64,000 bases of DNA from an uncultured Spirochaetota bacterium (GTDB lineage Bacteria; Spirochaetota; Brevinematia; Brevinematales; JAOACQ01). The stretch's first letter is position 1, and every line of letters begins with the position of its first letter. Where the stretch lies: assembly GCA_963783575.1 (NCBI GenBank), contig CAWAOD010000015.1, positions 96,001-160,000 on the forward strand, given 5' to 3'. Below the pieces are notes generated by a model. It saw nothing but the letters and a program-made list of their open reading frames with translations. It searched no databases and was not told the origin of the DNA. The position numbers and the translations under genes are program-made. Shown here piece after piece: positions 1 to 64,000 of the stretch.

Positions 1-753
1 AACTCAAAAATGGCGGCAATGTTCCAGAAAGCTCTTCAAACCGGCGATATTGAAACAATTGAAAAGCTTCTTGCCGGGGTTAAGGGAGAACTGGAAAAAG
101 ATATTTCAAAGGCTTCTACCCCGGAAGAAAGGGCAATTATTGAGCAGAAACAGCAGCAGCAGAATTTTTTAACAAAGATGATCTACAGCGCATATGATGA
201 TAAAGGCGGTGAGAAATCCGGAAAAACGGAAAACCAGGGCAATGGAAGCGAAGAAAAACCGGGAGATAAAAATCTGGATGAGAAGGGAAGCCAAAAAAGC
301 GGGCCTTTAAATAAAACGGGACAAAAAGACGATTCGCAAAACCCGGGAGAAAACCAATCACAGCAGGAAGGCGGTAATTCAACCGGAAAAGAAGAGCCTG
401 ATCAGTCAGGCACGGATACCGGCGGCAGGCCCGGCGGCGGAGATTACGGTGAAGGTTTGAAAGCTGGTACGGGCACCGGTAACAATAAACCGGGCTTTAA
501 GGATGAAAAAGACAATACAAAACGGGGAAAATTAATGCTGGGCAAGCGTGAAGGAAGTCCGGTAATGGAATATATAAATCCCGGTAATGGCTCCGCAATT
601 CCTTTATCAAAAATCCTGCCTGATGCTAAAAAATCTGCTGAAACGGCAATGAGCCGTGATGATATCCCCGGCGAGTATGAGGATTTTGTGGGATCATATT
701 TTATGGAATTAACAAAAGAGATGTCCGATACATCGAAGGAGGGAAAAAAATGA
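1..753 (+). CDS. C-terminal part of a hypothetical protein (coiled-coil plus Gly/Gln/Lys-rich low-complexity region) preceding MoxR; probably 5'-truncated by the window
   Basis: Frame is open from base 1. The tail '[15 protein letters not shown]' resembles proteins found next to MoxR operons. Stop overlaps the next start (ATGA). Confidence 0.6.
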
Positions 754-1784
754 TCGAACAAAGTAAAGAATCAAAGGAATACCTGGATAAAGTCAGGGAA
801 AACCTGGAAAAATTCAAACTGGTTCGTGAACAGATTGAAAAAGTTATTGTAGGGCAGAGGGAGATCATCGATCTGACGCTTGTTGCATTTCTATGCGAGG
901 GGCATTTATTGCTGGAAGGCGTTCCCGGGCTTGGTAAGACAATTCTTGTTAAGACTCTTGCCGATTCTCTGAATCTCCAGTTTTCACGAATACAGTTTAC
1001 GCCTGATCTTATGCCCGCCGATGTTACTGGAACCGGAATTGCTGCGCAGAATAAGCGCGGTGATTTTGACCTTAAATTTGAGAAAGGCCCTGTTTTTGCG
1101 AACCTGATTCTGGCCGATGAAATAAACCGGGCTTCTCCTAAAACCCAATCCTCCCTGCTTGAGGCCATGCAGGAGAAAACGGTAACCGTGAGGGGCGAAA
1201 AGCATTTATTGCCCGATCCGTTCATGGTGCTCGCAACACAGAACCCGCTTGAAATGGAAGGTACATATCCACTCCCGGAAGCTCAGCTTGACAGGTTCTT
1301 CTTCAAACTGCTCATACATCACCCGTCCGAAAAAGAGCTTATGGAGATTATGGAAAGAACTGTGGGAACCGAAAGTCCTCATGCTCATCCTGTAATGGAA
1401 AAAGATGATATTATGACCCTGCAGAAATCAGTAAGAGAGGTAGTTGCTCCGGCTCTTGTTATAAATTACGCCGCAAGAATGGTTCTGGCAACTCAGCCCG
1501 AAAACGAATACGCCGGTGAAAAGGTTAAAAAATATATCCGTTATGGCGCCGGTCCCCGCGGTGTTCAGGCGCTTATTCTTGCATCAAAGGCGCAGGCGCT
1601 TATTAAGGGACGATTCAATATAAGCATCGATGATATACAAAATCTGGCATACCCCTCACTGAGACACAGGATTGCCTTGAACTTTGACGGCCAGAGTGAA
1701 GGAATTGGAATTGATGAAATATTAAACGATGTTATAATGAACCTCCCTGTGGAAGTTAAAATACAGGAATTTTTGAAAGTTTAA
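750..1784 (+). CDS. moxR: MoxR-family AAA+ ATPase
   Basis: Walker [21 protein letters not shown], Walker [31 protein letters not shown]. Confidence 0.95.
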
Positions 1785-1804
1785 AAGGGTATAAGGATTT
1801 TATA

Positions 1805-2680
1805 ATGGAGAAAATTCTTGACGCGAAAGATCTTGAATTAATAAGGCAATTAAGCATTAACGCAAAGCGGAGAATAGTGGGGCTGGCAACCGGTGAACAG
1901 AGAAGCCTTGTACGCGGAAGCGGCATTGAATTCGCCGATTACAGGGAGTACCAGCCGGGCGATGACATCCGGCAGGTCGACTGGGCGGTATTTCTTCGAT
2001 TGCGAAGGCTTCTTGTAAAACTTTGCGCCGAGGAGAAAGAGCTTACCCTGATGATACTTCTCGACACCAGCCGTTCCATGTGCTTCGGACAGCCCGAAAA
2101 GTTTGTCCAGGCCAGGAAGATTGCCGCGATTCTGGCAGGCATAGCGCTTTACGAGGGAAACCGGGCAGGAATTCTCACAATGGGCCGGAACCTTTTAGAA
2201 ATTGTGAGGCCGGAAAGGAGCAGGACATCGCTTGCGAGGATAGTCAATTCCATTTCATCCGTAATCCCTCAGGAAAAAGTTCATGCGGTTGAATGCCTGC
2301 GTCAGTTCGCGGCAAAATACAGCCATAAATGCCTTACGGTTCTGATATCCGATCTCCTGTTTACCGAGTGGTCCAATGTCATTTCGGGGCTTTCCGCAAG
2401 CGGATGTGAAGGATATGTACTGCACATTCTTGCGCCCGAGGAACTTGACCCGCCGTATCTCGGCGAAGTAACGCTGGTTGATGTTGAAAGTATGGAAGAA
2501 GTCCCTCTGCATATCCAGGAAGAAGGAAATACGCTTTACAGGGCAGAACTTGAAACATATCTTAAGGATGTCGGCTATGAATGCAGAAGGCGGAGGCTTG
2601 GATACAGTCTAATTCAAACCGGTGTTCCTATCGACCGCCTGTTTCAACATGATCTTAGAAAGGAAGGATTATTATGCTGA
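1805..2680 (+). CDS. DUF58 domain protein (MoxR-associated, VWA-like)
   Basis: GSGIEFADYREYQPGDDIRQVDW, LLDTSRSM and ISD motifs; directly after moxR. Confidence 0.92.
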   Translation: MEKILDAKDLELIRQLSINAKRRIVGLATGEQRSLVRGSGIEFADYREYQPGDDIRQVDWAVFLRLRRLLVKLCAEEKELTLMILLDTSRSMCFGQPEKFVQARKIAAILAGIALYEGNRAGILTMGRNLLEIVRPERSRTSLARIVNSISSVIPQEKVHAVECLRQFAAKYSHKCLTVLISDLLFTEWSNVISGLSASGCEGYVLHILAPEELDPPYLGEVTLVDVESMEEVPLHIQEEGNTLYRAELETYLKDVGYECRRRRLGYSLIQTGVPIDRLFQHDLRKEGLLC

Positions 2681-4575
2681 ACTGGGCATTTCCAGGAGCC
2701 TTATGGCTGCTTTTATCCGTTATTCCGATTGCGCTGTTCTATTTTTTAAGGATGCGCTTCAAAAGACAGCCTGTATCATCGATTTACATCTGGAGCAGGC
2801 TGAGAAAAGATAATCAGACCGGAAGCAGGCTGCGCTTAAGATCAATACTGCTGCTTTTGCTTCAGGTATTAACTGCGGTGACAATCGCAGCAACGGTTGC
2901 TCAGCCTTTCTGGGAAGGCTTGAAGCCTCAAATACCGGGAGAGTTATTTTTAATTGACGCATCAGCCAGTATGTCTGCTGCTGATATAATGACTAAATCC
3001 GGAGTCAGTATAAGCAGATGGGATTCAGCTTGCAAAATCCTTGAAGATGAACTGAAAAATCTTCCCGGGGGAACCGAAATAGCCTTATTCATATGCTCAT
3101 CTGACGCGGAAAAGATCGCCGGACCGACAATGAATCATGCCTCAGTAATAAAAAATATTCTGACACGAAAACCTTCCGGTTCGGGATTTAAGGAAACTGA
3201 AGTTGCGAAAAGTCTTGAAGCCTGGCTGACAGCACAAAACCGCACTTGGAATGCCTGCCTGATCTCCGACGGAGGGCTTGATCTTGGGGGTGAAAAGCTG
3301 TCATTATTATTTAACGGTAATTTTAAATATATCCCTGTAGGATCAAAAGGTGATGACCTTGGATTAACAGGTTTGCGTTTTCAAAATGACGGCACTGTAA
3401 TTTTTACTGCGTATAACGGTTATTCTACCGGAAAGACCGCGGAAATCGCTCTGGAAAGGGAAGGAATTCCATTTTACACTATGACTGCCGGGATACAACC
3501 GGGGAAAAGAAATTTTTCAATTCAGATCCCCGGGGATATAAAAAACGGTGTTTATACTGTGCGTCTGATTGGCGCAAATGACAATTTCCCCCAGGACGAC
3601 AATTATACTTATGTTAAGAATCCGGAATACCCGGTTCAGGTTCTTCTTGCAGGGCCCGATAACCCTTTTCTAAATGCAGCTTTAAACCATAAAGAAATTA
3701 AATTAACGCATATTAAAGATTTCACTTATGAAAATTCAGACCCAAAAAGCTGGGATCTTACGATAGCGGACCGTACGGCAATACCTGTAAAATGGAACGG
3801 CAATCTCCTCTGTTTCAATGTATTGCCTAAAGGCGCCCCGGTTTATTTCAATGTGCAGGTTGAAGGATATGCAGTTCCTGAAAATTCAACTCACCCTCTG
3901 CTGCGCTTCGCGGATATAGGCAACTGGTATATCGCATCCGGGAATTCTTTTAAGGCTGGCCAGGACATCCAGGTATTGGCAAGAGTGGGAGGAAAACCAG
4001 TCCTGGCCGTCTGGGAAACCAACGGAAGCCATATAGCTGTGATCGGAACAGATCTTACCGAATCTGATATCGGGCTGTCTGCCGGGTTTCCGGTTTTTCT
4101 TCAGAATATATTGAAATGGTGCGTTCCGCAGTTTGGCAATGATCTTACATATACAATGACTGCGGGAGATATTCTTTTTTTAAAAGCAGGTCCCGGATGG
4201 AAAATTAAAAATACAGATATTTCAGGTTTCAATGTAGACCGTAACGGTTCAATGATGATTTTCAAACCTCGTAATTCCGGTATATTTTCATGGGAAGACG
4301 GGGAAAGAAAAGGCTCCATAGCTGTAAATATTCCGTCTGGTGAAATGGATCTCACACCGAGGTCAGTACAGGCTTTAATTTCAGGCAGCCGGACAGTTTC
4401 AAAAAATGTTGAACAAAAAGTACCGCTTTCCGGATGGATTATATCGGTATTATTAGTTCTTTTAATCACAGAATGGTTTATCTGGCGGGGTTTTATACGG
4501 TTCAAAACCGTGTCAAAAAGCCAGCCCAGTGCCCGGCTAGGGGATATTCAATTTAAACCGCTTAAAAAGAGGTAG
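2674..4575 (+). CDS. BatA-type N-terminal domain / VWA membrane protein
   Basis: N-terminal TM segment with 'PVSSIYIW...LLLLQ', MIDAS motif IDASASM, C-terminal TM 'LLITEWFIWRG'. Confidence 0.85.
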   Translation: MLNWAFPGALWLLLSVIPIALFYFLRMRFKRQPVSSIYIWSRLRKDNQTGSRLRLRSILLLLLQVLTAVTIAATVAQPFWEGLKPQIPGELFLIDASASMSAADIMTKSGVSISRWDSACKILEDELKNLPGGTEIALFICSSDAEKIAGPTMNHASVIKNILTRKPSGSGFKETEVAKSLEAWLTAQNRTWNACLISDGGLDLGGEKLSLLFNGNFKYIPVGSKGDDLGLTGLRFQNDGTVIFTAYNGYSTGKTAEIALEREGIPFYTMTAGIQPGKRNFSIQIPGDIKNGVYTVRLIGANDNFPQDDNYTYVKNPEYPVQVLLAGPDNPFLNAALNHKEIKLTHIKDFTYENSDPKSWDLTIADRTAIPVKWNGNLLCFNVLPKGAPVYFNVQVEGYAVPENSTHPLLRFADIGNWYIASGNSFKAGQDIQVLARVGGKPVLAVWETNGSHIAVIGTDLTESDIGLSAGFPVFLQNILKWCVPQFGNDLTYTMTAGDILFLKAGPGWKIKNTDISGFNVDRNGSMMIFKPRNSGIFSWEDGERKGSIAVNIPSGEMDLTPRSVQALISGSRTVSKNVEQKVPLSGWIISVLLVLLITEWFIWRGFIRFKTVSKSQPSARLGDIQFKPLKKR

Positions 4576-4578
4576 TGT

Positions 4579-7407
4579 ATGTGGTTTACCAGCCCAATAT
4601 GGCTTTTAGCTTTACTAATAATCATTCCACTTTTGTTTTCAGGAAATATTTTGATAAAAAAACGCAATAATAAGAGCCTGCTTTACGGAGGGAATTTTTC
4701 AAAGAATTCTGCGGAAATTCAAATTAAAAGGCTGACAATACTCCGCACGGTTGTGATTGTATTAGTTATATTTGCATTAGCCGGAGCTTCCGCCCTTCTG
4801 CCGACAAAAAGCAGGAAAATAGCGTTATTAATAGATGTTTCAGACAGTGTTGGTACGGCGCAGGTTGAAAAAGCCAAGCAGGAACTGCGGAAGAGGATAC
4901 ATGACCTGAATCGTCAGGATAGGGTCACTTTGATAGCATTCGCGGGGCATCCGCGGGTCGTATTTCCTTTTTCAGCGCCGGATGAGGCTTCCCTCCTTCT
5001 TGATTCGGCATCCCTGGAAGCTCCTGATAAATCTGAAACAGATCTGGATAGTGCAATTTTAACCGCATCAGGAATGCTAAGCGGCAGTTTCGGCAATAAA
5101 AGTATTTTTTTATTTTCCGACGGCCGTCCGACGGAAGGCGGTTCGATAGATCAGGCTTTAAGAAAAATTTCCGGGGTACAGATTTATACTATTCCAATTG
5201 GACTGGCCGATGAAGGTATGTTCTCAAAAGCCGTTAAATTGCCTGAAACAGCCCATCTTGGAGAGAAAAGCGAAGCTGTATGGAGTATGGTTTCAACAAC
5301 CGATCAAAAAGTGAGTGTTATTGTAAAAGAGAACGGCAGAATATTACAGAAAAAAAATGTTGAAATAAAAAAGGGATTAAATCGGGTGCCTGTAATTTTC
5401 AATGCCGATAGAACGGGAAACAGGCGCATTGATTTTGAGCTTGCCGATGAAGGAGGCCGTTCTATACCCGGTATGGAGTCTTCCGGCCTGATTAATGTCG
5501 AAGGTAAAGCCTCAATTCTGTTGATCCATGGAAAAATCTTAAACCCGGCTTTACCAGATGCATTGAGATTGCAGAACATCGATGTTCAAATTGAGGATAG
5601 CCGTGGGATTATTGAAGAAACCGGATCATTAAATGCATACTCAGCAGTGGTTCTTGACGATGTACCTGCGGCTTTTCTTTCAGAAAAACAGCAGGAAGTT
5701 TTACGCAGTTATGTTGCCGGGGGAGGAGGGCTTTTTGTAATCGGCGGAAATTCCTCACTCGGAAGGGGAGAATATTTCAATAGTGACCTGGGAGAACTCC
5801 TCCCTGTAAGCACCGACACAAGGCAAAGGTTTATATTTAACAGGGCTGAGATAATTTTTGTTCTTGACCATTCCGGATCAATGTCTGAAAAAGTCGGAAA
5901 TACTACAAAATATGCAGCGACTTTAAGCGGAGTAGCCGCGGCTGTAAAAAAACTTAATCCTAACGACCAGGTAGCCATTATTGCTTTTGACGATCAGGTT
6001 AACTGGGTATTGCCTCTAACTCCAGCCGGAAAACTCAATGAAATCCTGAAGGCGCTTTCTCGTATCGTTCAGGGTGGCGGAACCGATATGGGCAAGGCTT
6101 TTGAATCTGTAATTGGGCTTTTCCCAACTCAGGAACCTGTACTTCGGCATATGATTGTTATAACCGATGGCGAAACAATCGAAGCCGATTTTCAAAGTTT
6201 GAGCAGGAAGCTTCGGGACAGCGGCTTTTCAATAACGACAATCGGTATCGGTAATGAGATTAACGAAACCCTTCTGCAGAATATAGCAGTCTGGGGTAAG
6301 GGCAAATTCTACAAGGTCAGCGCGGAAAAAATTCCACACATTATCGAAAATGAAACCGTTCGAGCCACAAGGGAATTGATCCAGGAGGGAAAATTCACCC
6401 CATCGGTAAAAACACAGGCAGGTTTTATAAGCGGTTTCTACCGGGGCGTGCCTCCTATTAAAGGATATCTGTTAACAAGGCCGAAAAGCCTTGCTACTGT
6501 TTATCTTGAAGCCGGAGACGACGATCCTCTCCTGGCTTCCTGGCGCTACGGCAACGGTAAAACTGCAGTATTTACAGCGGATTCAGGTTCCAGATGGCTT
6601 TCCGGGTGGCTGGGGAAGGAATATTATAATTACTTATTCAGTCAGACAATCCGGTATATTGAACGGGGAACTTCGGATAAAGGCCTTAGAGTATCGGCAA
6701 CAGTTGAAGCATCGACCGCTCATCTTGTTGTAAACGCAATTGATAAGGACAGACGCCTGCGTACAGGCCTGCAATTAACCGGCCGTTCTTCAGAAGGAGC
6801 AGGATATGTTTTTCTTTTTAATGAAACGGCTCCCGGAAGGTATGAAGCGGATGTCCCGGTAACAAACACAGGTTTATACGTTTTTGATATACATGAAAAC
6901 GGCGGTGAAAAATGGACCACAGGCTGGGTATGGAACCCCTATGGAAAAGAATTCGGTTCAACAGGCCCTGATCTTCCGTCACTTTCCAGAATTTCTTCGC
7001 AAACTGGCGGAAAAACCCTGTCTCTCAAGCGAATAATTTTTCCCGCTGCCGGATGGGGTTTTGAACCGGCATCACTGCAAAACATTTTATTGATCCTGGC
7101 TCTCATTTCATTTGTGATAGAGCTGTTTTTGAGAAGTACTTCTATGAACCAGATAAAAATGGCAAAGGCAGTAATCTCGGTCTGGTGGTCAATTAAAGCT
7201 GCAATTATACATAAGGCTTATACCGTTAGTGAAATGAGTGAAGGCGAGAGGGCAAAACTAGGTAAAACGATAGAACTGGAAAGAGAGCAGGCCGAATTGA
7301 AGAAAACCAGGGAGGCTTTCAGGTATCTTGCGCAGCGATCTCATAGCGTACAGCGATCACAAAATACAAAAAGTCCACAAGACAATACTATATCTCAAGA
7401 CAAATAA
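4579..7407 (+). CDS. Membrane protein with two VWA domains and a glutamine-amidotransferase-like domain
   Basis: MIDAS motifs DVSDS and DHSGSM; 'YVAGGGGLFVIGG' and 'DPLLASWRYGNGK'; TM segments at both ends. Confidence 0.85.
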   Translation: MWFTSPIWLLALLIIIPLLFSGNILIKKRNNKSLLYGGNFSKNSAEIQIKRLTILRTVVIVLVIFALAGASALLPTKSRKIALLIDVSDSVGTAQVEKAKQELRKRIHDLNRQDRVTLIAFAGHPRVVFPFSAPDEASLLLDSASLEAPDKSETDLDSAILTASGMLSGSFGNKSIFLFSDGRPTEGGSIDQALRKISGVQIYTIPIGLADEGMFSKAVKLPETAHLGEKSEAVWSMVSTTDQKVSVIVKENGRILQKKNVEIKKGLNRVPVIFNADRTGNRRIDFELADEGGRSIPGMESSGLINVEGKASILLIHGKILNPALPDALRLQNIDVQIEDSRGIIEETGSLNAYSAVVLDDVPAAFLSEKQQEVLRSYVAGGGGLFVIGGNSSLGRGEYFNSDLGELLPVSTDTRQRFIFNRAEIIFVLDHSGSMSEKVGNTTKYAATLSGVAAAVKKLNPNDQVAIIAFDDQVNWVLPLTPAGKLNEILKALSRIVQGGGTDMGKAFESVIGLFPTQEPVLRHMIVITDGETIEADFQSLSRKLRDSGFSITTIGIGNEINETLLQNIAVWGKGKFYKVSAEKIPHIIENETVRATRELIQEGKFTPSVKTQAGFISGFYRGVPPIKGYLLTRPKSLATVYLEAGDDDPLLASWRYGNGKTAVFTADSGSRWLSGWLGKEYYNYLFSQTIRYIERGTSDKGLRVSATVEASTAHLVVNAIDKDRRLRTGLQLTGRSSEGAGYVFLFNETAPGRYEADVPVTNTGLYVFDIHENGGEKWTTGWVWNPYGKEFGSTGPDLPSLSRISSQTGGKTLSLKRIIFPAAGWGFEPASLQNILLILALISFVIELFLRSTSMNQIKMAKAVISVWWSIKAAIIHKAYTVSEMSEGERAKLGKTIELEREQAELKKTREAFRYLAQRSHSVQRSQNTKSPQDNTISQDK

Positions 7408-9466
7408 AACAGATATCATCGTCGAATGAATCTGTGCCTTTATATTCGACAAGAGCCCGGTAGAGCGAAATGATAAAGCGTTTCGGTTTCTGCGGCAAAA
7501 TATTCATCATGATTTCAAGAAGTCCGTTATGCTCAAAATCAGTATCGGGGTTTTTCGGGCTAGCGGCTTCGGTCAGTCCATCGGTATAAAATATCAGCTT
7601 TGTTCCCTTTTCAAGGCTGGCTTCTTCATTTTGATAGGGTTTATTGCACCGCTGAAGTTCATTGTTATCAAGGACTCCTAGCGGAAGGCCGCGTTTATCG
7701 CATTTCAAAGCGGTAAGATATTCCTGGGTTATAATATAGGGTGAATTATGCCCGGCAATACAGTAGGCAATCGTATCCGTTTCAGGATCAAAAATCCCAT
7801 AAAAAGCAGTAATAAAATTACCGGCTGTATTATCTATTAGGACTGAATTCAGGTAGTTCATAAACACCGCAGGATCATCCTTGCTATTGTCGGGCTGAAG
7901 AATTGCGCTTTTTATCATTGAAGTAATGAATGCGGCAGGTACTCCATGCCCCGAAACATCGCTTAAAAATATCCCGATTTTTCTTGAGTTCCTGAATTTG
8001 ATAAAATCATAAAAATCACCCCCTACTTTCTGCATCGGCTTATAAAAACCGGCAATGTTCGGAGTCGGAAATGAAGTTGGTATCATCTGCAGTTGTATCC
8101 GGCGTGCAATATCAAGCTCTTCCATCATAATCCTGTTCTGTTGTTCAAGTTTTGCTTTTTCATGCCGTAATTCTATAGTTCTGTTCTCTACTATTTTTTC
8201 GAGATCACGGGTCATTATCTCAATTTCTTCAAAGGCTTTTGCGGAACGTATGGATATTACAATCGATTCGCTGAAAATAAAAAATATAAGGAATATCTGC
8301 GAAAGAAAACCTGTATTTATAAGTTTTAAGCCGTATAAAATATCATTGGCCGCCCCAAAAACAAAGAAAATACCTCCTCCCAAAATAAGAAGGACAAACC
8401 TTCTTTTATGGATAAATGCTAATGTTATTCCGATTAGAGAAATGATTATCCCCGAAACAGTTACAATATGGTAAATATTCAATGAATATACATAAATGGA
8501 TTGCGGGAAAATCAGAACGATAAGTGAAAAAATTACGGCAATTGTTAAATAAATCCGCGCCATTAGTTCCGGATATTCCTCCGGGTAGAATGTATGTAAA
8601 AAAAATAAAAAAACAGGCACAAAAAAATAATAGTTAACAAACCACAATTTCAGATAGGCATCCATATTAAATCCGGGAAAAATGAAAAACCAGAATTTTG
8701 ATCCTTCAAAAGCAGTTTTCAGAGCGAACAAAAAGCAGAAAATCGCGAAAAATATATGGAAACGGTCCTTCCTTCTAAGAAGAAAATAAGCAAGATGATA
8801 AAACCCTGTTATGAAAAAAACTCCGAATAAGAGCAGATCGATTGCGAGATCGGATTCTTTCATTGAATTAATTGCCTTTTGTGTTCCGAATGTTATTTTT
8901 CGGCATATACCGCCCGTCCAGTCCTCAAAGTTGCATGCGGGAATAAAAATGTCAATAATACCCCGCGAGGTCTGGAAATAAACAGTCCTGGGCAGATAAT
9001 CCTTGCGGTACGATTGGGGATCTGATGAAATTTTGCCGCCCTCAGCAAAAAGACTGCCGTTTATCCAGAGTTCATATGCGGAATTTATTTCTTCCAGTTT
9101 AAGGCCGAAGAACATGTTTGTTTCAGGAATTAATATTTTAAGCTGATATGTTCCATACCCCGCAGGACTTAGTTTTTCATTTCCAATAATCTGGCCGTTC
9201 CATGCTTTCGGGACCCGAATATAACCTGTAGGTTCAGGGAAATTGGTACCTTGGCCGGTTGGCCGTAAGAATATATTCCGGTAATAACCCCATTTACCCT
9301 GCAATTCAATAGACGGATTTCTATCAAAATCCCAGTTTCTGAGATCAATAACACCTCTAAAAGCTTCCGGGTTACGGATATTTTTATTATACGAAGAACA
9401 ACCGGTAAATGAAAGAAAAATCGCATAGCAAATAATTAATAATTTTCCATTTATAATATTCCTCAA
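7388..9466 (-). CDS. 7TM-DISM sensor with SpoIIE/PP2C phosphatase output
   Basis: Extracellular beta-domain (LQGKWGYY, GYGTYQL), seven TM helices, coiled coil, VGGDFYD, DVSGHGVPAA, YTDGLTEA, DDIC. Confidence 0.88.
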   Translation of the reverse strand: MRNIINGKLLIICYAIFLSFTGCSSYNKNIRNPEAFRGVIDLRNWDFDRNPSIELQGKWGYYRNIFLRPTGQGTNFPEPTGYIRVPKAWNGQIIGNEKLSPAGYGTYQLKILIPETNMFFGLKLEEINSAYELWINGSLFAEGGKISSDPQSYRKDYLPRTVYFQTSRGIIDIFIPACNFEDWTGGICRKITFGTQKAINSMKESDLAIDLLLFGVFFITGFYHLAYFLLRRKDRFHIFFAIFCFLFALKTAFEGSKFWFFIFPGFNMDAYLKLWFVNYYFFVPVFLFFLHTFYPEEYPELMARIYLTIAVIFSLIVLIFPQSIYVYSLNIYHIVTVSGIIISLIGITLAFIHKRRFVLLILGGGIFFVFGAANDILYGLKLINTGFLSQIFLIFFIFSESIVISIRSAKAFEEIEIMTRDLEKIVENRTIELRHEKAKLEQQNRIMMEELDIARRIQLQMIPTSFPTPNIAGFYKPMQKVGGDFYDFIKFRNSRKIGIFLSDVSGHGVPAAFITSMIKSAILQPDNSKDDPAVFMNYLNSVLIDNTAGNFITAFYGIFDPETDTIAYCIAGHNSPYIITQEYLTALKCDKRGLPLGVLDNNELQRCNKPYQNEEASLEKGTKLIFYTDGLTEAASPKNPDTDFEHNGLLEIMMNILPQKPKRFIISLYRALVEYKGTDSFDDDICFICLEI

Positions 9467-9724
9467 AATCAGCTCCTGATTATAGAAAAATAAATTAAAA
9501 TTTTGAAATTATCAATTGATTAATACTGCTTTTAAAAGAAAGATTATACATTCAATATGTTATATTCCTTCTTTATTATAAAATAATTGCTGAGTATGTC
9601 AATTAAAATTTCTTTATTGTCAGATATTAATATTATTATTTTTCAATATTAACCAATAAAAAATGAACTAAATAAACATTATATGAAGAGAAAAATTGAA
9701 ACGCAATTGAATGATCGGCTTATT

Positions 9725-10186
9725 TTATTGAATATAAATCTTATTCATTATAACCGGAGTAAGGGGCTTGTCCCTGCCATCCTTTTTAACTTTACCGATC
9801 GACTGGATAATATCATAACCTTCCGTTACTTTGCCGAAGATCGAATGATGGTTGTCAAGCCAGGGAGTCGGGGCAAGTGTGATAAAAAACTGCGAACCTC
9901 CGGTATCAGGCCCGGCATTAGCCATTGAGAGGATACCGGGTTTGTCATGCTTTAATTTGGGATTGAGTTCATCCTTAATATTATAACCAGGCCCGCCAGT
10001 TCCGTTTCCTTTTGGGTCTCCTCCCTGGATCATAAAACCATCTATCACACGGTGGAAAATCAATCCGTTGTAAAAACCTTTATTTACAAGGTCAATAAAA
10101 TTTCCGGCAGTTATGGGCGCAATATCTTCAAAAAGCTCGATCTTAAAAGTTCCCATTGTAGTTTCAAAAACAGCTGTTCGGTTCAT
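9725..10186 (-). CDS. Cyclophilin-type peptidyl-prolyl cis-trans isomerase
   Basis: FHRVIDGFMIQGGDP, LSMANAGPDTGGSQFFIT. Confidence 0.96.
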   Translation of the reverse strand: MNRTAVFETTMGTFKIELFEDIAPITAGNFIDLVNKGFYNGLIFHRVIDGFMIQGGDPKGNGTGGPGYNIKDELNPKLKHDKPGILSMANAGPDTGGSQFFITLAPTPWLDNHHSIFGKVTEGYDIIQSIGKVKKDGRDKPLTPVIMNKIYIQ

Positions 10187-10269
10187 AGGCGTGATCTCCT
10201 TTTTTTATCTTTATCGCCCATAATTATCTATTTGAATTTAATTTAAGTCAATATTGGCCGGTGATAATT

Positions 10270-11106
10270 TTATTTGTGATTTGTTATCATTTCAAGATAA
10301 GCTACCTCGCCCATAAAGTTCTTGATTTTTACAACAATCCCGGAGTTTTCATCAATCCAGATGTATGTATCTTTAGTTATGTTTTCCAGGAGCCTTCCTA
10401 TAAAAGGGTCCGCTACACTCATTCCGCATTTGACGGTATTGAACTTTCCGGCTTTTGTTTCTATAACTTCTTTTGATAAAAATTTTGCATATGCAGGGAT
10501 CGGTTCTTTAAGCATTTGTGGTTCAATTGCCAAAAAAACACCCTTTGAATGAATATCAAGAAAACGGATTCCGACGAATATAATTGCATTCATTGTCCAG
10601 AATGGGATATTCTCAAGTTTTGGATTAATTCTTATTCTGCTTTTCCTGGTTTTTTCCGAATACCCGTCCCAGATTTTCGCAGTATATTCCATTTCCATGG
10701 ATTTTGGAATATACTTGAATTCCTGATGAAACGGCCAGTTACGGAATTTATCTTTTTGACCGGAAAAATCCCTTACTTCTTCAACAAGAGAAGCCTTATC
10801 AATGGAAACCAGGTAATATCCGTCATATTTTTTGTAGTCTTCGGGAAGCTGGCGGGTATGATTGCTGTCCTGAATGAATTCATAAACACGTACGGCATCA
10901 CCCCAGACCGGATTATTTTCAAGTTTGGCGACGCTATAAAGATCGTAGCTTTTTTCCCCATTTATATAGCCGGTATATTGAAGCATTTCACCGTCCTTTA
11001 AGGTCAGCCTGCAGGTTTTAATCGGAACCATTGCCGGCTTATTTCCCATTCCAAAAGCGTTTAAGAATATCAAAATCAAAAATATTGTAATTATTGTTCC
11101 TTTCAT
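10270..11106 (-). CDS. Secreted hypothetical protein (DUF3108-like C-terminus)
   Basis: Signal peptide; 'KEVIETKAGKFNTVKC...YIWIDENSGIVVKI'; about 11 bp downstream of the bactofilin gene. Confidence 0.55.
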   Translation of the reverse strand: MKGTIITIFLILIFLNAFGMGNKPAMVPIKTCRLTLKDGEMLQYTGYINGEKSYDLYSVAKLENNPVWGDAVRVYEFIQDSNHTRQLPEDYKKYDGYYLVSIDKASLVEEVRDFSGQKDKFRNWPFHQEFKYIPKSMEMEYTAKIWDGYSEKTRKSRIRINPKLENIPFWTMNAIIFVGIRFLDIHSKGVFLAIEPQMLKEPIPAYAKFLSKEVIETKAGKFNTVKCGMSVADPFIGRLLENITKDTYIWIDENSGIVVKIKNFMGEVAYLEMITNHK

Positions 11107-11117
11107 TTTAGCCTCTA

Positions 11118-11837
11118 TTAAATTTTAGTTTTTATTTTTACTTTCGAATCGGGATGAATTTCCAGTGATTCTGAATATTCCACCTGATCAATAATGCATT
11201 TTTCACCGATTTTTACAATACTTCCCCGGACTGTTTTGACATCTGAATATTCAATATTAATCATATTCCCCTCAATTAATTCTGATTCCAGCCTTTCTTT
11301 CTTACCGAAAATTCCAAGGATAAAGCTGAAGTCAAAAAGACCGGAATGCTTAATGGAAATATCTTCCCCACCGATTTCCCTGGCATAGCAGTATCCCCCG
11401 AAAATCGCTTCAACTTTATTTGAATTTAAAAGCCCTTTAATTTTAAAGGCCCCCTTGGAAAGGAATTCCTCCGATTCAACACCTTCTCCGGAATATACAT
11501 AACCTCTTGATTGAATTTTATGGGCCTTAATTCCGCCTTCGGCTGAGAATCTGCCTCCTGAATGGATATTTTCAGCCTTTAATTGACCATCTACGCTTAC
11601 AAGCCCGGAATTATTTAATGATTCGCAGTCAAGATTTCCTTTGATCGATGAGGTTCCTTTGGACTTAAAGGTTTTAACCGAAACATTTCCTTTAAAATCG
11701 GCAACACCGCTGACATTAATATTTTCCGCATCAAGATCGCCCGCAACTTCACCCAAACCTGATATATCGACATTGCGGTATTTTCCCCCATTTACTTTTG
11801 CCATCCCTGAAATGCTTACATCATTATATCCTTCCAT
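11118..11837 (-). CDS. Polymer-forming cytoskeletal (bactofilin, YhbE/YhbF-like) protein
   Basis: Repeated beta-helix-type Gly/Val motifs (ISG...V.G), 'EIGGEDISIK', 'IEGNMINIEYS...VRG..VKIG..C.I..VEY'; follows a YhbD-like gene. Confidence 0.85.
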   Translation of the reverse strand: MEGYNDVSISGMAKVNGGKYRNVDISGLGEVAGDLDAENINVSGVADFKGNVSVKTFKSKGTSSIKGNLDCESLNNSGLVSVDGQLKAENIHSGGRFSAEGGIKAHKIQSRGYVYSGEGVESEEFLSKGAFKIKGLLNSNKVEAIFGGYCYAREIGGEDISIKHSGLFDFSFILGIFGKKERLESELIEGNMINIEYSDVKTVRGSIVKIGEKCIIDQVEYSESLEIHPDSKVKIKTKI

Positions 11838-11858
11838 ATTTATACTCCTATCTAAAAT

Positions 11859-12485
11859 TTATTTTATATTGTTTAGAATTATTCCCAGTTCTTTCGCCGT
11901 TTCTTCCAGATCAATCGCCAGTATTTCCCTTGTATTCCAGTCAAACAATAATTTTGAGTCCTGACCCGCGAGCAGGAATAATTTTTTCGGCTCCTTAATC
12001 AGAATGATAAATCTATAAGATGAGTCCTTTAAGGCTTTTGCCCATTTTTCCACGCTTTTTGCGGCATCTATGATGTCTTCTTCAGTCAAAAGCCTTTTAT
12101 ATTTACTCAGAACATAAATAAATAGAAGTTCAAAAAAGAGATAATACTGTTTATGATAAATATTTTTGAAAATTTCTATTATCTCAGGACTAAAATCTTT
12201 TATGTTTTTCAAAGCATCTCCGTCGAATACGCTTTTTGTCAGCCCAGGCGAGATCATATTTGCCAGCTCTTCGAGCGAATATTGATCCTTCAATTTCAGG
12301 ATTTCATTCACCCTGTTCAGAATTTTATCTTTTGGAAAAAAAGTTTCCTGCCCGGTATATGATGATTTTTTAATAAACCAGGATTCGGGTATAAGATTCT
12401 CCCTTTTCCAGCGGTAAAGCTGGCCATAGGATATTTTAGTCAATTGAAGCAATTCTTTTTTTGATATAAGTTCATTATCATCCAT
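11859..12485 (-). CDS. YhbD/DUF4004-family protein (putative MerR-like HTH regulator)
   Basis: 'LISKKELLQLTKISYGQLYRWKRENLIPESWFIKKSSYTGQETFFP'. Confidence 0.88.
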   Translation of the reverse strand: MDDNELISKKELLQLTKISYGQLYRWKRENLIPESWFIKKSSYTGQETFFPKDKILNRVNEILKLKDQYSLEELANMISPGLTKSVFDGDALKNIKDFSPEIIEIFKNIYHKQYYLFFELLFIYVLSKYKRLLTEEDIIDAAKSVEKWAKALKDSSYRFIILIKEPKKLFLLAGQDSKLLFDWNTREILAIDLEETAKELGIILNNIK

Positions 12486-12508
12486 TGAATTCCTGCTTAA
12501 ATTTTATT

Positions 12509-12557
12509 CGTAACAATGTTACGCTATTAATATAACATAACATTGTTACATTGTCAA
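12509..12557 (-). promoter_or_regulatory. Sigma70-type promoter with two palindromic operators upstream of the YhbD-like gene
   Basis: Minus strand TTGACA (12557-12552), 17 bp, TATATT (12534-12529). Palindromes CGTAACAATGTTACG (12509-12523) and TAACATTGTTA (12538-12548). Confidence 0.75.
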
Positions 12558-12624
12558 GGAAAATTTTAAATTTTTTCGAATAGATGTAACTTTTTAATAT
12601 GGAAGTATTAAGAATGATTCTGTT

Positions 12625-13542
12625 TTAATATCTATAGCCAAACTCAAGAGATCCGCTTAGCTGGAATGTTTCCAGTTTATAACCGATTGTTCCAAGCGGA
12701 CCGGAAGAACCTTCGTTATTATCTGCATAGCGAACCTGCGTCTGTGTGCCTGAAGCCGCGGTATATAAAAAATTGGCTTTTAGTTTAATAAAAAAATTCC
12801 GGACAAAATAATAAGAGGCTGCAGCGCGTGTTATAACCGATGTGCCGTAGCTATCGGCAGTTATTAATTTTGACCTCAGGATATGATTGTCACGGTCGCT
12901 GCAGATCGTATATGGAGAAAAGCCCAGCAGGAAATTTGCTGTAAATTTATCAGAAGCATATCCGCCGGAAAAAGCGAAATATGGTATATACTGCAACAAT
13001 TCATAAGTGGAGACTTTACCGGAGATATTAACGGTATTGGAATTATAGAGGTAAGTTTGGGATAAGTTGCTGATATCATAATAATAATATTCATATAATA
13101 ATCCGCAACCGAAGGCCAATGAAAATCTTTTAAAATGAAAAGTGCTGATCGATAATATCCCTTCGATGGAATACTGGTTTAAAGAAGAATCGGATGTTGA
13201 GAAGATTTCAAGAGAATTTGAGCTGGCCCAATCGGAATCCTCCATTTTCCCGGCTGATGACGTTACACTTTTCTTAATATTAAACTGAACTTGAAACAAT
13301 TTTAAAAAATTAATGTTAATATCCGTACTGAAAAGAAAAGTATTAAGCGGAAATTTAAGCTGGCTTAAATCATAGGGAATATTAATGTACGAACCATCCG
13401 GAAAAGTATCTTTCCCGCCGATTTTATATAATGTATACCCTGTCATTCCCTCCATACCGGTTGAAATAGTAAAATAGTCATCCTTGCCGAATAAAAAAGT
13501 AAAGCTTAAAATTAAAATCAAAAGAACAAAAATAATCCTCAT
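12625..13542 (-). CDS. Omptin-family outer-membrane protease
   Basis: Signal peptide; SQLKFPL, GKMEDSDW and DRDNHILR (catalytic Asp/His-like positions); C-terminal aromatic beta-signal (FGYRY). Confidence 0.8.
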   Translation of the reverse strand: MRIIFVLLILILSFTFLFGKDDYFTISTGMEGMTGYTLYKIGGKDTFPDGSYINIPYDLSQLKFPLNTFLFSTDININFLKLFQVQFNIKKSVTSSAGKMEDSDWASSNSLEIFSTSDSSLNQYSIEGILSISTFHFKRFSLAFGCGLLYEYYYYDISNLSQTYLYNSNTVNISGKVSTYELLQYIPYFAFSGGYASDKFTANFLLGFSPYTICSDRDNHILRSKLITADSYGTSVITRAAASYYFVRNFFIKLKANFLYTAASGTQTQVRYADNNEGSSGPLGTIGYKLETFQLSGSLEFGYRY

Positions 13543-13847
13543 TATCTAATATCATCCTTCAATGATAAACATATTGAATATTTTATAATTATTATGGAGA
13601 TAACACAAATAAAAAGTTCGCAAATCCGGCATCGAATAATACCTAAACTAAGCGATTTACATTTATTAAAACTATTCCCCTCCTTATCAAGGAGGAGAGT
13701 TATTATTGAATAAGAATCGCTCAGTTTAGGTAACAGATGAGATCGGATTCCATTTCTGTTTTTTATTGCGTAATATCATATCTGCGACTAAAATATACTG
13801 AACAGACAATTTTATTATTCTACTGTATTACAAAGGAAATAATAAGT

Positions 13848-15869
13848 ATGAATGAAAAGGCCGACAAAAATCATATACTTAATTTCCGGATAATTCTAAT
13901 CTACACAATTTTATCATTAGTATTATTATTGATAGGTTTATTTATCAGCGCAAAAAATTACTTATTATTTCATTCAATAGTTGAATTTTTCAGTATTATC
14001 ATTTCTTTCAGTATTCTTGTCATTTCGATGAATACCTTTTCATTCTCTAAAAATAATTATTTTGCTTTCCTTGGTTTAGCTTTCGGTTTTGTGGGCTGTT
14101 TCGACCTTCTTCATACTCTTGCATACAAAGGGATGGAAGTTTTTCCGGGGGGTGGTCCGAACCTGCCGACACAATTATGGATTATAGCACGCGCGATACA
14201 AAGCCTTTCCATATTATTCTCCTTTTATTACCTGACTCATAAAATCAGGATTAATCTTGTCTTATTTACATATATTGCGCTGTCGGCAATAGTACTTTAT
14301 ATTTTATTCAACCTTAAAATGTTTCCAATCTGTTATATCGATGGATTGGGGTTGACTTTATTCAAAAAAATAAGCGAATATATAATTTCCGGCATAATGT
14401 TGATAAATATAGTGTTTCTCTTTATTAACCGGAAGTTCTTTCAAAAACAGACGTATCTTATCCTTATAGCTTCATTTCTTGTTATGATATTTTCCGAGAG
14501 TTTTTTTACCCTTTATCTGAACGTTAATGATTATATGAACTTTTTCGGCCATTATTTTAAAGTCTTGTCTTTTTTCCTGCTTTACAAGGCAATGATTGAG
14601 ATAAACCTGAATAATCCTTATGAGACATTGTTTTATCAGCTTGATCAAAGCAATACTACGCTTATACAGAAAAACCTGGAACTCATAAACTTAAATAAAA
14701 AGCTTGAGCATATCATCCACCGGGAGAAAAAAATCGTAAAAGAATTAGCCGGGGAAAAAGACAGGGCCCAGACATATTTCGATATAGCCGGGGTAATACT
14801 GGTAGTACTGGATGTTAACGGCTATATAAAGCAAATTAATAAAGAAGGCTGCCTTCTTCTGGGTTATGAAAAAGAAGATATAATTAATAAAGACTGGTTT
14901 GCAAGCTTCATACCTCCGGATATTCAACAAGAAAATAAGCTTTTATTTTTAAATATGATTAACGGTACAGGGAATTTTTCAGGGCAATTTGAAAACAGGA
15001 TTGTCGGGAAAAGCTGTGAGGAAAGGATTATTGCCTGGCATAATGTGATCCTTTCCGATGAGCCAGGAAAGATAACCGGGATTCTGAATTCCGGACTGGA
15101 TATTACCGAACGGAGGTTGTCGGAATACAAACTGAAAGCTTATAATAATAAAATCAATTTTGAAATGAAGTTTGCTTCAACCCTGCAAAAATCATTTGAA
15201 ATTCCGGAGAAGATTGAGAAAAAAAACTTCTCAATTTATTCGAAATATATACACTGCGAAGAAATGGCCGGAGACTTTCTTGATGCCATTCATTTAGACA
15301 ATCATGTTTATATATTTTCGGCAGATGTTTCCGGTCATGGATTAATGGCTTCCTTATTCATCTTTATTATGAAAGCGATTATTAAAACCGTCCTGACTGA
15401 GCAGATCCCTGCCGGTCAATTAATGTCGCTGATCGGAAATGATATGAAAAAATACCTCATTGAAGACTACTTTGTAACAATGATTATTTTGGATATAGAT
15501 TTAAATAATGATAAATTATATTACGCTCATGCAGGACATCCTCCCTTCATAATCTACAATGATTATGAAGTAAGATTAATAACTGTTAGAAGTTCTTTCA
15601 TTTCAAACCTTATACCGGAACATTGGGAGAACAATGAAATTGAATTATATAAAGGAGATAAAATTTTATTATTTACCGACGGCGTCTTTGAAATCGAGAA
15701 AGAAGATAATACTCTTCTGGGAGTTCATTATATAATGGAATTTGTTAAAAATAACAGGAATTTAAATCCAGCGGATTTAATCAGGGATTTGATCCGTAAC
15801 ATAAAAAAGTCCGGGAACAGGGAATATTTTGATGATGATATAAGCATATGCATTTTTAAAAGAAATTGA
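13848..15869 (+). CDS. MASE3-PAS-SpoIIE/PP2C sensor phosphatase
   Basis: MASE3 motifs YLLFHSIVEFFS and DLLHTLAYKGM...NLPTQLW; PAS/PAC; AGDFLD, DVSGHG, FTDG, DDIS. Start moved to ATG 13848 (AAGGA upstream). Confidence 0.88.
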   Translation: MNEKADKNHILNFRIILIYTILSLVLLLIGLFISAKNYLLFHSIVEFFSIIISFSILVISMNTFSFSKNNYFAFLGLAFGFVGCFDLLHTLAYKGMEVFPGGGPNLPTQLWIIARAIQSLSILFSFYYLTHKIRINLVLFTYIALSAIVLYILFNLKMFPICYIDGLGLTLFKKISEYIISGIMLINIVFLFINRKFFQKQTYLILIASFLVMIFSESFFTLYLNVNDYMNFFGHYFKVLSFFLLYKAMIEINLNNPYETLFYQLDQSNTTLIQKNLELINLNKKLEHIIHREKKIVKELAGEKDRAQTYFDIAGVILVVLDVNGYIKQINKEGCLLLGYEKEDIINKDWFASFIPPDIQQENKLLFLNMINGTGNFSGQFENRIVGKSCEERIIAWHNVILSDEPGKITGILNSGLDITERRLSEYKLKAYNNKINFEMKFASTLQKSFEIPEKIEKKNFSIYSKYIHCEEMAGDFLDAIHLDNHVYIFSADVSGHGLMASLFIFIMKAIIKTVLTEQIPAGQLMSLIGNDMKKYLIEDYFVTMIILDIDLNNDKLYYAHAGHPPFIIYNDYEVRLITVRSSFISNLIPEHWENNEIELYKGDKILLFTDGVFEIEKEDNTLLGVHYIMEFVKNNRNLNPADLIRDLIRNIKKSGNREYFDDDISICIFKRN

Positions 15870-15905
15870 GAAAATAAACAATGGTCCGCTTATAAAATTA
15901 TTTTG

Positions 15906-17690
15906 CTATTTCCCGGAATTGATTTTTTTAATCAGTTCCATACCTATGCCTTCTCCTTCCATCTCTGCCTTTAATACCTTCTCTGTTTCTTCTTCCGGCA
16001 TTGGCTTGCTTAAGATATATCCCTGAATACAGTCGCAATTATTACTTTTAAGAAAATTAAACTGCTTTGTTGTCTCGACTCCTTCCGCCAGAACTTCCAT
16101 ATTCAATCCATGTCCCATCTCAATTATCGAATTTACTATGATGGCGTCCGAAGAGTTTTCATTGGTATGATTGATAAAACTTCTGTCGATTTTCAATATA
16201 TTGCAGGGAATTTCTTTCAGCCGGTTGAGAGAAGAAAAGCCGGTGCCAAAATCATCGATCGAAATCCTGAAACCTATTGACTGCAACTCATTTAACCTTG
16301 AGTTTGTCGAATTCATATCATCCATAAAGATGGATTCGGTTACTTCCAGTTCTAAAAATTCCGGGGAAACATGGTATAAATCTATGATTTGCATTAAATA
16401 CTTGACAAAGTCGGGCTTCTTAAATTGATTAATCGGCAGATTTATGGAAACCGGAAGGATTTTGAATTTAGCCTCCCGCCAATAGTTAAGCTGCCTGCTG
16501 ACTTCGTGAATAACCCAATCCGTAATAAAAGAAATCAAATGATGCTCTTCCGCGAAAGGGATAAAATCCTTCGGTGATATTATGCCTTTATCGCCATGAT
16601 TCCATCGAATAAGCGCTTCAAAACCGATAATTTTCCCGGAATTTATACTCATTTTAGGCTGGTAGTACATCAAAAATTCATTTCCATCCACTGCTTTTCT
16701 TATATTATTGATCATGAAAATTTTATCCAGCACATTTTCATTCATGGATTTCTGGTAGTATTGAAAGTTATTTTTACCATGTTTTTTTGCAAAATACATA
16801 GCATTGTCTGCGTATTTTAAGAGGGTGTCTATATTATCTGAATCTGACGGGTACAGAGCAATGCCTATGCTTACACCGGTAAAAATTTCATGGTTTTCTA
16901 TTATAAAAGGCTCATTCATGCTTTTTATGATTCTATTGGCCACAGTGGAGGCGTCTTCATATGTACTGATTTCGGTGAGAGAGACGGTAAATTCATCTCC
17001 TCCAAGCCGGGCAACGGTATCAATCAGTGTTTTTAAATTATTCCTCGCGATAATATCGATTTTTCTGATGGATGAACAAAGACGCTTTGCGGATTCCTGA
17101 AGAAGCTTGTCTCCTATATGATGCCCCATAGAATCATTTATCAATTTGAAATTATCCAGGTCAAGAAAAAGTACGGCAAGAAGTCTTTTATACCTGATCG
17201 CATGGGCCAGGGCATAACTCAATTGTTCTTTAAAGAATATCCGGTTGGGAAGATTTGTCAGCTGATCATAATATGCCAGATATAATATCTGGTTTTCCGT
17301 TGATTTTTTCTCTATCGCGTATCGGATAGATCTCTCCAAAAGATCACCGTCAATCTTGCCTTTTATCAAGAAATCGCAAGCCCCTTGTTTCATTGCTAAA
17401 AGATCAACCTCATGGTTATTCTCGCCTGTCAGCATAATAACCGGAATATTCCTGTTTTTTCCCATTACATCACTGATCAAATCAAGACCTGTCTTTTTTC
17501 CCAATTTATAATCAATCAGAAATAAATCATAAATGTCCTTTTGTATTTCAATTAATGCCCTTTCATAGCTGGAAACCCACTCTATCGAATATCTCTGATT
17601 TTTTACATCCGATATGATATCTTTGGTAATAGCATAATCTTCTTCATCGTCCTCGACTAAGAGGATCCTGATTATTTCTTTTGGTTCCAT
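15906..17690 (-). CDS. REC-GGDEF-EAL response regulator (diguanylate cyclase/phosphodiesterase)
   Basis: ILLVEDD receiver; RLGGDEF; FEALIRW and DDFGTGFSS. Confidence 0.93.
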   Translation of the reverse strand: MEPKEIIRILLVEDDEEDYAITKDIISDVKNQRYSIEWVSSYERALIEIQKDIYDLFLIDYKLGKKTGLDLISDVMGKNRNIPVIMLTGENNHEVDLLAMKQGACDFLIKGKIDGDLLERSIRYAIEKKSTENQILYLAYYDQLTNLPNRIFFKEQLSYALAHAIRYKRLLAVLFLDLDNFKLINDSMGHHIGDKLLQESAKRLCSSIRKIDIIARNNLKTLIDTVARLGGDEFTVSLTEISTYEDASTVANRIIKSMNEPFIIENHEIFTGVSIGIALYPSDSDNIDTLLKYADNAMYFAKKHGKNNFQYYQKSMNENVLDKIFMINNIRKAVDGNEFLMYYQPKMSINSGKIIGFEALIRWNHGDKGIISPKDFIPFAEEHHLISFITDWVIHEVSRQLNYWREAKFKILPVSINLPINQFKKPDFVKYLMQIIDLYHVSPEFLELEVTESIFMDDMNSTNSRLNELQSIGFRISIDDFGTGFSSLNRLKEIPCNILKIDRSFINHTNENSSDAIIVNSIIEMGHGLNMEVLAEGVETTKQFNFLKSNNCDCIQGYILSKPMPEEETEKVLKAEMEGEGIGMELIKKINSGK

Positions 17691-17742
17691 TATGTTTAAC
17701 CCCCTTTAAAAGTTAGCCGGCTTATGCACATCACACATATAA

Positions 17743-19829
17743 TTAATAAAACAATTGTTTGTTTTGTTTTAAAGGTAAATTAATATAAAAAGTAGCTCCC
17801 TCATTTTCTTTACCATGAGCGCTAATAGTGCCTCCATGCTTTTCTACTATTTTTTTGCATATTGCCAGTCCTATCCCAGTACCCGCATATTCATTGCGTC
17901 CATGAAGCCGTTGAAACAACCCGAATATTTGTTCCGAGTATTTTTCCTCAAACCCAATCCCATTATCCTGTATAATAATTGCTAAAAAGTTACCGATTTC
18001 TCCATCATGGATTTTATAATCAATAATAATTAAAGGGAATACATTGGGGCGATGATATTTTATTGCATTCCCTATAATATTTTGAAATAACTGCTTCATC
18101 TGCAGCGGATCAGCATCAATTGCAGGAATAATCTCACATTTTATTTCCGCTTTAGTTTCATTTATGATTATCTCCAGATCACTCAAAACCTCTTTTATTA
18201 TTTGATTCAAATCGACAGTTTCAAACGGTCTTGCTTTAGTAGTTACCCTCGAATATTGTAAAAGGTCCCTGATAAAATTACTCATTCGAATACCGGCATT
18301 GTTTATTCTTTCTATATATTCCCGGGCTTTTTCATCCAATAGGCTCGAGTAATTAGTTTTTAATCTCTCTCCAAAAAATTGTATTTTTCTAAGGGGTTCC
18401 TGGAGATCATGGGAGGCTGTATAAGCAAATTGTTCCAGTTCAATATTACTTTTCTTTAACCTATCGGAATATAACTGAAGTCTTTCCTCATGCTTTTTTA
18501 ATTTGAATGTTGTTTCATTAATTTGATTGATCATTCTTTGTAAGTTTGCCGTTGTATCATTTAACTGCCTTCCCAGTAAAATCAACGGATCATTTTGATT
18601 CTCCGTTTGTTCATCAACATCCAGCCTTGCTACAAGATCGCCTTGTCCGACTCTTGCCATATATTCGACATATTTTTGAACAGTCTTCTGCAGATATTGA
18701 CTGCGCTGTTCCAGGCTGTTTATGACTTCCCGCAATTTAGCCGTCATAATGTTAAAAGCTTTCGCAAGGCTCGCGATTTCAGCCGGCCCAACCACTTCTA
18801 CCTGCAAATCCATCTCGCCATTTGTAATCCGGTTTGCGGTTTTCATCAGGTTGACAAGAGGAAAAGCCAGCCTCTGTGCAAGATAAACTCCTATAAAACC
18901 GGCCATCAAAGCCACAATAACTATGAATACTATATTTCCAACAACATTCCTGATGACAGAGCCGTAAGCCTCTGCCACGGGCAGTTCGATTACCACGGCC
19001 CAATCAGGCATATTAAGAGGTAAATAGGTCCCGAGAACAGTCGCCCCATTGATTCCCTGAAATACATTTGGTTTAGACTCAGTAATAGAAGTGAGACTGC
19101 TGATAAATTCATGAACTGTCTTCAATTTTCCGACATTTTCTCCCCTTAAAACACGGGAGATATCACCGAACGCAATCAGCCTGCCATCCTTATCTACCAC
19201 ATAGGCCAGGCCTGTTCTGCCTATTTTTATGCTTTCCACTAAATCCCACATGAATTTCAGATTCACTTCCGCTATCAGTATTCCCCGGAAATCCCCAAAA
19301 ACATCATTTACCGGTACGCTTATGACAACCATCGGTTCACTGGTTATATTATCGACGTATACCGGACTTATATATCTCTTTCCCTGGCTGGTTTTAACAA
19401 GCAAATCGCTGCTAAAATGATCGTTAAGTTCGCCGGAACTTTCCCGGGACAAACGGGAAATTATAACGGATTTCTGATATTTTGAGTTTAATAAAACTAC
19501 TTGACGAAAAGCCGGGTTTGGACCCAAAAGATGATTGAGAATTCTATTCTGTTCTTCCTTCGAAGTAATAACCGGGTTTATAAGCCTGGCAGATGTTTCC
19601 AGAGCGATGAATATTTCCTGAATAAATCCGGTAACCTTATTCGCCGCGTTTTGAGCTATAAGCTGCTGCTGAGAAAAAACAATATTCTGCTGACCCGAAA
19701 ACTGGATATTGTTTCCAGGCTTCCTGAAACGATGAGTGATGCCAGGCTTAAAGTGACAACCGAAACAGCCAAAGTAATCGTCAAACTATGGCTTTTTTCA
19801 TTTTGTCTTATTTTCTTCCTTATACTCAT
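17743..19829 (-). CDS. Cache/HAMP sensor histidine kinase, split by one frameshift near 19694-19701
   Basis: ATG 19829 encodes MSIRKK plus TM1. One added base rejoins it to QQNIVFSQQQ...LLGPNPAF (2087+1 is divisible by 3). HisKA FAYTASHDLQEPLRKI; HATPase DNGIGF and GTGIGL. Confidence 0.88.
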
Positions 19830-19889
19830 CTTCTCAATCCTTTATAATATCTAAAACAAAACTGATTTATATTGAATTGCCGCGCAAAT

Positions 19890-20906
19890 CTACCGAATTA
19901 CTTCATTTGCCAGGCTCAGCATACTTTCACTAACCGTTAATCCAAGTTTTCGAGCCGCCCGGTAATTGATCTGCAGATAGCTGTCGGCTGAGGCAACCAT
20001 AATAGTGCCGGCTGGAGTTCCCTTAAAAATTTTATCGGCCAGAACCGCTGCCTGCCTGCCTACAGCAACGTTTTCAGTCGATACACCAAATAAAGACTCA
20101 TAGTTTCCTATTGACATTAGGGCACCGCCAACCGGAATCTTATGATCGGCAGCAAACTTTCCAAGCGCCGCAAAAGCATCAGGTGTTACTTCAAGAGGCT
20201 CGGGTATCATCAGGATAGCGTCCATTCCTATATCTTTCGTATTAAACTGTTTCCGGAGGATATCACTAATCTCCGCGGCATTATCAGCGGCTTTTTCTAT
20301 TAAAGTGACCCCCGCGGATGCGGCGGCGGGACGCAATACCTCCAGCTGAATGGAAACAATAGGGTACCCTCTCTGGTAGAATATCCACATCCGCCTTGCC
20401 TTTGGCACCAATTCATGCAGGATCTCAAAGCGCTTAATAGCCAGGTCCGGACCCGGGTAGCGGACTCCGGTAATATGACCGCCCGGTTCAGGTATACTTC
20501 TTACCAGGTCTACTCCTTCTATGTTGGCATTGGCAAAAACCAGGGGAATTTTTGTGCCTTCAATAGCAGCCTTTGCCTCTAAAGATACCTCAGTCGGAAA
20601 TGTTAAAATCAAATCAACCTTATCCGCAACAAATTTCTTAAGGATAAGCTTTTCCGTGGGAGGGTTAAACTGTGTTTTCTGTATATCATATACTATATTC
20701 TTGCCTTCTCTATATCCCAGTTCGGACATTTTAGCCTTAAAACCGTCCGATGTTTTGGCAAAATAATCCAGTCCGGATAAAATACCCACATGGTAAACTC
20801 TGGGTTTTGAGCCACACCCATTCAGAAGCAAGATAATCAAGACTGCTCCGATAAGCATTATCCAGCCGCTTATATTACTCTTTTGATAATTCACATAATG
20901 TTTCAT
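19890..20906 (-). CDS. ABC-type substrate-binding lipoprotein (ABC_sub_bind-like), paralog 3
   Basis: Lipobox LNGC; DGFK..M..LGY.EG, IPLVF, PGGHITGV, LADKIFKGTPAG, INYRAA. Confidence 0.88.
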   Translation of the reverse strand: MKHYVNYQKSNISGWIMLIGAVLIILLLNGCGSKPRVYHVGILSGLDYFAKTSDGFKAKMSELGYREGKNIVYDIQKTQFNPPTEKLILKKFVADKVDLILTFPTEVSLEAKAAIEGTKIPLVFANANIEGVDLVRSIPEPGGHITGVRYPGPDLAIKRFEILHELVPKARRMWIFYQRGYPIVSIQLEVLRPAAASAGVTLIEKAADNAAEISDILRKQFNTKDIGMDAILMIPEPLEVTPDAFAALGKFAADHKIPVGGALMSIGNYESLFGVSTENVAVGRQAAVLADKIFKGTPAGTIMVASADSYLQINYRAARKLGLTVSESMLSLANEVIR

Positions 20907-20948
20907 AGTATTTTACCCCCTGATTTAATTCTTTATTTTCTCGCTATA

Positions 20949-21959
20949 CTATCGGATGATTTCGTCTGCCTGGCTTAGTATATCCTCATTTATATGCCAT
21001 CCCATTTTTTGAATCGCTCTATAATTTATCTTAAGAGAGTTTTCCAGTGTGAGAACGGGTATTGCCCCGGCGGGGGTTCCTCTTAAGATTTTATCAGCCA
21101 GATAGGCGCTCTGTTTACCGGATTTGTACGGCTCAGGTGTTAGAGCAAAAATAGTTATATCACTGCTTGGGCCAATGAGAGGTATCTTATGCCTGAGCGC
21201 AAAGCCGGTGACGATTGCAAAGCCTTTACCCGAGACGGCGAGAGGCTCGCCTATAAGGATGATGGCATCCATACCGATGTTACCGGATTTTTTGCGCGCA
21301 TCTAAATCGGTTCTTATATCTTCAACATTCCGGAGCGGAACCTCTACTAAAGTAATGCCTGATGGTTGGGCTGCCGAGCGTAATGCGTCAATTTGAGCCT
21401 GTACAGTAGTATAATCTTTTTGATAGCTTACCCATAATTTCTTGACTTGCGGCATTATTTGATGCAGCACCTCGAGATTTTTAACATCAAGCTCCGAACT
21501 GGAGGACCAGCGAACTCCCGTTATATTTCCGCCGGGTTTTTGAATGCTTTCGACCAGATTGTTCCCCTCGGTGAAAGCGGCGGCAAAAACAACCGGAATG
21601 CGGCTTTTCATTGCGACAGCCTTTGCCTTGAGCGCCGCCCCGGTTGGCGCAACAACAATCAGATCGACCTTATCAGACACAAATTTTTCAAGTATTCGCT
21701 GCTGCTCTTCTTCAACTTCTCCTGTGGTTTTATGGATGTCAAAAACAATGTTTTTGTTTTCCACGTAACCGAGTTTAGCCATTCCTTCTTTAAAGCCATC
21801 AGGGAGCGGCGTGAAATAATCAAGGCAGGCAAGAATACCCACATGGTAAACTTTAGGCCTCTGGACACAGCCGCTTAGAAGCAAGATAATTAAAACTGTT
21901 CCAAAAAGCATTATCCAGCCGCTTACATTACTCTTTTGATAATTCTTACGATATTGCAT
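20949..21959 (-). CDS. ABC-type substrate-binding lipoprotein, paralog 2
   Basis: Lipobox LSGC; PGGNITGV, LADKILRGTPAG. Confidence 0.88.
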   Translation of the reverse strand: MQYRKNYQKSNVSGWIMLFGTVLIILLLSGCVQRPKVYHVGILACLDYFTPLPDGFKEGMAKLGYVENKNIVFDIHKTTGEVEEEQQRILEKFVSDKVDLIVVAPTGAALKAKAVAMKSRIPVVFAAAFTEGNNLVESIQKPGGNITGVRWSSSSELDVKNLEVLHQIMPQVKKLWVSYQKDYTTVQAQIDALRSAAQPSGITLVEVPLRNVEDIRTDLDARKKSGNIGMDAIILIGEPLAVSGKGFAIVTGFALRHKIPLIGPSSDITIFALTPEPYKSGKQSAYLADKILRGTPAGAIPVLTLENSLKINYRAIQKMGWHINEDILSQADEIIR

Positions 21960-22002
21960 AGTATATTACCTCCTGATTTAATCCTTTTATTTTCTCCCTA
22001 TA

Positions 22003-23022
22003 CTAGCGGATTATTTCAATTGCCTGGCTCAGCAAGCCTTCGCTTACTTTTAGCCCCAGTTCTTGAGCCACTTTGTAATTGATCTTTAGAACCGATTCGG
22101 GCGAGAGAACCGGGATTGTGCCTGCTTTGATTCCCTTGAAAATTTTATCGGCCAAAGATGCGGCTAGTCTGGCTATTTCAGCATTATTTACCGTAACAGC
22201 GAAAACAGTTCCGTAATCTTTCGTCACAATAGCTGAACCTCCGATTGGTATTTTGCGGCCTCTCGTGAAATTGGCAATTATTTCAAAGTCAGCCTTAGTA
22301 GTGGAAAGAGCTTCTGGAATAAATATGACTGCATCAAAACCCATATCGCCCGATTGGGAACGGCGCTTTAGTTCTGCCTGAAGGTGTGCCAGGTCTTCAC
22401 AAGGAAATTCTATCAGGGTAATATTCAAAGACGCCGCAGCCGGACGGACAGCCTCCAGTTCGGGCAACACAGCCGGGGAGTTTTTCTGGTATGGAAGCCA
22501 AATTCGCCTGGCCTGAGGCATAAGCTCATGCAGTATCTCAAGACGCTTAACAGCAATATCAGTACCGGGATATCGTACGCCGGTGATATTCCCTCCCGGC
22601 TCGCGTACACTATTTACAAGGTTGTTTCCTTCTATTGTAGCATTGGCAAAAACCACCGGAATGTTCGTTCTTTTGGCGGCTTCCTTGGCTTCCAAAGCCG
22701 CTTCCGTGTTGAACCCGAAAATCAAGTCAACCTTGTCTGCTACAAATTTTTTAAGGATTTGCCGTTCTTTATCGGGTTCAAAGTTTGTCTTCTGCAAATC
22801 ATAAACGATATTCTTGCCCTCCACATAGCCCAATTTGGTCATTTCTTCCTTAAAGCCGTCTGCTATGCTGACAAAGAGATTCAATCCGGATAGAATCCCT
22901 ACATGGCAGACTTTGGGCTTTAAGCCGCAACCGGATAAAATAAGGATGATCAAAAATATTATAACAAGAATGATCCAATTTTTTATAATTGCGCGTTGAT
23001 AATTTATATTGTTAAGTTTCAT
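22003..23022 (-). CDS. ABC-type substrate-binding lipoprotein, paralog 1
   Basis: Lipobox LSGC; PGGNITGV, LADKIFKG. Confidence 0.88.
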   Translation of the reverse strand: MKLNNINYQRAIIKNWIILVIIFLIILILSGCGLKPKVCHVGILSGLNLFVSIADGFKEEMTKLGYVEGKNIVYDLQKTNFEPDKERQILKKFVADKVDLIFGFNTEAALEAKEAAKRTNIPVVFANATIEGNNLVNSVREPGGNITGVRYPGTDIAVKRLEILHELMPQARRIWLPYQKNSPAVLPELEAVRPAAASLNITLIEFPCEDLAHLQAELKRRSQSGDMGFDAVIFIPEALSTTKADFEIIANFTRGRKIPIGGSAIVTKDYGTVFAVTVNNAEIARLAASLADKIFKGIKAGTIPVLSPESVLKINYKVAQELGLKVSEGLLSQAIEIIR

Positions 23023-23251
23023 ATTTTACCTCTTTTCTTAATATAAATATCAATTGACTTCAATTTTTTCCAATAAATTGATCTTACATGCTATGCTGAT
23101 TTTCCTTTCGCATAGCCGCTTAGTTTCTTTTCAAAATTCTGAAAAAAATCCATCACATTATTTATTTTGTTGATTGATAAAAAATTATAATAGAGCGAAT
23201 CAAAAACAGCAAAATATGAAGCTGTTTCTTTATATTAGCATTGAAAGGCAT

Positions 23252-25084
23252 TCAAATATATTCCTTCGCTTTCCTCATTCTGGAAGCCAGGTCCTTTCCC
23301 GCCGGGCAGATATAACTGCAGCTTCCGCATAAAATGCAGTTATCTGCTAAATGCCGGGTAGTTCCGGATAAACTGCCGGAATCTACTAAGACGGCTATTT
23401 TATTAACTCTCAGACCCATCGGACAGTTTGAAATACACCGGCTGCAGTTCGAACATAGTTCAGATTCTTTGTATAAAGGATATCTGGATAAAGCTATAAA
23501 ATTTAAATTCTTGTCAACAGTTTCTTCTTCTTCAGCCCGGTGAGCCTGCATTATAACCCCGCCTGCAAATACAGGGTAATTTCCACCGGAAAATAATTGC
23601 CCGAATATATCCGTAATTTTTGATTTCAGTTTAACCCTGGCCACTTGATTCACTTTATTTATAAGATTTGCAGCTGTAATATACCTGCTGTCAGCCTTTT
23701 TATTCAGGTACACGGCTTCATAAACGGCAAAAACAGTCTGAATGTTTAAAATGAGAATCCCCGATTCTGACGGAGGCATTAAAGGCGGAGTATCGATTTT
23801 TAGAATTTTTTTTATAAGAATTTTTTCATAGCCTGCCGGGTAAAAATCCTTAACCTTAATTATTTCAATATGTTCTGGAAATTTTGTATCCACATCTTTC
23901 TTAACCGCTAAATAAATTTTGTTATAGGGAACGGCAATTTTTAATAGATCGATTCCAAGTGAGATTTCACGAATGAATTTCTCAATAATCCATCGGTCAT
24001 GGATTAAGCCCGGATCGCATTCCACGGCATTCACAATAAGGTATTTATTTATTTGACCCGAATACAGAACGCTTTTTATTTTATCATAAACTGAATAACC
24101 GCCCCCGCCCATTCCGAAAATATCCGCTTCTCTTATTTTTTCCAGAATGGAATCAATGGTAAGGCTTTGCGGAGGCTCATTTTCACTTTTTATTTCACCT
24201 GTCAGATCGACCAGCTCGGAGTTTTCGGAATATGGTATGATTTTTTTTATCCTTTTTGATAATGGAAGCCATATTCTTAATAAATAGGTGTTTCTATCAA
24301 TCAAAAATGATGCGGCATTAAAAATCAGCAACGCCATAGAAGTTACCCAAATCGGCTGAGTATAAAAAAGCGGTAAAAAACCGACAAGAAATCCGCCGGT
24401 AAAACCTGCTGCCGGCCTGGGAGTAGTAGAAACCGGATCTGTAATAATAAGGCTTCCCCAGAAAAAAACTCCGGAAGAAATAATACTTGTAAAATTTAAT
24501 GCATTCCGGAATAATAAAGCGGCGGTCATTCCTGCTATCAGTCCGAGACCCGCAAAAGGACGGAACATTATAAACGGTAAGGATAAAATAATGGCCGGTA
24601 TTATTAAAATCGAAGGGCTGATTATGGGGTAATTAATTTTAAATATTAATGATAAAAACAGAACTCCTATAATAGCAGGATTTGCCCAGTTTTTCCCGGT
24701 ACCTCCCCAGATATGCTTGCCGATGACCAGTGCGGTAACGATCTCCAAAAACTTTCCCCACAGGGGAACGCCGGGAGTCAAAACCTGCAGAATACCCATT
24801 GTAACCGCAGCAGAAACAGCGCAGACCGGCTTTTTAAACCTGATAAAATTTATAAGCGAATCTATTATCAGCGCAGAAACTAAAAGCATCATAAACCAGA
24901 TAAATTCAACCGGATTTTTTACCCAAACTGGCAGTTGATAAAGTATAAGCACTGCGAATAAGACTGCCTGAATGTGCTCATTCGACAGCTTTGATCGTAT
25001 CAGGGGAAAGTATTTTATTATCAGATTCCCGCGAAAAACCCATGCAGCCGGTGAAAACCCCCGCCCAGCAGCATCATCGGGCAA
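23252..25084 (-). CDS. Fusion of an RnfD/NqrB-like membrane domain and an RnfC-like FMN/2x[4Fe-4S] domain (true start uncertain, probably near or downstream of 25024)
   Basis: GKHIWGGTGKNWANPA and ITDPVSTTP (RnfD-like); GMGGGG, IVNAVECDP, YPAGYEK (RnfC-like); CSNCSRCISNCP and CILCGSCSYICP. Confidence 0.8.
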   Translation of the reverse strand: MPDDAAGRGFSPAAWVFRGNLIIKYFPLIRSKLSNEHIQAVLFAVLILYQLPVWVKNPVEFIWFMMLLVSALIIDSLINFIRFKKPVCAVSAAVTMGILQVLTPGVPLWGKFLEIVTALVIGKHIWGGTGKNWANPAIIGVLFLSLIFKINYPIISPSILIIPAIILSLPFIMFRPFAGLGLIAGMTAALLFRNALNFTSIISSGVFFWGSLIITDPVSTTPRPAAGFTGGFLVGFLPLFYTQPIWVTSMALLIFNAASFLIDRNTYLLRIWLPLSKRIKKIIPYSENSELVDLTGEIKSENEPPQSLTIDSILEKIREADIFGMGGGGYSVYDKIKSVLYSGQINKYLIVNAVECDPGLIHDRWIIEKFIREISLGIDLLKIAVPYNKIYLAVKKDVDTKFPEHIEIIKVKDFYPAGYEKILIKKILKIDTPPLMPPSESGILILNIQTVFAVYEAVYLNKKADSRYITAANLINKVNQVARVKLKSKITDIFGQLFSGGNYPVFAGGVIMQAHRAEEEETVDKNLNFIALSRYPLYKESELCSNCSRCISNCPMGLRVNKIAVLVDSGSLSGTTRHLADNCILCGSCSYICPAGKDLASRMRKAKEYI

Positions 25085-25443
25085 GCGACAACTGTCTGAA
25101 TTCCGGCTTCACTGCATTCTTTAAGAGTTGCCGGGCTTACCGATTTTTTACTGTTGAAAAGAATCCTTTTTACCCCCCTGTTTTTCAATTCCTTCACCAT
25201 TTCACCAGTATTTTTCTGATTTGTCAGAAAATAGACTGTTTTTGGTAAATTCTGCAGATCGCCAGTATCATTATAAACTTTTATATCAAATTTTAAATTT
25301 CGGTTTTTATTGAGAGGAATTACCCTGATGCCGCTATTAGAAAAAGCCTGATAGACACTATTGCAAAAACTTTCCTGCCTGCTTGAAAATCCGACAAAAA
25401 ACACTTCATTATCGATAAAGAAATCCCTGTTTAATTTTCCCAT
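25021..25443 (-). CDS. CoA-binding domain protein (YccU-like)
   Basis: 'VFFVGFS...VIPLN...GVKRILF...EAGIQTVVACPMM'. Confidence 0.72.
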   Translation of the reverse strand: MGKLNRDFFIDNEVFFVGFSSRQESFCNSVYQAFSNSGIRVIPLNKNRNLKFDIKVYNDTGDLQNLPKTVYFLTNQKNTGEMVKELKNRGVKRILFNSKKSVSPATLKECSEAGIQTVVACPMMLLGGGFHRLHGFFAGI

Positions 25444-25524
25444 ATTTGCCTCCTATCTTATGAAATATTTTAGCCTGTAATCCGAAATTATTCAAATTAT
25501 TGTTGCGTTGAGCGAACATGACTA

Positions 25525-25552
25525 TTGACTAATAAAAATTTTATGTTATAAT
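25525..25552 (+). promoter_or_regulatory. Sigma70-type promoter for the HD-GYP gene
   Basis: TTGACT, 16 bp, TATAAT, with an extended -10 TG. Confidence 0.55.
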
Positions 25553-25581
25553 ATTCAGAATTTTGTTTAGCGGAAAAAATT

Positions 25582-26971
25582 ATGAGTTCGAAGAATGAAA
25601 ACACATCGGATCAGGATGATTATTTACTCGAACTATATACTGAAACATTTTATCCGGGTATTATATTGGAAGCCGATGCATTTACCGCCACCGGAGAGAA
25701 GGTTATTAATAAGGACGAGCCGGTAACAAAAGAATTAATCGAAAAGCTTAAAGCGGATAATATTAACTGCCTTTATTATTCTTTAAGCAGCCTTTCCAGT
25801 GATGAACTTATAGAAACAAAAGAATTTATTGTGGTTGAGATGGATATTAAATCCCTTTATCCGGGTATAGCGCTGAAGGGGGATGCTTATAAGCCAGACG
25901 GAACTATTCTTGTTCGAAGGGGAGAGACTATAACGGCAGGTATTATTAAAAGCCTCGAAGATCAGGAAATCCATAAATTTAATTATAACAAACCCGTATA
26001 TTCAAAAATAAGTCAGACATTTGTAGAACAATATATCGTATCAAATGCATTAATAGAAAAATCACTTTATCTTGCCAAAGAAATAGAGAAATGTATATTA
26101 AAAAAAGCGGCCCTTCCCAAAGCTGAAATAGACAGCATAATTGATAAACTGGTCGGAGAAATTTCGATCAGTGAGACTTATACAATCCTGAATCTTCTAA
26201 AACTTAAGGAATTTGACGACATGACATATTTCCATTCCATTAATGTGGCGATGCTTGCAATTCTATTCGGAAAAACCATGCTTTTCAGCCAAGAAAAACT
26301 TAAACTGCTGGGCATAGGCGGAATCCTCCATGATCTTGGAAAATTACTTGTACCAAAGGAATTACTTAATAAAAAAGAAAATTTAACGGATAAAGAATGG
26401 CAGACAATCCAGAAACACCCATTATATGGCTATGATATATTAAAAACCCAGAAAGATTTTAATAAAGAAGTTGAAAAATGCATTCTCTGGCATCATGAAA
26501 ACTATGATGGAACCGGTTATCCTTTCCAGCTCTCACGAGATAAAATGGGTGAATTGGCGGAAATTGTCTCGATTGCAGATTTTTATGACGCAATGACCTC
26601 TCCCAAGCCATACCGTCCTGAATATCCCATCTGGTTTACTTTTTTAGCAATCCAAAACCAATCCGGCAAAAAATTTCATCCGCGCCTTACTACTGAATTT
26701 ATAAACCGAATGCCCGGGAGACTTTTATGGAAGGCCGATTGTCCCGCTTTTGTCTTATGTTGTCCTTGATACAAAAGAAATCGCTCAGGTAATAAAAATT
26801 GATTACTCCCAGAGCCTTCGTCCCATAATTATGATCTATATTAATTCGAAAATGGAGCCTCTCAAATATCCTCTCCAGGTAGATCTTCAGCTTGATATAA
26901 GCCGGAATATCGAACAGGTTATCGAAGACAAAAAATTAATAGAAACGCTGGAAAAGCTAAGGAAAGGCTGA
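25582..26971 (+). CDS. HD-GYP c-di-GMP phosphodiesterase with a duplicated N-terminal module; one frameshift at the T-run 26723-26726
   Basis: HSINVA, HDLGK, HHENYDGTGYP. Removing one T gives ...MPGRLYGRPIVPLLSYVVLD..., fusing ORF 26750-26971 (1389 nt). Confidence 0.88.
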
Positions 26972-27021
26972 TGATTCCTGCCATTGAATGCGATTAGATA
27001 AAGATAAAGAAAAATTAAATA

Positions 27022-27819
27022 TTAAAATTTATTTTCATCAAAAATCATATAATTTTTATTTAATAAATAATAAAAATAATCTGTTTTACATAATTTAGAA
27101 TATTTTAATTTAAATATATCAGCATTGTTAGATTTATAATTAGTATAAGAAATTCCTAAACTATGAATTAATTTTGCATCAGGACAAAATATACAAATTT
27201 TATTTAATTTAGATTTTATCGATATACATAAAGCAATATCTTCATGACCATAATAAAAATTTTCATCAAACCCATTTACTATTTCAAAATCTTTTCTTCT
27301 AACTAATACACATGCCGCTGTAACCGCTTGATAAATTCTGGGCTGTGAAATAAACCATAAATGTTTACTTATTAATTTTCCGTAATAAATAAGTGCCGGT
27401 TGCCTATTATTTAAAAATATAATTCCACATTGTTGAATCCTTTTTTGATCAGGATATAATATTAAAGGCCCTATTACTCCAACTTTTTCATGCGTTTCTA
27501 ATATTTTTGCCATATTAAAAAGCCAATCTTCATTAATTGGCTCCACATCATCATTTAAAAATAATATATATTCGCCATTTCCTATTTTAGATAATGCATT
27601 ATTATTAGAAGAAAAAGAACCATTATTGTTATCATTAAAAACAGCAATTATTCTATTATCTCCATTAGATACTATTTTTTTTACTTCATCATTAGCATCG
27701 TTACACCAAATATACCATTTATAATCAACATTTTTAGTTTTTTCTAATACAGTTTTAATACACCTATCTAATTTTTCTGTATTGCGATAAGTTGTAGTAC
27801 AAATATCTATAGAAATCAT
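27022..27819 (-). CDS. Glycosyltransferase family 2 (soluble, WbbL-like); very AT-rich
   Basis: FSSNNN, YILFLNDD, AVTAACVLVRR, GFDENFYYGHED. Confidence 0.88.
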   Translation of the reverse strand: MISIDICTTTYRNTEKLDRCIKTVLEKTKNVDYKWYIWCNDANDEVKKIVSNGDNRIIAVFNDNNNGSFSSNNNALSKIGNGEYILFLNDDVEPINEDWLFNMAKILETHEKVGVIGPLILYPDQKRIQQCGIIFLNNRQPALIYYGKLISKHLWFISQPRIYQAVTAACVLVRRKDFEIVNGFDENFYYGHEDIALCISIKSKLNKICIFCPDAKLIHSLGISYTNYKSNNADIFKLKYSKLCKTDYFYYLLNKNYMIFDENKF

Positions 27820-27849
27820 ATTTATTCCATTAAAATTTTTTTAAGTTTT

Positions 27850-29105
27850 TCACCATTTGTTTGGTATTTTTCGAAATTCATTATATAAACTTATTAATTT
27901 TTGATATTCTATGCTCTTTATTTTAGGTGTTTTATTTGACCAGATCAAAATCATGATCCTTAAGTTCTAGAAGAAGGTTTTTTTCTTTACAATACTCATA
28001 TAAGGAACTTCCCGGATAAGGAGTAAAAAATGAAAGTGCAGGATATTCCAATTTCATATGTTTCATTAATTCAAATGTCGATATCGACTCTTCAATTGTT
28101 TCTTCTGGTAATCCAACCATAAACATACCCATTATTTCAATTCCTATTTCCTTTAGAATTGTATTTGATGTATATATATGTTCCAATGTGATTCCTTTGT
28201 TCAGAAAATTAAGTACACGCTGACTTCCGCTTTCAAACCCTATATGAACTGTTGAAAGACCTAATAAATGCATTTTCTTGAATAAATTCGGATTTTTACA
28301 AACAATATCCGCCCTAGTTTGACAAGCCCATTTTAAGGATAATCCGGCCTTTTCATATTCAAAACAGAACTCTTCGGCATAATGCATATTTTCTGTAAAA
28401 CAGTCATCATGAACGAAAAAACTATTTATTTTATAATTTTTTTTCAAATAATTAAGTTCTTCAATAACATTTTTTACGCTTCGTCTTCTTACAATCTTAC
28501 CGAATAAGATTTTTTCCGATGGCTGGCAGAAAGAACAGTTATATGTACATCCCCTTGATGAAATAATTGTGGCGAAAGGTGTTTTCAAATTTTTAAAATA
28601 AGGTAATTCTTTATTTTTAAAGAGCCCTCTGTCTGCGAATGGAAGTTCGTCAAGATTGGGTTTTTTCCCTATAATTACTTTTTCACGATGCTTTTTATTT
28701 TTAATATCTGTAATTAATTCAATTAATGATATTTCTCCCTCACCAATGATTAAATAATCGATTAGATTATTTGACTCAAAATCTTGTGGAGCAATACTCG
28801 GCATGAATTCCTCCTATGACGATTGAAACAAATGGCATAATTTCCTTTGCTATTTCAATACATTTTTGTGCAATTGATAAATCTATGGTAAGTGCTGTGA
28901 TTGCAATTATATCCGGTTTTATGCCGCGCAATTTGTTTTTATAATCTTTCCAATTTCTGCATGTCCGCATGTCAATTAATTCGGTTTGATAACCGGCTAT
29001 TTTACAACAGGAGCTTAATAATGATAACCCGTGATGCATCCATTTATATCGATTACCTTTTCTAAATGCATCCATGCAATCCGGGTAAATGAATAATATT
29101 TTCAT
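27850..29105 (-). CDS. Cobalamin-binding radical SAM protein with two apparent +1 frameshifts (~28800 and ~27941)
   Basis: MKILFIYP...IVIGGIH joins (P/A)SIAPQDF...GEGE; SRGCTYNCSFC; GFESGS. The alternative frame continues SNKTPKIKSIEYQ...W* to 27850 (1256-2 is divisible by 3). Confidence 0.82.
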
Positions 29106-29240
29106 AATCTTTCCTATAATACTAAGATTTTCATTTTTAAGTAACTGATAGAAAAAGATTATAATCAGTGGTGTATAAAAAATCAAAAAAACTCCGAATT
29201 ATCTATATTGCAATAAACACATTTTCTAGGTATTGAAATA

Positions 29241-29426
29241 TTTGTCAGTTTTCCAGATTTATGTCAGATTTTACTACACCTGTCAGATTTTAAAACGATC
29301 TTATATAATCAATAGGAAGAATAAAAAAGATACTTCACAAATCTATAATTAAAAGCTATAATATCAATTAAGAATAATCATTTACTCAAAAACTCTCTTT
29401 GGTGTTTGATTGGCATTCTATTTGCT
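29241..29426 (+). promoter_or_regulatory. Sigma-54 promoter with upstream triple-repeat enhancer, copy 1
   Basis: TGTCAG at 29243/29262/29281 (19-bp period); TGGCAT-TCTAT-TTGCT at 29411-29426 (GG to GC spacing 12). Confidence 0.8.
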
Positions 29427-29534
29427 TTAAACTTTCGACATCATTGGGAGGCAATTTAGCTAATTAACGAGGCGTTTTTTTTCAAACTGCCAGTTATACC
29501 GGTTGAAAAAAGGTTACAGAATGGGGGGATATTT

Positions 29535-30974
29535 ATGTTTGATTTTTCATTTACAAATGCAAATGTTGGCGATTATATTCTTTTATTTTTCAAATTATAT
29601 TTTTTTATACTTGGCGTTCTTGCAGCATTATATACAGTTTATCTAATAATAAAATTTGTCTATCGATTAATCAAAAATCCAAATATTAAATCAACCATAT
29701 TAATTATTTTAATAATTCTATTTTGTATTTTTCCTATAACGAGAAATATTTTGATCATTTGCGGCTTTTCTGTTTTAGTATTATACAATGTAAATTTTAT
29801 TACAATGACCTTTTCTGCGATTTTACTTAAAATCAATGAAAAAAGTAAAGATAAAAAAAATTCTTCGGATATAAAACCTCTGGATTCTAATCCCGGTGAT
29901 TATATTTATCCAAAAATATCAATACTCTTTCCAATAAAAAATGAAAGTAAGATTATTTGTAATTCTTTAGATAGAGTTTTAGATGTTGATTATCCTACCG
30001 ATAAAATCGATATTGTATTGATAGACGACCATTCAACTGATAATACACTGGAAGTTCTGGCTAATTATTCTAAAAGAGATAAGATAACTATATTGGAAAA
30101 CGATCAGGAACCCGGTAAGGCAAGCGCTATGAATAAAGCATTAAAATATATAAAAACGGATTTTGTCCTGATTCTTGATGCGGATCACTATTTATCTAAA
30201 GATTTTTTGAAAAAAGGTATTCGCTTTTTTGACGATAATGCTGTTGCAATGGTTCAGGGTATGCTTTCTATCAGGAATGGAAAACGGACGGTTATTTCCA
30301 AACTGGTAGAAATCGAATACAATCACTGGCATCAAATTTTTTATTATACGCGATCTACTACTTTATTCATGGGCTCCGGCTGTATATTTCGCTGCAATGC
30401 TTTAAAAGCAGCGGGTGATTTTAATAATGATATTCCGACTGAAGATTGGGAGATGAGTTATCGGATTCATCTGAAAGGAAATAAGACAGTTTATTGCAAT
30501 AAAATTTCCACTAATGAATTAGCACCTGAAAAAGTAAAAGATTTTCTGAAGCAAAGATACAGATGGATAAGGGGAACATGGACTGGACTCAAGGTCCAGT
30601 TTTCAAATATAATAAATTCCCCGAAAATGGAAAAATCAAAAAAAATTGAAATTTTATCTCTTGGCTTACTACCGCTTATTCTTCTCGGGTATTATGTAAT
30701 ATACTTTTTTTATTCTTTAGGATTTATTAATATCATTGCTTTTCCTATTGATTTTAAATTAATCTTATTATGCCATGTTCCTTTTTATATATATAATATT
30801 CTCGGATTACTTTATGCAAAAAATCTAAAAAGTTTACCTTTCATAATATTTATACCATTTGAGTATCTAATATACTCATTAAGCGGTTTAGAAGCAATGT
30901 TAGATGAATGGCTATTCAATAGCCCGTTTAAAGGGGAAAAAGCGGATCGCTCCACCATTATTCTGACTGATTGA
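29535..30974 (+). CDS. Membrane GT2 glycosyltransferase (CesA/IcaA-like D,D,D,QxxRW type), paralog A
   Basis: IDDHSTD, GKASAMN, LDAD, TED, QRYRW; TM helices at both ends. Confidence 0.9.
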   Translation: MFDFSFTNANVGDYILLFFKLYFFILGVLAALYTVYLIIKFVYRLIKNPNIKSTILIILIILFCIFPITRNILIICGFSVLVLYNVNFITMTFSAILLKINEKSKDKKNSSDIKPLDSNPGDYIYPKISILFPIKNESKIICNSLDRVLDVDYPTDKIDIVLIDDHSTDNTLEVLANYSKRDKITILENDQEPGKASAMNKALKYIKTDFVLILDADHYLSKDFLKKGIRFFDDNAVAMVQGMLSIRNGKRTVISKLVEIEYNHWHQIFYYTRSTTLFMGSGCIFRCNALKAAGDFNNDIPTEDWEMSYRIHLKGNKTVYCNKISTNELAPEKVKDFLKQRYRWIRGTWTGLKVQFSNIINSPKMEKSKKIEILSLGLLPLILLGYYVIYFFYSLGFINIIAFPIDFKLILLCHVPFYIYNILGLLYAKNLKSLPFIIFIPFEYLIYSLSGLEAMLDEWLFNSPFKGEKADRSTIILTD

Positions 30975-31001
30975 TGGCATATCCAATTTAAGGAAGGGGT
31001 T

Positions 31002-31985
31002 ATGCACAAAAATAATATTAAAGATGTTCGTATAGACGCATCTTCAATTTGTCAATTGAAATGTCCTGTATGCCCTACCGGCCAGGGACTGAATAAAAAT
31101 AATGTTGTTGGTTCGGGATTTTTAAAATTCGAGAATTTCAAGAAATTTATTGAAACAAACCCAAATATAAAAATGATTGAGTTGTCGAATTGGGGTGAAA
31201 TATTTCTTAATCCGGAAATAAATGATATAATAAAATATGCATTTGAAAAAAAAGTAAAATTGACCGCTACAAACGGAGTAAACTTCAACAATGTCAAAGA
31301 AGATACCTTAAGATATTTGGTGGAATATAAATTCAAATTTCTTTTAATATCGCTTGATGGGGCATCACAAGAGATTTATTCCAAATATAGAATAGGAGGA
31401 AATTTTAATCAGATTATAGATAACATAAAAATAATCAACGAATATAAAAAGAAATTCAGATCAAAATACCCATTACTTTGCTGGCAATTTGTAAAATTCG
31501 GACATAATCAGAATGAAACTTCTTTAGCCGAAAAAATGGCTAAAAAATTGGGTATGTCTTTCATAATAAAAGACAACTGGGATAATGATTATTCGCCAGT
31601 CATTTCAATACCATCAAATAAAAAAAAGCCCGGGAAAATAAGTAACAGTAATCGCAATCCTTTTTTTTGTTCTTATCTGTGGACAAGCCCTCAAGTCAAC
31701 TGGGACGGAAAACTATTGGGATGTTGCATTAACGATTGGTATGATTTCGGCAATGCCTTTAATAAGAGTTTACGGGAATTGATAAACAGCGATATTTATG
31801 TTCACACAAAGAATGTTTTGCTTGGCAGGGAAAAGCCGAATTCAAATTTCCTATGCAGAGACTGCAATGTTTATATAGAATTGAGAAAAAATAATCTATA
31901 TGGAACGCTTAAATTTAATATTTTAGTATCACGGATGATTGGGAGCATGAATCAAATGATTATTTTTAAGGGGTTTGGAAGCTAG
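31002..31985 (+). CDS. Radical SAM protein with SPASM/twitch domain
   Basis: CQLKCPVC, NWGEIFL, SLDGAS; C-terminal CSYLW...DGKLLGCC...CRDC. Confidence 0.88.
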   Translation: MHKNNIKDVRIDASSICQLKCPVCPTGQGLNKNNVVGSGFLKFENFKKFIETNPNIKMIELSNWGEIFLNPEINDIIKYAFEKKVKLTATNGVNFNNVKEDTLRYLVEYKFKFLLISLDGASQEIYSKYRIGGNFNQIIDNIKIINEYKKKFRSKYPLLCWQFVKFGHNQNETSLAEKMAKKLGMSFIIKDNWDNDYSPVISIPSNKKKPGKISNSNRNPFFCSYLWTSPQVNWDGKLLGCCINDWYDFGNAFNKSLRELINSDIYVHTKNVLLGREKPNSNFLCRDCNVYIELRKNNLYGTLKFNILVSRMIGSMNQMIIFKGFGS

Positions 31986-32092
31986 CTCATTTAAAGAAGA
32001 AAAACGGATTGTTCCATCGATTGCCGGCAGGAATGAATTTCTGATTTCTATTCTGTCGATGCCGGTTATATAATAACTTATGGATGTGAATT

Positions 32093-33487
32093 ATGATTTT
32101 ATATCAGCTTCATACGATAAATGACTTTATTATGTTTGTGTTGAAAATTTATTTATTTTTGTTTAGCCTGAGTGTTATAATATTCCTATTGATTATGACA
32201 CCTGAATTCATACGGCGTCTGGTTACAAAAATGAATCCTATCGCCGCAATCCTTTTCATATTAATTCTTTTTTTCTGTTTTTTTAATAGAACAAGAAATG
32301 CTGTTTTACTATTTATTCTGTTTATCTTATTTGTGAATAGTCTGGTTATGTTTGGATCCATATTCCAGGCAATATTTCTTAAGGTTATAAGGAGAAAATC
32401 AAAAATACCCGATAAGATGGATTATTACCCTGAAATTACCATAATTTATCCAATCAAGAATGAAAGCAATATCATTTGTAATTCCATAGATAAGGCATTT
32501 GAAGTAGATTATCCGCCCGAAAAGATAAAAATAATCGTTATTGATGATAATTCGACAGACAATACGCTTGATGTCCTAAACAATTATTCAAAAAAGAACA
32601 AGATTACAGTATATAAAAATGATAAAGAGCCGGGAAAAGCCAGTGCGTTGAATAATATTTTAAATAATGTAAGTACTGAATTTCTGGTTATAATGGATGC
32701 CGATCATTATATGTCAAAAGATTTTTTGAAAAAAGCCCTGCCCTATTTCAAAAATCCAAAAGTCGGCCTTGTCCAGGGCATGAATTGCATTCGTAACGGC
32801 GATCAATCGATCATAGCAAAATTGGTTGAACTTGAATATCATGGGCTTTATCAAGTAATGTATTATTTAAAACCTTTGCCGGCATATCTTGGAACAGGAG
32901 CGGTTTTCAAAACAGAGGTATTTAAAATGACCGGTATGTTTAAAAATGACATATCGACTGAAGACTTGGAATTTAGCTTCAGAATACATCAGAATAATTA
33001 TGAAGTAATATACAGCAACAAATTTTGTACATACGAACTGGCCACTGTAAAATTAAATGAATTTTTACGGCAAAGATACAGATGGCTTAGGGGAACATGG
33101 CAGGCCGTTAAAACTCAATTCTCCAATATGATCGTTTCAAAGAACATGAATTTTCTTAAAAAATTGGATTTCTTATCTACATGTTTTTTCCCTTGCATTC
33201 TTCTTTGCTCATTCTTAATTAATGTCTATTATTTTTTCGGCTTTATTAATGTTATCTCCTGGCCGGTAAGCATGCTCTGGTTATTTTTCATAAATATTCC
33301 ATATATTTTATATTATTTTCTTGGGGTAATATTTGCAAAAAAAACTAAAATGATTCCTGTTGTACTTTTAATACCCCTTTTTTACGCTTTATATTCGATA
33401 GCCGCCTTCGAAGCAATGTTTGATGAATGGGTAATAAACAGTAATTATAAGGGTATCAAAGCAGATAGATCGGGCAGTCATTATTAA
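32093..33487 (+). CDS. Membrane GT2 glycosyltransferase, paralog B
   Basis: IDDNSTD, GKASALN, MDAD, TED, QRYRW; colinear with 29535-30974, including the C-terminal DEW...KG.KADRS. Confidence 0.9.
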   Translation: MILYQLHTINDFIMFVLKIYLFLFSLSVIIFLLIMTPEFIRRLVTKMNPIAAILFILILFFCFFNRTRNAVLLFILFILFVNSLVMFGSIFQAIFLKVIRRKSKIPDKMDYYPEITIIYPIKNESNIICNSIDKAFEVDYPPEKIKIIVIDDNSTDNTLDVLNNYSKKNKITVYKNDKEPGKASALNNILNNVSTEFLVIMDADHYMSKDFLKKALPYFKNPKVGLVQGMNCIRNGDQSIIAKLVELEYHGLYQVMYYLKPLPAYLGTGAVFKTEVFKMTGMFKNDISTEDLEFSFRIHQNNYEVIYSNKFCTYELATVKLNEFLRQRYRWLRGTWQAVKTQFSNMIVSKNMNFLKKLDFLSTCFFPCILLCSFLINVYYFFGFINVISWPVSMLWLFFINIPYILYYFLGVIFAKKTKMIPVVLLIPLFYALYSIAAFEAMFDEWVINSNYKGIKADRSGSHY

Positions 33488-33512
33488 TTTTGATTATCAA
33501 AGGAGCTGATAA

Positions 33513-34860
33513 ATGAAAAAACTGATGTTAATTCAACCGGCTATAAAACATCAATCAAAAGGATCTGCTAAATCAAAAGTCTGGGGAATGCCACCGCTTG
33601 CGCTGGCTTATGTTGCGGCCTATACACCTGGCAATTGGGATATCAGGATAATTGATGAGCTTATAGAGGAGATACCGTATGATGATAATCCTGATTTGGT
33701 TGGAATAAGTGTTTCTTTTACAACAAGCGCTCCCAGGGCATACCAGATCGCTGAAGAATTCAGAAAGAAAGGCATTCCCGTCATATTAGGAGGCATTCAT
33801 GTTTCCATGATACCTGATGAAGCGCTTAATTATGCGGATGCAATTGTCATAGGAGAGGCGGAATCGAATCTGGAAAACCGTTATCTCTGATTTTGAGGAA
33901 GGAAAATTAGGGAAAAAATATTTCGGTCAAAGGCTTCCTCTGGACAATCTCCCCCTTCCCAGAAGAGATTTGCTGTCTGATAAATATGAACTGGACATTA
34001 TTCAGACCACACGGGGATGTCCTTTTAACTGTGAATTCTGTTGTGTCACCGCATTCAACGGATCTTCCTACCGGCAGAGACCAGTTGAAGATGTTTTAAA
34101 TGAGATATCTCTTATCAAAACAAATGTATTCCATATCATCGATGATAATATTCTGGGGTTCGGCAAAGAGGCGGAACAGCGGGCTATCAGACTGTTTAAA
34201 GGAATGATCGATAGAAAATTCAATAAGTTCTGGAACTCGATGGCATCCGTTAACATTGCCGATAATGAAGAGGTGTTAAGATATGCTTTTAAAAGCGGAT
34301 GCCGCAGTTTATATATCGGCTTCGAATCCATCAATCCAGACAGTTTGAAGGAAATGAGAAAAGGAATAAACCTTAAAGCCGGGATATCAGGCTTCAAAAC
34401 TGCCATAAATAAAATTCATCGGCATGGCATCAGTATAAATGGAGGATTCATTATCGGTAATGATAATGATAATCCCAAAATATTCAGGGAACTGAATGAA
34501 TTCATGAAAGAAACGGATAATTTTGCCATAAACTTCCTGACGCCTCATCCGGGTACACGATTGTTTGACCGGTTAAAAAAAGAAGATCGTATTATTTATA
34601 ACCGTTATCCTAATGATTGGCAACGATATACTAACGAACAAATTGTCATAAAACCTAAAAATATGTCCGTTGATGATCTGTCCCACGGATATTTGTATCT
34701 TGTCAATAAAAGATTTTCCAGGAAAGCCATTTATTTACAGTGTTTGAAAACTTTAATCAGGACAAGAAATTTGAAATCAGCTTTATTTTCCTATTTTACA
34801 AACAAAAGATCATGGAAAGATCTTATACATGATCGAGATTTTGAGAATATCGGCAGGTAA
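33513..34860 (+). CDS. Cobalamin-binding radical SAM protein; one frameshift at 33867-33868
   Basis: PPLALAYVAA, LGGIHVS, GEAE. Removing one A gives ESIWKTVISDF...LPRRDLL, joining TRGCPFNCEFC and GFES (1347 nt). Confidence 0.88.
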
Positions 34861-34867
34861 AAATGAT

Positions 34868-36184
34868 ATGGACAAAGAAAAAAAATACTATCCGTTGACT
34901 AGTTATCAAAAAATTATATATTATGGAGAGATGTCGCTGCCGGGTATTCCAACCCAAAACTTTTTATGCAGCATGAAATTGGGCAGTGAAATAGATTTAT
35001 CAATTCTGGAAAAAGTAATTAATTTAATTATTTTAAAGAACGATAGCTTTCGTTTAAGATTTAAAACAGATAAAGGAATAAAGTATTTATTCAAGAAGTT
35101 GAATTTTTTTAAAAGATGCACCTATGTAAAGCAGTATGTTTCAGAATACGAGGAAAAAAAATTTGAATTCTATGAATTGAGTTCAGAATATGCCGAATGG
35201 GTCAAACTCCAATCAATTAAGTTGTTTGATCTTTATGATTCGGACTTATACTCTTTTATTTTTCTGAAATTAAATACCGGAGAATATGTTGTCTTTCTTC
35301 GCATTCATCACATAATAACCGACGGATGGTCATTAAATCTTGTAATCAGCCAGATAGGCGAATATTATACAAAAATAAAAAATGGATTACTCATTGATTT
35401 GCATCCAAATCCTTCTTATATTGATTTGATATTAAAAGAAGAAAAATATCAGAAAACAGATAAGTTTCGCAATGATAAGAAATTGTTATTTGAAAAATTT
35501 AAAAATGCCCCTGAATCTGCACTATTTAAAAAGAAAATGAATCATAGAGGTAATTGTAATTATAAGACATTTATATTATCCCCTGATATAACAAAGATAA
35601 TATATAAACTCTGTGAAAATGTATTCATATATCCTTTAATTTTATTTACAGCGGCTATAGTCCGTTTGATTAAAAGTAAAACCAATATTAATGATATTAT
35701 ATTGATAATGCTTTATCATAACAGGGTTAGTAAACAGGAAATGGAAACTACCGGCATGTATAGCAAAGCAATACCCATGCGTATCAAATTGGGAGAAAAA
35801 ATGAATTTAAAAATGCTTAGCAATAAAATTTTTGCAGAATATAAATTTTCTATAAATCATGGGCAAGAAGCGGCCATTATGAATTTATTAGAAAACGGCA
35901 ATAAATTCTATCGAAACGCTATCTTGATTTCAAGTGAAAAATATCCTTCGGATAATACAGGCATTGTTAAATCCATTGAATTTCATGACCTCGGTTATGT
36001 GTCCAATCCATTGATCTTTCAGATTAATGATTACAATCAGGCAGGATTCAAACTGAAATATGAGTATCAAACAAATTATTTTTCAGATATAGAAATTGAT
36101 GATTTACAAAGGGAGATAGAAAATATTATTATTCAATTTGGGAAAGGAGAATTGGATATTTCTAATCGCATTAATCAAATTTAA
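34868..36184 (+). CDS. Stand-alone NRPS-type condensation domain protein
   Basis: YYPLTSYQ, NDSFRLRF, intact HHIITDG motif; no A or T domain in the ORF. Confidence 0.85.
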   Translation: MDKEKKYYPLTSYQKIIYYGEMSLPGIPTQNFLCSMKLGSEIDLSILEKVINLIILKNDSFRLRFKTDKGIKYLFKKLNFFKRCTYVKQYVSEYEEKKFEFYELSSEYAEWVKLQSIKLFDLYDSDLYSFIFLKLNTGEYVVFLRIHHIITDGWSLNLVISQIGEYYTKIKNGLLIDLHPNPSYIDLILKEEKYQKTDKFRNDKKLLFEKFKNAPESALFKKKMNHRGNCNYKTFILSPDITKIIYKLCENVFIYPLILFTAAIVRLIKSKTNINDIILIMLYHNRVSKQEMETTGMYSKAIPMRIKLGEKMNLKMLSNKIFAEYKFSINHGQEAAIMNLLENGNKFYRNAILISSEKYPSDNTGIVKSIEFHDLGYVSNPLIFQINDYNQAGFKLKYEYQTNYFSDIEIDDLQREIENIIIQFGKGELDISNRINQI

Positions 36185-36263
36185 TAAACTTTAAATTAAT
36201 TGCCTTTTATCAAACTTTTTCAAGCAATTTATTAATAATTTCGGTTTTTGTAAAAAGTTTTTC

Positions 36264-36292
36264 TTGAATATTAGATATTAATGTGGTAAAAT
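36264..36292 (+). promoter_or_regulatory. Sigma70-type promoter upstream of the ACP operon
   Basis: TTGAAT, 17 bp, TAAAAT with extended TG, in a ~250-bp AT-rich gap. Confidence 0.5.
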
Positions 36293-36440
36293 TTTTTCTC
36301 GGTTATTATTTGTTGTTATACAAAAATCTTTTGATTTTTTTAATTAATATTAACCCAAATTTATATTAATTTGGAGATTAATTGGTGATTCAGATATACT
36401 CAAGGATTTGAAATTGGCTGCAAATATAAGAGGTATAGTT

Positions 36441-36692
36441 ATGGTTGAGAAGATCATCGATATTTTATGTGAGATAAAAGGTGATAACAGTCTGAAAGGG
36501 AACCTGAATGCAAGTTCCAGCATAATAAGCGATGTTGGCCTGGATTCTCTTCAAATGATTACTTTTATTCTTAGGCTGGAAGATGAGTTTAATGTTGTAT
36601 TAGACTTTAATGGACTTGATCTGGCAAATTTAAAGAGGATCGATAGTGTCTGTAAGATTATTGAAGAAGCTATGTCGGTTGGACAGGCATAA
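36441..36692 (+). CDS. Acyl/aminoacyl carrier protein
   Basis: Phosphopantetheine motif DVGLDSLQM...LEDEFNV; GAGGT RBS before ATG 36441. Confidence 0.9.
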   Translation: MVEKIIDILCEIKGDNSLKGNLNASSSIISDVGLDSLQMITFILRLEDEFNVVLDFNGLDLANLKRIDSVCKIIEEAMSVGQA

Positions 36693-38047
36693 TGGCAAGC
36701 ATGAATAGAAAACTGGTAATGGGTGTATTCGATTCCGAAAAATTCTGGCGTGATAATAATGCGGCGTCATTGCCAGCGATCTTTGACAGCAGCAGTGCTA
36801 ATATAATAAATGCAATGGATGAATTACTGTTTCCCTTTTGCGCTGAAAACGGCGTACTGATAACAGGAAAGAAGATGAACAACTTCCATAAGAATTATTT
36901 AAATCAAATAGGTTTTGCCTTTACCTGTAATTCAGAAAATCTGGATGACTATGCCGAGAATAGCGGCGGTGTTAAAAACAATATTTTTGAAGCGGCGGCC
37001 TTAAAAAGCAATTTCTCCAAAATAGAAAAACTTATCGATGCCGATACCTATCTCTCTCCATATGCAGTAATTCCCTATACTCTTGAGATGTGCTATACTC
37101 AAAAAATAAAATATTCCCTGCCTGAACTTAAGCATGTAAAAGCTGTAAATTCAAAAATATATTCAAACACATTAAAAGCAAAACTTGGGTTGAACTCTGT
37201 TGGAGAGGTTGTATATGACTGCGGACAGCTTGTCGGTAAGGGTCTTGAAATGCTTAAGAACGGCGCTTTTCTTATAAAAGACGAATATGGGGTGTCTGGT
37301 AAAGGTAATATCTTAATTACATCGGAAAAACTTTTATTAAGGATAGCCGGGTATCTTAAAAAGCAGGAAGACAGTCAAATGCATATCAGGTTTGTGCTGG
37401 AACCTCTTTTAGATAAACAGCTTGATTTTTCATGCAATATCATTTCAACTGCCGATGGAAATATCTATATTGACAGTGTTCAAAAGATAATAAACATCAA
37501 TTTTAATTATGCAGGTACTTGCAGTATTGGAGAGGAATTATACGGATTTTTAGAAGAAAAGGGCTACTTTAAAACGATGGAAAAAATAGCGGGAGAATTG
37601 TATAAAGACGGATATTTCGGAGAAATAGGCATTGATTCGATGATGCTCAAAGATGGAAATATAGTACCTATAATTGAGATAAATGCAAGAAAAACAATGG
37701 GGATGGTGCACCAACGTATTAATATTTATCTTAAAAATTTCGGTTTGGAAGGGCAATTGACTTTTTATTCCCTTGGTTATACCCATACGTTTAAATTTGA
37801 ACAACTTCTTTCAAAAATGAAGGAATATAAAATCCTGTTTGATCCCGAAGCGGAAAAAGGAATTATTCCCCTGTCAGCCAATACTTTACTGATAAATAGC
37901 TATGTCGCTGATAATAATACAGGCGGCCAGGAGATATTTAAGGGAAGGTTCTATTATTTTGCCGTGGCGAAAACAGAGGAAGAGAGAGCTGAACTGATTC
38001 TAAAAACATGCGAATTATTCAAATCTTCAGGATTTAAAATATATTGA
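36692..38047 (+). CDS. ATP-grasp ligase, translationally coupled to the ACP (BtrJ-like by inference)
   Basis: VNSKIYS, LIKDEYGVSGKG, LEPLL, GYFGEIGIDSM, IIEINAR. Confidence 0.8.
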   Translation: MASMNRKLVMGVFDSEKFWRDNNAASLPAIFDSSSANIINAMDELLFPFCAENGVLITGKKMNNFHKNYLNQIGFAFTCNSENLDDYAENSGGVKNNIFEAAALKSNFSKIEKLIDADTYLSPYAVIPYTLEMCYTQKIKYSLPELKHVKAVNSKIYSNTLKAKLGLNSVGEVVYDCGQLVGKGLEMLKNGAFLIKDEYGVSGKGNILITSEKLLLRIAGYLKKQEDSQMHIRFVLEPLLDKQLDFSCNIISTADGNIYIDSVQKIININFNYAGTCSIGEELYGFLEEKGYFKTMEKIAGELYKDGYFGEIGIDSMMLKDGNIVPIIEINARKTMGMVHQRINIYLKNFGLEGQLTFYSLGYTHTFKFEQLLSKMKEYKILFDPEAEKGIIPLSANTLLINSYVADNNTGGQEIFKGRFYYFAVAKTEEERAELILKTCELFKSSGFKIY

Positions 38048-38065
38048 AATCAAGGGAGAAATAAA

Positions 38066-39154
38066 ATGAAAGATCATACTGTTACTATATTAGCTTCAGG
38101 CGTGGCACTCGGGGTATATTTACCTGCATTAATACTGGAATATCAGCTGAAAAAAAGAGGGTTGAATACAGATATCGCGGTCATAGAAAATCTTGTCGAA
38201 GAGGAAAAGAAAAATAGAATTCTGGTCAATAAGAAGGCCTTTCATGAAAATTTCAGGCTGGCTTTGAAGGGAAGGAAGATGATGAAAGACATGTCGTCCA
38301 GCTTCGATAAAGCCTTGAAATCCGAATTGTTCGATACATGGAAAAAATCGGATAGAAGATATTTTATGACTTATTCGGGTTATTGGGTACCTATTCTGGA
38401 AGAATACAGAGAAATAAGCGGTATAAATATCAATGTTGACGTCATTAATATCGACGCCGATATCTGCCAATCGATGAGCCATTTTACCGACATAATATTC
38501 AGCAAATACAGACAAATCTGGCTGTGGAGCTGGAAAGACAGGCGGCTGGATTATGAAGTTCCGGTAACGGATCAAAAACCCGTAGAGTATTCAAAAAGGA
38601 ACGGCAGGCTGGTCATTCATGGCGGAGGATGGGGTATGGGTACGTATAAAATCAAAATATCCGAACTTGAAAGCAAAGGTTATAATCTTGATATAGTCGC
38701 TTATTACCCCGAAGAAATCGATTACGGAAATAAACGAAGGTATTTTATGATCGAGCCCGGTTGGTCGCCATGGATGAAAAACAAAAACGGCCGCCATGAA
38801 TTTCCGCCGATGTCGGAAATCAAGCAGGGCGAAAACCCTGTTTATAAAAACAAAGAATGCTATCACGAGCTGTTCGACACAATACGGGAGGCTGGAGCGA
38901 TCATAAGCAAGCCTGGCGGCAGCACATTGGCAGATTCGCTCGCTTCGGCAACGCCTCTTGTTACATTAGAACCGTTCGGCGAAGCTGAAGAAAAGAATTC
39001 CGGGATATGGGAATATCTCGGTTTTGGCATATCATATGAAAATTGGGAGAAATCGGGCTTTTCAGTGGATGTACTGGAAAAGCTTCATTTAAACCTCATC
39101 AACAAAGGCAAGACAATCGATTATCCTGAATTTTTCAGTAAAAATATTTCATAG
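38066..39154 (+). CDS. GT-B fold UDP-glycosyltransferase-like protein (GT28/MurG-like C-terminal motif)
   Basis: HGGGWGMG, IISKPGGSTL, EPFGEAEEKN. Confidence 0.7.
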   Translation: MKDHTVTILASGVALGVYLPALILEYQLKKRGLNTDIAVIENLVEEEKKNRILVNKKAFHENFRLALKGRKMMKDMSSSFDKALKSELFDTWKKSDRRYFMTYSGYWVPILEEYREISGININVDVINIDADICQSMSHFTDIIFSKYRQIWLWSWKDRRLDYEVPVTDQKPVEYSKRNGRLVIHGGGWGMGTYKIKISELESKGYNLDIVAYYPEEIDYGNKRRYFMIEPGWSPWMKNKNGRHEFPPMSEIKQGENPVYKNKECYHELFDTIREAGAIISKPGGSTLADSLASATPLVTLEPFGEAEEKNSGIWEYLGFGISYENWEKSGFSVDVLEKLHLNLINKGKTIDYPEFFSKNIS

Positions 39155-39193
39155 GCATTTATCCGGATTTGCAAAATAAGGGAGAAGCATAAG

Positions 39194-40366
39194 ATGCAGC
39201 CAAAAACTAAAGTTGAATTTGATGAGAAAACATTCGATCGAATAAAGAGAACCATCAGAAATATGTCGACGGCGTCGCGGGAAAGACAATCAAAGCCTGA
39301 TTTCGCAACAAGGCTCCCCGACGAAGTGGGCATTCAGCTAACCAACCGGTGCAATCTGAGATGCAAACATTGCTACCAGTGGAGCGATGAGGGGCATCAT
39401 AAGAATATGGATTTGAGCAAACAAAAAATGGACCTGGATTTTGGAATTATTGAAAAAATATTTTCTGAAACAAAGGATGTAAAATCAAATTTATATGTAT
39501 GGGGAGGGGAGCCTCTCTGTTATGAAAACTGGGATAGATTCTGCGACCTTCTGGCAAGAGACCCGAGATGGACCGTTCTTTGTACAAATGCCACAGGAAT
39601 TGAGGACAACCTTGATTCATTATTGAAAGTATCCGAAAATCTTGCGGCTTTGATAAGCCTGGACGGATTTGAAGAGGAGAACGACGCCGTCAGGGGGAAA
39701 GGCGTGTTTAAAAAAGTGATAAACGGAATCGACGCATTGCTTGATTGCAAGGGGAAGGGCACTTTCAAGGGTGAGGTTTCTGTCAACTGTGTAATTACCG
39801 ATAGTATGGTAGGCAAGCTTTATGACTTTTTAGAGTATTTTGAGGAAAAAGGGGTAAATACTGTATATTTCTGCTTCACTTGGTATATTCCGGAAAATAT
39901 TTGTTTGGAAATGGATAAATATTTTGAAGAAAAGTTCAATTGGCTGCCAGGCTATAATAAGAACAGGAAAAACAGTTGGCATTCTTATACATATAACCTA
40001 AATCATGGACTGATTGAAAAGCTTAAAAGGGACATGCAAAAGATAAACAGCAGGGAATGGAATATAAGGGTCAGGTATCAGCCTGCCCTGGAAATGGATG
40101 AAGTTGAGAGTTTCATAACCGGGGGTGGAAAGGCGATACAGCATAGAAAATTATGCCTTGCGGCGTCAAATCGTATGAATGTCAGTGCCGACGGCACGGT
40201 TACTGTCTGTAAAATGTTCCCTGAATTCATTGTCGGTAACCTGAATGAACGCAGTGTATATGAATTATGGAACAGTGAGGAATTTAAAAAAGCAAGATTG
40301 ATTATAAGCCAGGGTTTGATGCCGATATGCACGAAGTGCATACTTTTATACCTGCATGGAAGGTAA
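39194..40366 (+). CDS. Radical SAM protein with SPASM/twitch domain
   Basis: CNLRCKHC, WGGEPL, SLDG; C-terminal CLAA...DGTVTVC...CTKC. Confidence 0.9.
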   Translation: MQPKTKVEFDEKTFDRIKRTIRNMSTASRERQSKPDFATRLPDEVGIQLTNRCNLRCKHCYQWSDEGHHKNMDLSKQKMDLDFGIIEKIFSETKDVKSNLYVWGGEPLCYENWDRFCDLLARDPRWTVLCTNATGIEDNLDSLLKVSENLAALISLDGFEEENDAVRGKGVFKKVINGIDALLDCKGKGTFKGEVSVNCVITDSMVGKLYDFLEYFEEKGVNTVYFCFTWYIPENICLEMDKYFEEKFNWLPGYNKNRKNSWHSYTYNLNHGLIEKLKRDMQKINSREWNIRVRYQPALEMDEVESFITGGGKAIQHRKLCLAASNRMNVSADGTVTVCKMFPEFIVGNLNERSVYELWNSEEFKKARLIISQGLMPICTKCILLYLHGR

Positions 40367-40501
40367 AGTTCTAAAACTCACGCGGCGGAGTATTTTGTGC
40401 CGCAAGGAAGAAATTTTGCGCTCATCCCCGCAGTACACATTCGACAGGTTCAGTGCAAGAACAGCGGGGTATTTGCACAAGACGAAATAAAAGGAGGAAG
40501 C

Positions 40502-42028
40502 ATGAAGAAAAAGAGTTTTCAGAGCTTCATGGTTTCGTATCCATTTATAATTTGGACAATCATCACTATTATTGCTTTTGTTTTTTTGTTCATCGGCATC
40601 AACCAAGAAAGCATTTGGACTGACGAGGCATTCACAGCTACGATAATTCAGCATAGTTTTACCGGAATCATTTATAATACTGGCGGAGATATGCATCCGC
40701 CACTGTATTATTTTCTTCTTAAATTGTTCACAATTATTTTCGGTACATCCGAGATTGCTCTTAGGTCTTTTTCAGTTATGGGAGCTGTCGCGACAATCTG
40801 GCTCGGTGCAGGTCCTATAAGAAGACTTTTCGGACTTAAAATAGCCCTTATCTTTACTGGATTCATAATTGTTTTACCAGTAACACTAGTGTATTCGCAT
40901 GAGGTTCGTATGTATTCATGGGCTGCTTTTTTCACACTTTCCGGCATTATATACGGTTATTCTTCGGTCATAACCAATAGAAAAAAAGACTGGGCCCTTT
41001 TTGCCGTTTTTACTCTTGCAGGAATGTATACACATAATTATTCTCTGTTAGCACTTTTTTTTGGGTTTGTTATCCTCTTTATATATATTCTTATAAAAGC
41101 GAAGGACAGGATATTGCCATACTTAGTAACCGCCGGATGCATATTTTTAATGTATCTACCCTGGTTTTTCGTATTATTGAATCAAACCGCCTCAGTTATT
41201 AAAGGTATCTGGATTCCTCCCGTCGGAATTCCGGATGTGCTGTATGCATTTATGGCACCCTTTGAAACCAAGTGGGAGTTCGGATTCTCTTTTATATTTA
41301 TGATATCCGCTTTTTTATTATGTTTATCCATAATCGCTTATGGTATCATAGAAAATATAAAGAGAAAAAATACAGAGAAAGCAAAGGCGACAATTTTTTT
41401 TATACTGATATATTTTCTTACTCTCTGTTTTGCAACGCTGTTTTCAATATTCATAGTTCCCATAATGTTTTACAGATATATGTCCATTTGTTCCGGATTG
41501 TTTCTATTGTCAGTTATTCTGGGCATTGATTCCCTGAAGCAGTTGAACGTCCAAACGGTTTTATGCATTATTCTTATCCTCCTCATCCTGCCGGTTGACA
41601 TATTAATTCAAACACAAAAGTTTAACGGACCGGCCCGGGAAATTGCCGAAGAAGTAAAGCAGAGGATGCGGCCGGATGACGCCTTGATTTATAATAGTTG
41701 TCATTCGGCCTTTCCTTTATGGTATTATATACCTAAAGCGACCCATGTCTTTCTTCTTCCCTCTAGCAATAGCCCCCCGGCTTTGGATCCGAAATTCTTT
41801 CAAGCGGATACGCTGGATATCACCGGTCTTTCCGAACTCATCGGTAAGAAAAAGAGGATATGGATTATCAACAGTATAAACAAATATAATAGCAGCGAAA
41901 GTCCCCGCATTAATCCCGATGTTCTTATACAGGCGGGTTACGAGAAAAAATACGTTATAAATGAATATGACTATCCGTTTTCATGGCTGAAGCTAAGCGG
42001 TGAGTATTTTGTTATGCCGGACAATTAA
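40502..42028 (+). CDS. GT-C fold membrane glycosyltransferase (GT39/PMT-like)
   Basis: SIWTDEAFT, DMHPPLYY, EVRMYS, many TM helices; AGGAGG RBS before ATG 40502. Confidence 0.85.
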   Translation: MKKKSFQSFMVSYPFIIWTIITIIAFVFLFIGINQESIWTDEAFTATIIQHSFTGIIYNTGGDMHPPLYYFLLKLFTIIFGTSEIALRSFSVMGAVATIWLGAGPIRRLFGLKIALIFTGFIIVLPVTLVYSHEVRMYSWAAFFTLSGIIYGYSSVITNRKKDWALFAVFTLAGMYTHNYSLLALFFGFVILFIYILIKAKDRILPYLVTAGCIFLMYLPWFFVLLNQTASVIKGIWIPPVGIPDVLYAFMAPFETKWEFGFSFIFMISAFLLCLSIIAYGIIENIKRKNTEKAKATIFFILIYFLTLCFATLFSIFIVPIMFYRYMSICSGLFLLSVILGIDSLKQLNVQTVLCIILILLILPVDILIQTQKFNGPAREIAEEVKQRMRPDDALIYNSCHSAFPLWYYIPKATHVFLLPSSNSPPALDPKFFQADTLDITGLSELIGKKKRIWIINSINKYNSSESPRINPDVLIQAGYEKKYVINEYDYPFSWLKLSGEYFVMPDN

Positions 42029-42105
42029 TGAAAATTGAAAACAATATAAATCGCCGTATTCAGTGGTTTAGGAGCAGCAATAAAATATTAGAGGAGGGAC
42101 AATCT

Positions 42106-43017
42106 ATGAACGATCCTGTGTATGATATCTGGCTTCATTGGATTGTAACATTACGCTGTAATCTGGATTGTAAATATTGTTTTTTTAATCCTGCTAAAAA
42201 AAAAGGCACCATACATGGCATAAAAATAGATATGGTGTTAAAAACACTCCGGGAAACAGGTAAAACATATAAAATATATTTTAGCGGCGGGGGAGAGCCT
42301 TTCCTGGTCCCGAATATCATTGATGCTTGCTTAGCATTATCCGGAGAGCATTATATTGCTTTTAATACCAATCTCATTTCAAGTCATATTAAAGAATTTT
42401 CAGAAAAAATAAGCCCTGAAAGAACCATTTTTATTCAGGCGGCATTTCACTATGAGCAGTTGAAAAAAAAGAACCTTGTAGAACTGTTTTTATCAAATTA
42501 CCAAATGCTTAAAGACAGGGGATTTAATGTTAATATTGTTATGGTAGCTTATCCGGAGCTTATGAGTTCTCTTGTTGAAATCTCTGATTTATTTCAATCC
42601 CGTAATCTTTCCTTTTCTTTTATTGAATTCATTGGAAATTATAATGGGAAGAAATACCCGAAAAGTTACACTATGGAAGAGCGGAAAATAATGAATCTTA
42701 GTGATGATTCACGGATTTATTTTCAAAAGAATAAAATCTGTAATGCGGGGTTTAATTGCGCTATGGTTTCTCCTTCCGGCAGTGTATGGCCATGTTCCAG
42801 TCTTGGTCCATCGCTTGGGAATGTCTACAATAAAATAAATTTCAATAAAAGCAATATACTCTGCCCCTTTCATTTCTGTTTATGCCCCATGAATGCTTAT
42901 GATGATTATCTATTTGAGAAAAGCATTAAGGAAGCTCGGTCAGAGCCCATAAAATACAATCAGTTATTTTGTAATCTTCGTAAGATAGGAACACGTTTCA
43001 ACATGCTGCCGAAATAA
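42106..43017 (+). CDS. Radical SAM protein with Cys-rich twitch-like C-terminus, tandem copy 1
   Basis: CNLDCKYC, GGGEPFL, CNAG...WPC...CPFHFCLCP; GAGGAGG RBS before 42106. Confidence 0.85.
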   Translation: MNDPVYDIWLHWIVTLRCNLDCKYCFFNPAKKKGTIHGIKIDMVLKTLRETGKTYKIYFSGGGEPFLVPNIIDACLALSGEHYIAFNTNLISSHIKEFSEKISPERTIFIQAAFHYEQLKKKNLVELFLSNYQMLKDRGFNVNIVMVAYPELMSSLVEISDLFQSRNLSFSFIEFIGNYNGKKYPKSYTMEERKIMNLSDDSRIYFQKNKICNAGFNCAMVSPSGSVWPCSSLGPSLGNVYNKINFNKSNILCPFHFCLCPMNAYDDYLFEKSIKEARSEPIKYNQLFCNLRKIGTRFNMLPK

Positions 43018-43054
43018 AAAACAAATGCCGAACGTTATGAGAGGTAATGATACT

Positions 43055-43960
43055 ATGTATGATATATGGCTCCATTGGTACGTAATAACTGACTGCTGCA
43101 ATCTGAAATGCAAATATTGCTTTTATGGTACCGCTAAAAAAAAGGGTCGGGTACAACCCATAAAAATTGAAATGCTGCTTAAAACGCTCCGGGCAACCGG
43201 TAAAACATTTAAAATATCTTTCACCGGGGGAGGAGAACCTTTCCTGGTGCCTAATATAGTTGAAGCTTGCGAAGCTTTATCAAGAGAGCATTATATCGCT
43301 TTCAATACCAATCTCACTCCCGGTAATATCAAAAATTTCGCAAAAAAGGTAAATCCTGAAAGAACAATTTTTATTGATGCGTCATTTCACTACGAGCAAT
43401 TAAAAAAAAGGAACCTGATACGGCAGTTTTTATCAAATTACCAAATACTCAAAGACAGAGGTTTTAATGTTATAATCAACATTGTGGCTTATCCGGAGGT
43501 CATGGATTATCTTGATGAAATCTCGGATTTATGCGCACGGCACCATCTGCCCTTCTTTTTTAATGAATTCACCGGAAAATATAAAGGAAAGAAATATCCT
43601 TTGGGCTACACTTCGGAAGAACGGATTAAATTGAATCTAAGTACTGATTCGCGAATTTTTTTCCAGAATAATAAAATCTGTAATGCAGGGTTTAACTGTG
43701 CCGTGGTATCACCTTCCGGCAGCATCTGGCCATGCAGCAGTCTTGGCCCGACACTTGGGAATATCTATCAAAAAATTAAATTCAATGAGAGTAATATACT
43801 CTGCCCTTTTCGTTTCTGTACATGTCCTATGAACATGTTTGACGGCTATCTATTTGAAAAAAGTAAAGAAATACAAACAAAGCCCATTAAATATAATCAG
43901 CTATCCTCTTTTTTTCATAAAATCCGAACACAAATGAACTTGATATCAAATAAAACATAA
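43055..43960 (+). CDS. Radical SAM protein, tandem copy 2
   Basis: CNLKCKYC, GGGEPFL, CNAG...WPC...CPFRFCTCP; colinear with copy 1. Confidence 0.85.
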   Translation: MYDIWLHWYVITDCCNLKCKYCFYGTAKKKGRVQPIKIEMLLKTLRATGKTFKISFTGGGEPFLVPNIVEACEALSREHYIAFNTNLTPGNIKNFAKKVNPERTIFIDASFHYEQLKKRNLIRQFLSNYQILKDRGFNVIINIVAYPEVMDYLDEISDLCARHHLPFFFNEFTGKYKGKKYPLGYTSEERIKLNLSTDSRIFFQNNKICNAGFNCAVVSPSGSIWPCSSLGPTLGNIYQKIKFNESNILCPFRFCTCPMNMFDGYLFEKSKEIQTKPIKYNQLSSFFHKIRTQMNLISNKT

Positions 43961-43969
43961 GAGGTTATT

Positions 43970-44953
43970 GTGAGTATTATTGAAATAGAGAATTTATCCA
44001 AGACCTTTCCCTATTATGAAAAGCAGCTAGGCTTCAGGAATTCAATTAAAAATTTATTTTACAGGAAAAAATTATATAAAGAGGCTGTGAAAAAGATTTC
44101 ATTTCAGATTGATGAAGGAGAAATTGTAGGATTTCTCGGGCCAAACGGAGCAGGAAAAACAACAACATTAAAAATGCTCTCAGGAATTCTGTTTCCAACA
44201 TCAGGTTCGATACTTGTTTCCGGATATATTCCTTGGGAAAGAAAAAAACAATATAAAATGCTAATATCCATAATAATGGGACAAAAAAGCCAGCTATGGT
44301 GGGATTTGCCTGCTATCGAATCCCTTTATCTTAATAAATGCATCTATGAAATGGATAATAAATGTTACAGGGTTTTTCTCGATGAATTAACCGACTTGCT
44401 TGATGTGAGACATCTATTGAATATCCAGGTAAGAAGGCTGTCCCTTGGTGAGAGAATGAAAATGGAACTGATCGCGTCATTGATACATAAACCAAAAATT
44501 CTATTTCTTGATGAACCTACGATAGGTCTTGATATAATTACTCAGAAGAAAATCAGGGAGTTTCTGAAATATTATAATGAACAGAATAAAACAACCGTAC
44601 TTCTGACCAGTCACTATATGAAAGATATCGTGGATTTGTGCAGGCGGTCGATCATAATTAATAACGGTGAGATAATTTTTGACGGAGATCTAAACAGGGT
44701 TAACGAATATTTCAGCGGGAGAAAATTAATTAAACTTCAACTTGGCAGAAATATCGAAGAAGGTGTTTTAAAGCAATTCGGACGGCTCAAGAAAATAGAG
44801 GGAATGACGGCTGTTTTTGAAGTTGATAAAAATGAAGTCGGCAAATTATCGGGCAAAATGATAGAATCCCTTCCTATAATCGATTATACAATCGAAGACA
44901 TACCGGTTGAAGAAGGTATAACAATTTTATATGAACAAGGGAAAAAGAGATGA
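43970..44953 (+). CDS. ABC exporter ATP-binding protein
   Basis: GPNGAGKT, LSLGERMK, FLDEPTIGLD. Confidence 0.93.
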   Translation: MSIIEIENLSKTFPYYEKQLGFRNSIKNLFYRKKLYKEAVKKISFQIDEGEIVGFLGPNGAGKTTTLKMLSGILFPTSGSILVSGYIPWERKKQYKMLISIIMGQKSQLWWDLPAIESLYLNKCIYEMDNKCYRVFLDELTDLLDVRHLLNIQVRRLSLGERMKMELIASLIHKPKILFLDEPTIGLDIITQKKIREFLKYYNEQNKTTVLLTSHYMKDIVDLCRRSIIINNGEIIFDGDLNRVNEYFSGRKLIKLQLGRNIEEGVLKQFGRLKKIEGMTAVFEVDKNEVGKLSGKMIESLPIIDYTIEDIPVEEGITILYEQGKKR

Positions 44954-45759
44954 TTTCTTTGGAAAAATATTATCGATCGTTTCTAATCGGCATTCAAAAC
45001 GCAATGGAATACCGGGCTAATTTTTTGATAAGCATCTTTTCTGCAATTGTCCCTATATTTATCCAGACATTCTTCTGGTTATCAATATATAGATCTTCGG
45101 AACATTCGGTCATTTTCGGGTATACATTCTCACAGATTCTTAACTATACTATACTTGCACAGCTTGTATCAAGGTATGTGAGAACGGGGTTCGAGTATGA
45201 GATTAATGAAGATATAAAAAACGGCGGATTAAATAAATTCATTATAAGACCTATCGGATATTTTACTTATAAATTCTTTTGCTTTATTGGATCCAAGACA
45301 GTTAATTTTCTGATAATATCCATTTTGATAACTGTTTCGATCTTTCTATTAACAGTTAATGTCGGTACGTCCATAACATTACTTTCAATTACATATTTTG
45401 TTTACTCATTGATACTCGCTCTTAGTCTGAATTTCCTGATATTCTTTTGCATCAGCACATTGTGTTTCTGGCTTTCGGAAATAGGCTTTCTATTTGAGGC
45501 CGTCAGGATAATAATAATAACATTAAGCGGCGGTATTTTTCCTCTTGATATCTTCGGCCTGAAAATAGTTAGGGTTTTAAGTTGTATGCCGTTCAAATAT
45601 ACAATAAGTTTTCCTGTTGAATTACTGAATAATAAAATTACAGGTTTTCAGGTATTACAGGGTTTTTCCATTCAAATACTCTGGATAATATTTTTTTTGA
45701 TATTATCAGTTATTTTGTGGAAAATCGGCACTAAAAAATATACAGCCGTTGGAGGATAA
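44950..45759 (+). CDS. ABC-2 family permease (DUF990-like)
   Basis: MEYRANF, IKNGGLNKFIIRP, six TM helices, terminal YTAVGG. Confidence 0.88.
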   Translation: MISLEKYYRSFLIGIQNAMEYRANFLISIFSAIVPIFIQTFFWLSIYRSSEHSVIFGYTFSQILNYTILAQLVSRYVRTGFEYEINEDIKNGGLNKFIIRPIGYFTYKFFCFIGSKTVNFLIISILITVSIFLLTVNVGTSITLLSITYFVYSLILALSLNFLIFFCISTLCFWLSEIGFLFEAVRIIIITLSGGIFPLDIFGLKIVRVLSCMPFKYTISFPVELLNNKITGFQVLQGFSIQILWIIFFLILSVILWKIGTKKYTAVGG

Positions 45760-45763
45760 GTAT

Positions 45764-46576
45764 ATGTTGAATGTTTTGAAAGAAATCAAAAAACATTTCA
45801 TCATTTATTGTCTTTTCGTAAAAAACAATGTAATGTCTCAAATGGAATACAGGGTTAATTTTTTTACCGGTATCGCAATGGAATTGGGATATCTGATGGT
45901 AAAGATATTGTATCCAATAGTGATTTATCAGTCCGGTACGAAAATAAACGGATTTTCTCCCGACGAACTTTTGATTTTTATCGGTACATTTGTAATAATT
46001 ACCGCATTTTATGCCGGTCTCTTTATGATGAATTTTTTTCATTTCAGAGTTCTTATAAGAGACGGACATTTAGATATAATGATAACAAAGCCGGTATCGC
46101 TGCAATTTATCTCTACTTTAAGACAGTCTGACATAGGACTCTTTTTTATAGATGCTGCAGGCGGGATCGTAATGGTTATTATCGGGTTATTAAGAACCGG
46201 AATCTCAATCTCATTTTTTGATATAATAGGATATGCCGTTTTTATCTCGGCCGGCGCTATTATCGGGTATTCGATTTTTTTAATTCCAGAAATTTTAAAT
46301 TTCTGGTTTGTTAACGCCGGAGCTATTGCTGAAACGGCTGATTCATTCTGGGATTTCAATCTGGTTCCAATGGTGATTTATGATAAGGTCATTCAGCAAA
46401 TCGGTGTATTTGTTCTGCCTCTATTTGTAATTACAAATTTCCCAACGTTATTTATACTAAAAAAAATGAGCTTAATTTACTTTATTTGGGGGTTGCTGGC
46501 CCCGATTATTTTTTTGACATTAAGCCGTCTATTCTGGAAAGTCGCAGTTAAGAATTATTCCAGCGCTAGCAGTTGA
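45764..46576 (+). CDS. ABC-2 family permease (DUF990-like)
   Basis: MEYRVNF, IRDGHLDIMITKP, terminal YSSASS. Confidence 0.88.
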   Translation: MLNVLKEIKKHFIIYCLFVKNNVMSQMEYRVNFFTGIAMELGYLMVKILYPIVIYQSGTKINGFSPDELLIFIGTFVIITAFYAGLFMMNFFHFRVLIRDGHLDIMITKPVSLQFISTLRQSDIGLFFIDAAGGIVMVIIGLLRTGISISFFDIIGYAVFISAGAIIGYSIFLIPEILNFWFVNAGAIAETADSFWDFNLVPMVIYDKVIQQIGVFVLPLFVITNFPTLFILKKMSLIYFIWGLLAPIIFLTLSRLFWKVAVKNYSSASS

Positions 46577-46595
46577 CAAATATTTATCTGTAATG

Positions 46596-46779
46596 TTTGT
46601 CAGTTTTCCTGATTTATGTCAGATTTCACTACATCTGTCAGATTTTACAACACTCTTATCTCATCAATAGGAAGCATAAAAGGATATTTCGAAATTCTAT
46701 AATTAAAAGCTTCACATCAATTAAGAATAATCATCAGCTCTAAAACTCTCTCCGGTCTTTAATTGGCATGCTATTTGCA
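46596..46779 (+). promoter_or_regulatory. Sigma-54 promoter with upstream triple-repeat enhancer, copy 2
   Basis: TGTCAG at 46598/46617/46636 (19-bp period); TGGCAT-GCTAT-TTGCA at 46764-46779; the intervening sequence aligns with copy 1. Confidence 0.8.
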
Positions 46780-46893
46780 TATTTGAAGGACTGTACAGAT
46801 TATTTAGAAAAACAAAAATCATGGACCCAAGATAAATTATTTAATAAAACTTAAAATCTTCAATTATCATATTGGGTCAAGGAGTATATTGAT

Positions 46894-48006
46894 ATGCCTT
46901 TGTTTATATGGTTGGTTATTGTGCTTGCTGCTTTTTCATTAATAGTTTTTTTATCATCATTGAAGTATATAACATATATTATGAGCAAAACATTTCCAGA
47001 TATGAAGTTACGGGTTAATCTTTTCGTCCCCTGCAAGGGAATGGAACCGAACCTTCTTGAAAATCTCAAAGCTTATGCCAGTCAGGAATATTCTAATTAT
47101 CAAGTTATTTTTGTCACAGCAACGGATGATGATCCTGCAATAGAAGTCATTCGAGAAATTATCAGTTTGTATCCGCATTGCAAGCACATGGCCGCTGGTA
47201 TAAATAATAATTATAGTCAAAAGATCAATAATTTGATTATGGGAACAGAAAGATATAATGAATGCGATATTTTTGCTTTTGGAGACTCTGACATCGCTCC
47301 TGAGAAAAAATGGCTGAGCCGTTTGATTTCCCCGTTAAAGAATCCAAAAATCGGAGCTACAACCGGATACCGATGGTATTGGAAAAATAAAAGAAGTTTT
47401 TTCGAGAATATTGTTATTATGTGGAATGGCTTCATCATATTCTTTATGCTGCTTCCGTTCTATAGATTTATCTGGGGCGGCACTTACGCTGTCCGGAGAG
47501 ATCTGTTTAATAATATGGATGTCAGAAATGTCTGGAATAATGTCGTCACAGAAGACTTTACGCTTACCGCTGTAATCAGAAGCCATGGATATAAAATTCA
47601 CTTTGTTCCCAATTGTATATCTCTTTCTTATTTCGAGTTCAATTTTTTAAGCGGTGTGGAATGGACGACCCGGCAATTACTTCTCTCGAAATTCTATTTC
47701 CAAAGGCTTTTTATCGGGACTTTGATATTTGGGATTTTCGGGTTCCTGGCTTTCGTTTTATTGTTTCCGCTCTACTTAATTGCGTTTCTAATGTTCGGGT
47801 TGATTATTGTGGGAATAACACGGTTTATTTTCCGGCTTCTAAAAATCAATATCAAAATCAGCTATTTTATGTCTTTATATTTAATTGCATCTTGTGTACT
47901 GCTGTTTGTTAATATTGTAATGGCTTTGTTTTCGCATAAACTGAAATGGAGGAATGTAACCTACCATATTCTTTCGGCTAATAAAATGAGGGTGGAAACA
48001 GCTTAA
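46894..48006 (+). CDS. GT2/GT21-like glycosyltransferase (ceramide glucosyltransferase/HpnI-like)
   Basis: VPCKG, QKINNL, FGDSD, TTGYRW, WGG, TED, WTTRQ, terminal WRNVTY. Confidence 0.8.
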   Translation: MPLFIWLVIVLAAFSLIVFLSSLKYITYIMSKTFPDMKLRVNLFVPCKGMEPNLLENLKAYASQEYSNYQVIFVTATDDDPAIEVIREIISLYPHCKHMAAGINNNYSQKINNLIMGTERYNECDIFAFGDSDIAPEKKWLSRLISPLKNPKIGATTGYRWYWKNKRSFFENIVIMWNGFIIFFMLLPFYRFIWGGTYAVRRDLFNNMDVRNVWNNVVTEDFTLTAVIRSHGYKIHFVPNCISLSYFEFNFLSGVEWTTRQLLLSKFYFQRLFIGTLIFGIFGFLAFVLLFPLYLIAFLMFGLIIVGITRFIFRLLKINIKISYFMSLYLIASCVLLFVNIVMALFSHKLKWRNVTYHILSANKMRVETA

Positions 48007-48132
48007 AGGTACATTTATATATTCTCACTTTTCATTAACATCCGGTCTTCAATAATAAATCAAAGCAGGCCTTAAAAATTCCCCTGCACGGAGGTTCGAT
48101 TTCTAATTCTATGAGATTCCTAAATCCTCGGA

Positions 48133-48510
48133 TTATTTTTCATTAGTTTTAAAAACTTCTTTGGCTGCTGAAATTCCATTAAGAGCTGCAGGAAAGCCTG
48201 CATAAACAGACATTTGAATTATTATCTCAAGAATTTCTTGTTGCGATAAACCTACATGTAAGCCTGCACTTATATGAACTTTAAGCTGGGGGCTAGCATT
48301 ACCCAAAGCAGTGAGAGCGGCAATTGTTGCAATCTCTCTCGATTTTAAATCAAGATTTTCCCTGGAATAAATATCACCAAATGGATATTCTACCAGGTAG
48401 CGTGCAAAATCTGGTGATATTTCAGCTAAGCCTTTAACTACTTCTGTTCCCTTATTACCATCAACTTCTTCAAGCTTCCTAAGCCCTCGTTCATACCTTG
48501 TTTCTTCCAT
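48133..48510 (-). CDS. Carboxymuconolactone decarboxylase (CMD/AhpD-like) family protein
   Basis: FGDIYSR..LDLKSREIATIAAL, QLKVHI, VYAGFPAA. Confidence 0.9.
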   Translation of the reverse strand: MEETRYERGLRKLEEVDGNKGTEVVKGLAEISPDFARYLVEYPFGDIYSRENLDLKSREIATIAALTALGNASPQLKVHISAGLHVGLSQQEILEIIIQMSVYAGFPAALNGISAAKEVFKTNEK

Positions 48511-48856
48511 TTTCCATCTCCTTATAAATTTGTATTTTCTTATCAAGAAAAATTAAGTGACTTTGAAGTAAGTCAATTTCTGTTTGAATTGACTGCCTTT
48601 GAGTTATAAGCATCTCTTTTCTTGTAGTAATAGTTGAATCACCTTGATATCGAAGGTCAGAATATATTTTTATATTTTTCAAAGGCATATTTGTTTTTTT
48701 TAAGCGTAGAATAAATTTTAACCAGGTTATGTCTTCTTCGGAATAATCTCTTTTTCCACCTCTTTGCTCTACTTCCCGTAATAATCCCAATTTTTCATAA
48801 TAGCGCAGTGTATGTGCTGTGACTTCTAATCTTTTTGCCGTTTGGGTAATTGTCAT
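48491..48856 (-). CDS. MerR-family transcriptional regulator
   Basis: TLRYYEKLGL, RDYSEEDITWL, MPLKNIK. Confidence 0.92.
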   Translation of the reverse strand: MTITQTAKRLEVTAHTLRYYEKLGLLREVEQRGGKRDYSEEDITWLKFILRLKKTNMPLKNIKIYSDLRYQGDSTITTRKEMLITQRQSIQTEIDLLQSHLIFLDKKIQIYKEMENGRNKV

Positions 48857-48873
48857 ATTTATCTCCTGTCATA

Positions 48874-48904
48874 ATTGTAATACTTCGAGTAGACTCTTTG
48901 TCAA
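48874..48904 (-). promoter_or_regulatory. MerR-type promoter with 19-bp spacer and dyad
   Basis: Minus strand TTGACA, 19 bp containing the GAGTctACTC dyad, TACAAT. Confidence 0.8.
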
Positions 48905-49051
48905 ATATTATTTTAAATATTATCAAATTTTTCTATTAGTATTGAGATCATATTTTTTCAAATTTTAGTGATTGTTGATGAAAAATCAAATCAGTAATTT
49001 ATATCAGTTCGAAAAACTCAGGGAGGGCGGTTGATTCCGGACAATGAATGT

Positions 49052-50317
49052 CTATAATTTCAATTCCAATTCTTTATAAATTAATTGTTCCGCTTCATCT
49101 GCGGTATGCTCGCGAATTTTACCTGAAAATTTATAATCGTATTCTTTTAACCCAAAATTATGACGCTTGGCAAAATCCATCAAATAACCGAAAGCTTGTG
49201 GAGTTATCATCGGACAAATCAAATTCTCTTTCTTCAAGATTGCATCTATATTAGCTGTGTCAAAATCCATTGTATCCGCTAATGTATATGGTGAGTAAAT
49301 TTTACCTAAAGTTCTGTAAAATAATTTTTCAATTTCATTCAGATTGGCGGGTCTGTCTTCAACATACTCAATACCGCTGACATTAATCGTATTCAGCATC
49401 ATCTCCATATAGAACTGATGGGACGTCTCTTTGCGGTTTACCACATGAATGCTCTTTTCTTTGCAAGCCAGTAGCGGATACTTAACCAGAACTTTCGCGA
49501 CATAGTCCGCTGGAACTATATTTAAACCGGCGGCCCTGTTGATGGTCATTCGCGCAGGAATGCTGAATTTTTCAGCATACCGATCCTCCCATTTACTGAT
49601 ATTTTTCAGTTTTAAGTGGAGGAAAAAACGAGCCCAATCATAAAAGACGTCAAACTTGTACATTACTCCGTAAGGTTTGGTAATCAATCTTCCGCAAACT
49701 ATTGATAACCTAAAATACAAACATCTAACATTGCTTTTTCTTTCAAAATCCCGTACCAGCATTTCCGATATTAGCTTTGTCTTTTCATAATGATTGCGAA
49801 ACACAACCTTGGGATTGATATAATCCGGCGGAATTTTACCGTAGGTTTTCCCGCAAGTATAAGCCGTTCCTACAAAACAGAAAGTATCAACCTTCAATTG
49901 TTTTACCAGTTCCAAAATTAAAGAGGTACCCCTTACATTAATATTCTCCAGGTTAGAAACCACAGCCGAATTGATCCTGAAATCGCTCAATGCAGCTACA
50001 TGATAAAATAGATCTATTTTTTTGGATTTTAACAGCTTCAAACCGGTCTTGGATATATCCAGATTATCTTTGCTTAAATCAATATCAATAAAAATCACCT
50101 TTTCCCCGATGAAACGGATAATGTCTTCCATAATACTTTCAAAAATGCCTTCATAATTCAGAATTCCAATGATCCTTTCCCGGAGTGAAACGTAATTTTG
50201 TTTTCTGCCCAGGATGATCAGATTCAGTTCATCAAGATTGTTTATGTGTCCCAGGATCAGTTCTATCAGCAAATTTCTGCCTACAAGACTTGTTGCGCCG
50301 TTGATAACGATAATCAT
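49052..50317 (-). CDS. Extended SDR oxidoreductase (thioester-reductase/fatty acyl reductase-like)
   Basis: NGATSLVG, YHVAALSDF, NVRGT, FRNHYEKTK (YxxxK). Confidence 0.82.
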   Translation of the reverse strand: MIIVINGATSLVGRNLLIELILGHINNLDELNLIILGRKQNYVSLRERIIGILNYEGIFESIMEDIIRFIGEKVIFIDIDLSKDNLDISKTGLKLLKSKKIDLFYHVAALSDFRINSAVVSNLENINVRGTSLILELVKQLKVDTFCFVGTAYTCGKTYGKIPPDYINPKVVFRNHYEKTKLISEMLVRDFERKSNVRCLYFRLSIVCGRLITKPYGVMYKFDVFYDWARFFLHLKLKNISKWEDRYAEKFSIPARMTINRAAGLNIVPADYVAKVLVKYPLLACKEKSIHVVNRKETSHQFYMEMMLNTINVSGIEYVEDRPANLNEIEKLFYRTLGKIYSPYTLADTMDFDTANIDAILKKENLICPMITPQAFGYLMDFAKRHNFGLKEYDYKFSGKIREHTADEAEQLIYKELELKL

Positions 50318-50468
50318 ACTTATTCTTTCCTTACTGTTATTGAAAGTTTATTAATATAAAATTATTACGAAAAAGGCTTTTATTTGCTTATTTTGCGGCC
50401 AGATAACAAACTGTCATAATTCTATACCACAGTCGTCAAATACTGCAATAAAAAAAATTCTAAAAAAA

Positions 50469-52025
50469 TTAAATTTTAATCTTGCCTACAGCAAGCGAAA
50501 GATTTCTAAAAAACTTCAAAGGTCTTACAAAAAAGTTCTTATAAATTATTTCGCTCACAAAAATGGGAAAATAAGCAAATAATGAAACATAAGTTATTAA
50601 AAAAGGATTTTTTTTAAATATTTTATTTTTCTTAACTAAACAAAGAATTTTGTGACCTACATATGTTGTTGTTAAATAAAATAAAAGAGAATAATAATCA
50701 AAAAGTTTATCCGACAATCTATCTTCAGCTTTATAAATATTAAGTGCGTCTTTTATTTTAGTTCCTTCTAATGAATAGAGGTGGTTAACATTCAGATAAT
50801 AAGGAACCGGCAAATTTGAAAGAACATCTAAAGTATCCCGCAAGTCTTTCTCTTTTTCTGCAGGATTATAAGTTATCACATCCACATAAAAATTTATATT
50901 TAATTTTTTAAGCATTCTCGCTACCTCAATATATACTTCTTTATTGAAAGCTCTGAAAAATATATCTTTATTTATTCTCTCACTGCCTGATTGCAAAGCC
51001 AGGCAAGTTGAAGTAAGTCCTGTTTCCTTTAGAATTTTAAGCTGGTTATTCAATCCTTTTAAAGGAAATATGAAGCAGAAAAAAGGAAAATTTATTTCTT
51101 TTATATAATATTCTTTAAATTCTTTAAGCCAATTAATATCTAAAGAAAAAACATCATCTTCAAATTGAATTTCTTTAAAATCAAGAATTTCCTTTGCTTT
51201 TTTCAATTCCATAATAACATTGAGAGGAGATCTTCTTCTTAAAAATCTTTCACCGGGATATTGCTTTTTTAAAAAATCTTCACAACAATAAGAACAATTA
51301 AAAGGGCAACCTCTGGCTGTAATAGTGTGATATTTCTTAGAATAACTAAATTCTTTAAAATCGCTAATTAAAGTATCTTTTTCAATCATATACTTGTTTT
51401 CTGATGAAATATCCTTAAAGGGCAATTCATCTAGATTATCAATTAAGCGATTTAGAGGATTTCTTATTAAATCATCATTTTTAAGATAGCATAAATTATT
51501 AATAGAATTCAACTCTTTTTTTATATCGATATTTTTTGCAATATCAACAATTGTTTTTTCACATTCTCCGATACAAACGAAGTCACAATAATTTAGAGAC
51601 TCTTTAGGATTTATAGTAGGATGCGGGCCGCCCCATATCAATGTTATTGACGGATAATTTTTTTTTAAAATATATGATACTTCTATCGCTCTCTTCTTGT
51701 TAGGAGAGGTTACACTAATGCCGATAAGATCAGGAGATATTTTTTTAACGAGATTAATCAGTGTATTTTTTTCATATTCAATTAATTCCGGTCCGGTGGC
51801 AAAAGAAAATTTTTTCCCATACTTATTCGTCCCCACCCAAGATTCGCTGTTAACAACCTTGCTTGGTTTTACATACATTTTTGTTTTTGTAGCTGGAAAA
51901 CCGTTTCGTTGAAGAAATAGAATGTGAGATTCATGTCCTTCTCTTTTTAATATTGCAGACATAAGTCTAATTCCTGTCGCATTTATGTCATTAAGAGATA
52001 TAAATAAAACTTTTGCCATATACAC
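50469..52025 (-). CDS. Cobalamin-binding radical SAM protein; very AT-rich
   Basis: IWGGPHPT, CIGECE, ARGCPFNCSYC, FEDDVF, LQSGSE. Confidence 0.88.
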   Translation of the reverse strand: MYMAKVLFISLNDINATGIRLMSAILKREGHESHILFLQRNGFPATKTKMYVKPSKVVNSESWVGTNKYGKKFSFATGPELIEYEKNTLINLVKKISPDLIGISVTSPNKKRAIEVSYILKKNYPSITLIWGGPHPTINPKESLNYCDFVCIGECEKTIVDIAKNIDIKKELNSINNLCYLKNDDLIRNPLNRLIDNLDELPFKDISSENKYMIEKDTLISDFKEFSYSKKYHTITARGCPFNCSYCCEDFLKKQYPGERFLRRRSPLNVIMELKKAKEILDFKEIQFEDDVFSLDINWLKEFKEYYIKEINFPFFCFIFPLKGLNNQLKILKETGLTSTCLALQSGSERINKDIFFRAFNKEVYIEVARMLKKLNINFYVDVITYNPAEKEKDLRDTLDVLSNLPVPYYLNVNHLYSLEGTKIKDALNIYKAEDRLSDKLFDYYSLLFYLTTTYVGHKILCLVKKNKIFKKNPFLITYVSLFAYFPIFVSEIIYKNFFVRPLKFFRNLSLAVGKIKI

Positions 52026-52157
52026 TTTTCCTTTTTTACCCAGTAAAAAAAGACTGCATTTTTTGGGTTAAAAAAATTTTAGCATTAGCATTTCCTGCAT
52101 ACCTTAAGGTTTCTTTCAAACTCTGCAAAGGCACTGAGGATTTGATTGATAGGACAA

Positions 52158-52186
52158 ATTATAATCAGAGAAGGGTAAAAACGCAA
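52158..52186 (-). promoter_or_regulatory. Sigma70-type promoter for the radical SAM gene
   Basis: Minus strand TTGCGT, 17 bp, TATAAT with extended TG. Confidence 0.55.
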
Positions 52187-52196
52187 TAAAAAGTCG

Positions 52197-52219
52197 AAAA
52201 AAAAAGCCGGGCGTGGCTT
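52197..52219 (-). terminator. Possible intrinsic terminator after the HEAT-repeat gene
   Basis: Minus strand AAGCC-ACGCCC-GGCTT followed by a T-run; the stem is short. Confidence 0.45.
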
Positions 52220-52275
52220 ATTGATTGAAACCATGGAAAAGCTAAGGATAGGCGGATGATCCTTACCAATGAATT

Positions 52276-53043
52276 TTATATCTTCAAATTCCATTCTTTA
52301 TTAATTAATTGTTTGGCTTTTTCTACTGTATACTCGCTAAATCTTTCATAGCTTTTATGAACCTTTATGATTTCAAACAAAGCCGATTTGACCAATTCCG
52401 TATTTTGCCAGCCATTCAAATGCAGAATTACTTCTTCCAGGCATCCTTTTTTGTAACTGATCTGCCCGATGACATGGATAACCATCTTCCTGATTTGCTT
52501 ATCCGGATCGTTCTGTAGCTCATATAAAATAGGCATGGCTTCTTCGGGATGAGTTCTTCCCCTTAGTTCGATGCCGTGGATCATTTCACGGCGGATCAAA
52601 GGATCATTATTGTGAATATGAGACTTAACAAATTCAAAAACCGGCCCCGTGTTTTTTTGTCCCATCTGTTTGAGCGCTCCAACTATGGAATTCCTGACGG
52701 AGTGATGCGGATCCTGAAGAGCTGACAACAAAAGTTTCTCAATCCTTTCAAAATCCATTTTTCCGATTTCCCCCAGCGCAAAAACGGCGGTTTGCCTGAT
52801 TTTTTCGTTTTGATCGTTTAAAAGGATTTCAAGGGATTCAATAATTTTATTACTTAATGCCCTATTCTGTCTGTATATTTTTCCAACAGCCAGATATGCG
52901 CATTTCCGGATATATGTATCCGGATCGGAAGCATACTTAATGATATTACCGTTTGATCCGGCCATAAAATCCGTTTGAATTTCAGAATATATATTATCAT
53001 TGATTATCAATCTTTCGGATTTCGGAAGATCGTAGAAATTCAT
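52276..53043 (-). CDS. HEAT-repeat protein
   Basis: Repeated 'D....IR..A..ALG.IG' helical units. Confidence 0.8.
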   Translation of the reverse strand: MNFYDLPKSERLIINDNIYSEIQTDFMAGSNGNIIKYASDPDTYIRKCAYLAVGKIYRQNRALSNKIIESLEILLNDQNEKIRQTAVFALGEIGKMDFERIEKLLLSALQDPHHSVRNSIVGALKQMGQKNTGPVFEFVKSHIHNNDPLIRREMIHGIELRGRTHPEEAMPILYELQNDPDKQIRKMVIHVIGQISYKKGCLEEVILHLNGWQNTELVKSALFEIIKVHKSYERFSEYTVEKAKQLINKEWNLKI

Positions 53044-53105
53044 TATATATCCCCATTAATTATAACAAATAGCAAAAATTTATAATAACAATAAATATAA
53101 AATAT

Positions 53106-54692
53106 TCATTCTCTTGTTACTGACATTTTACCGATAGTGAGCCTGAATTTGCCGGCGCTTGAGTTATTGACTGCCGAATCCATTCCAAATACCAAACGTT
53201 TTAAAGGATAATGTTTGTTAATATCTGTTTTATTTTTAATCTTCGATGCACTGATTTTGAACGAATCCAGCGGGATAGAAATCTGCTTCCAACCGCTCCA
53301 GTCATCAGTAAGCCAATACGAATAAGACTCATTCAGTGCATCAATTATCCTGATAAAATACGATATCCGGGTCTTTTTGCCGTAAACCCAGATTTTAAAT
53401 GTATTCATCTCTGTCCAGTCGGATTTATTTTTTCCGGGCCGGAAACCTATTCCGGCATTACCGTGAAGATAGAAAGGTATCATAAAATATGCAGAGAAAG
53501 ATTTTCTGCCGTCAATCATAATATTTGTTAACGATGGTATGGTTAAGCTGCTCCCAAAGCTCTTAAAAGTAGAATAATGAATAACATTAGTATTAATGAA
53601 ATTATTCAAAGCTATTTTGTACTTTGGCAGAATAAGATTTTTGAATTCTCCATCAGATAAATAAACGGAATCTGTATAACTTTTTTTATTTTTATCAATC
53701 ACTTTTATTAAGTATCTCTTTTCTGCTCGCAGGTTAGATATAATTTCATTGATCTTGATCTCATTCTCATCAAGAAAGACCTGAAAGTTTTCATCAGGAG
53801 TTATATTTTTCATTGTACATTTGATAATCCCGAGAGTGGAATGACTGATATTGGTTGTTTCGCCCGGTCTTAGAAGTGCCGTTGTATTTAAAACAATTCT
53901 ATTATTTTTCAGGTTCTTCAGTCTGATCGAATACATTGCGTTTGGCAGTATTTTCAAATTCAGAGAGAAATTGTCATTTGTTATCATTGAAATTTTTTTA
54001 TTGTTGATAAAAAGAAAATAAGAGCCGTCCCCGACTTTGAAGTTACCGAAGTTGAGAAATGCGACTTTTATTTCTTTTTTTAATGTTATGTCAATAATAT
54101 TTGAAAGCATATCATCAATTGTGTCAAAAATATCCGCATCTGTTGGAGTATCGTATTCCCTGGCTTCAACATTTCCCGATGCTTTTTTCCATATATTAAG
54201 ATGAATTTGTGCCGCCGGATCGGTTTTGCTGCCATGGAGAATGTAATCCCCAAAGATAATAATATCAGCCTGATAGTTGCTGTATATTTCATTTGCCGTT
54301 ATATTTTTCCGGTTTAAAAATCCGGAATCCATAACTGCCAGTTCAGATTTCTCAGGAATATCGAACGTTGGTACGACATATAGAAAAGCATGCAGTTCAT
54401 TCTGTAAAATCGCATTTACTGTTTTTGCATTAGGATATTCGGAAAGGTCAGCTTTATTGTCAAATGGCAGGATGAGAACTTTTAATCTATTCGAGATTTC
54501 AACCGTTTCTTCCGTTGTAAAAATCTCATTTGTCTCTATATTTAGGTCCTCTTCACCGGTATCTTCACCATTTACTTCAGTTTCGCCAGGTATGGATAAT
54601 TCTTCTTTTACGATCTGATTTTGTTCACACGCAGTAACAAAAAATAAAAGAAACAGGCTTAAACAAATTCTTGTTAAAAGTTTATAATTCAT
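53106..54692 (-). CDS. Lipoprotein with a TolB/FlgO-like N-terminal domain and a C-terminal CBM11/CIA30-like domain
   Basis: Lipobox VTAC; VLILPFDN...ADIIIFG; DWTEMNTFKIWVYG...DDWSGWKQISIPLDSF. Confidence 0.6.
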   Translation of the reverse strand: MNYKLLTRICLSLFLLFFVTACEQNQIVKEELSIPGETEVNGEDTGEEDLNIETNEIFTTEETVEISNRLKVLILPFDNKADLSEYPNAKTVNAILQNELHAFLYVVPTFDIPEKSELAVMDSGFLNRKNITANEIYSNYQADIIIFGDYILHGSKTDPAAQIHLNIWKKASGNVEAREYDTPTDADIFDTIDDMLSNIIDITLKKEIKVAFLNFGNFKVGDGSYFLFINNKKISMITNDNFSLNLKILPNAMYSIRLKNLKNNRIVLNTTALLRPGETTNISHSTLGIIKCTMKNITPDENFQVFLDENEIKINEIISNLRAEKRYLIKVIDKNKKSYTDSVYLSDGEFKNLILPKYKIALNNFINTNVIHYSTFKSFGSSLTIPSLTNIMIDGRKSFSAYFMIPFYLHGNAGIGFRPGKNKSDWTEMNTFKIWVYGKKTRISYFIRIIDALNESYSYWLTDDWSGWKQISIPLDSFKISASKIKNKTDINKHYPLKRLVFGMDSAVNNSSAGKFRLTIGKMSVTRE

Positions 54693-54915
54693 CTAATTCT
54701 CCTGTAAAATATTCATTTTATTTTTCTATTAAATTATAACAAATAAATAAAGTTTTTGATAATAATAAAATATTCTTATCATAATTATATCCTATTTTCT
54801 AATTTTCAGTTAAAATATTTCCTGGAATTATTCTGTTTTGTATTCTGGCAGATAAGTTTTGATATAAAAAGTTTCTTCCCTTATCAAGCAGAGTTATATT
54901 AAGCGAGGATTAATA

Positions 54916-55983
54916 ATGGCTGAAAAAATCAAGGTGCTTATTGTAGATGATTCGGCAATTGTCAGGGATTTACTTTCGGAAAGGCTGTCGCTTCAATCAG
55001 ATATTGAGGTCATTGGTACCGCTCCGGATCCTTTTATAGCAAGGGATAAGATTTTACGGTTAAATCCTGATGTGATTACACTGGATATAGAAATGCCGAA
55101 GATGGATGGTCTTACATTTCTTAAAAAATTAATGAGTTATTATCCCTATCCGGTGATTATTGTCAGTTCGATAACTGAAGGAGATAAATTTGCCTCTATT
55201 AAGGCACTTGAACTTGGGGCTTTTGATGTTGTGAACAAGCCGGGAGGAAGCATAACTATCGGTGAAGTGGTGGATGAAATAGTTTTTAAAATAAGGCAGG
55301 CATATTTATTAAAAGATTCTTATGCAGTTAAGAGAAACGAAATAGAAGGCAGAATCGGTAAAGGCGGTATTGTTAAGCAAGAAACCAATATTCTGTCCAG
55401 TATTAAAACCACGGATAAGATAATCGCAATCGGCGCTTCGACCGGCGGTACAACCGCGCTGGAATTTATTTTTAAATCGCTCCCGTCCGATCTTCCTCCG
55501 ATTCTTGTTGTCCAGCATATGCCCCCAAATTTTACCCGCCAGTTTGCAGAAAGATTGAACGAACTATCGGCCCTGATTATTAAAGAAGCCGAAGATGAAG
55601 AAATGATAGCCGCGGGTAATGTTTATGTTGCAAAGGGAGGGCTTCATCTCACGGTCGAGAGGAAAGGGGCATTTCTTTATACAAAACTGACAGACACAGA
55701 AAAAGTTAATTTTCAGAAGCCGGCGGTGGACGTTTTATTCCATTCAATTGCCCTTAAAACCGGGAAAAACGCGCTTGGCATATTATTAACCGGGATGGGG
55801 AAAGATGGTGCGGAAGGCCTCCTTCATATGAAGGAACTTGGGGCTGAAACAGTTGCCCAGGATGAAAAGAGTTCTATTGTCTGGGGCATGCCGAGAATGG
55901 CAGTTGACATGAACGCTGCGAACCATGTTCTAACGCTTGATGCAATACCCGGTAAAATAATCCGTTATTCTCAATCGGACTGA
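54916..55983 (+). CDS. cheB: Chemotaxis methylesterase (REC plus CheB domain)
   Basis: VDDS, LDIEMPKMDG, GASTGG, VQHMP, LTGMGKDGA. Confidence 0.95.
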   Translation: MAEKIKVLIVDDSAIVRDLLSERLSLQSDIEVIGTAPDPFIARDKILRLNPDVITLDIEMPKMDGLTFLKKLMSYYPYPVIIVSSITEGDKFASIKALELGAFDVVNKPGGSITIGEVVDEIVFKIRQAYLLKDSYAVKRNEIEGRIGKGGIVKQETNILSSIKTTDKIIAIGASTGGTTALEFIFKSLPSDLPPILVVQHMPPNFTRQFAERLNELSALIIKEAEDEEMIAAGNVYVAKGGLHLTVERKGAFLYTKLTDTEKVNFQKPAVDVLFHSIALKTGKNALGILLTGMGKDGAEGLLHMKELGAETVAQDEKSSIVWGMPRMAVDMNAANHVLTLDAIPGKIIRYSQSD

Positions 55984-56480
55984 CTTACCGAGAATTCATA
56001 ATTATATAAATCGTCCAGGTTTTTCTGCTGGAATTCCCTTACAATGAGCTGGTTTGTCAATGTGTTAAAAACAACACGCTTACCACGCTCTCCACCGGTA
56101 TCGGCTGATTTAATATGTATTTTATTACGATTAATTATATTCGTTGCGACTTCTATATTCCTGTCGCCTATGAAAAAAATCTCCTTCTCGCCGAATATTA
56201 TGAACGCTCCGCCCACAATAGATGCTTCAAGAAACTTTTTTTCCGATCCGGCTTTTAAAAATTTGTTTATAAGAAGCTTTATTGCGATATTTCCATATTT
56301 TGTCGTTAATCCGTTTTCCATGGATTCCGGGAGTAAAAAATGACACATTCCACCGTACCCGTTTAACTTATCGTAAATACAGACAGCAACACAGGATCCG
56401 AGTACGGTTTTTATAATTACCGGTTTTTTTGAAAAAATCAACTCTCCGGGATTCAGGTAATATTCCTTTAAAATCATCAA
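55971..56480 (-). CDS. cheD: Chemoreceptor glutamine deamidase
   Basis: TVLGSCVAVC, GGMCHFLLP, IGDRN, DTGG. Confidence 0.93.
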   Translation of the reverse strand: MMILKEYYLNPGELIFSKKPVIIKTVLGSCVAVCIYDKLNGYGGMCHFLLPESMENGLTTKYGNIAIKLLINKFLKAGSEKKFLEASIVGGAFIIFGEKEIFFIGDRNIEVATNIINRNKIHIKSADTGGERGKRVVFNTLTNQLIVREFQQKNLDDLYNYEFSVSQSD

Positions 56481-57313
56481 ACTACGCCATCCTTTTTTTT
56501 AAAAATTGAGTTCTTCATCGATTCGAATTTATGCGGAATACCGACCATACTTTCGGATAGTCCCAGGACCAGGAAACCCCCTAGTTTTATATGGTCATAT
56601 ATTTTATTTAGAATAATCTCCTTCTCCCTATTGTCAAAATATATCAATACATTCCTCAGAAAAACCATATCAAAATCTTTTTTAAATGGATACCGCTCCA
56701 TTATATTAAGATAACGAAAAGCGATAAGCTCTTTTATTTGTTTTTTTACTTTACAATTATCATTATTTCTATCGATGTTAAAAAAAACCTTCAGATCTTT
56801 TTCATCGATTATATCTTTGATTTTTGACAATTTGTAAATGCCCTCTTCAGCGAATTTCAGGACCTTTGTCGATATATCTGTGGCAAGAATTTTTATGTCG
56901 GTATTCTGATAATCCGGTATTGACCTCGCGCAAACCATAGCCATGCTGTAAGGCTCCTCCCCGGTTGAACATCCGGCGCTCCATAGCCGTATATAAGATT
57001 CCTTGAGGTAATGATTTATCAGATAATTCTTTAAAAGATTAAAATGTAACTCTTCCCTGAAAAAATAACTGTAATTTGTTGTCAGCATATTTATAAAATC
57101 AGAAACCATTCTGCCGGAATAATCATGAACCAAAGCCTGGTAATATTCCTCGAAGTTTTTGAATTCCTTATCATCTCCAACAAACCTGGAAAGCCGGTTA
57201 ATAAAGAGATATTTTTTATGTTCCCTGAGAGTTATGCCGCTCTCTTTAAACAACAGGAGAGTCATTTTTTTGAACAGGTTGTCAGGCAGGTTGATATAGC
57301 TCATTTCATCCAT
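56477..57313 (-). CDS. cheR: Chemotaxis methyltransferase
   Basis: TTNYSYFFRE, WSAGCSTGEEPYS, ATDIS, RNVLIYF. Confidence 0.95.
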   Translation of the reverse strand: MDEMSYINLPDNLFKKMTLLLFKESGITLREHKKYLFINRLSRFVGDDKEFKNFEEYYQALVHDYSGRMVSDFINMLTTNYSYFFREELHFNLLKNYLINHYLKESYIRLWSAGCSTGEEPYSMAMVCARSIPDYQNTDIKILATDISTKVLKFAEEGIYKLSKIKDIIDEKDLKVFFNIDRNNDNCKVKKQIKELIAFRYLNIMERYPFKKDFDMVFLRNVLIYFDNREKEIILNKIYDHIKLGGFLVLGLSESMVGIPHKFESMKNSIFKKKDGVV

Positions 57314-57322
57314 GCTAAAATC

Positions 57323-58945
57323 CTAAAAAATAATAATTGAGTCTTCATCATCTTTGATGTCCTGTGAAGCTTTGTTTTCTATTTTTATATCTTTCTTCAT
57401 TTTGATACCGAATTCAACTTCATATTTTTCAAGAACCTTTCTTTCATCGGCAGTTGTTATGATCCCGCTCAATATTGTTAAAATATTCCTTTTAATCTGG
57501 CTTTTCTCATCCTCCCGCATTGTTTCAATTTTATTGACATCAACTCCTTTCATTTCAATGACCTTATAAAAAACTTTTTCAATGAATAGCTTTAAATGGT
57601 CTATTTCCTGGCTGGTAATATCATAATACTGAAGTTTCCAAATAACTTCTTTTATACCTGAATCTATATATTCTGCGAATTTCTTGATATCCAGGATTAT
57701 TTCCTCTATCCTGTCGAAAGAGATCTTAATAATTCCCTCAAACGAAGAAATGGATGTTTTAATATTTTCGATATAACCGTAAACTTTGTCCATACTTTGA
57801 ACATAATCGCTCTTGAGTTTGTCGGTCGTGTTGAGGGCATCTTTTACCCGGATATTAACTTCATTGGCAAATTTCATTGTTTTGGCCGTGAATTCCCTTA
57901 AGTCTTTTGCCAATACCTGGAATCCTTTGCCGAATTCTCCAACATTTACGGCCTCAATGCTTACATTCAACGACAATACCCTTATGGTTTCAGCTATATC
58001 CTCGATTGAATACGAGATACTCTGTATATTTTTCAGTTTTTCGGTGCTTTTATTCGTATAGTTTTCCGATGAATTCTTTAAGTCTTCCATATTTTTATAA
58101 AAATTCTCAAAATCCTGGGCAAGATTTTTCGCTTTTTTCAATATAAACGCAAGGCTGTTTTCAATTTCAATATTCATTAGGCTTGTCATACTTGCTTCGA
58201 TTTCATCGGCGATTTTATGGCTTGATACGCTTATATCCTCAAACTTATTTATCAGTTCAAGTATAACATCTTTCGAAAATTCGTTAAACATGCCTGTGAG
58301 ATCATAAAGTATAGGTATGGATAACCCGGTATAAAATATGATTGTCGTAATATTATTTTCATTAATATCATCGGATTCTTTTTTAACCGAATACATTTTC
58401 AATACATTATCCAGATATTGAAGAACTTCATTTCTTAATTCTTCTGATACGGTAGTTAGCTCATCTATTTTTTTTTCAAAAGACACTGAAATTTGTTTTA
58501 AAGGCCTTTTAAAGTAATTCTCAAAGTTATTTAGTTCTTCCATTATTGAATCGATAAGTCTCAGCTTTTCATTTATTGAATTATTAATTTGAACTGGCTT
58601 ATCATTATTATTTTTGTTCTGCATATTACCTGCATTATAAAAAGATTGAACGACATCCATCAAATTTCTATATATGATTTGACTGGATGTTATATTTTTC
58701 AAATAGCTATTCCGAAGATTATTTCTTATTTTTACCGTTAATAAAATAAACAATACCAATATGGGAATATAAAAACAAATAATGGAAATAATAAAATAAT
58801 ATAATGGGATCTTTATTAAAAATGCTGCCAGGCAGCCGACGCAAAAAAGTATGATTATCAATGCATTGGAAATTTTTATTAACGGAAGACGCGTTTCAAT
58901 GCCAGTATTTTTATCAAAGATATTGCCAGACATCTTGTCCCCCAT
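57323..58945 (-). CDS. Atypical methyl-accepting chemotaxis protein
   Basis: Two adjacent N-terminal TM segments; divergent hairpin IAETIRVLSLNVSIEA...GKGFQVLA; LQYYDITSQ; ends DSIIIF. Confidence 0.75.
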   Translation of the reverse strand: MGDKMSGNIFDKNTGIETRLPLIKISNALIIILFCVGCLAAFLIKIPLYYFIISIICFYIPILVLFILLTVKIRNNLRNSYLKNITSSQIIYRNLMDVVQSFYNAGNMQNKNNNDKPVQINNSINEKLRLIDSIMEELNNFENYFKRPLKQISVSFEKKIDELTTVSEELRNEVLQYLDNVLKMYSVKKESDDINENNITTIIFYTGLSIPILYDLTGMFNEFSKDVILELINKFEDISVSSHKIADEIEASMTSLMNIEIENSLAFILKKAKNLAQDFENFYKNMEDLKNSSENYTNKSTEKLKNIQSISYSIEDIAETIRVLSLNVSIEAVNVGEFGKGFQVLAKDLREFTAKTMKFANEVNIRVKDALNTTDKLKSDYVQSMDKVYGYIENIKTSISSFEGIIKISFDRIEEIILDIKKFAEYIDSGIKEVIWKLQYYDITSQEIDHLKLFIEKVFYKVIEMKGVDVNKIETMREDEKSQIKRNILTILSGIITTADERKVLEKYEVEFGIKMKKDIKIENKASQDIKDDEDSIIIF

Positions 58946-59067
58946 ATTTGCCCCGTAAAATATTTATTAAAATAAAAAAAGGCTTGTAATAAAATATAAT
59001 TCAATATATAGTATATATCAATTTATTAACAATAAATTTAATAATTTCTTATGAAGGATTAACACTA

Positions 59068-59198
59068 GGGCAGCTTCAAAAACTCCACATAAGTCACCCT
59101 GAGCTTGACAAATGGGTGACAAGTTTTGATGTAATTATAGTCATACTTCGTCAAGCTAGTATGACGCTTATTGCATAAATTAGTTTTTAGAACTGCAC
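59068..59198. repeat. Nested-palindrome REP/MITE-like element in the divergent che intergenic region
   Basis: Imperfect terminal inverted repeats GGGCAGCTTCAAAAACT / AGTTTTTAGAACTGCAC. Internal hairpins GTCACCC...GGGTGAC (59093-59120) and GTCATACT...AGTATGAC (59140-59165). Confidence 0.6.
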
Positions 59199-59331
59199 AT
59201 TATTAATTATTTGTTGTGCTGATATAAAGAAAATTTTCAAGTTAAAATTATTTTATCAAAATTATATTAAATTATAGTCATTATAATAGTTTATTGCAAT
59301 AAAAAAAATGTTTTGCTTAGAGGATAATATT

Positions 59332-61506
59332 ATGGAATTTCAGGATATTATCGAAATTTTAAACGGTGTAATTGCAAAAGTTAATAACTATGAAAGCGGC
59401 AATCTAATCGGCGTTATGGAAATTAGAAAATCTTATGAGGAATTACAAAAAAAACTTTCGGAATTTGAATCTTTAAAAAATGTAGGGAAATTTGCAGGGC
59501 TCCTTGCCGGGTTGAGTGAAAAGTTAATGGATGAAGAAACCGAGGGAGCTGTTCTTGAAATATTTAAAAGTTCCAATGAAAACCTTGTTGATCTATTCAG
59601 CAGGAAAAAGAGCGGACAGTCAGCCGCAGTTGAAATTAACAGGCTGATAAATAAGGTGCATGAAATAATTAATATAGATATTGAAAAAGAAAAAGCCGAT
59701 GGTGAAATCTATCCGGATACTTATTTTTCAAACATAATCAATGATACAAAAATGCTAAGCCAGTTCTGCGATGAAGCTGAGGAACATATTGATACGGCAC
59801 AATATACCCTTATTGAACTTGAATATGATGATAAAAACCAGGATAACATCAACAAAGTATTCAGGAGTTTCCACACTATAAAAGGTTCGTCCGCATTCCT
59901 GGGATTGAAAAATATCGAGGATGTAGGGCATGAGATGGAAAATCTGCTTGTGCTGGTTCGTGACGGTAAACTTCAGATTACAAGAGAATTGATAGATGTA
60001 ATATTTTACGGAATTGAACTTTTAAGGAGCCTGATTTCCGTGATCAGGACAAACGCATACGAGGCGACAAAAATAACTGTAAGTTTTAGAACTATAAATA
60101 TCTATAATTATATTAATCTGATCAAAAAAATCCTTGCCCAATATCCGGTCAAAAAAATAGGCGAAATACTTCAGGAAGACGGGAAAATAAAAGAGATTGA
60201 TATTGACAGAATCCTTGAGAAGCAAACCTCTATAGAAAAAAAGTTCGGAGAGATCGCGCTTGAGGAAATGATGATTACCAGAGACGATCTTTCTGAAGCG
60301 ATCAAAAAACAGCAAACACCTGTCAGGAAAAAATCGTCATATGTTAAAGTTTCAAATGACAGGCTTAACAGCCTGATCGATATTGTCGGGGAGCTTGTGA
60401 TAAACCAGTCAATGCTGAGGCAGGTCATCAAAAATAATGAAGAAGCCGTTGATAACTCCGAGAGGATTATCATCCAGCTTGAAACCATTACAACCGGAAT
60501 TAAAAATCTGGTACTGTCTATGGGAATGGTTCCGATTGCTGAAATTTTTAATAAAATCAGGGTTGTTATAAGGAATACGGCACAGGAATTGAAAAAAACG
60601 ATAGTGTTTGAAACAAGGGGGGATGATACCGAACTTGACAGAAACGTGATTGAGTCAATTTACGATCCTCTTGTGCATATGGTTAGAAACGCGATTGACC
60701 ATGGGATTGAATCGCCGGAGGAAAGGGAATCGTTGAAGAAAGACAGGGTTGGGAAGATCATTGTTTCCGCCGAGCATAAAGGAAACGGCATAGAAATCTC
60801 CGTTTTCGACGATGGTAAGGGGATAGATAAAGAAAATATACTAACCAAAGCAAAAAGTATGGGCCTGGTTGATGACGAGAAGGCAGTATTATTAACTGAT
60901 AAGGAAATATACGGATTCATGTTTATACCCGGCTTTACAACGGCTCAAAAAGTCACTGAGCTGTCCGGGAGGGGCGTTGGTTTGGATGTGGTAAAGAAAA
61001 ACATTGAGGAGATTCATGGAAGAATTGAAATATTAACACAAAAGGGTGAATTTACAAGGTTTGTCATAAAACTTCCCCTGACTCTTGCCATAATAGAGGG
61101 ATTTGTTACAGTCATAGGCAGGAATAAATATGTTTTTCCTTTTAATCTGATTGATGAAATAGTGGTACCGGACAACGGAAATATCATGATCATGGAAGAT
61201 ATGAGCAGAATGCTTTACAGCCGGGATTTATATATCCCGATTATAGAAGCGGGAAATGTTTTTAAGGAAGAGGTAATAAATACTGATCTGGATAAAGCCC
61301 TGCTGATTGTCATCAATTTTGAAAATAAAAAATACTGTCTTGCAGTGAATAAAGTGCTTGGGAAGCAGGAAATTGTAATAAAAAGTCTGGGTGAAGCCCT
61401 GACAAGCCTTAGTATATTTTCAGGCGGAACTATATTCGGCGACGGTACGATAGGCTTTGTTGTTGACATAGAAGGTTTTCTTGAGGCGGTGAGGAGAATG
61501 CAGTAA
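59332..61506 (+). CDS. cheA: Chemotaxis histidine kinase with an extra N-terminal helical domain and a tandem MshEN-like motif
   Basis: HPt FRSFHTIKG; LIDIVGELVI; HMVRNAIDHGIE, DDGKG, SGRGVGLDVV; C-terminal CheW-like domain. Confidence 0.95.
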   Translation: MEFQDIIEILNGVIAKVNNYESGNLIGVMEIRKSYEELQKKLSEFESLKNVGKFAGLLAGLSEKLMDEETEGAVLEIFKSSNENLVDLFSRKKSGQSAAVEINRLINKVHEIINIDIEKEKADGEIYPDTYFSNIINDTKMLSQFCDEAEEHIDTAQYTLIELEYDDKNQDNINKVFRSFHTIKGSSAFLGLKNIEDVGHEMENLLVLVRDGKLQITRELIDVIFYGIELLRSLISVIRTNAYEATKITVSFRTINIYNYINLIKKILAQYPVKKIGEILQEDGKIKEIDIDRILEKQTSIEKKFGEIALEEMMITRDDLSEAIKKQQTPVRKKSSYVKVSNDRLNSLIDIVGELVINQSMLRQVIKNNEEAVDNSERIIIQLETITTGIKNLVLSMGMVPIAEIFNKIRVVIRNTAQELKKTIVFETRGDDTELDRNVIESIYDPLVHMVRNAIDHGIESPEERESLKKDRVGKIIVSAEHKGNGIEISVFDDGKGIDKENILTKAKSMGLVDDEKAVLLTDKEIYGFMFIPGFTTAQKVTELSGRGVGLDVVKKNIEEIHGRIEILTQKGEFTRFVIKLPLTLAIIEGFVTVIGRNKYVFPFNLIDEIVVPDNGNIMIMEDMSRMLYSRDLYIPIIEAGNVFKEEVINTDLDKALLIVINFENKKYCLAVNKVLGKQEIVIKSLGEALTSLSIFSGGTIFGDGTIGFVVDIEGFLEAVRRMQ

Positions 61507-61551
61507 ATTTTAGCTGAATAATTTAATTTATTAATAATTCAGGGGGTAAAC

Positions 61552-61920
61552 TTGTCAATAATTATTGTTGATGATTCCGATGTTGTAAGAAGCGTAATTA
61601 AAAAAGTTCTTTTTATTTACGGTTATCATGAAATCATCGAAGCGGAAGACGGAGTTTCAGCACTTGAAAAAATCAAACAATCCTTTAAAAAAATCGATCT
61701 GTATATTTTTGATGTAAATATGCCCAGGATGGACGGTATAACCCTTGTGGGAGAAGTCAGAAAACTTGATATTTCAAAGCCGATCATTATGCTGACTACC
61801 GAAACCGATAAGGAAAAAATGCTTCGGGCAAAGAAATTGGGCGCTACGGGCTGGGTTGTTAAACCTTTTGATTCGCATAAGTTCATGCAGGTTGTCGATA
61901 TGTTTTTAAAGAAAAAATAA
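61552..61920 (+). CDS. cheY: Chemotaxis response regulator
   Basis: VDDS, DVNMPRMDG, MLTTE, GATGWVVKPF. Confidence 0.9.
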   Translation: MSIIIVDDSDVVRSVIKKVLFIYGYHEIIEAEDGVSALEKIKQSFKKIDLYIFDVNMPRMDGITLVGEVRKLDISKPIIMLTTETDKEKMLRAKKLGATGWVVKPFDSHKFMQVVDMFLKKK

Positions 61921-61939
61921 TCCAACGGAGGATATTCAT

Positions 61940-62455
61940 ATGGCTGACATATCCAATAAATATCTGATATTTTCCATCAATAAAGAGGATTATGGAGTGC
62001 CGATATCCAAAGTTCGCGAAGTGATCCGTTTTGTTGAAATTACTCCGATTCATGAGGTTTCAAGATTTTTAAAGGGAGTAATAAATCTTAGGGGAAAGAT
62101 TATACCAATTATAGATATGAGGGCAAAATTCGGGATACAGGAGATGGAATACAGTGACAGAACCCTTTTTGTCATTGTTGACATTATGGGCGCAAAAGAC
62201 ATTATAAATATCGGAATGGCCGTAGATGCTGTATATGATGTTGCAGACATAAAAGATGAAGCAATGGAAAAGACACCGGATATCGGACTGAAATTAAAAA
62301 GCCAATATCTATATGGAATTGCGAATATACTTGGGAAAATGCTTATGATTCTTAATATCGATAAGATCCTGGCGTCAGACGAAATTATAGATCTCTCTTC
62401 AATTGAAGACAGGTCCTACAATGATGTTAAAACTCCTGCGGAAGCAAGGCAATAG
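61940..62455 (+). CDS. cheW: Chemotaxis coupling protein
   Basis: YGVPISKVREVI, GVINLRGKIIPIID, GMAVDAV. Confidence 0.95.
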   Translation: MADISNKYLIFSINKEDYGVPISKVREVIRFVEITPIHEVSRFLKGVINLRGKIIPIIDMRAKFGIQEMEYSDRTLFVIVDIMGAKDIINIGMAVDAVYDVADIKDEAMEKTPDIGLKLKSQYLYGIANILGKMLMILNIDKILASDEIIDLSSIEDRSYNDVKTPAEARQ

Positions 62456-62482
62456 TTATAAAAAAGAAACATGGAGGATACT

Positions 62483-64000
62483 ATGACCGGAAAAATCAGT
62501 TTAAGATTGAAATTATTGGGTGTATTCCTGTTCGGGACATTCATATCCATCCTTGGCATAGGATTGATAGCCTATTTTATATCTCATAATATAGTGACAT
62601 CTATGGCAAATGCCGAAATTGATGATTTAACCCAATCATTTTTCGGCTCAGCCAAGGCTGCGTACTCAATCAGCCAGAATATGCTGTCGAATAATATAAT
62701 TATAGCGGAATCCTTGATTAAAAATAGAATTGAGCTGGACGCAAAAAAAACCGTGACCATCCAGGTTGTGAACCAGGCCAGTATGGAAGAAAAAAAGGAG
62801 ACAATCCCGCTAATGCTGATTAACGGAGATCCCGTAATTAGAGATACTTCGACTGTTGATGAAATAACTAAAACCTATGCTGAAATGGCTACGATTTTCC
62901 AGATTATACCTGAGGGTATGTTAAGGATCTCCACAACCGTTAGAAAACCCGACGGCTCAAGGGCGGTTGGAACCTATATTCCTTATGATTCACCCGTTTT
63001 TCAGTCTATTATTAAAGGGAATAGTTATATTGGAAGGGCTTTTATAGCTAATGACTGGTACAATACGGCATATAAACCCATATTTGATGATGATAATAAG
63101 GTAATTGGTGCGATGTTTATCGGGATTAAGATATCACAGACCGGCGTTCTGGCGTCCTTGAAGAAGGAATTGGGCTCTATCCGCATCGGGAAAAGCGGTT
63201 ATATGTATATAATAGATCCGAAAGGGACACTTCTGCTCCACCCTACTCAGGAAGGGAAAAATATTTACGATTCTGTGGATGCTAAAGGAAATTATTTTAT
63301 CAGGGAAATCTGCAGCAATAAAAACGGGACTATCATCTATCCATGGATGAATCCCGGTGAAAAAAAGCCCAGGGATAAGATTGTCATTTATAAATACTTT
63401 GAAGAAAATGATTGGATTATAGCATCAGGAGCTTATATCGATGAAATTTATTCTCCGATATATGTTCTTCAAAGAACAATGATCGTTGTCGGCATTATAG
63501 CCCTGATAATTGTGACAATCCTGGCAATTTTGCTTGCCAACTCGATAAGTAAACCGATAAATAAAATGACCGAGGACCTGTTTTCGTCTTCGAATAGCCT
63601 CGAATCGGCAGCAAATCAGGTTTCTTCATCCAGCCAGGAATTGTCCAGCGGCGCAAGCGAACTGGCCTCATCCGTTGAGGAAATGACTTCCTCGCTTGAG
63701 GAACTTCAGTCCATAATCGAATCAACCACAAAGAATATAAACGAAGCCGAACTTATGATGAAGAATACAATGGAAGGTTCCAGGGATGTTACTGCTAAAA
63801 TGAATGGTATGCAGAATGCTATGACAGATATAAGTGATAACAGCAGGAAAATAGCCAAGATTATTAAGGTAATTGATGACATAGCTTTTCAGACAAACAT
63901 TCTGGCACTCAACGCGGCAGTGGAAGCGGCGAGGGCGGGTGATGCCGGCAGGGGGTTCGCAGTAGTTGCCGAGCAGGTTAAAAACCTCGCGCAGAAGAGC
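62483..64000 (+). CDS. Methyl-accepting chemotaxis protein with Cache sensor domains (3'-truncated by the window; absent from the ORF track)
   Basis: GGAGG RBS; TM1; [17 protein letters not shown]...[18 protein letters not shown]; ends in frame with [40 protein letters not shown]. Confidence 0.92.

What the first reader, a model, noticed from the sequence alone, without database searches (positions are those of the whole stretch)
34868..40366. Adenylation-domain-free thiotemplate module: free C domain + ACP + ATP-grasp + GT-B + SPASM radical SAM
Seen: a condensation protein with intact HHxxxDG, followed by an ACP (GLDSL) translationally coupled to an ATP-grasp ligase (TAATG overlap). Known: in butirosin biosynthesis the ATP-grasp BtrJ loads glutamate on the ACP BtrI, and BtrH transfers the acyl chain to the aminoglycoside. 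Inference: this pair is BtrI/BtrJ-like (from gene order and recalled resemblance, unverified). No BtrK, BtrO, BtrH or BtrG-like gene is in the window, so the free C domain may act as the transferase onto a sugar or lipid acceptor. That would be an unusual hybrid logic.
Basis: partly seen in the sequence, partly recalled or inferred. Interest (0 to 1): 0.8.

Follow-up and report, generated by a model that had tools for sequence, protein, structure and literature searches.

The report
Carrier-based sugar cassette with stand-alone condensation
This is a copy of a widespread four-gene bacterial cassette (carrier protein, ATP-grasp ligase, glycosyltransferase-fold protein, radical SAM enzyme) that likely builds a sugar-bearing metabolite of unknown structure on the carrier, and here a stand-alone condensation gene lies next to it that may serve as the hand-off enzyme which most other copies appear to supply with a protease-like transferase.

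Summary
All five genes are real. The ACP, ATP-grasp, GT-B and radical SAM genes form a conserved cassette: in 99 related loci of 19 kb or more, ACP 99, GT 98, rSAM 98, ABC permease 66; the window's ABC exporter (43970-46576) belongs to it too. The ligase is a homologue, not an orthologue, of BtrJ and CtaD (27% local identity, catalytic residues kept, separate clade); the genome has no BtrK or BtrO. It fits the 'non-canonical thiotemplate' clusters mined by Dunbar 2020; no product was found in print. This scan found the same cassette before on other DNA (e1-984395). The C domain is not core (8 of 99 loci; BtrH-like transacylases 67 of 99), lies 256 bp from the ACP and abuts an upstream, frameshifted B12-rSAM gene. 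But free C genes sit inside the cassette operon in three other lineages, and C and BtrH-like genes tend to exclude each other (1 of 47 lineages has both; p=0.07, not significant). Best reading: glycosylation on the carrier, radical tailoring, C as swappable off-loader (about 0.35-0.4); the C being a bystander is nearly as likely. The rSAM is twitch-type, not full SPASM.

The parts
34868..36184 (+). Free-standing condensation domain protein, 438 aa, HHIITDG intact; accessory, membership of the cassette uncertain
   Evidence: Pfam PF00668 124 bits; two stand-alone relatives at 56-58% identity; 94 of the best 150 profile hits are N-terminal C domains of larger proteins, 4 stand-alone
36185..36440 (.). 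256-bp AT-rich (21% GC) gap between C and ACP; room for a separate promoter
   Evidence: two 9/12 promoter-like sites lie in it but the region's count (65) equals shuffles (59 +/- 8)
36441..36692 (+). Acyl/peptidyl carrier protein, 83 aa, GLDSL; core gene
   Evidence: an ACP in 99 of 99 large loci, within 300 bp upstream of the ligase in 73
36692..38047 (+). ATP-grasp ligase of the BtrJ/CtaD/PGM1-fold group, own GT-linked clade; core gene
38066..39154 (+). GT-B fold protein (GT28/GT1-like C-terminal nucleotide-sugar motif KPGG..D..P.G.E..N); no histidine in the N-terminal glycine loop; core gene
   Evidence: in 98 of 99 large loci, directly after the ligase in 92
39194..40366 (+). Radical SAM enzyme with one four-cysteine auxiliary cluster (twitch type) and a conserved N-terminal extension; core gene
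   Evidence: orthologue in 98 of 99 large loci
40502..42028 (+). GT-C-type membrane protein (PMT_2); local accessory gene
   Evidence: Pfam PF13231 30 bits; no blastp hit in 160 loci at E 1e-8
42028..43960 (+). Two tandem radical SAM genes (42028-43017, 43025-43960), 68% identical; local accessory genes
43970..46576 (+). ABC exporter (ATPase plus two ABC2_membrane_6 permeases) orthologous to the cassette's usual exporter
   Evidence: 66%, 49% and 49% identity to exporters in related loci, hits in 78, 78 and 73 of 160 loci

Best explanation
The ATP-grasp ligase likely loads an amino or other carboxylic acid on the carrier protein, the glycosyltransferase-fold protein likely adds a sugar to that unit while it is still tethered, the radical SAM enzyme would then rework the sugar, and the stand-alone condensation domain would hand the finished acyl unit to an outside amine or alcohol before the ABC transporter likely exports it. 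Shown: the genes, their folds, their conserved order and their co-occurrence. Inferred: loading chemistry (from BtrJ and CtaD); on-carrier glycosylation (from the fixed ACP-ligase-GT-rSAM set and the mitomycin/pactamycin precedent); the C domain's role (from its recurrence in cassettes that lack BtrH-like genes). The loaded acid is probably not simply BtrJ's glutamate, since clade-wide residues near the active site differ. My odds by step: loading on the ACP 0.85; GT and rSAM in the same pathway 0.9; GT acting on the tethered unit 0.5; this C serving the cassette 0.5.
For: Core set fixed in loci from at least five phyla by the record labels. ATP-grasp residues N153/K155, K196, GxSGKG, E237, D315, E329-N331-R333 shared with BtrJ; CtaD finds 79 of 81 clade members at E<1e-5 with database size set to 1e11; BtrJ and CtaD load acids on carrier proteins (PMC7183216, passages). 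17 of 47 lineages have neither a BtrH-like nor a C gene in the DNA held, so a core enzyme probably consumes the acyl-ACP, and the core encodes no other GT acceptor. ACP-bound glycosylation is known: MitB/MmcB (PMC8621148, abstract and headings), PtmJ/PtmI with the rSAM PtmC (PMC9092360, one passage). For the C: free C genes lie in the cassette operon in L001 (overlapping the rSAM stop; L001 holds the window's sister ligase, 66% identical), L167, and L186/L187/L195 (between ligase and GT); same-strand C-A-T modules follow the cassette in L037/L193, L044/L184, L178, L185/L191; C only 5, BtrH-like only 24, both 1 of 47 lineages; the window's C groups with the L001 and L037/L193 C domains (95% SH-aLRT); its class is mostly N-terminal C domains (94 of 150), which take donors from another protein; a free C as chain-terminating transferase is proposed for zeamine Zmn19 (PMC3547906, passages). 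An Sfp-type PPTase is in the genome.
Against: No activity was measured. The C is absent from 91 of 99 large loci and from the cassettes of two same-family genomes (G159, G160). The exclusion of C and BtrH-like genes is not significant (Fisher p 0.068 at 70% dereplication, 0.10 at 60%), and L167, L186, L187, L195 hold only 5-12 kb. In the window the C is cut off from the ACP by 256 bp, abuts the upstream gene and has lower GC (28%, GC3 28%) than ligase, GT and rSAM (35-41%). It is only 24% identical to the L001 C and on the other side of the cassette, so the two are not shown to be orthologues. Divergent free C-like genes occur away from any cassette in this genome (C13) and in G159/G160. The C tree is a quick tree, and five of the 11 rows of that clade were picked by similarity to the window's C. 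The off-loader profiles were built from these same loci, so other off-loader families may be missed.
Confidence: 0.38

Rival explanations
1. The four-gene cassette works without this C domain. The C is the last gene of the upstream GT2 / rSAM / GT2 / B12-rSAM run, or a stray acyltransferase, and its place beside the ACP is chance in an island of glyco-tailoring genes.
For: C start 7 bases after the upstream stop, 256-bp AT-rich gap downstream, GC like the upstream genes (28% against 29-31% for the two GT2 genes). 17 of 47 lineages have neither C nor BtrH-like genes; G159 and G160 carry the cassette with no hit to this C. Other free C-like genes lie elsewhere in these genomes.
Against: A C domain needs a carrier-bound or CoA donor, and the only carrier among the 28 ORFs scanned at 27-61.5 kb is this ACP. 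The sister cassette L001 also has a free C, coupled to its rSAM, and free C genes are rare genome-wide, so two neighbours by chance is unlikely.
Confidence: 0.35
2. Butirosin-style logic: GT and rSAM build a free modified sugar, and the C domain moves an unmodified aminoacyl group from the ACP onto that sugar or a glycolipid.
For: BtrH and CtaG-type enzymes transfer carrier-bound acyl groups (PMC7183216, PMC12865890, passages); BtrH-like genes in 67 of 99 loci; the rSAM shares its auxiliary-cluster region with BtrN (profile E 1e-9); membrane GT2 and GT-C genes flank the cassette.
Against: The core has no aminotransferase and rarely a deacetylase (PIG-L in 6 of 160 loci) to provide an amine, and no aglycone genes for the GT; lineages with no transferase still keep ACP and ligase. 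Similarity to BtrN is limited to about 60 residues (28%); the GT gave no blastp hit to any butirosin-cluster protein.
Confidence: 0.2
3. The pair is a true BtrI/BtrJ equivalent that makes a glutamate-derived side chain (GABA or AHBA) with partners elsewhere in the genome.
For: Homology to BtrJ; one BtrH_N gene on contig C6; the genome is only 89.85% complete.
Against: No BtrK orthologue (best hit 29%, LysA-like) and no BtrO-like hit; the ligase is on the far side of a 100% branch from BtrJ, CtaD and the decarboxylase-linked ligases; in 15 of 80 genome loci a second, decarboxylase-linked ligase with its own ACP sits beside this one, which implies a different job; the C6 BtrH_N gene has no cassette-type neighbours.
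Confidence: 0.05

Closest known systems
Non-canonical thiotemplate (NCT) clusters, glycosyltransferase-type family (Dunbar et al. 2020, PMC7183216)
   Same: CtaD-homologous ATP-grasp plus carrier protein, no A domain, a GT next door, often a CtaG/BtrH-like transacylase
   Different: The paper's section 10 names no product for this family and does not describe the fixed four-gene order, the twitch rSAM or a free C domain; its GT marker PF13528 was not hit by 0 of 37 members here; its Table S4 could not be read
Butirosin BtrI/BtrJ/BtrK/BtrO/BtrH
   Same: Homologous ligase with the same catalytic residues, stand-alone ACP, a twitch-type rSAM in the cluster
   Different: 18% global identity, separate clade, no decarboxylase, monooxygenase or aminoglycoside core genes; different GT
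Closthioamide CtaD/CtaE/CtaF/CtaG
   Same: A-domain-free loading of a carrier by a homologous ATP-grasp enzyme
   Different: No decarboxylase, thioamide synthetase or second carrier; GT and rSAM instead
Mitomycin MitE/MmcB/MitB and pactamycin PtmI/PtmJ/PtmC
   Same: Works-like model: carrier-bound unit glycosylated in place, radical SAM enzyme in the pathway
   Different: Loaded by CoA/AMP ligases, aryl starter; no sequence relation tested here
Free-standing C domains (zeamine Zmn19, vibriobactin VibH)
   Same: Single C protein with intact catalytic motif; VibH (1L5A) hit at E 2.4e-7 (name of 1L5A as VibH recalled, listed as amide synthase)
   Different: Those serve NRPS/PKS lines with A or AT domains; here the donor would come from an ATP-grasp-loaded carrier

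Membership tests
NCT cluster (Dunbar 2020) | ATP-grasp protein detectable as a CtaD homologue | tested here: met
   CtaD taken from G215 (neighbour matches PDB 9QUZ at E 7e-209); window ligase 26.5% over 230 aa, E 2.8e-9 at database size 1e11; profile E 1e-44
NCT cluster (Dunbar 2020) | Carrier protein in the neighbourhood | tested here: met
   TAATG-coupled ACP
NCT cluster, GT-type family | Glycosyltransferase of PF13528 | tested here: inconclusive
   0 of 37 members hit PF13528 at E<=0.05, 7 of 37 hit PF04101; Atlas look-alikes at 0.90-0.91 carry PF13528; GT-B fold met
NCT cluster (Dunbar 2020) | ATP-dependent loading of the holo-carrier | not testable with these tools
   needs intact-protein MS; catalytic residues kept
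Butirosin BtrI/BtrJ AHBA pathway | Ligase orthologous to BtrJ | tested here: not met
   BtrJ taken from G087 (its BtrK differs from PDB 2J66 at 4 of 428 positions); 18% global identity, 100% branch between them (quick tree, long branches flagged)
Butirosin BtrI/BtrJ AHBA pathway | BtrK decarboxylase and BtrO monooxygenase | tested here: not met
   none in the genome; genome 89.85% complete
Butirosin BtrI/BtrJ AHBA pathway | BtrH transacylase in the cluster | tested here: not met
   only BtrH_N gene is on contig C6
Active amide-forming C domain | Full-length domain with HHxxxDG | tested here: met
Active amide-forming C domain | Subtype (starter, LCL, DCL) by NaPDoS-type reference tree | not testable with these tools
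   no reference set held; 94 of 150 best hits are N-terminal C domains
SPASM radical SAM | Seven or eight cysteines for two auxiliary clusters | tested here: not met
   four conserved C-terminal cysteines in 27 orthologues; the cysteine counts that define SPASM and twitch are recalled

The most novel reading that the evidence does not exclude
A plug-in, A-domain-free module in which an ATP-grasp ligase, a histidine-less GT-B enzyme and a twitch radical SAM enzyme build a new glycosyl-acyl building block on one carrier, and which docks to unrelated pathways through swappable off-loaders (BtrH-like protease fold, KAS III-like, NRPS first C domain, or, as here, a free C domain). It is present in hundreds of genomes, including culturable Paenibacillus, and marks an undescribed class of glycosylated metabolites.
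Probability: 0.3. Interest if true: 0.8.

Novelty: new variant of a known kind. Interest (0 to 1): 0.5.

Why it matters
Only two ATP-grasp/carrier pathways are characterised (butirosin, closthioamide), and the authors who mined about 400 more called those two outliers. This cassette is one of the large families without a product: 472 matching stretches in species-representative genomes. Its fixed four-gene core gives a small, testable enzyme set, and a free C domain taking its donor from an ATP-grasp-loaded carrier would join two chemistries that the papers read here keep apart. If the C is a bystander, the window is simply one more copy of a family this scan has already noted.

Tried and rejected
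Complex prediction of GT with ACP: no answer, score 0.20 against a mark of 0.32; not used as evidence. Search of JGI metagenome contigs for relatives of the C: 568 pattern matches, none confirmed, so no gene context for its close relatives. Sequencing runs: one DNA holder with 8% of words, no RNA holder listed; its contigs are mostly about 150 bases and do not cover the C gene or the frameshift. Promoter and terminator scan at chance level (65 vs 59 +/- 8; 10 vs 8 +/- 3). Blasticidin-type reading (BlsD/BlsE, recalled) dropped: the rSAM profile hits BlsE only at E 0.0013 and no CGA-synthase model matched any of 37 GT members. No fusion of core genes with each other or with off-loaders in the ORF set. 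Pfam on 41 unassigned neighbours from loci lacking BtrH-like genes (38 of 107 candidate clusters' representatives or members, plus three NRPS genes) found no common off-loader; a DUF1796 papain-like gene is in the cyanobacterial and methanotroph loci. Paper searches for 8YND, for paenilamicin/PamI/BtrH and for 'acyl carrier protein-bound' glycosylation gave nothing usable. A look-up of earlier findings by sequence found none.
Full report
Observation. The five ORFs are present as described. The C protein (34868-36184) scores 124 bits on Pfam Condensation over nearly the whole model and has HHIITDG at 147-153. The ACP starts at 36441 behind a GAGGT site and its stop overlaps the ligase start (TAATG, 36690-36694). 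The ligase and the GT have no Pfam hit of their own, but their models are confident (pLDDT 93.8 and 92.2) and match PGM1/BesA-type ATP-grasp folds (8YND, 3WVR, 8YI6; TM 0.65-0.70) and GT1/GT28 GT-B folds (TM 0.5-0.6). The rSAM keeps four C-terminal cysteines in 27 orthologues, which is one auxiliary cluster, the twitch type (definition recalled). The C gene is separated from the ACP by 256 bp at 21% GC and starts 7 bases after the stop of a frameshifted B12-rSAM gene.

The core is a conserved cassette. A profile of 68 ligase homologues found 472 relatives among 505 pattern matches in species genomes and 166 among 513 in metagenomes; the best 80 of each were kept. A six-frame recount with profiles built from these loci gave, for all 160: GT 146, rSAM orthologue 124, ACP 150, ABC permease 78, BtrH-like 78, C 14, KAS III-like 13, BtrK 18; for the 99 loci of 19 kb or more (61 shorter ones left out): 98, 98, 99, 66, 67, 8, 12, 18. 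The GT follows the ligase within 300 bp in 92 of 99, an ACP precedes it in 73. Record labels span Bacillota, Spirochaetota, Cyanobacteriota, Pseudomonadota and Chloroflexota; Paenibacillus dominates, so counts are not independent. The window's ABC exporter at 43970-46576 is 66/49/49% identical to the exporters of these loci. Two genomes of the window's own family carry the cassette (3 of 43 genomes of the class, counting G000). This scan reported the same cassette in another genome (e1-984395); my counts were made before and independently of that note and agree with it.

Relation to BtrJ and CtaD. I fetched both reference clusters from genomes: G087, whose BtrK differs from PDB 2J66 at 4 of 428 positions, and G215, whose CtaG-position gene matches PDB 9QUZ. 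The window ligase is 27% identical to BtrJ over 228 aa, 18% globally, and 26.5% to CtaD over 230 aa. Nucleotide- and metal-binding residues are shared; several positions invariant in the window's clade differ (M42, N206, S247, Q264, N268, M336). In three quick trees the GT-linked clade is one side of a 100% branch, apart from BtrJ, CtaD and the decarboxylase-linked ligases (long-branch warnings apply). Fifteen of 80 genome loci hold both kinds side by side, each with its own partners (the decarboxylase is a BtrK orthologue, E 1e-121). The ACP is a weak match to BtrI. The genome (89.85% complete) has an Sfp-type and an AcpS-size PPTase, one unlinked BtrH_N gene, and no BtrK or BtrO. So it works like BtrI/BtrJ but is not that pathway.

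What is in print. Dunbar et al. 2020 (PMC7183216; passages and all of section 10 read, supplement not readable) mined 402 CtaD homologue nodes, 95% with a carrier protein, about 45% of those with a CtaG-like transacylase, grouped most into KAS III-type and GT-type families, and noted NRPS/PKS genes near about a third. CtaD detects 79 of 81 members of the window's clade at E<1e-5 with the database size set to 1e11, so these loci very likely fall in that set; the paper's GT marker PF13528 was not confirmed (0 of 37). Nine library searches found no paper giving a product or enzymology for the GT/rSAM type; the library lacks most subscription journals. Also seen: PMC11350588, PMC3547906, PMC12865890, PMC9092360 (passages only) and PMC8621148 (abstract and headings).

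The C domain. Against a core role: it is in 8 of 99 large loci, whereas four BtrH-like families are in 67 (three of them assigned by profile-profile match over 280-300 columns at 75-98% probability, and by their place next to BtrK/BtrO-like genes); the same-family genomes G159 and G160 have the cassette without a hit to it; its position and GC tie it to the upstream genes; divergent free C-like genes occur elsewhere in these genomes. For a role: of the 14 loci with a C, five have it free-standing in the cassette operon, in three lineages: L001 (sister ligase; C overlaps the rSAM stop; NHVISDG), L167, and L186/L187/L195 (between ligase and GT; L195 cut by the contig end). Seven more have same-strand NRPS-type C domains downstream (L044 cut at the locus edge) and two (L139, L176, near-copies) an opposite-strand one. 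By lineage (47 at 70% identity): BtrH-like only 24, C only 5, both 1, neither 17; one-sided Fisher p 0.068; at 60%, p 0.10. The window's C has two close stand-alone relatives (56-58%) of unknown context, is 24% identical to the L001 C and 28% to the L037/L193 C, and groups with them at 95% in a quick tree. Of the best 150 profile hits, 94 are N-terminal C domains of larger proteins, 4 stand-alone, 52 further in. I put the odds that this C serves the cassette near even.

Mechanism. Loading of an acid on the ACP follows from BtrJ and CtaD. Because 17 of 47 lineages show no transacylase yet keep ACP, ligase, GT and rSAM, and the core supplies no other acceptor, the GT most likely acts on the tethered unit, as MitB and PtmJ do; the rSAM would then rework the sugar, as proposed but unproven for PtmC. 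The GT family has F/V/A/T followed by an invariant Tyr where GT28 enzymes have the catalytic His of the glycine loop (that motif is recalled and the register was not checked on structures), which would suit an amine acceptor. The variable gene (BtrH-like, KAS III-like, NRPS C, free C) would off-load the product. All of this is inference; the one complex prediction gave no answer.

Verdict. A real cluster, a new variant of a known but uncharacterised kind. The A-domain-free logic is published and the cassette was seen before in this scan; the free C as a swappable off-loader is the new, still uncertain part. Interest 0.5.

Noticed in passing
window 33513-34860 (+) and 27932-29186 (-): Two B12-binding radical SAM genes are each split by a frameshift between the B12 and rSAM domains; pseudogenes or assembly indels. 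The one run laid did not cover the breaks.
   Followed up: partly
window 40502-43960: A GT-C-type membrane protein and two tandem rSAM genes (68% identical) are inserted between the core and its exporter; none has a blastp hit in the 160 related loci.
   Followed up: partly
window 39194-39330: The rSAM has a conserved, basic N-terminal extension of about 45 residues (Q2, P3, D10, K18) and an extra invariant Cys130; a possible docking site for the acidic ACP.
   Followed up: no
L107:159-2622: A ligase closer to BtrJ (38%) than to the window's clade sits directly before a member of the same GT family (46%), so the GT pairs with two ligase clades.
   Followed up: partly
L024, L030, L036, L038, L041-L043, L047, L059, L062, L071, L073, L080, L026, L056: These Paenibacillus loci carry the cassette together with a second ligase, BtrK orthologue, ACP and mostly a BtrH_N gene: candidates for a glycoside with a GABA-type side chain.
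   Followed up: partly
L083, L084, L087: BtrK-like, BtrO-like monooxygenase, ligase and BtrH-like genes in a row; possible AHBA modules outside butirosin (only 1.5 kb flanks seen).
   Followed up: no
L109-L113: Five of 136 genomes hold butirosin-type ligase-decarboxylase-monooxygenase genes; L110 and L112 are diverged from the reference type.
   Followed up: partly
L132 (genome of L001): Upstream of the sister cassette: FabF, KAS III-like, B12-rSAM, acyltransferase, 3-hydroxyacyl-CoA dehydrogenase, enoyl-CoA hydratase, three GT4-like genes and a PPTase, an acyl source that the window lacks.
   Followed up: partly
G000 contigs C4, C10, C11, C13: Large PKS/NRPS arrays (35 PP-binding matches) and a second free C-like gene at C13 near 88.9 kb (445 aa, SHIISDG).
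   Followed up: no
window 23252-25084: RnfD/RnfC-like fusion ORF, already covered by another report (e1-9868285).
   Followed up: no
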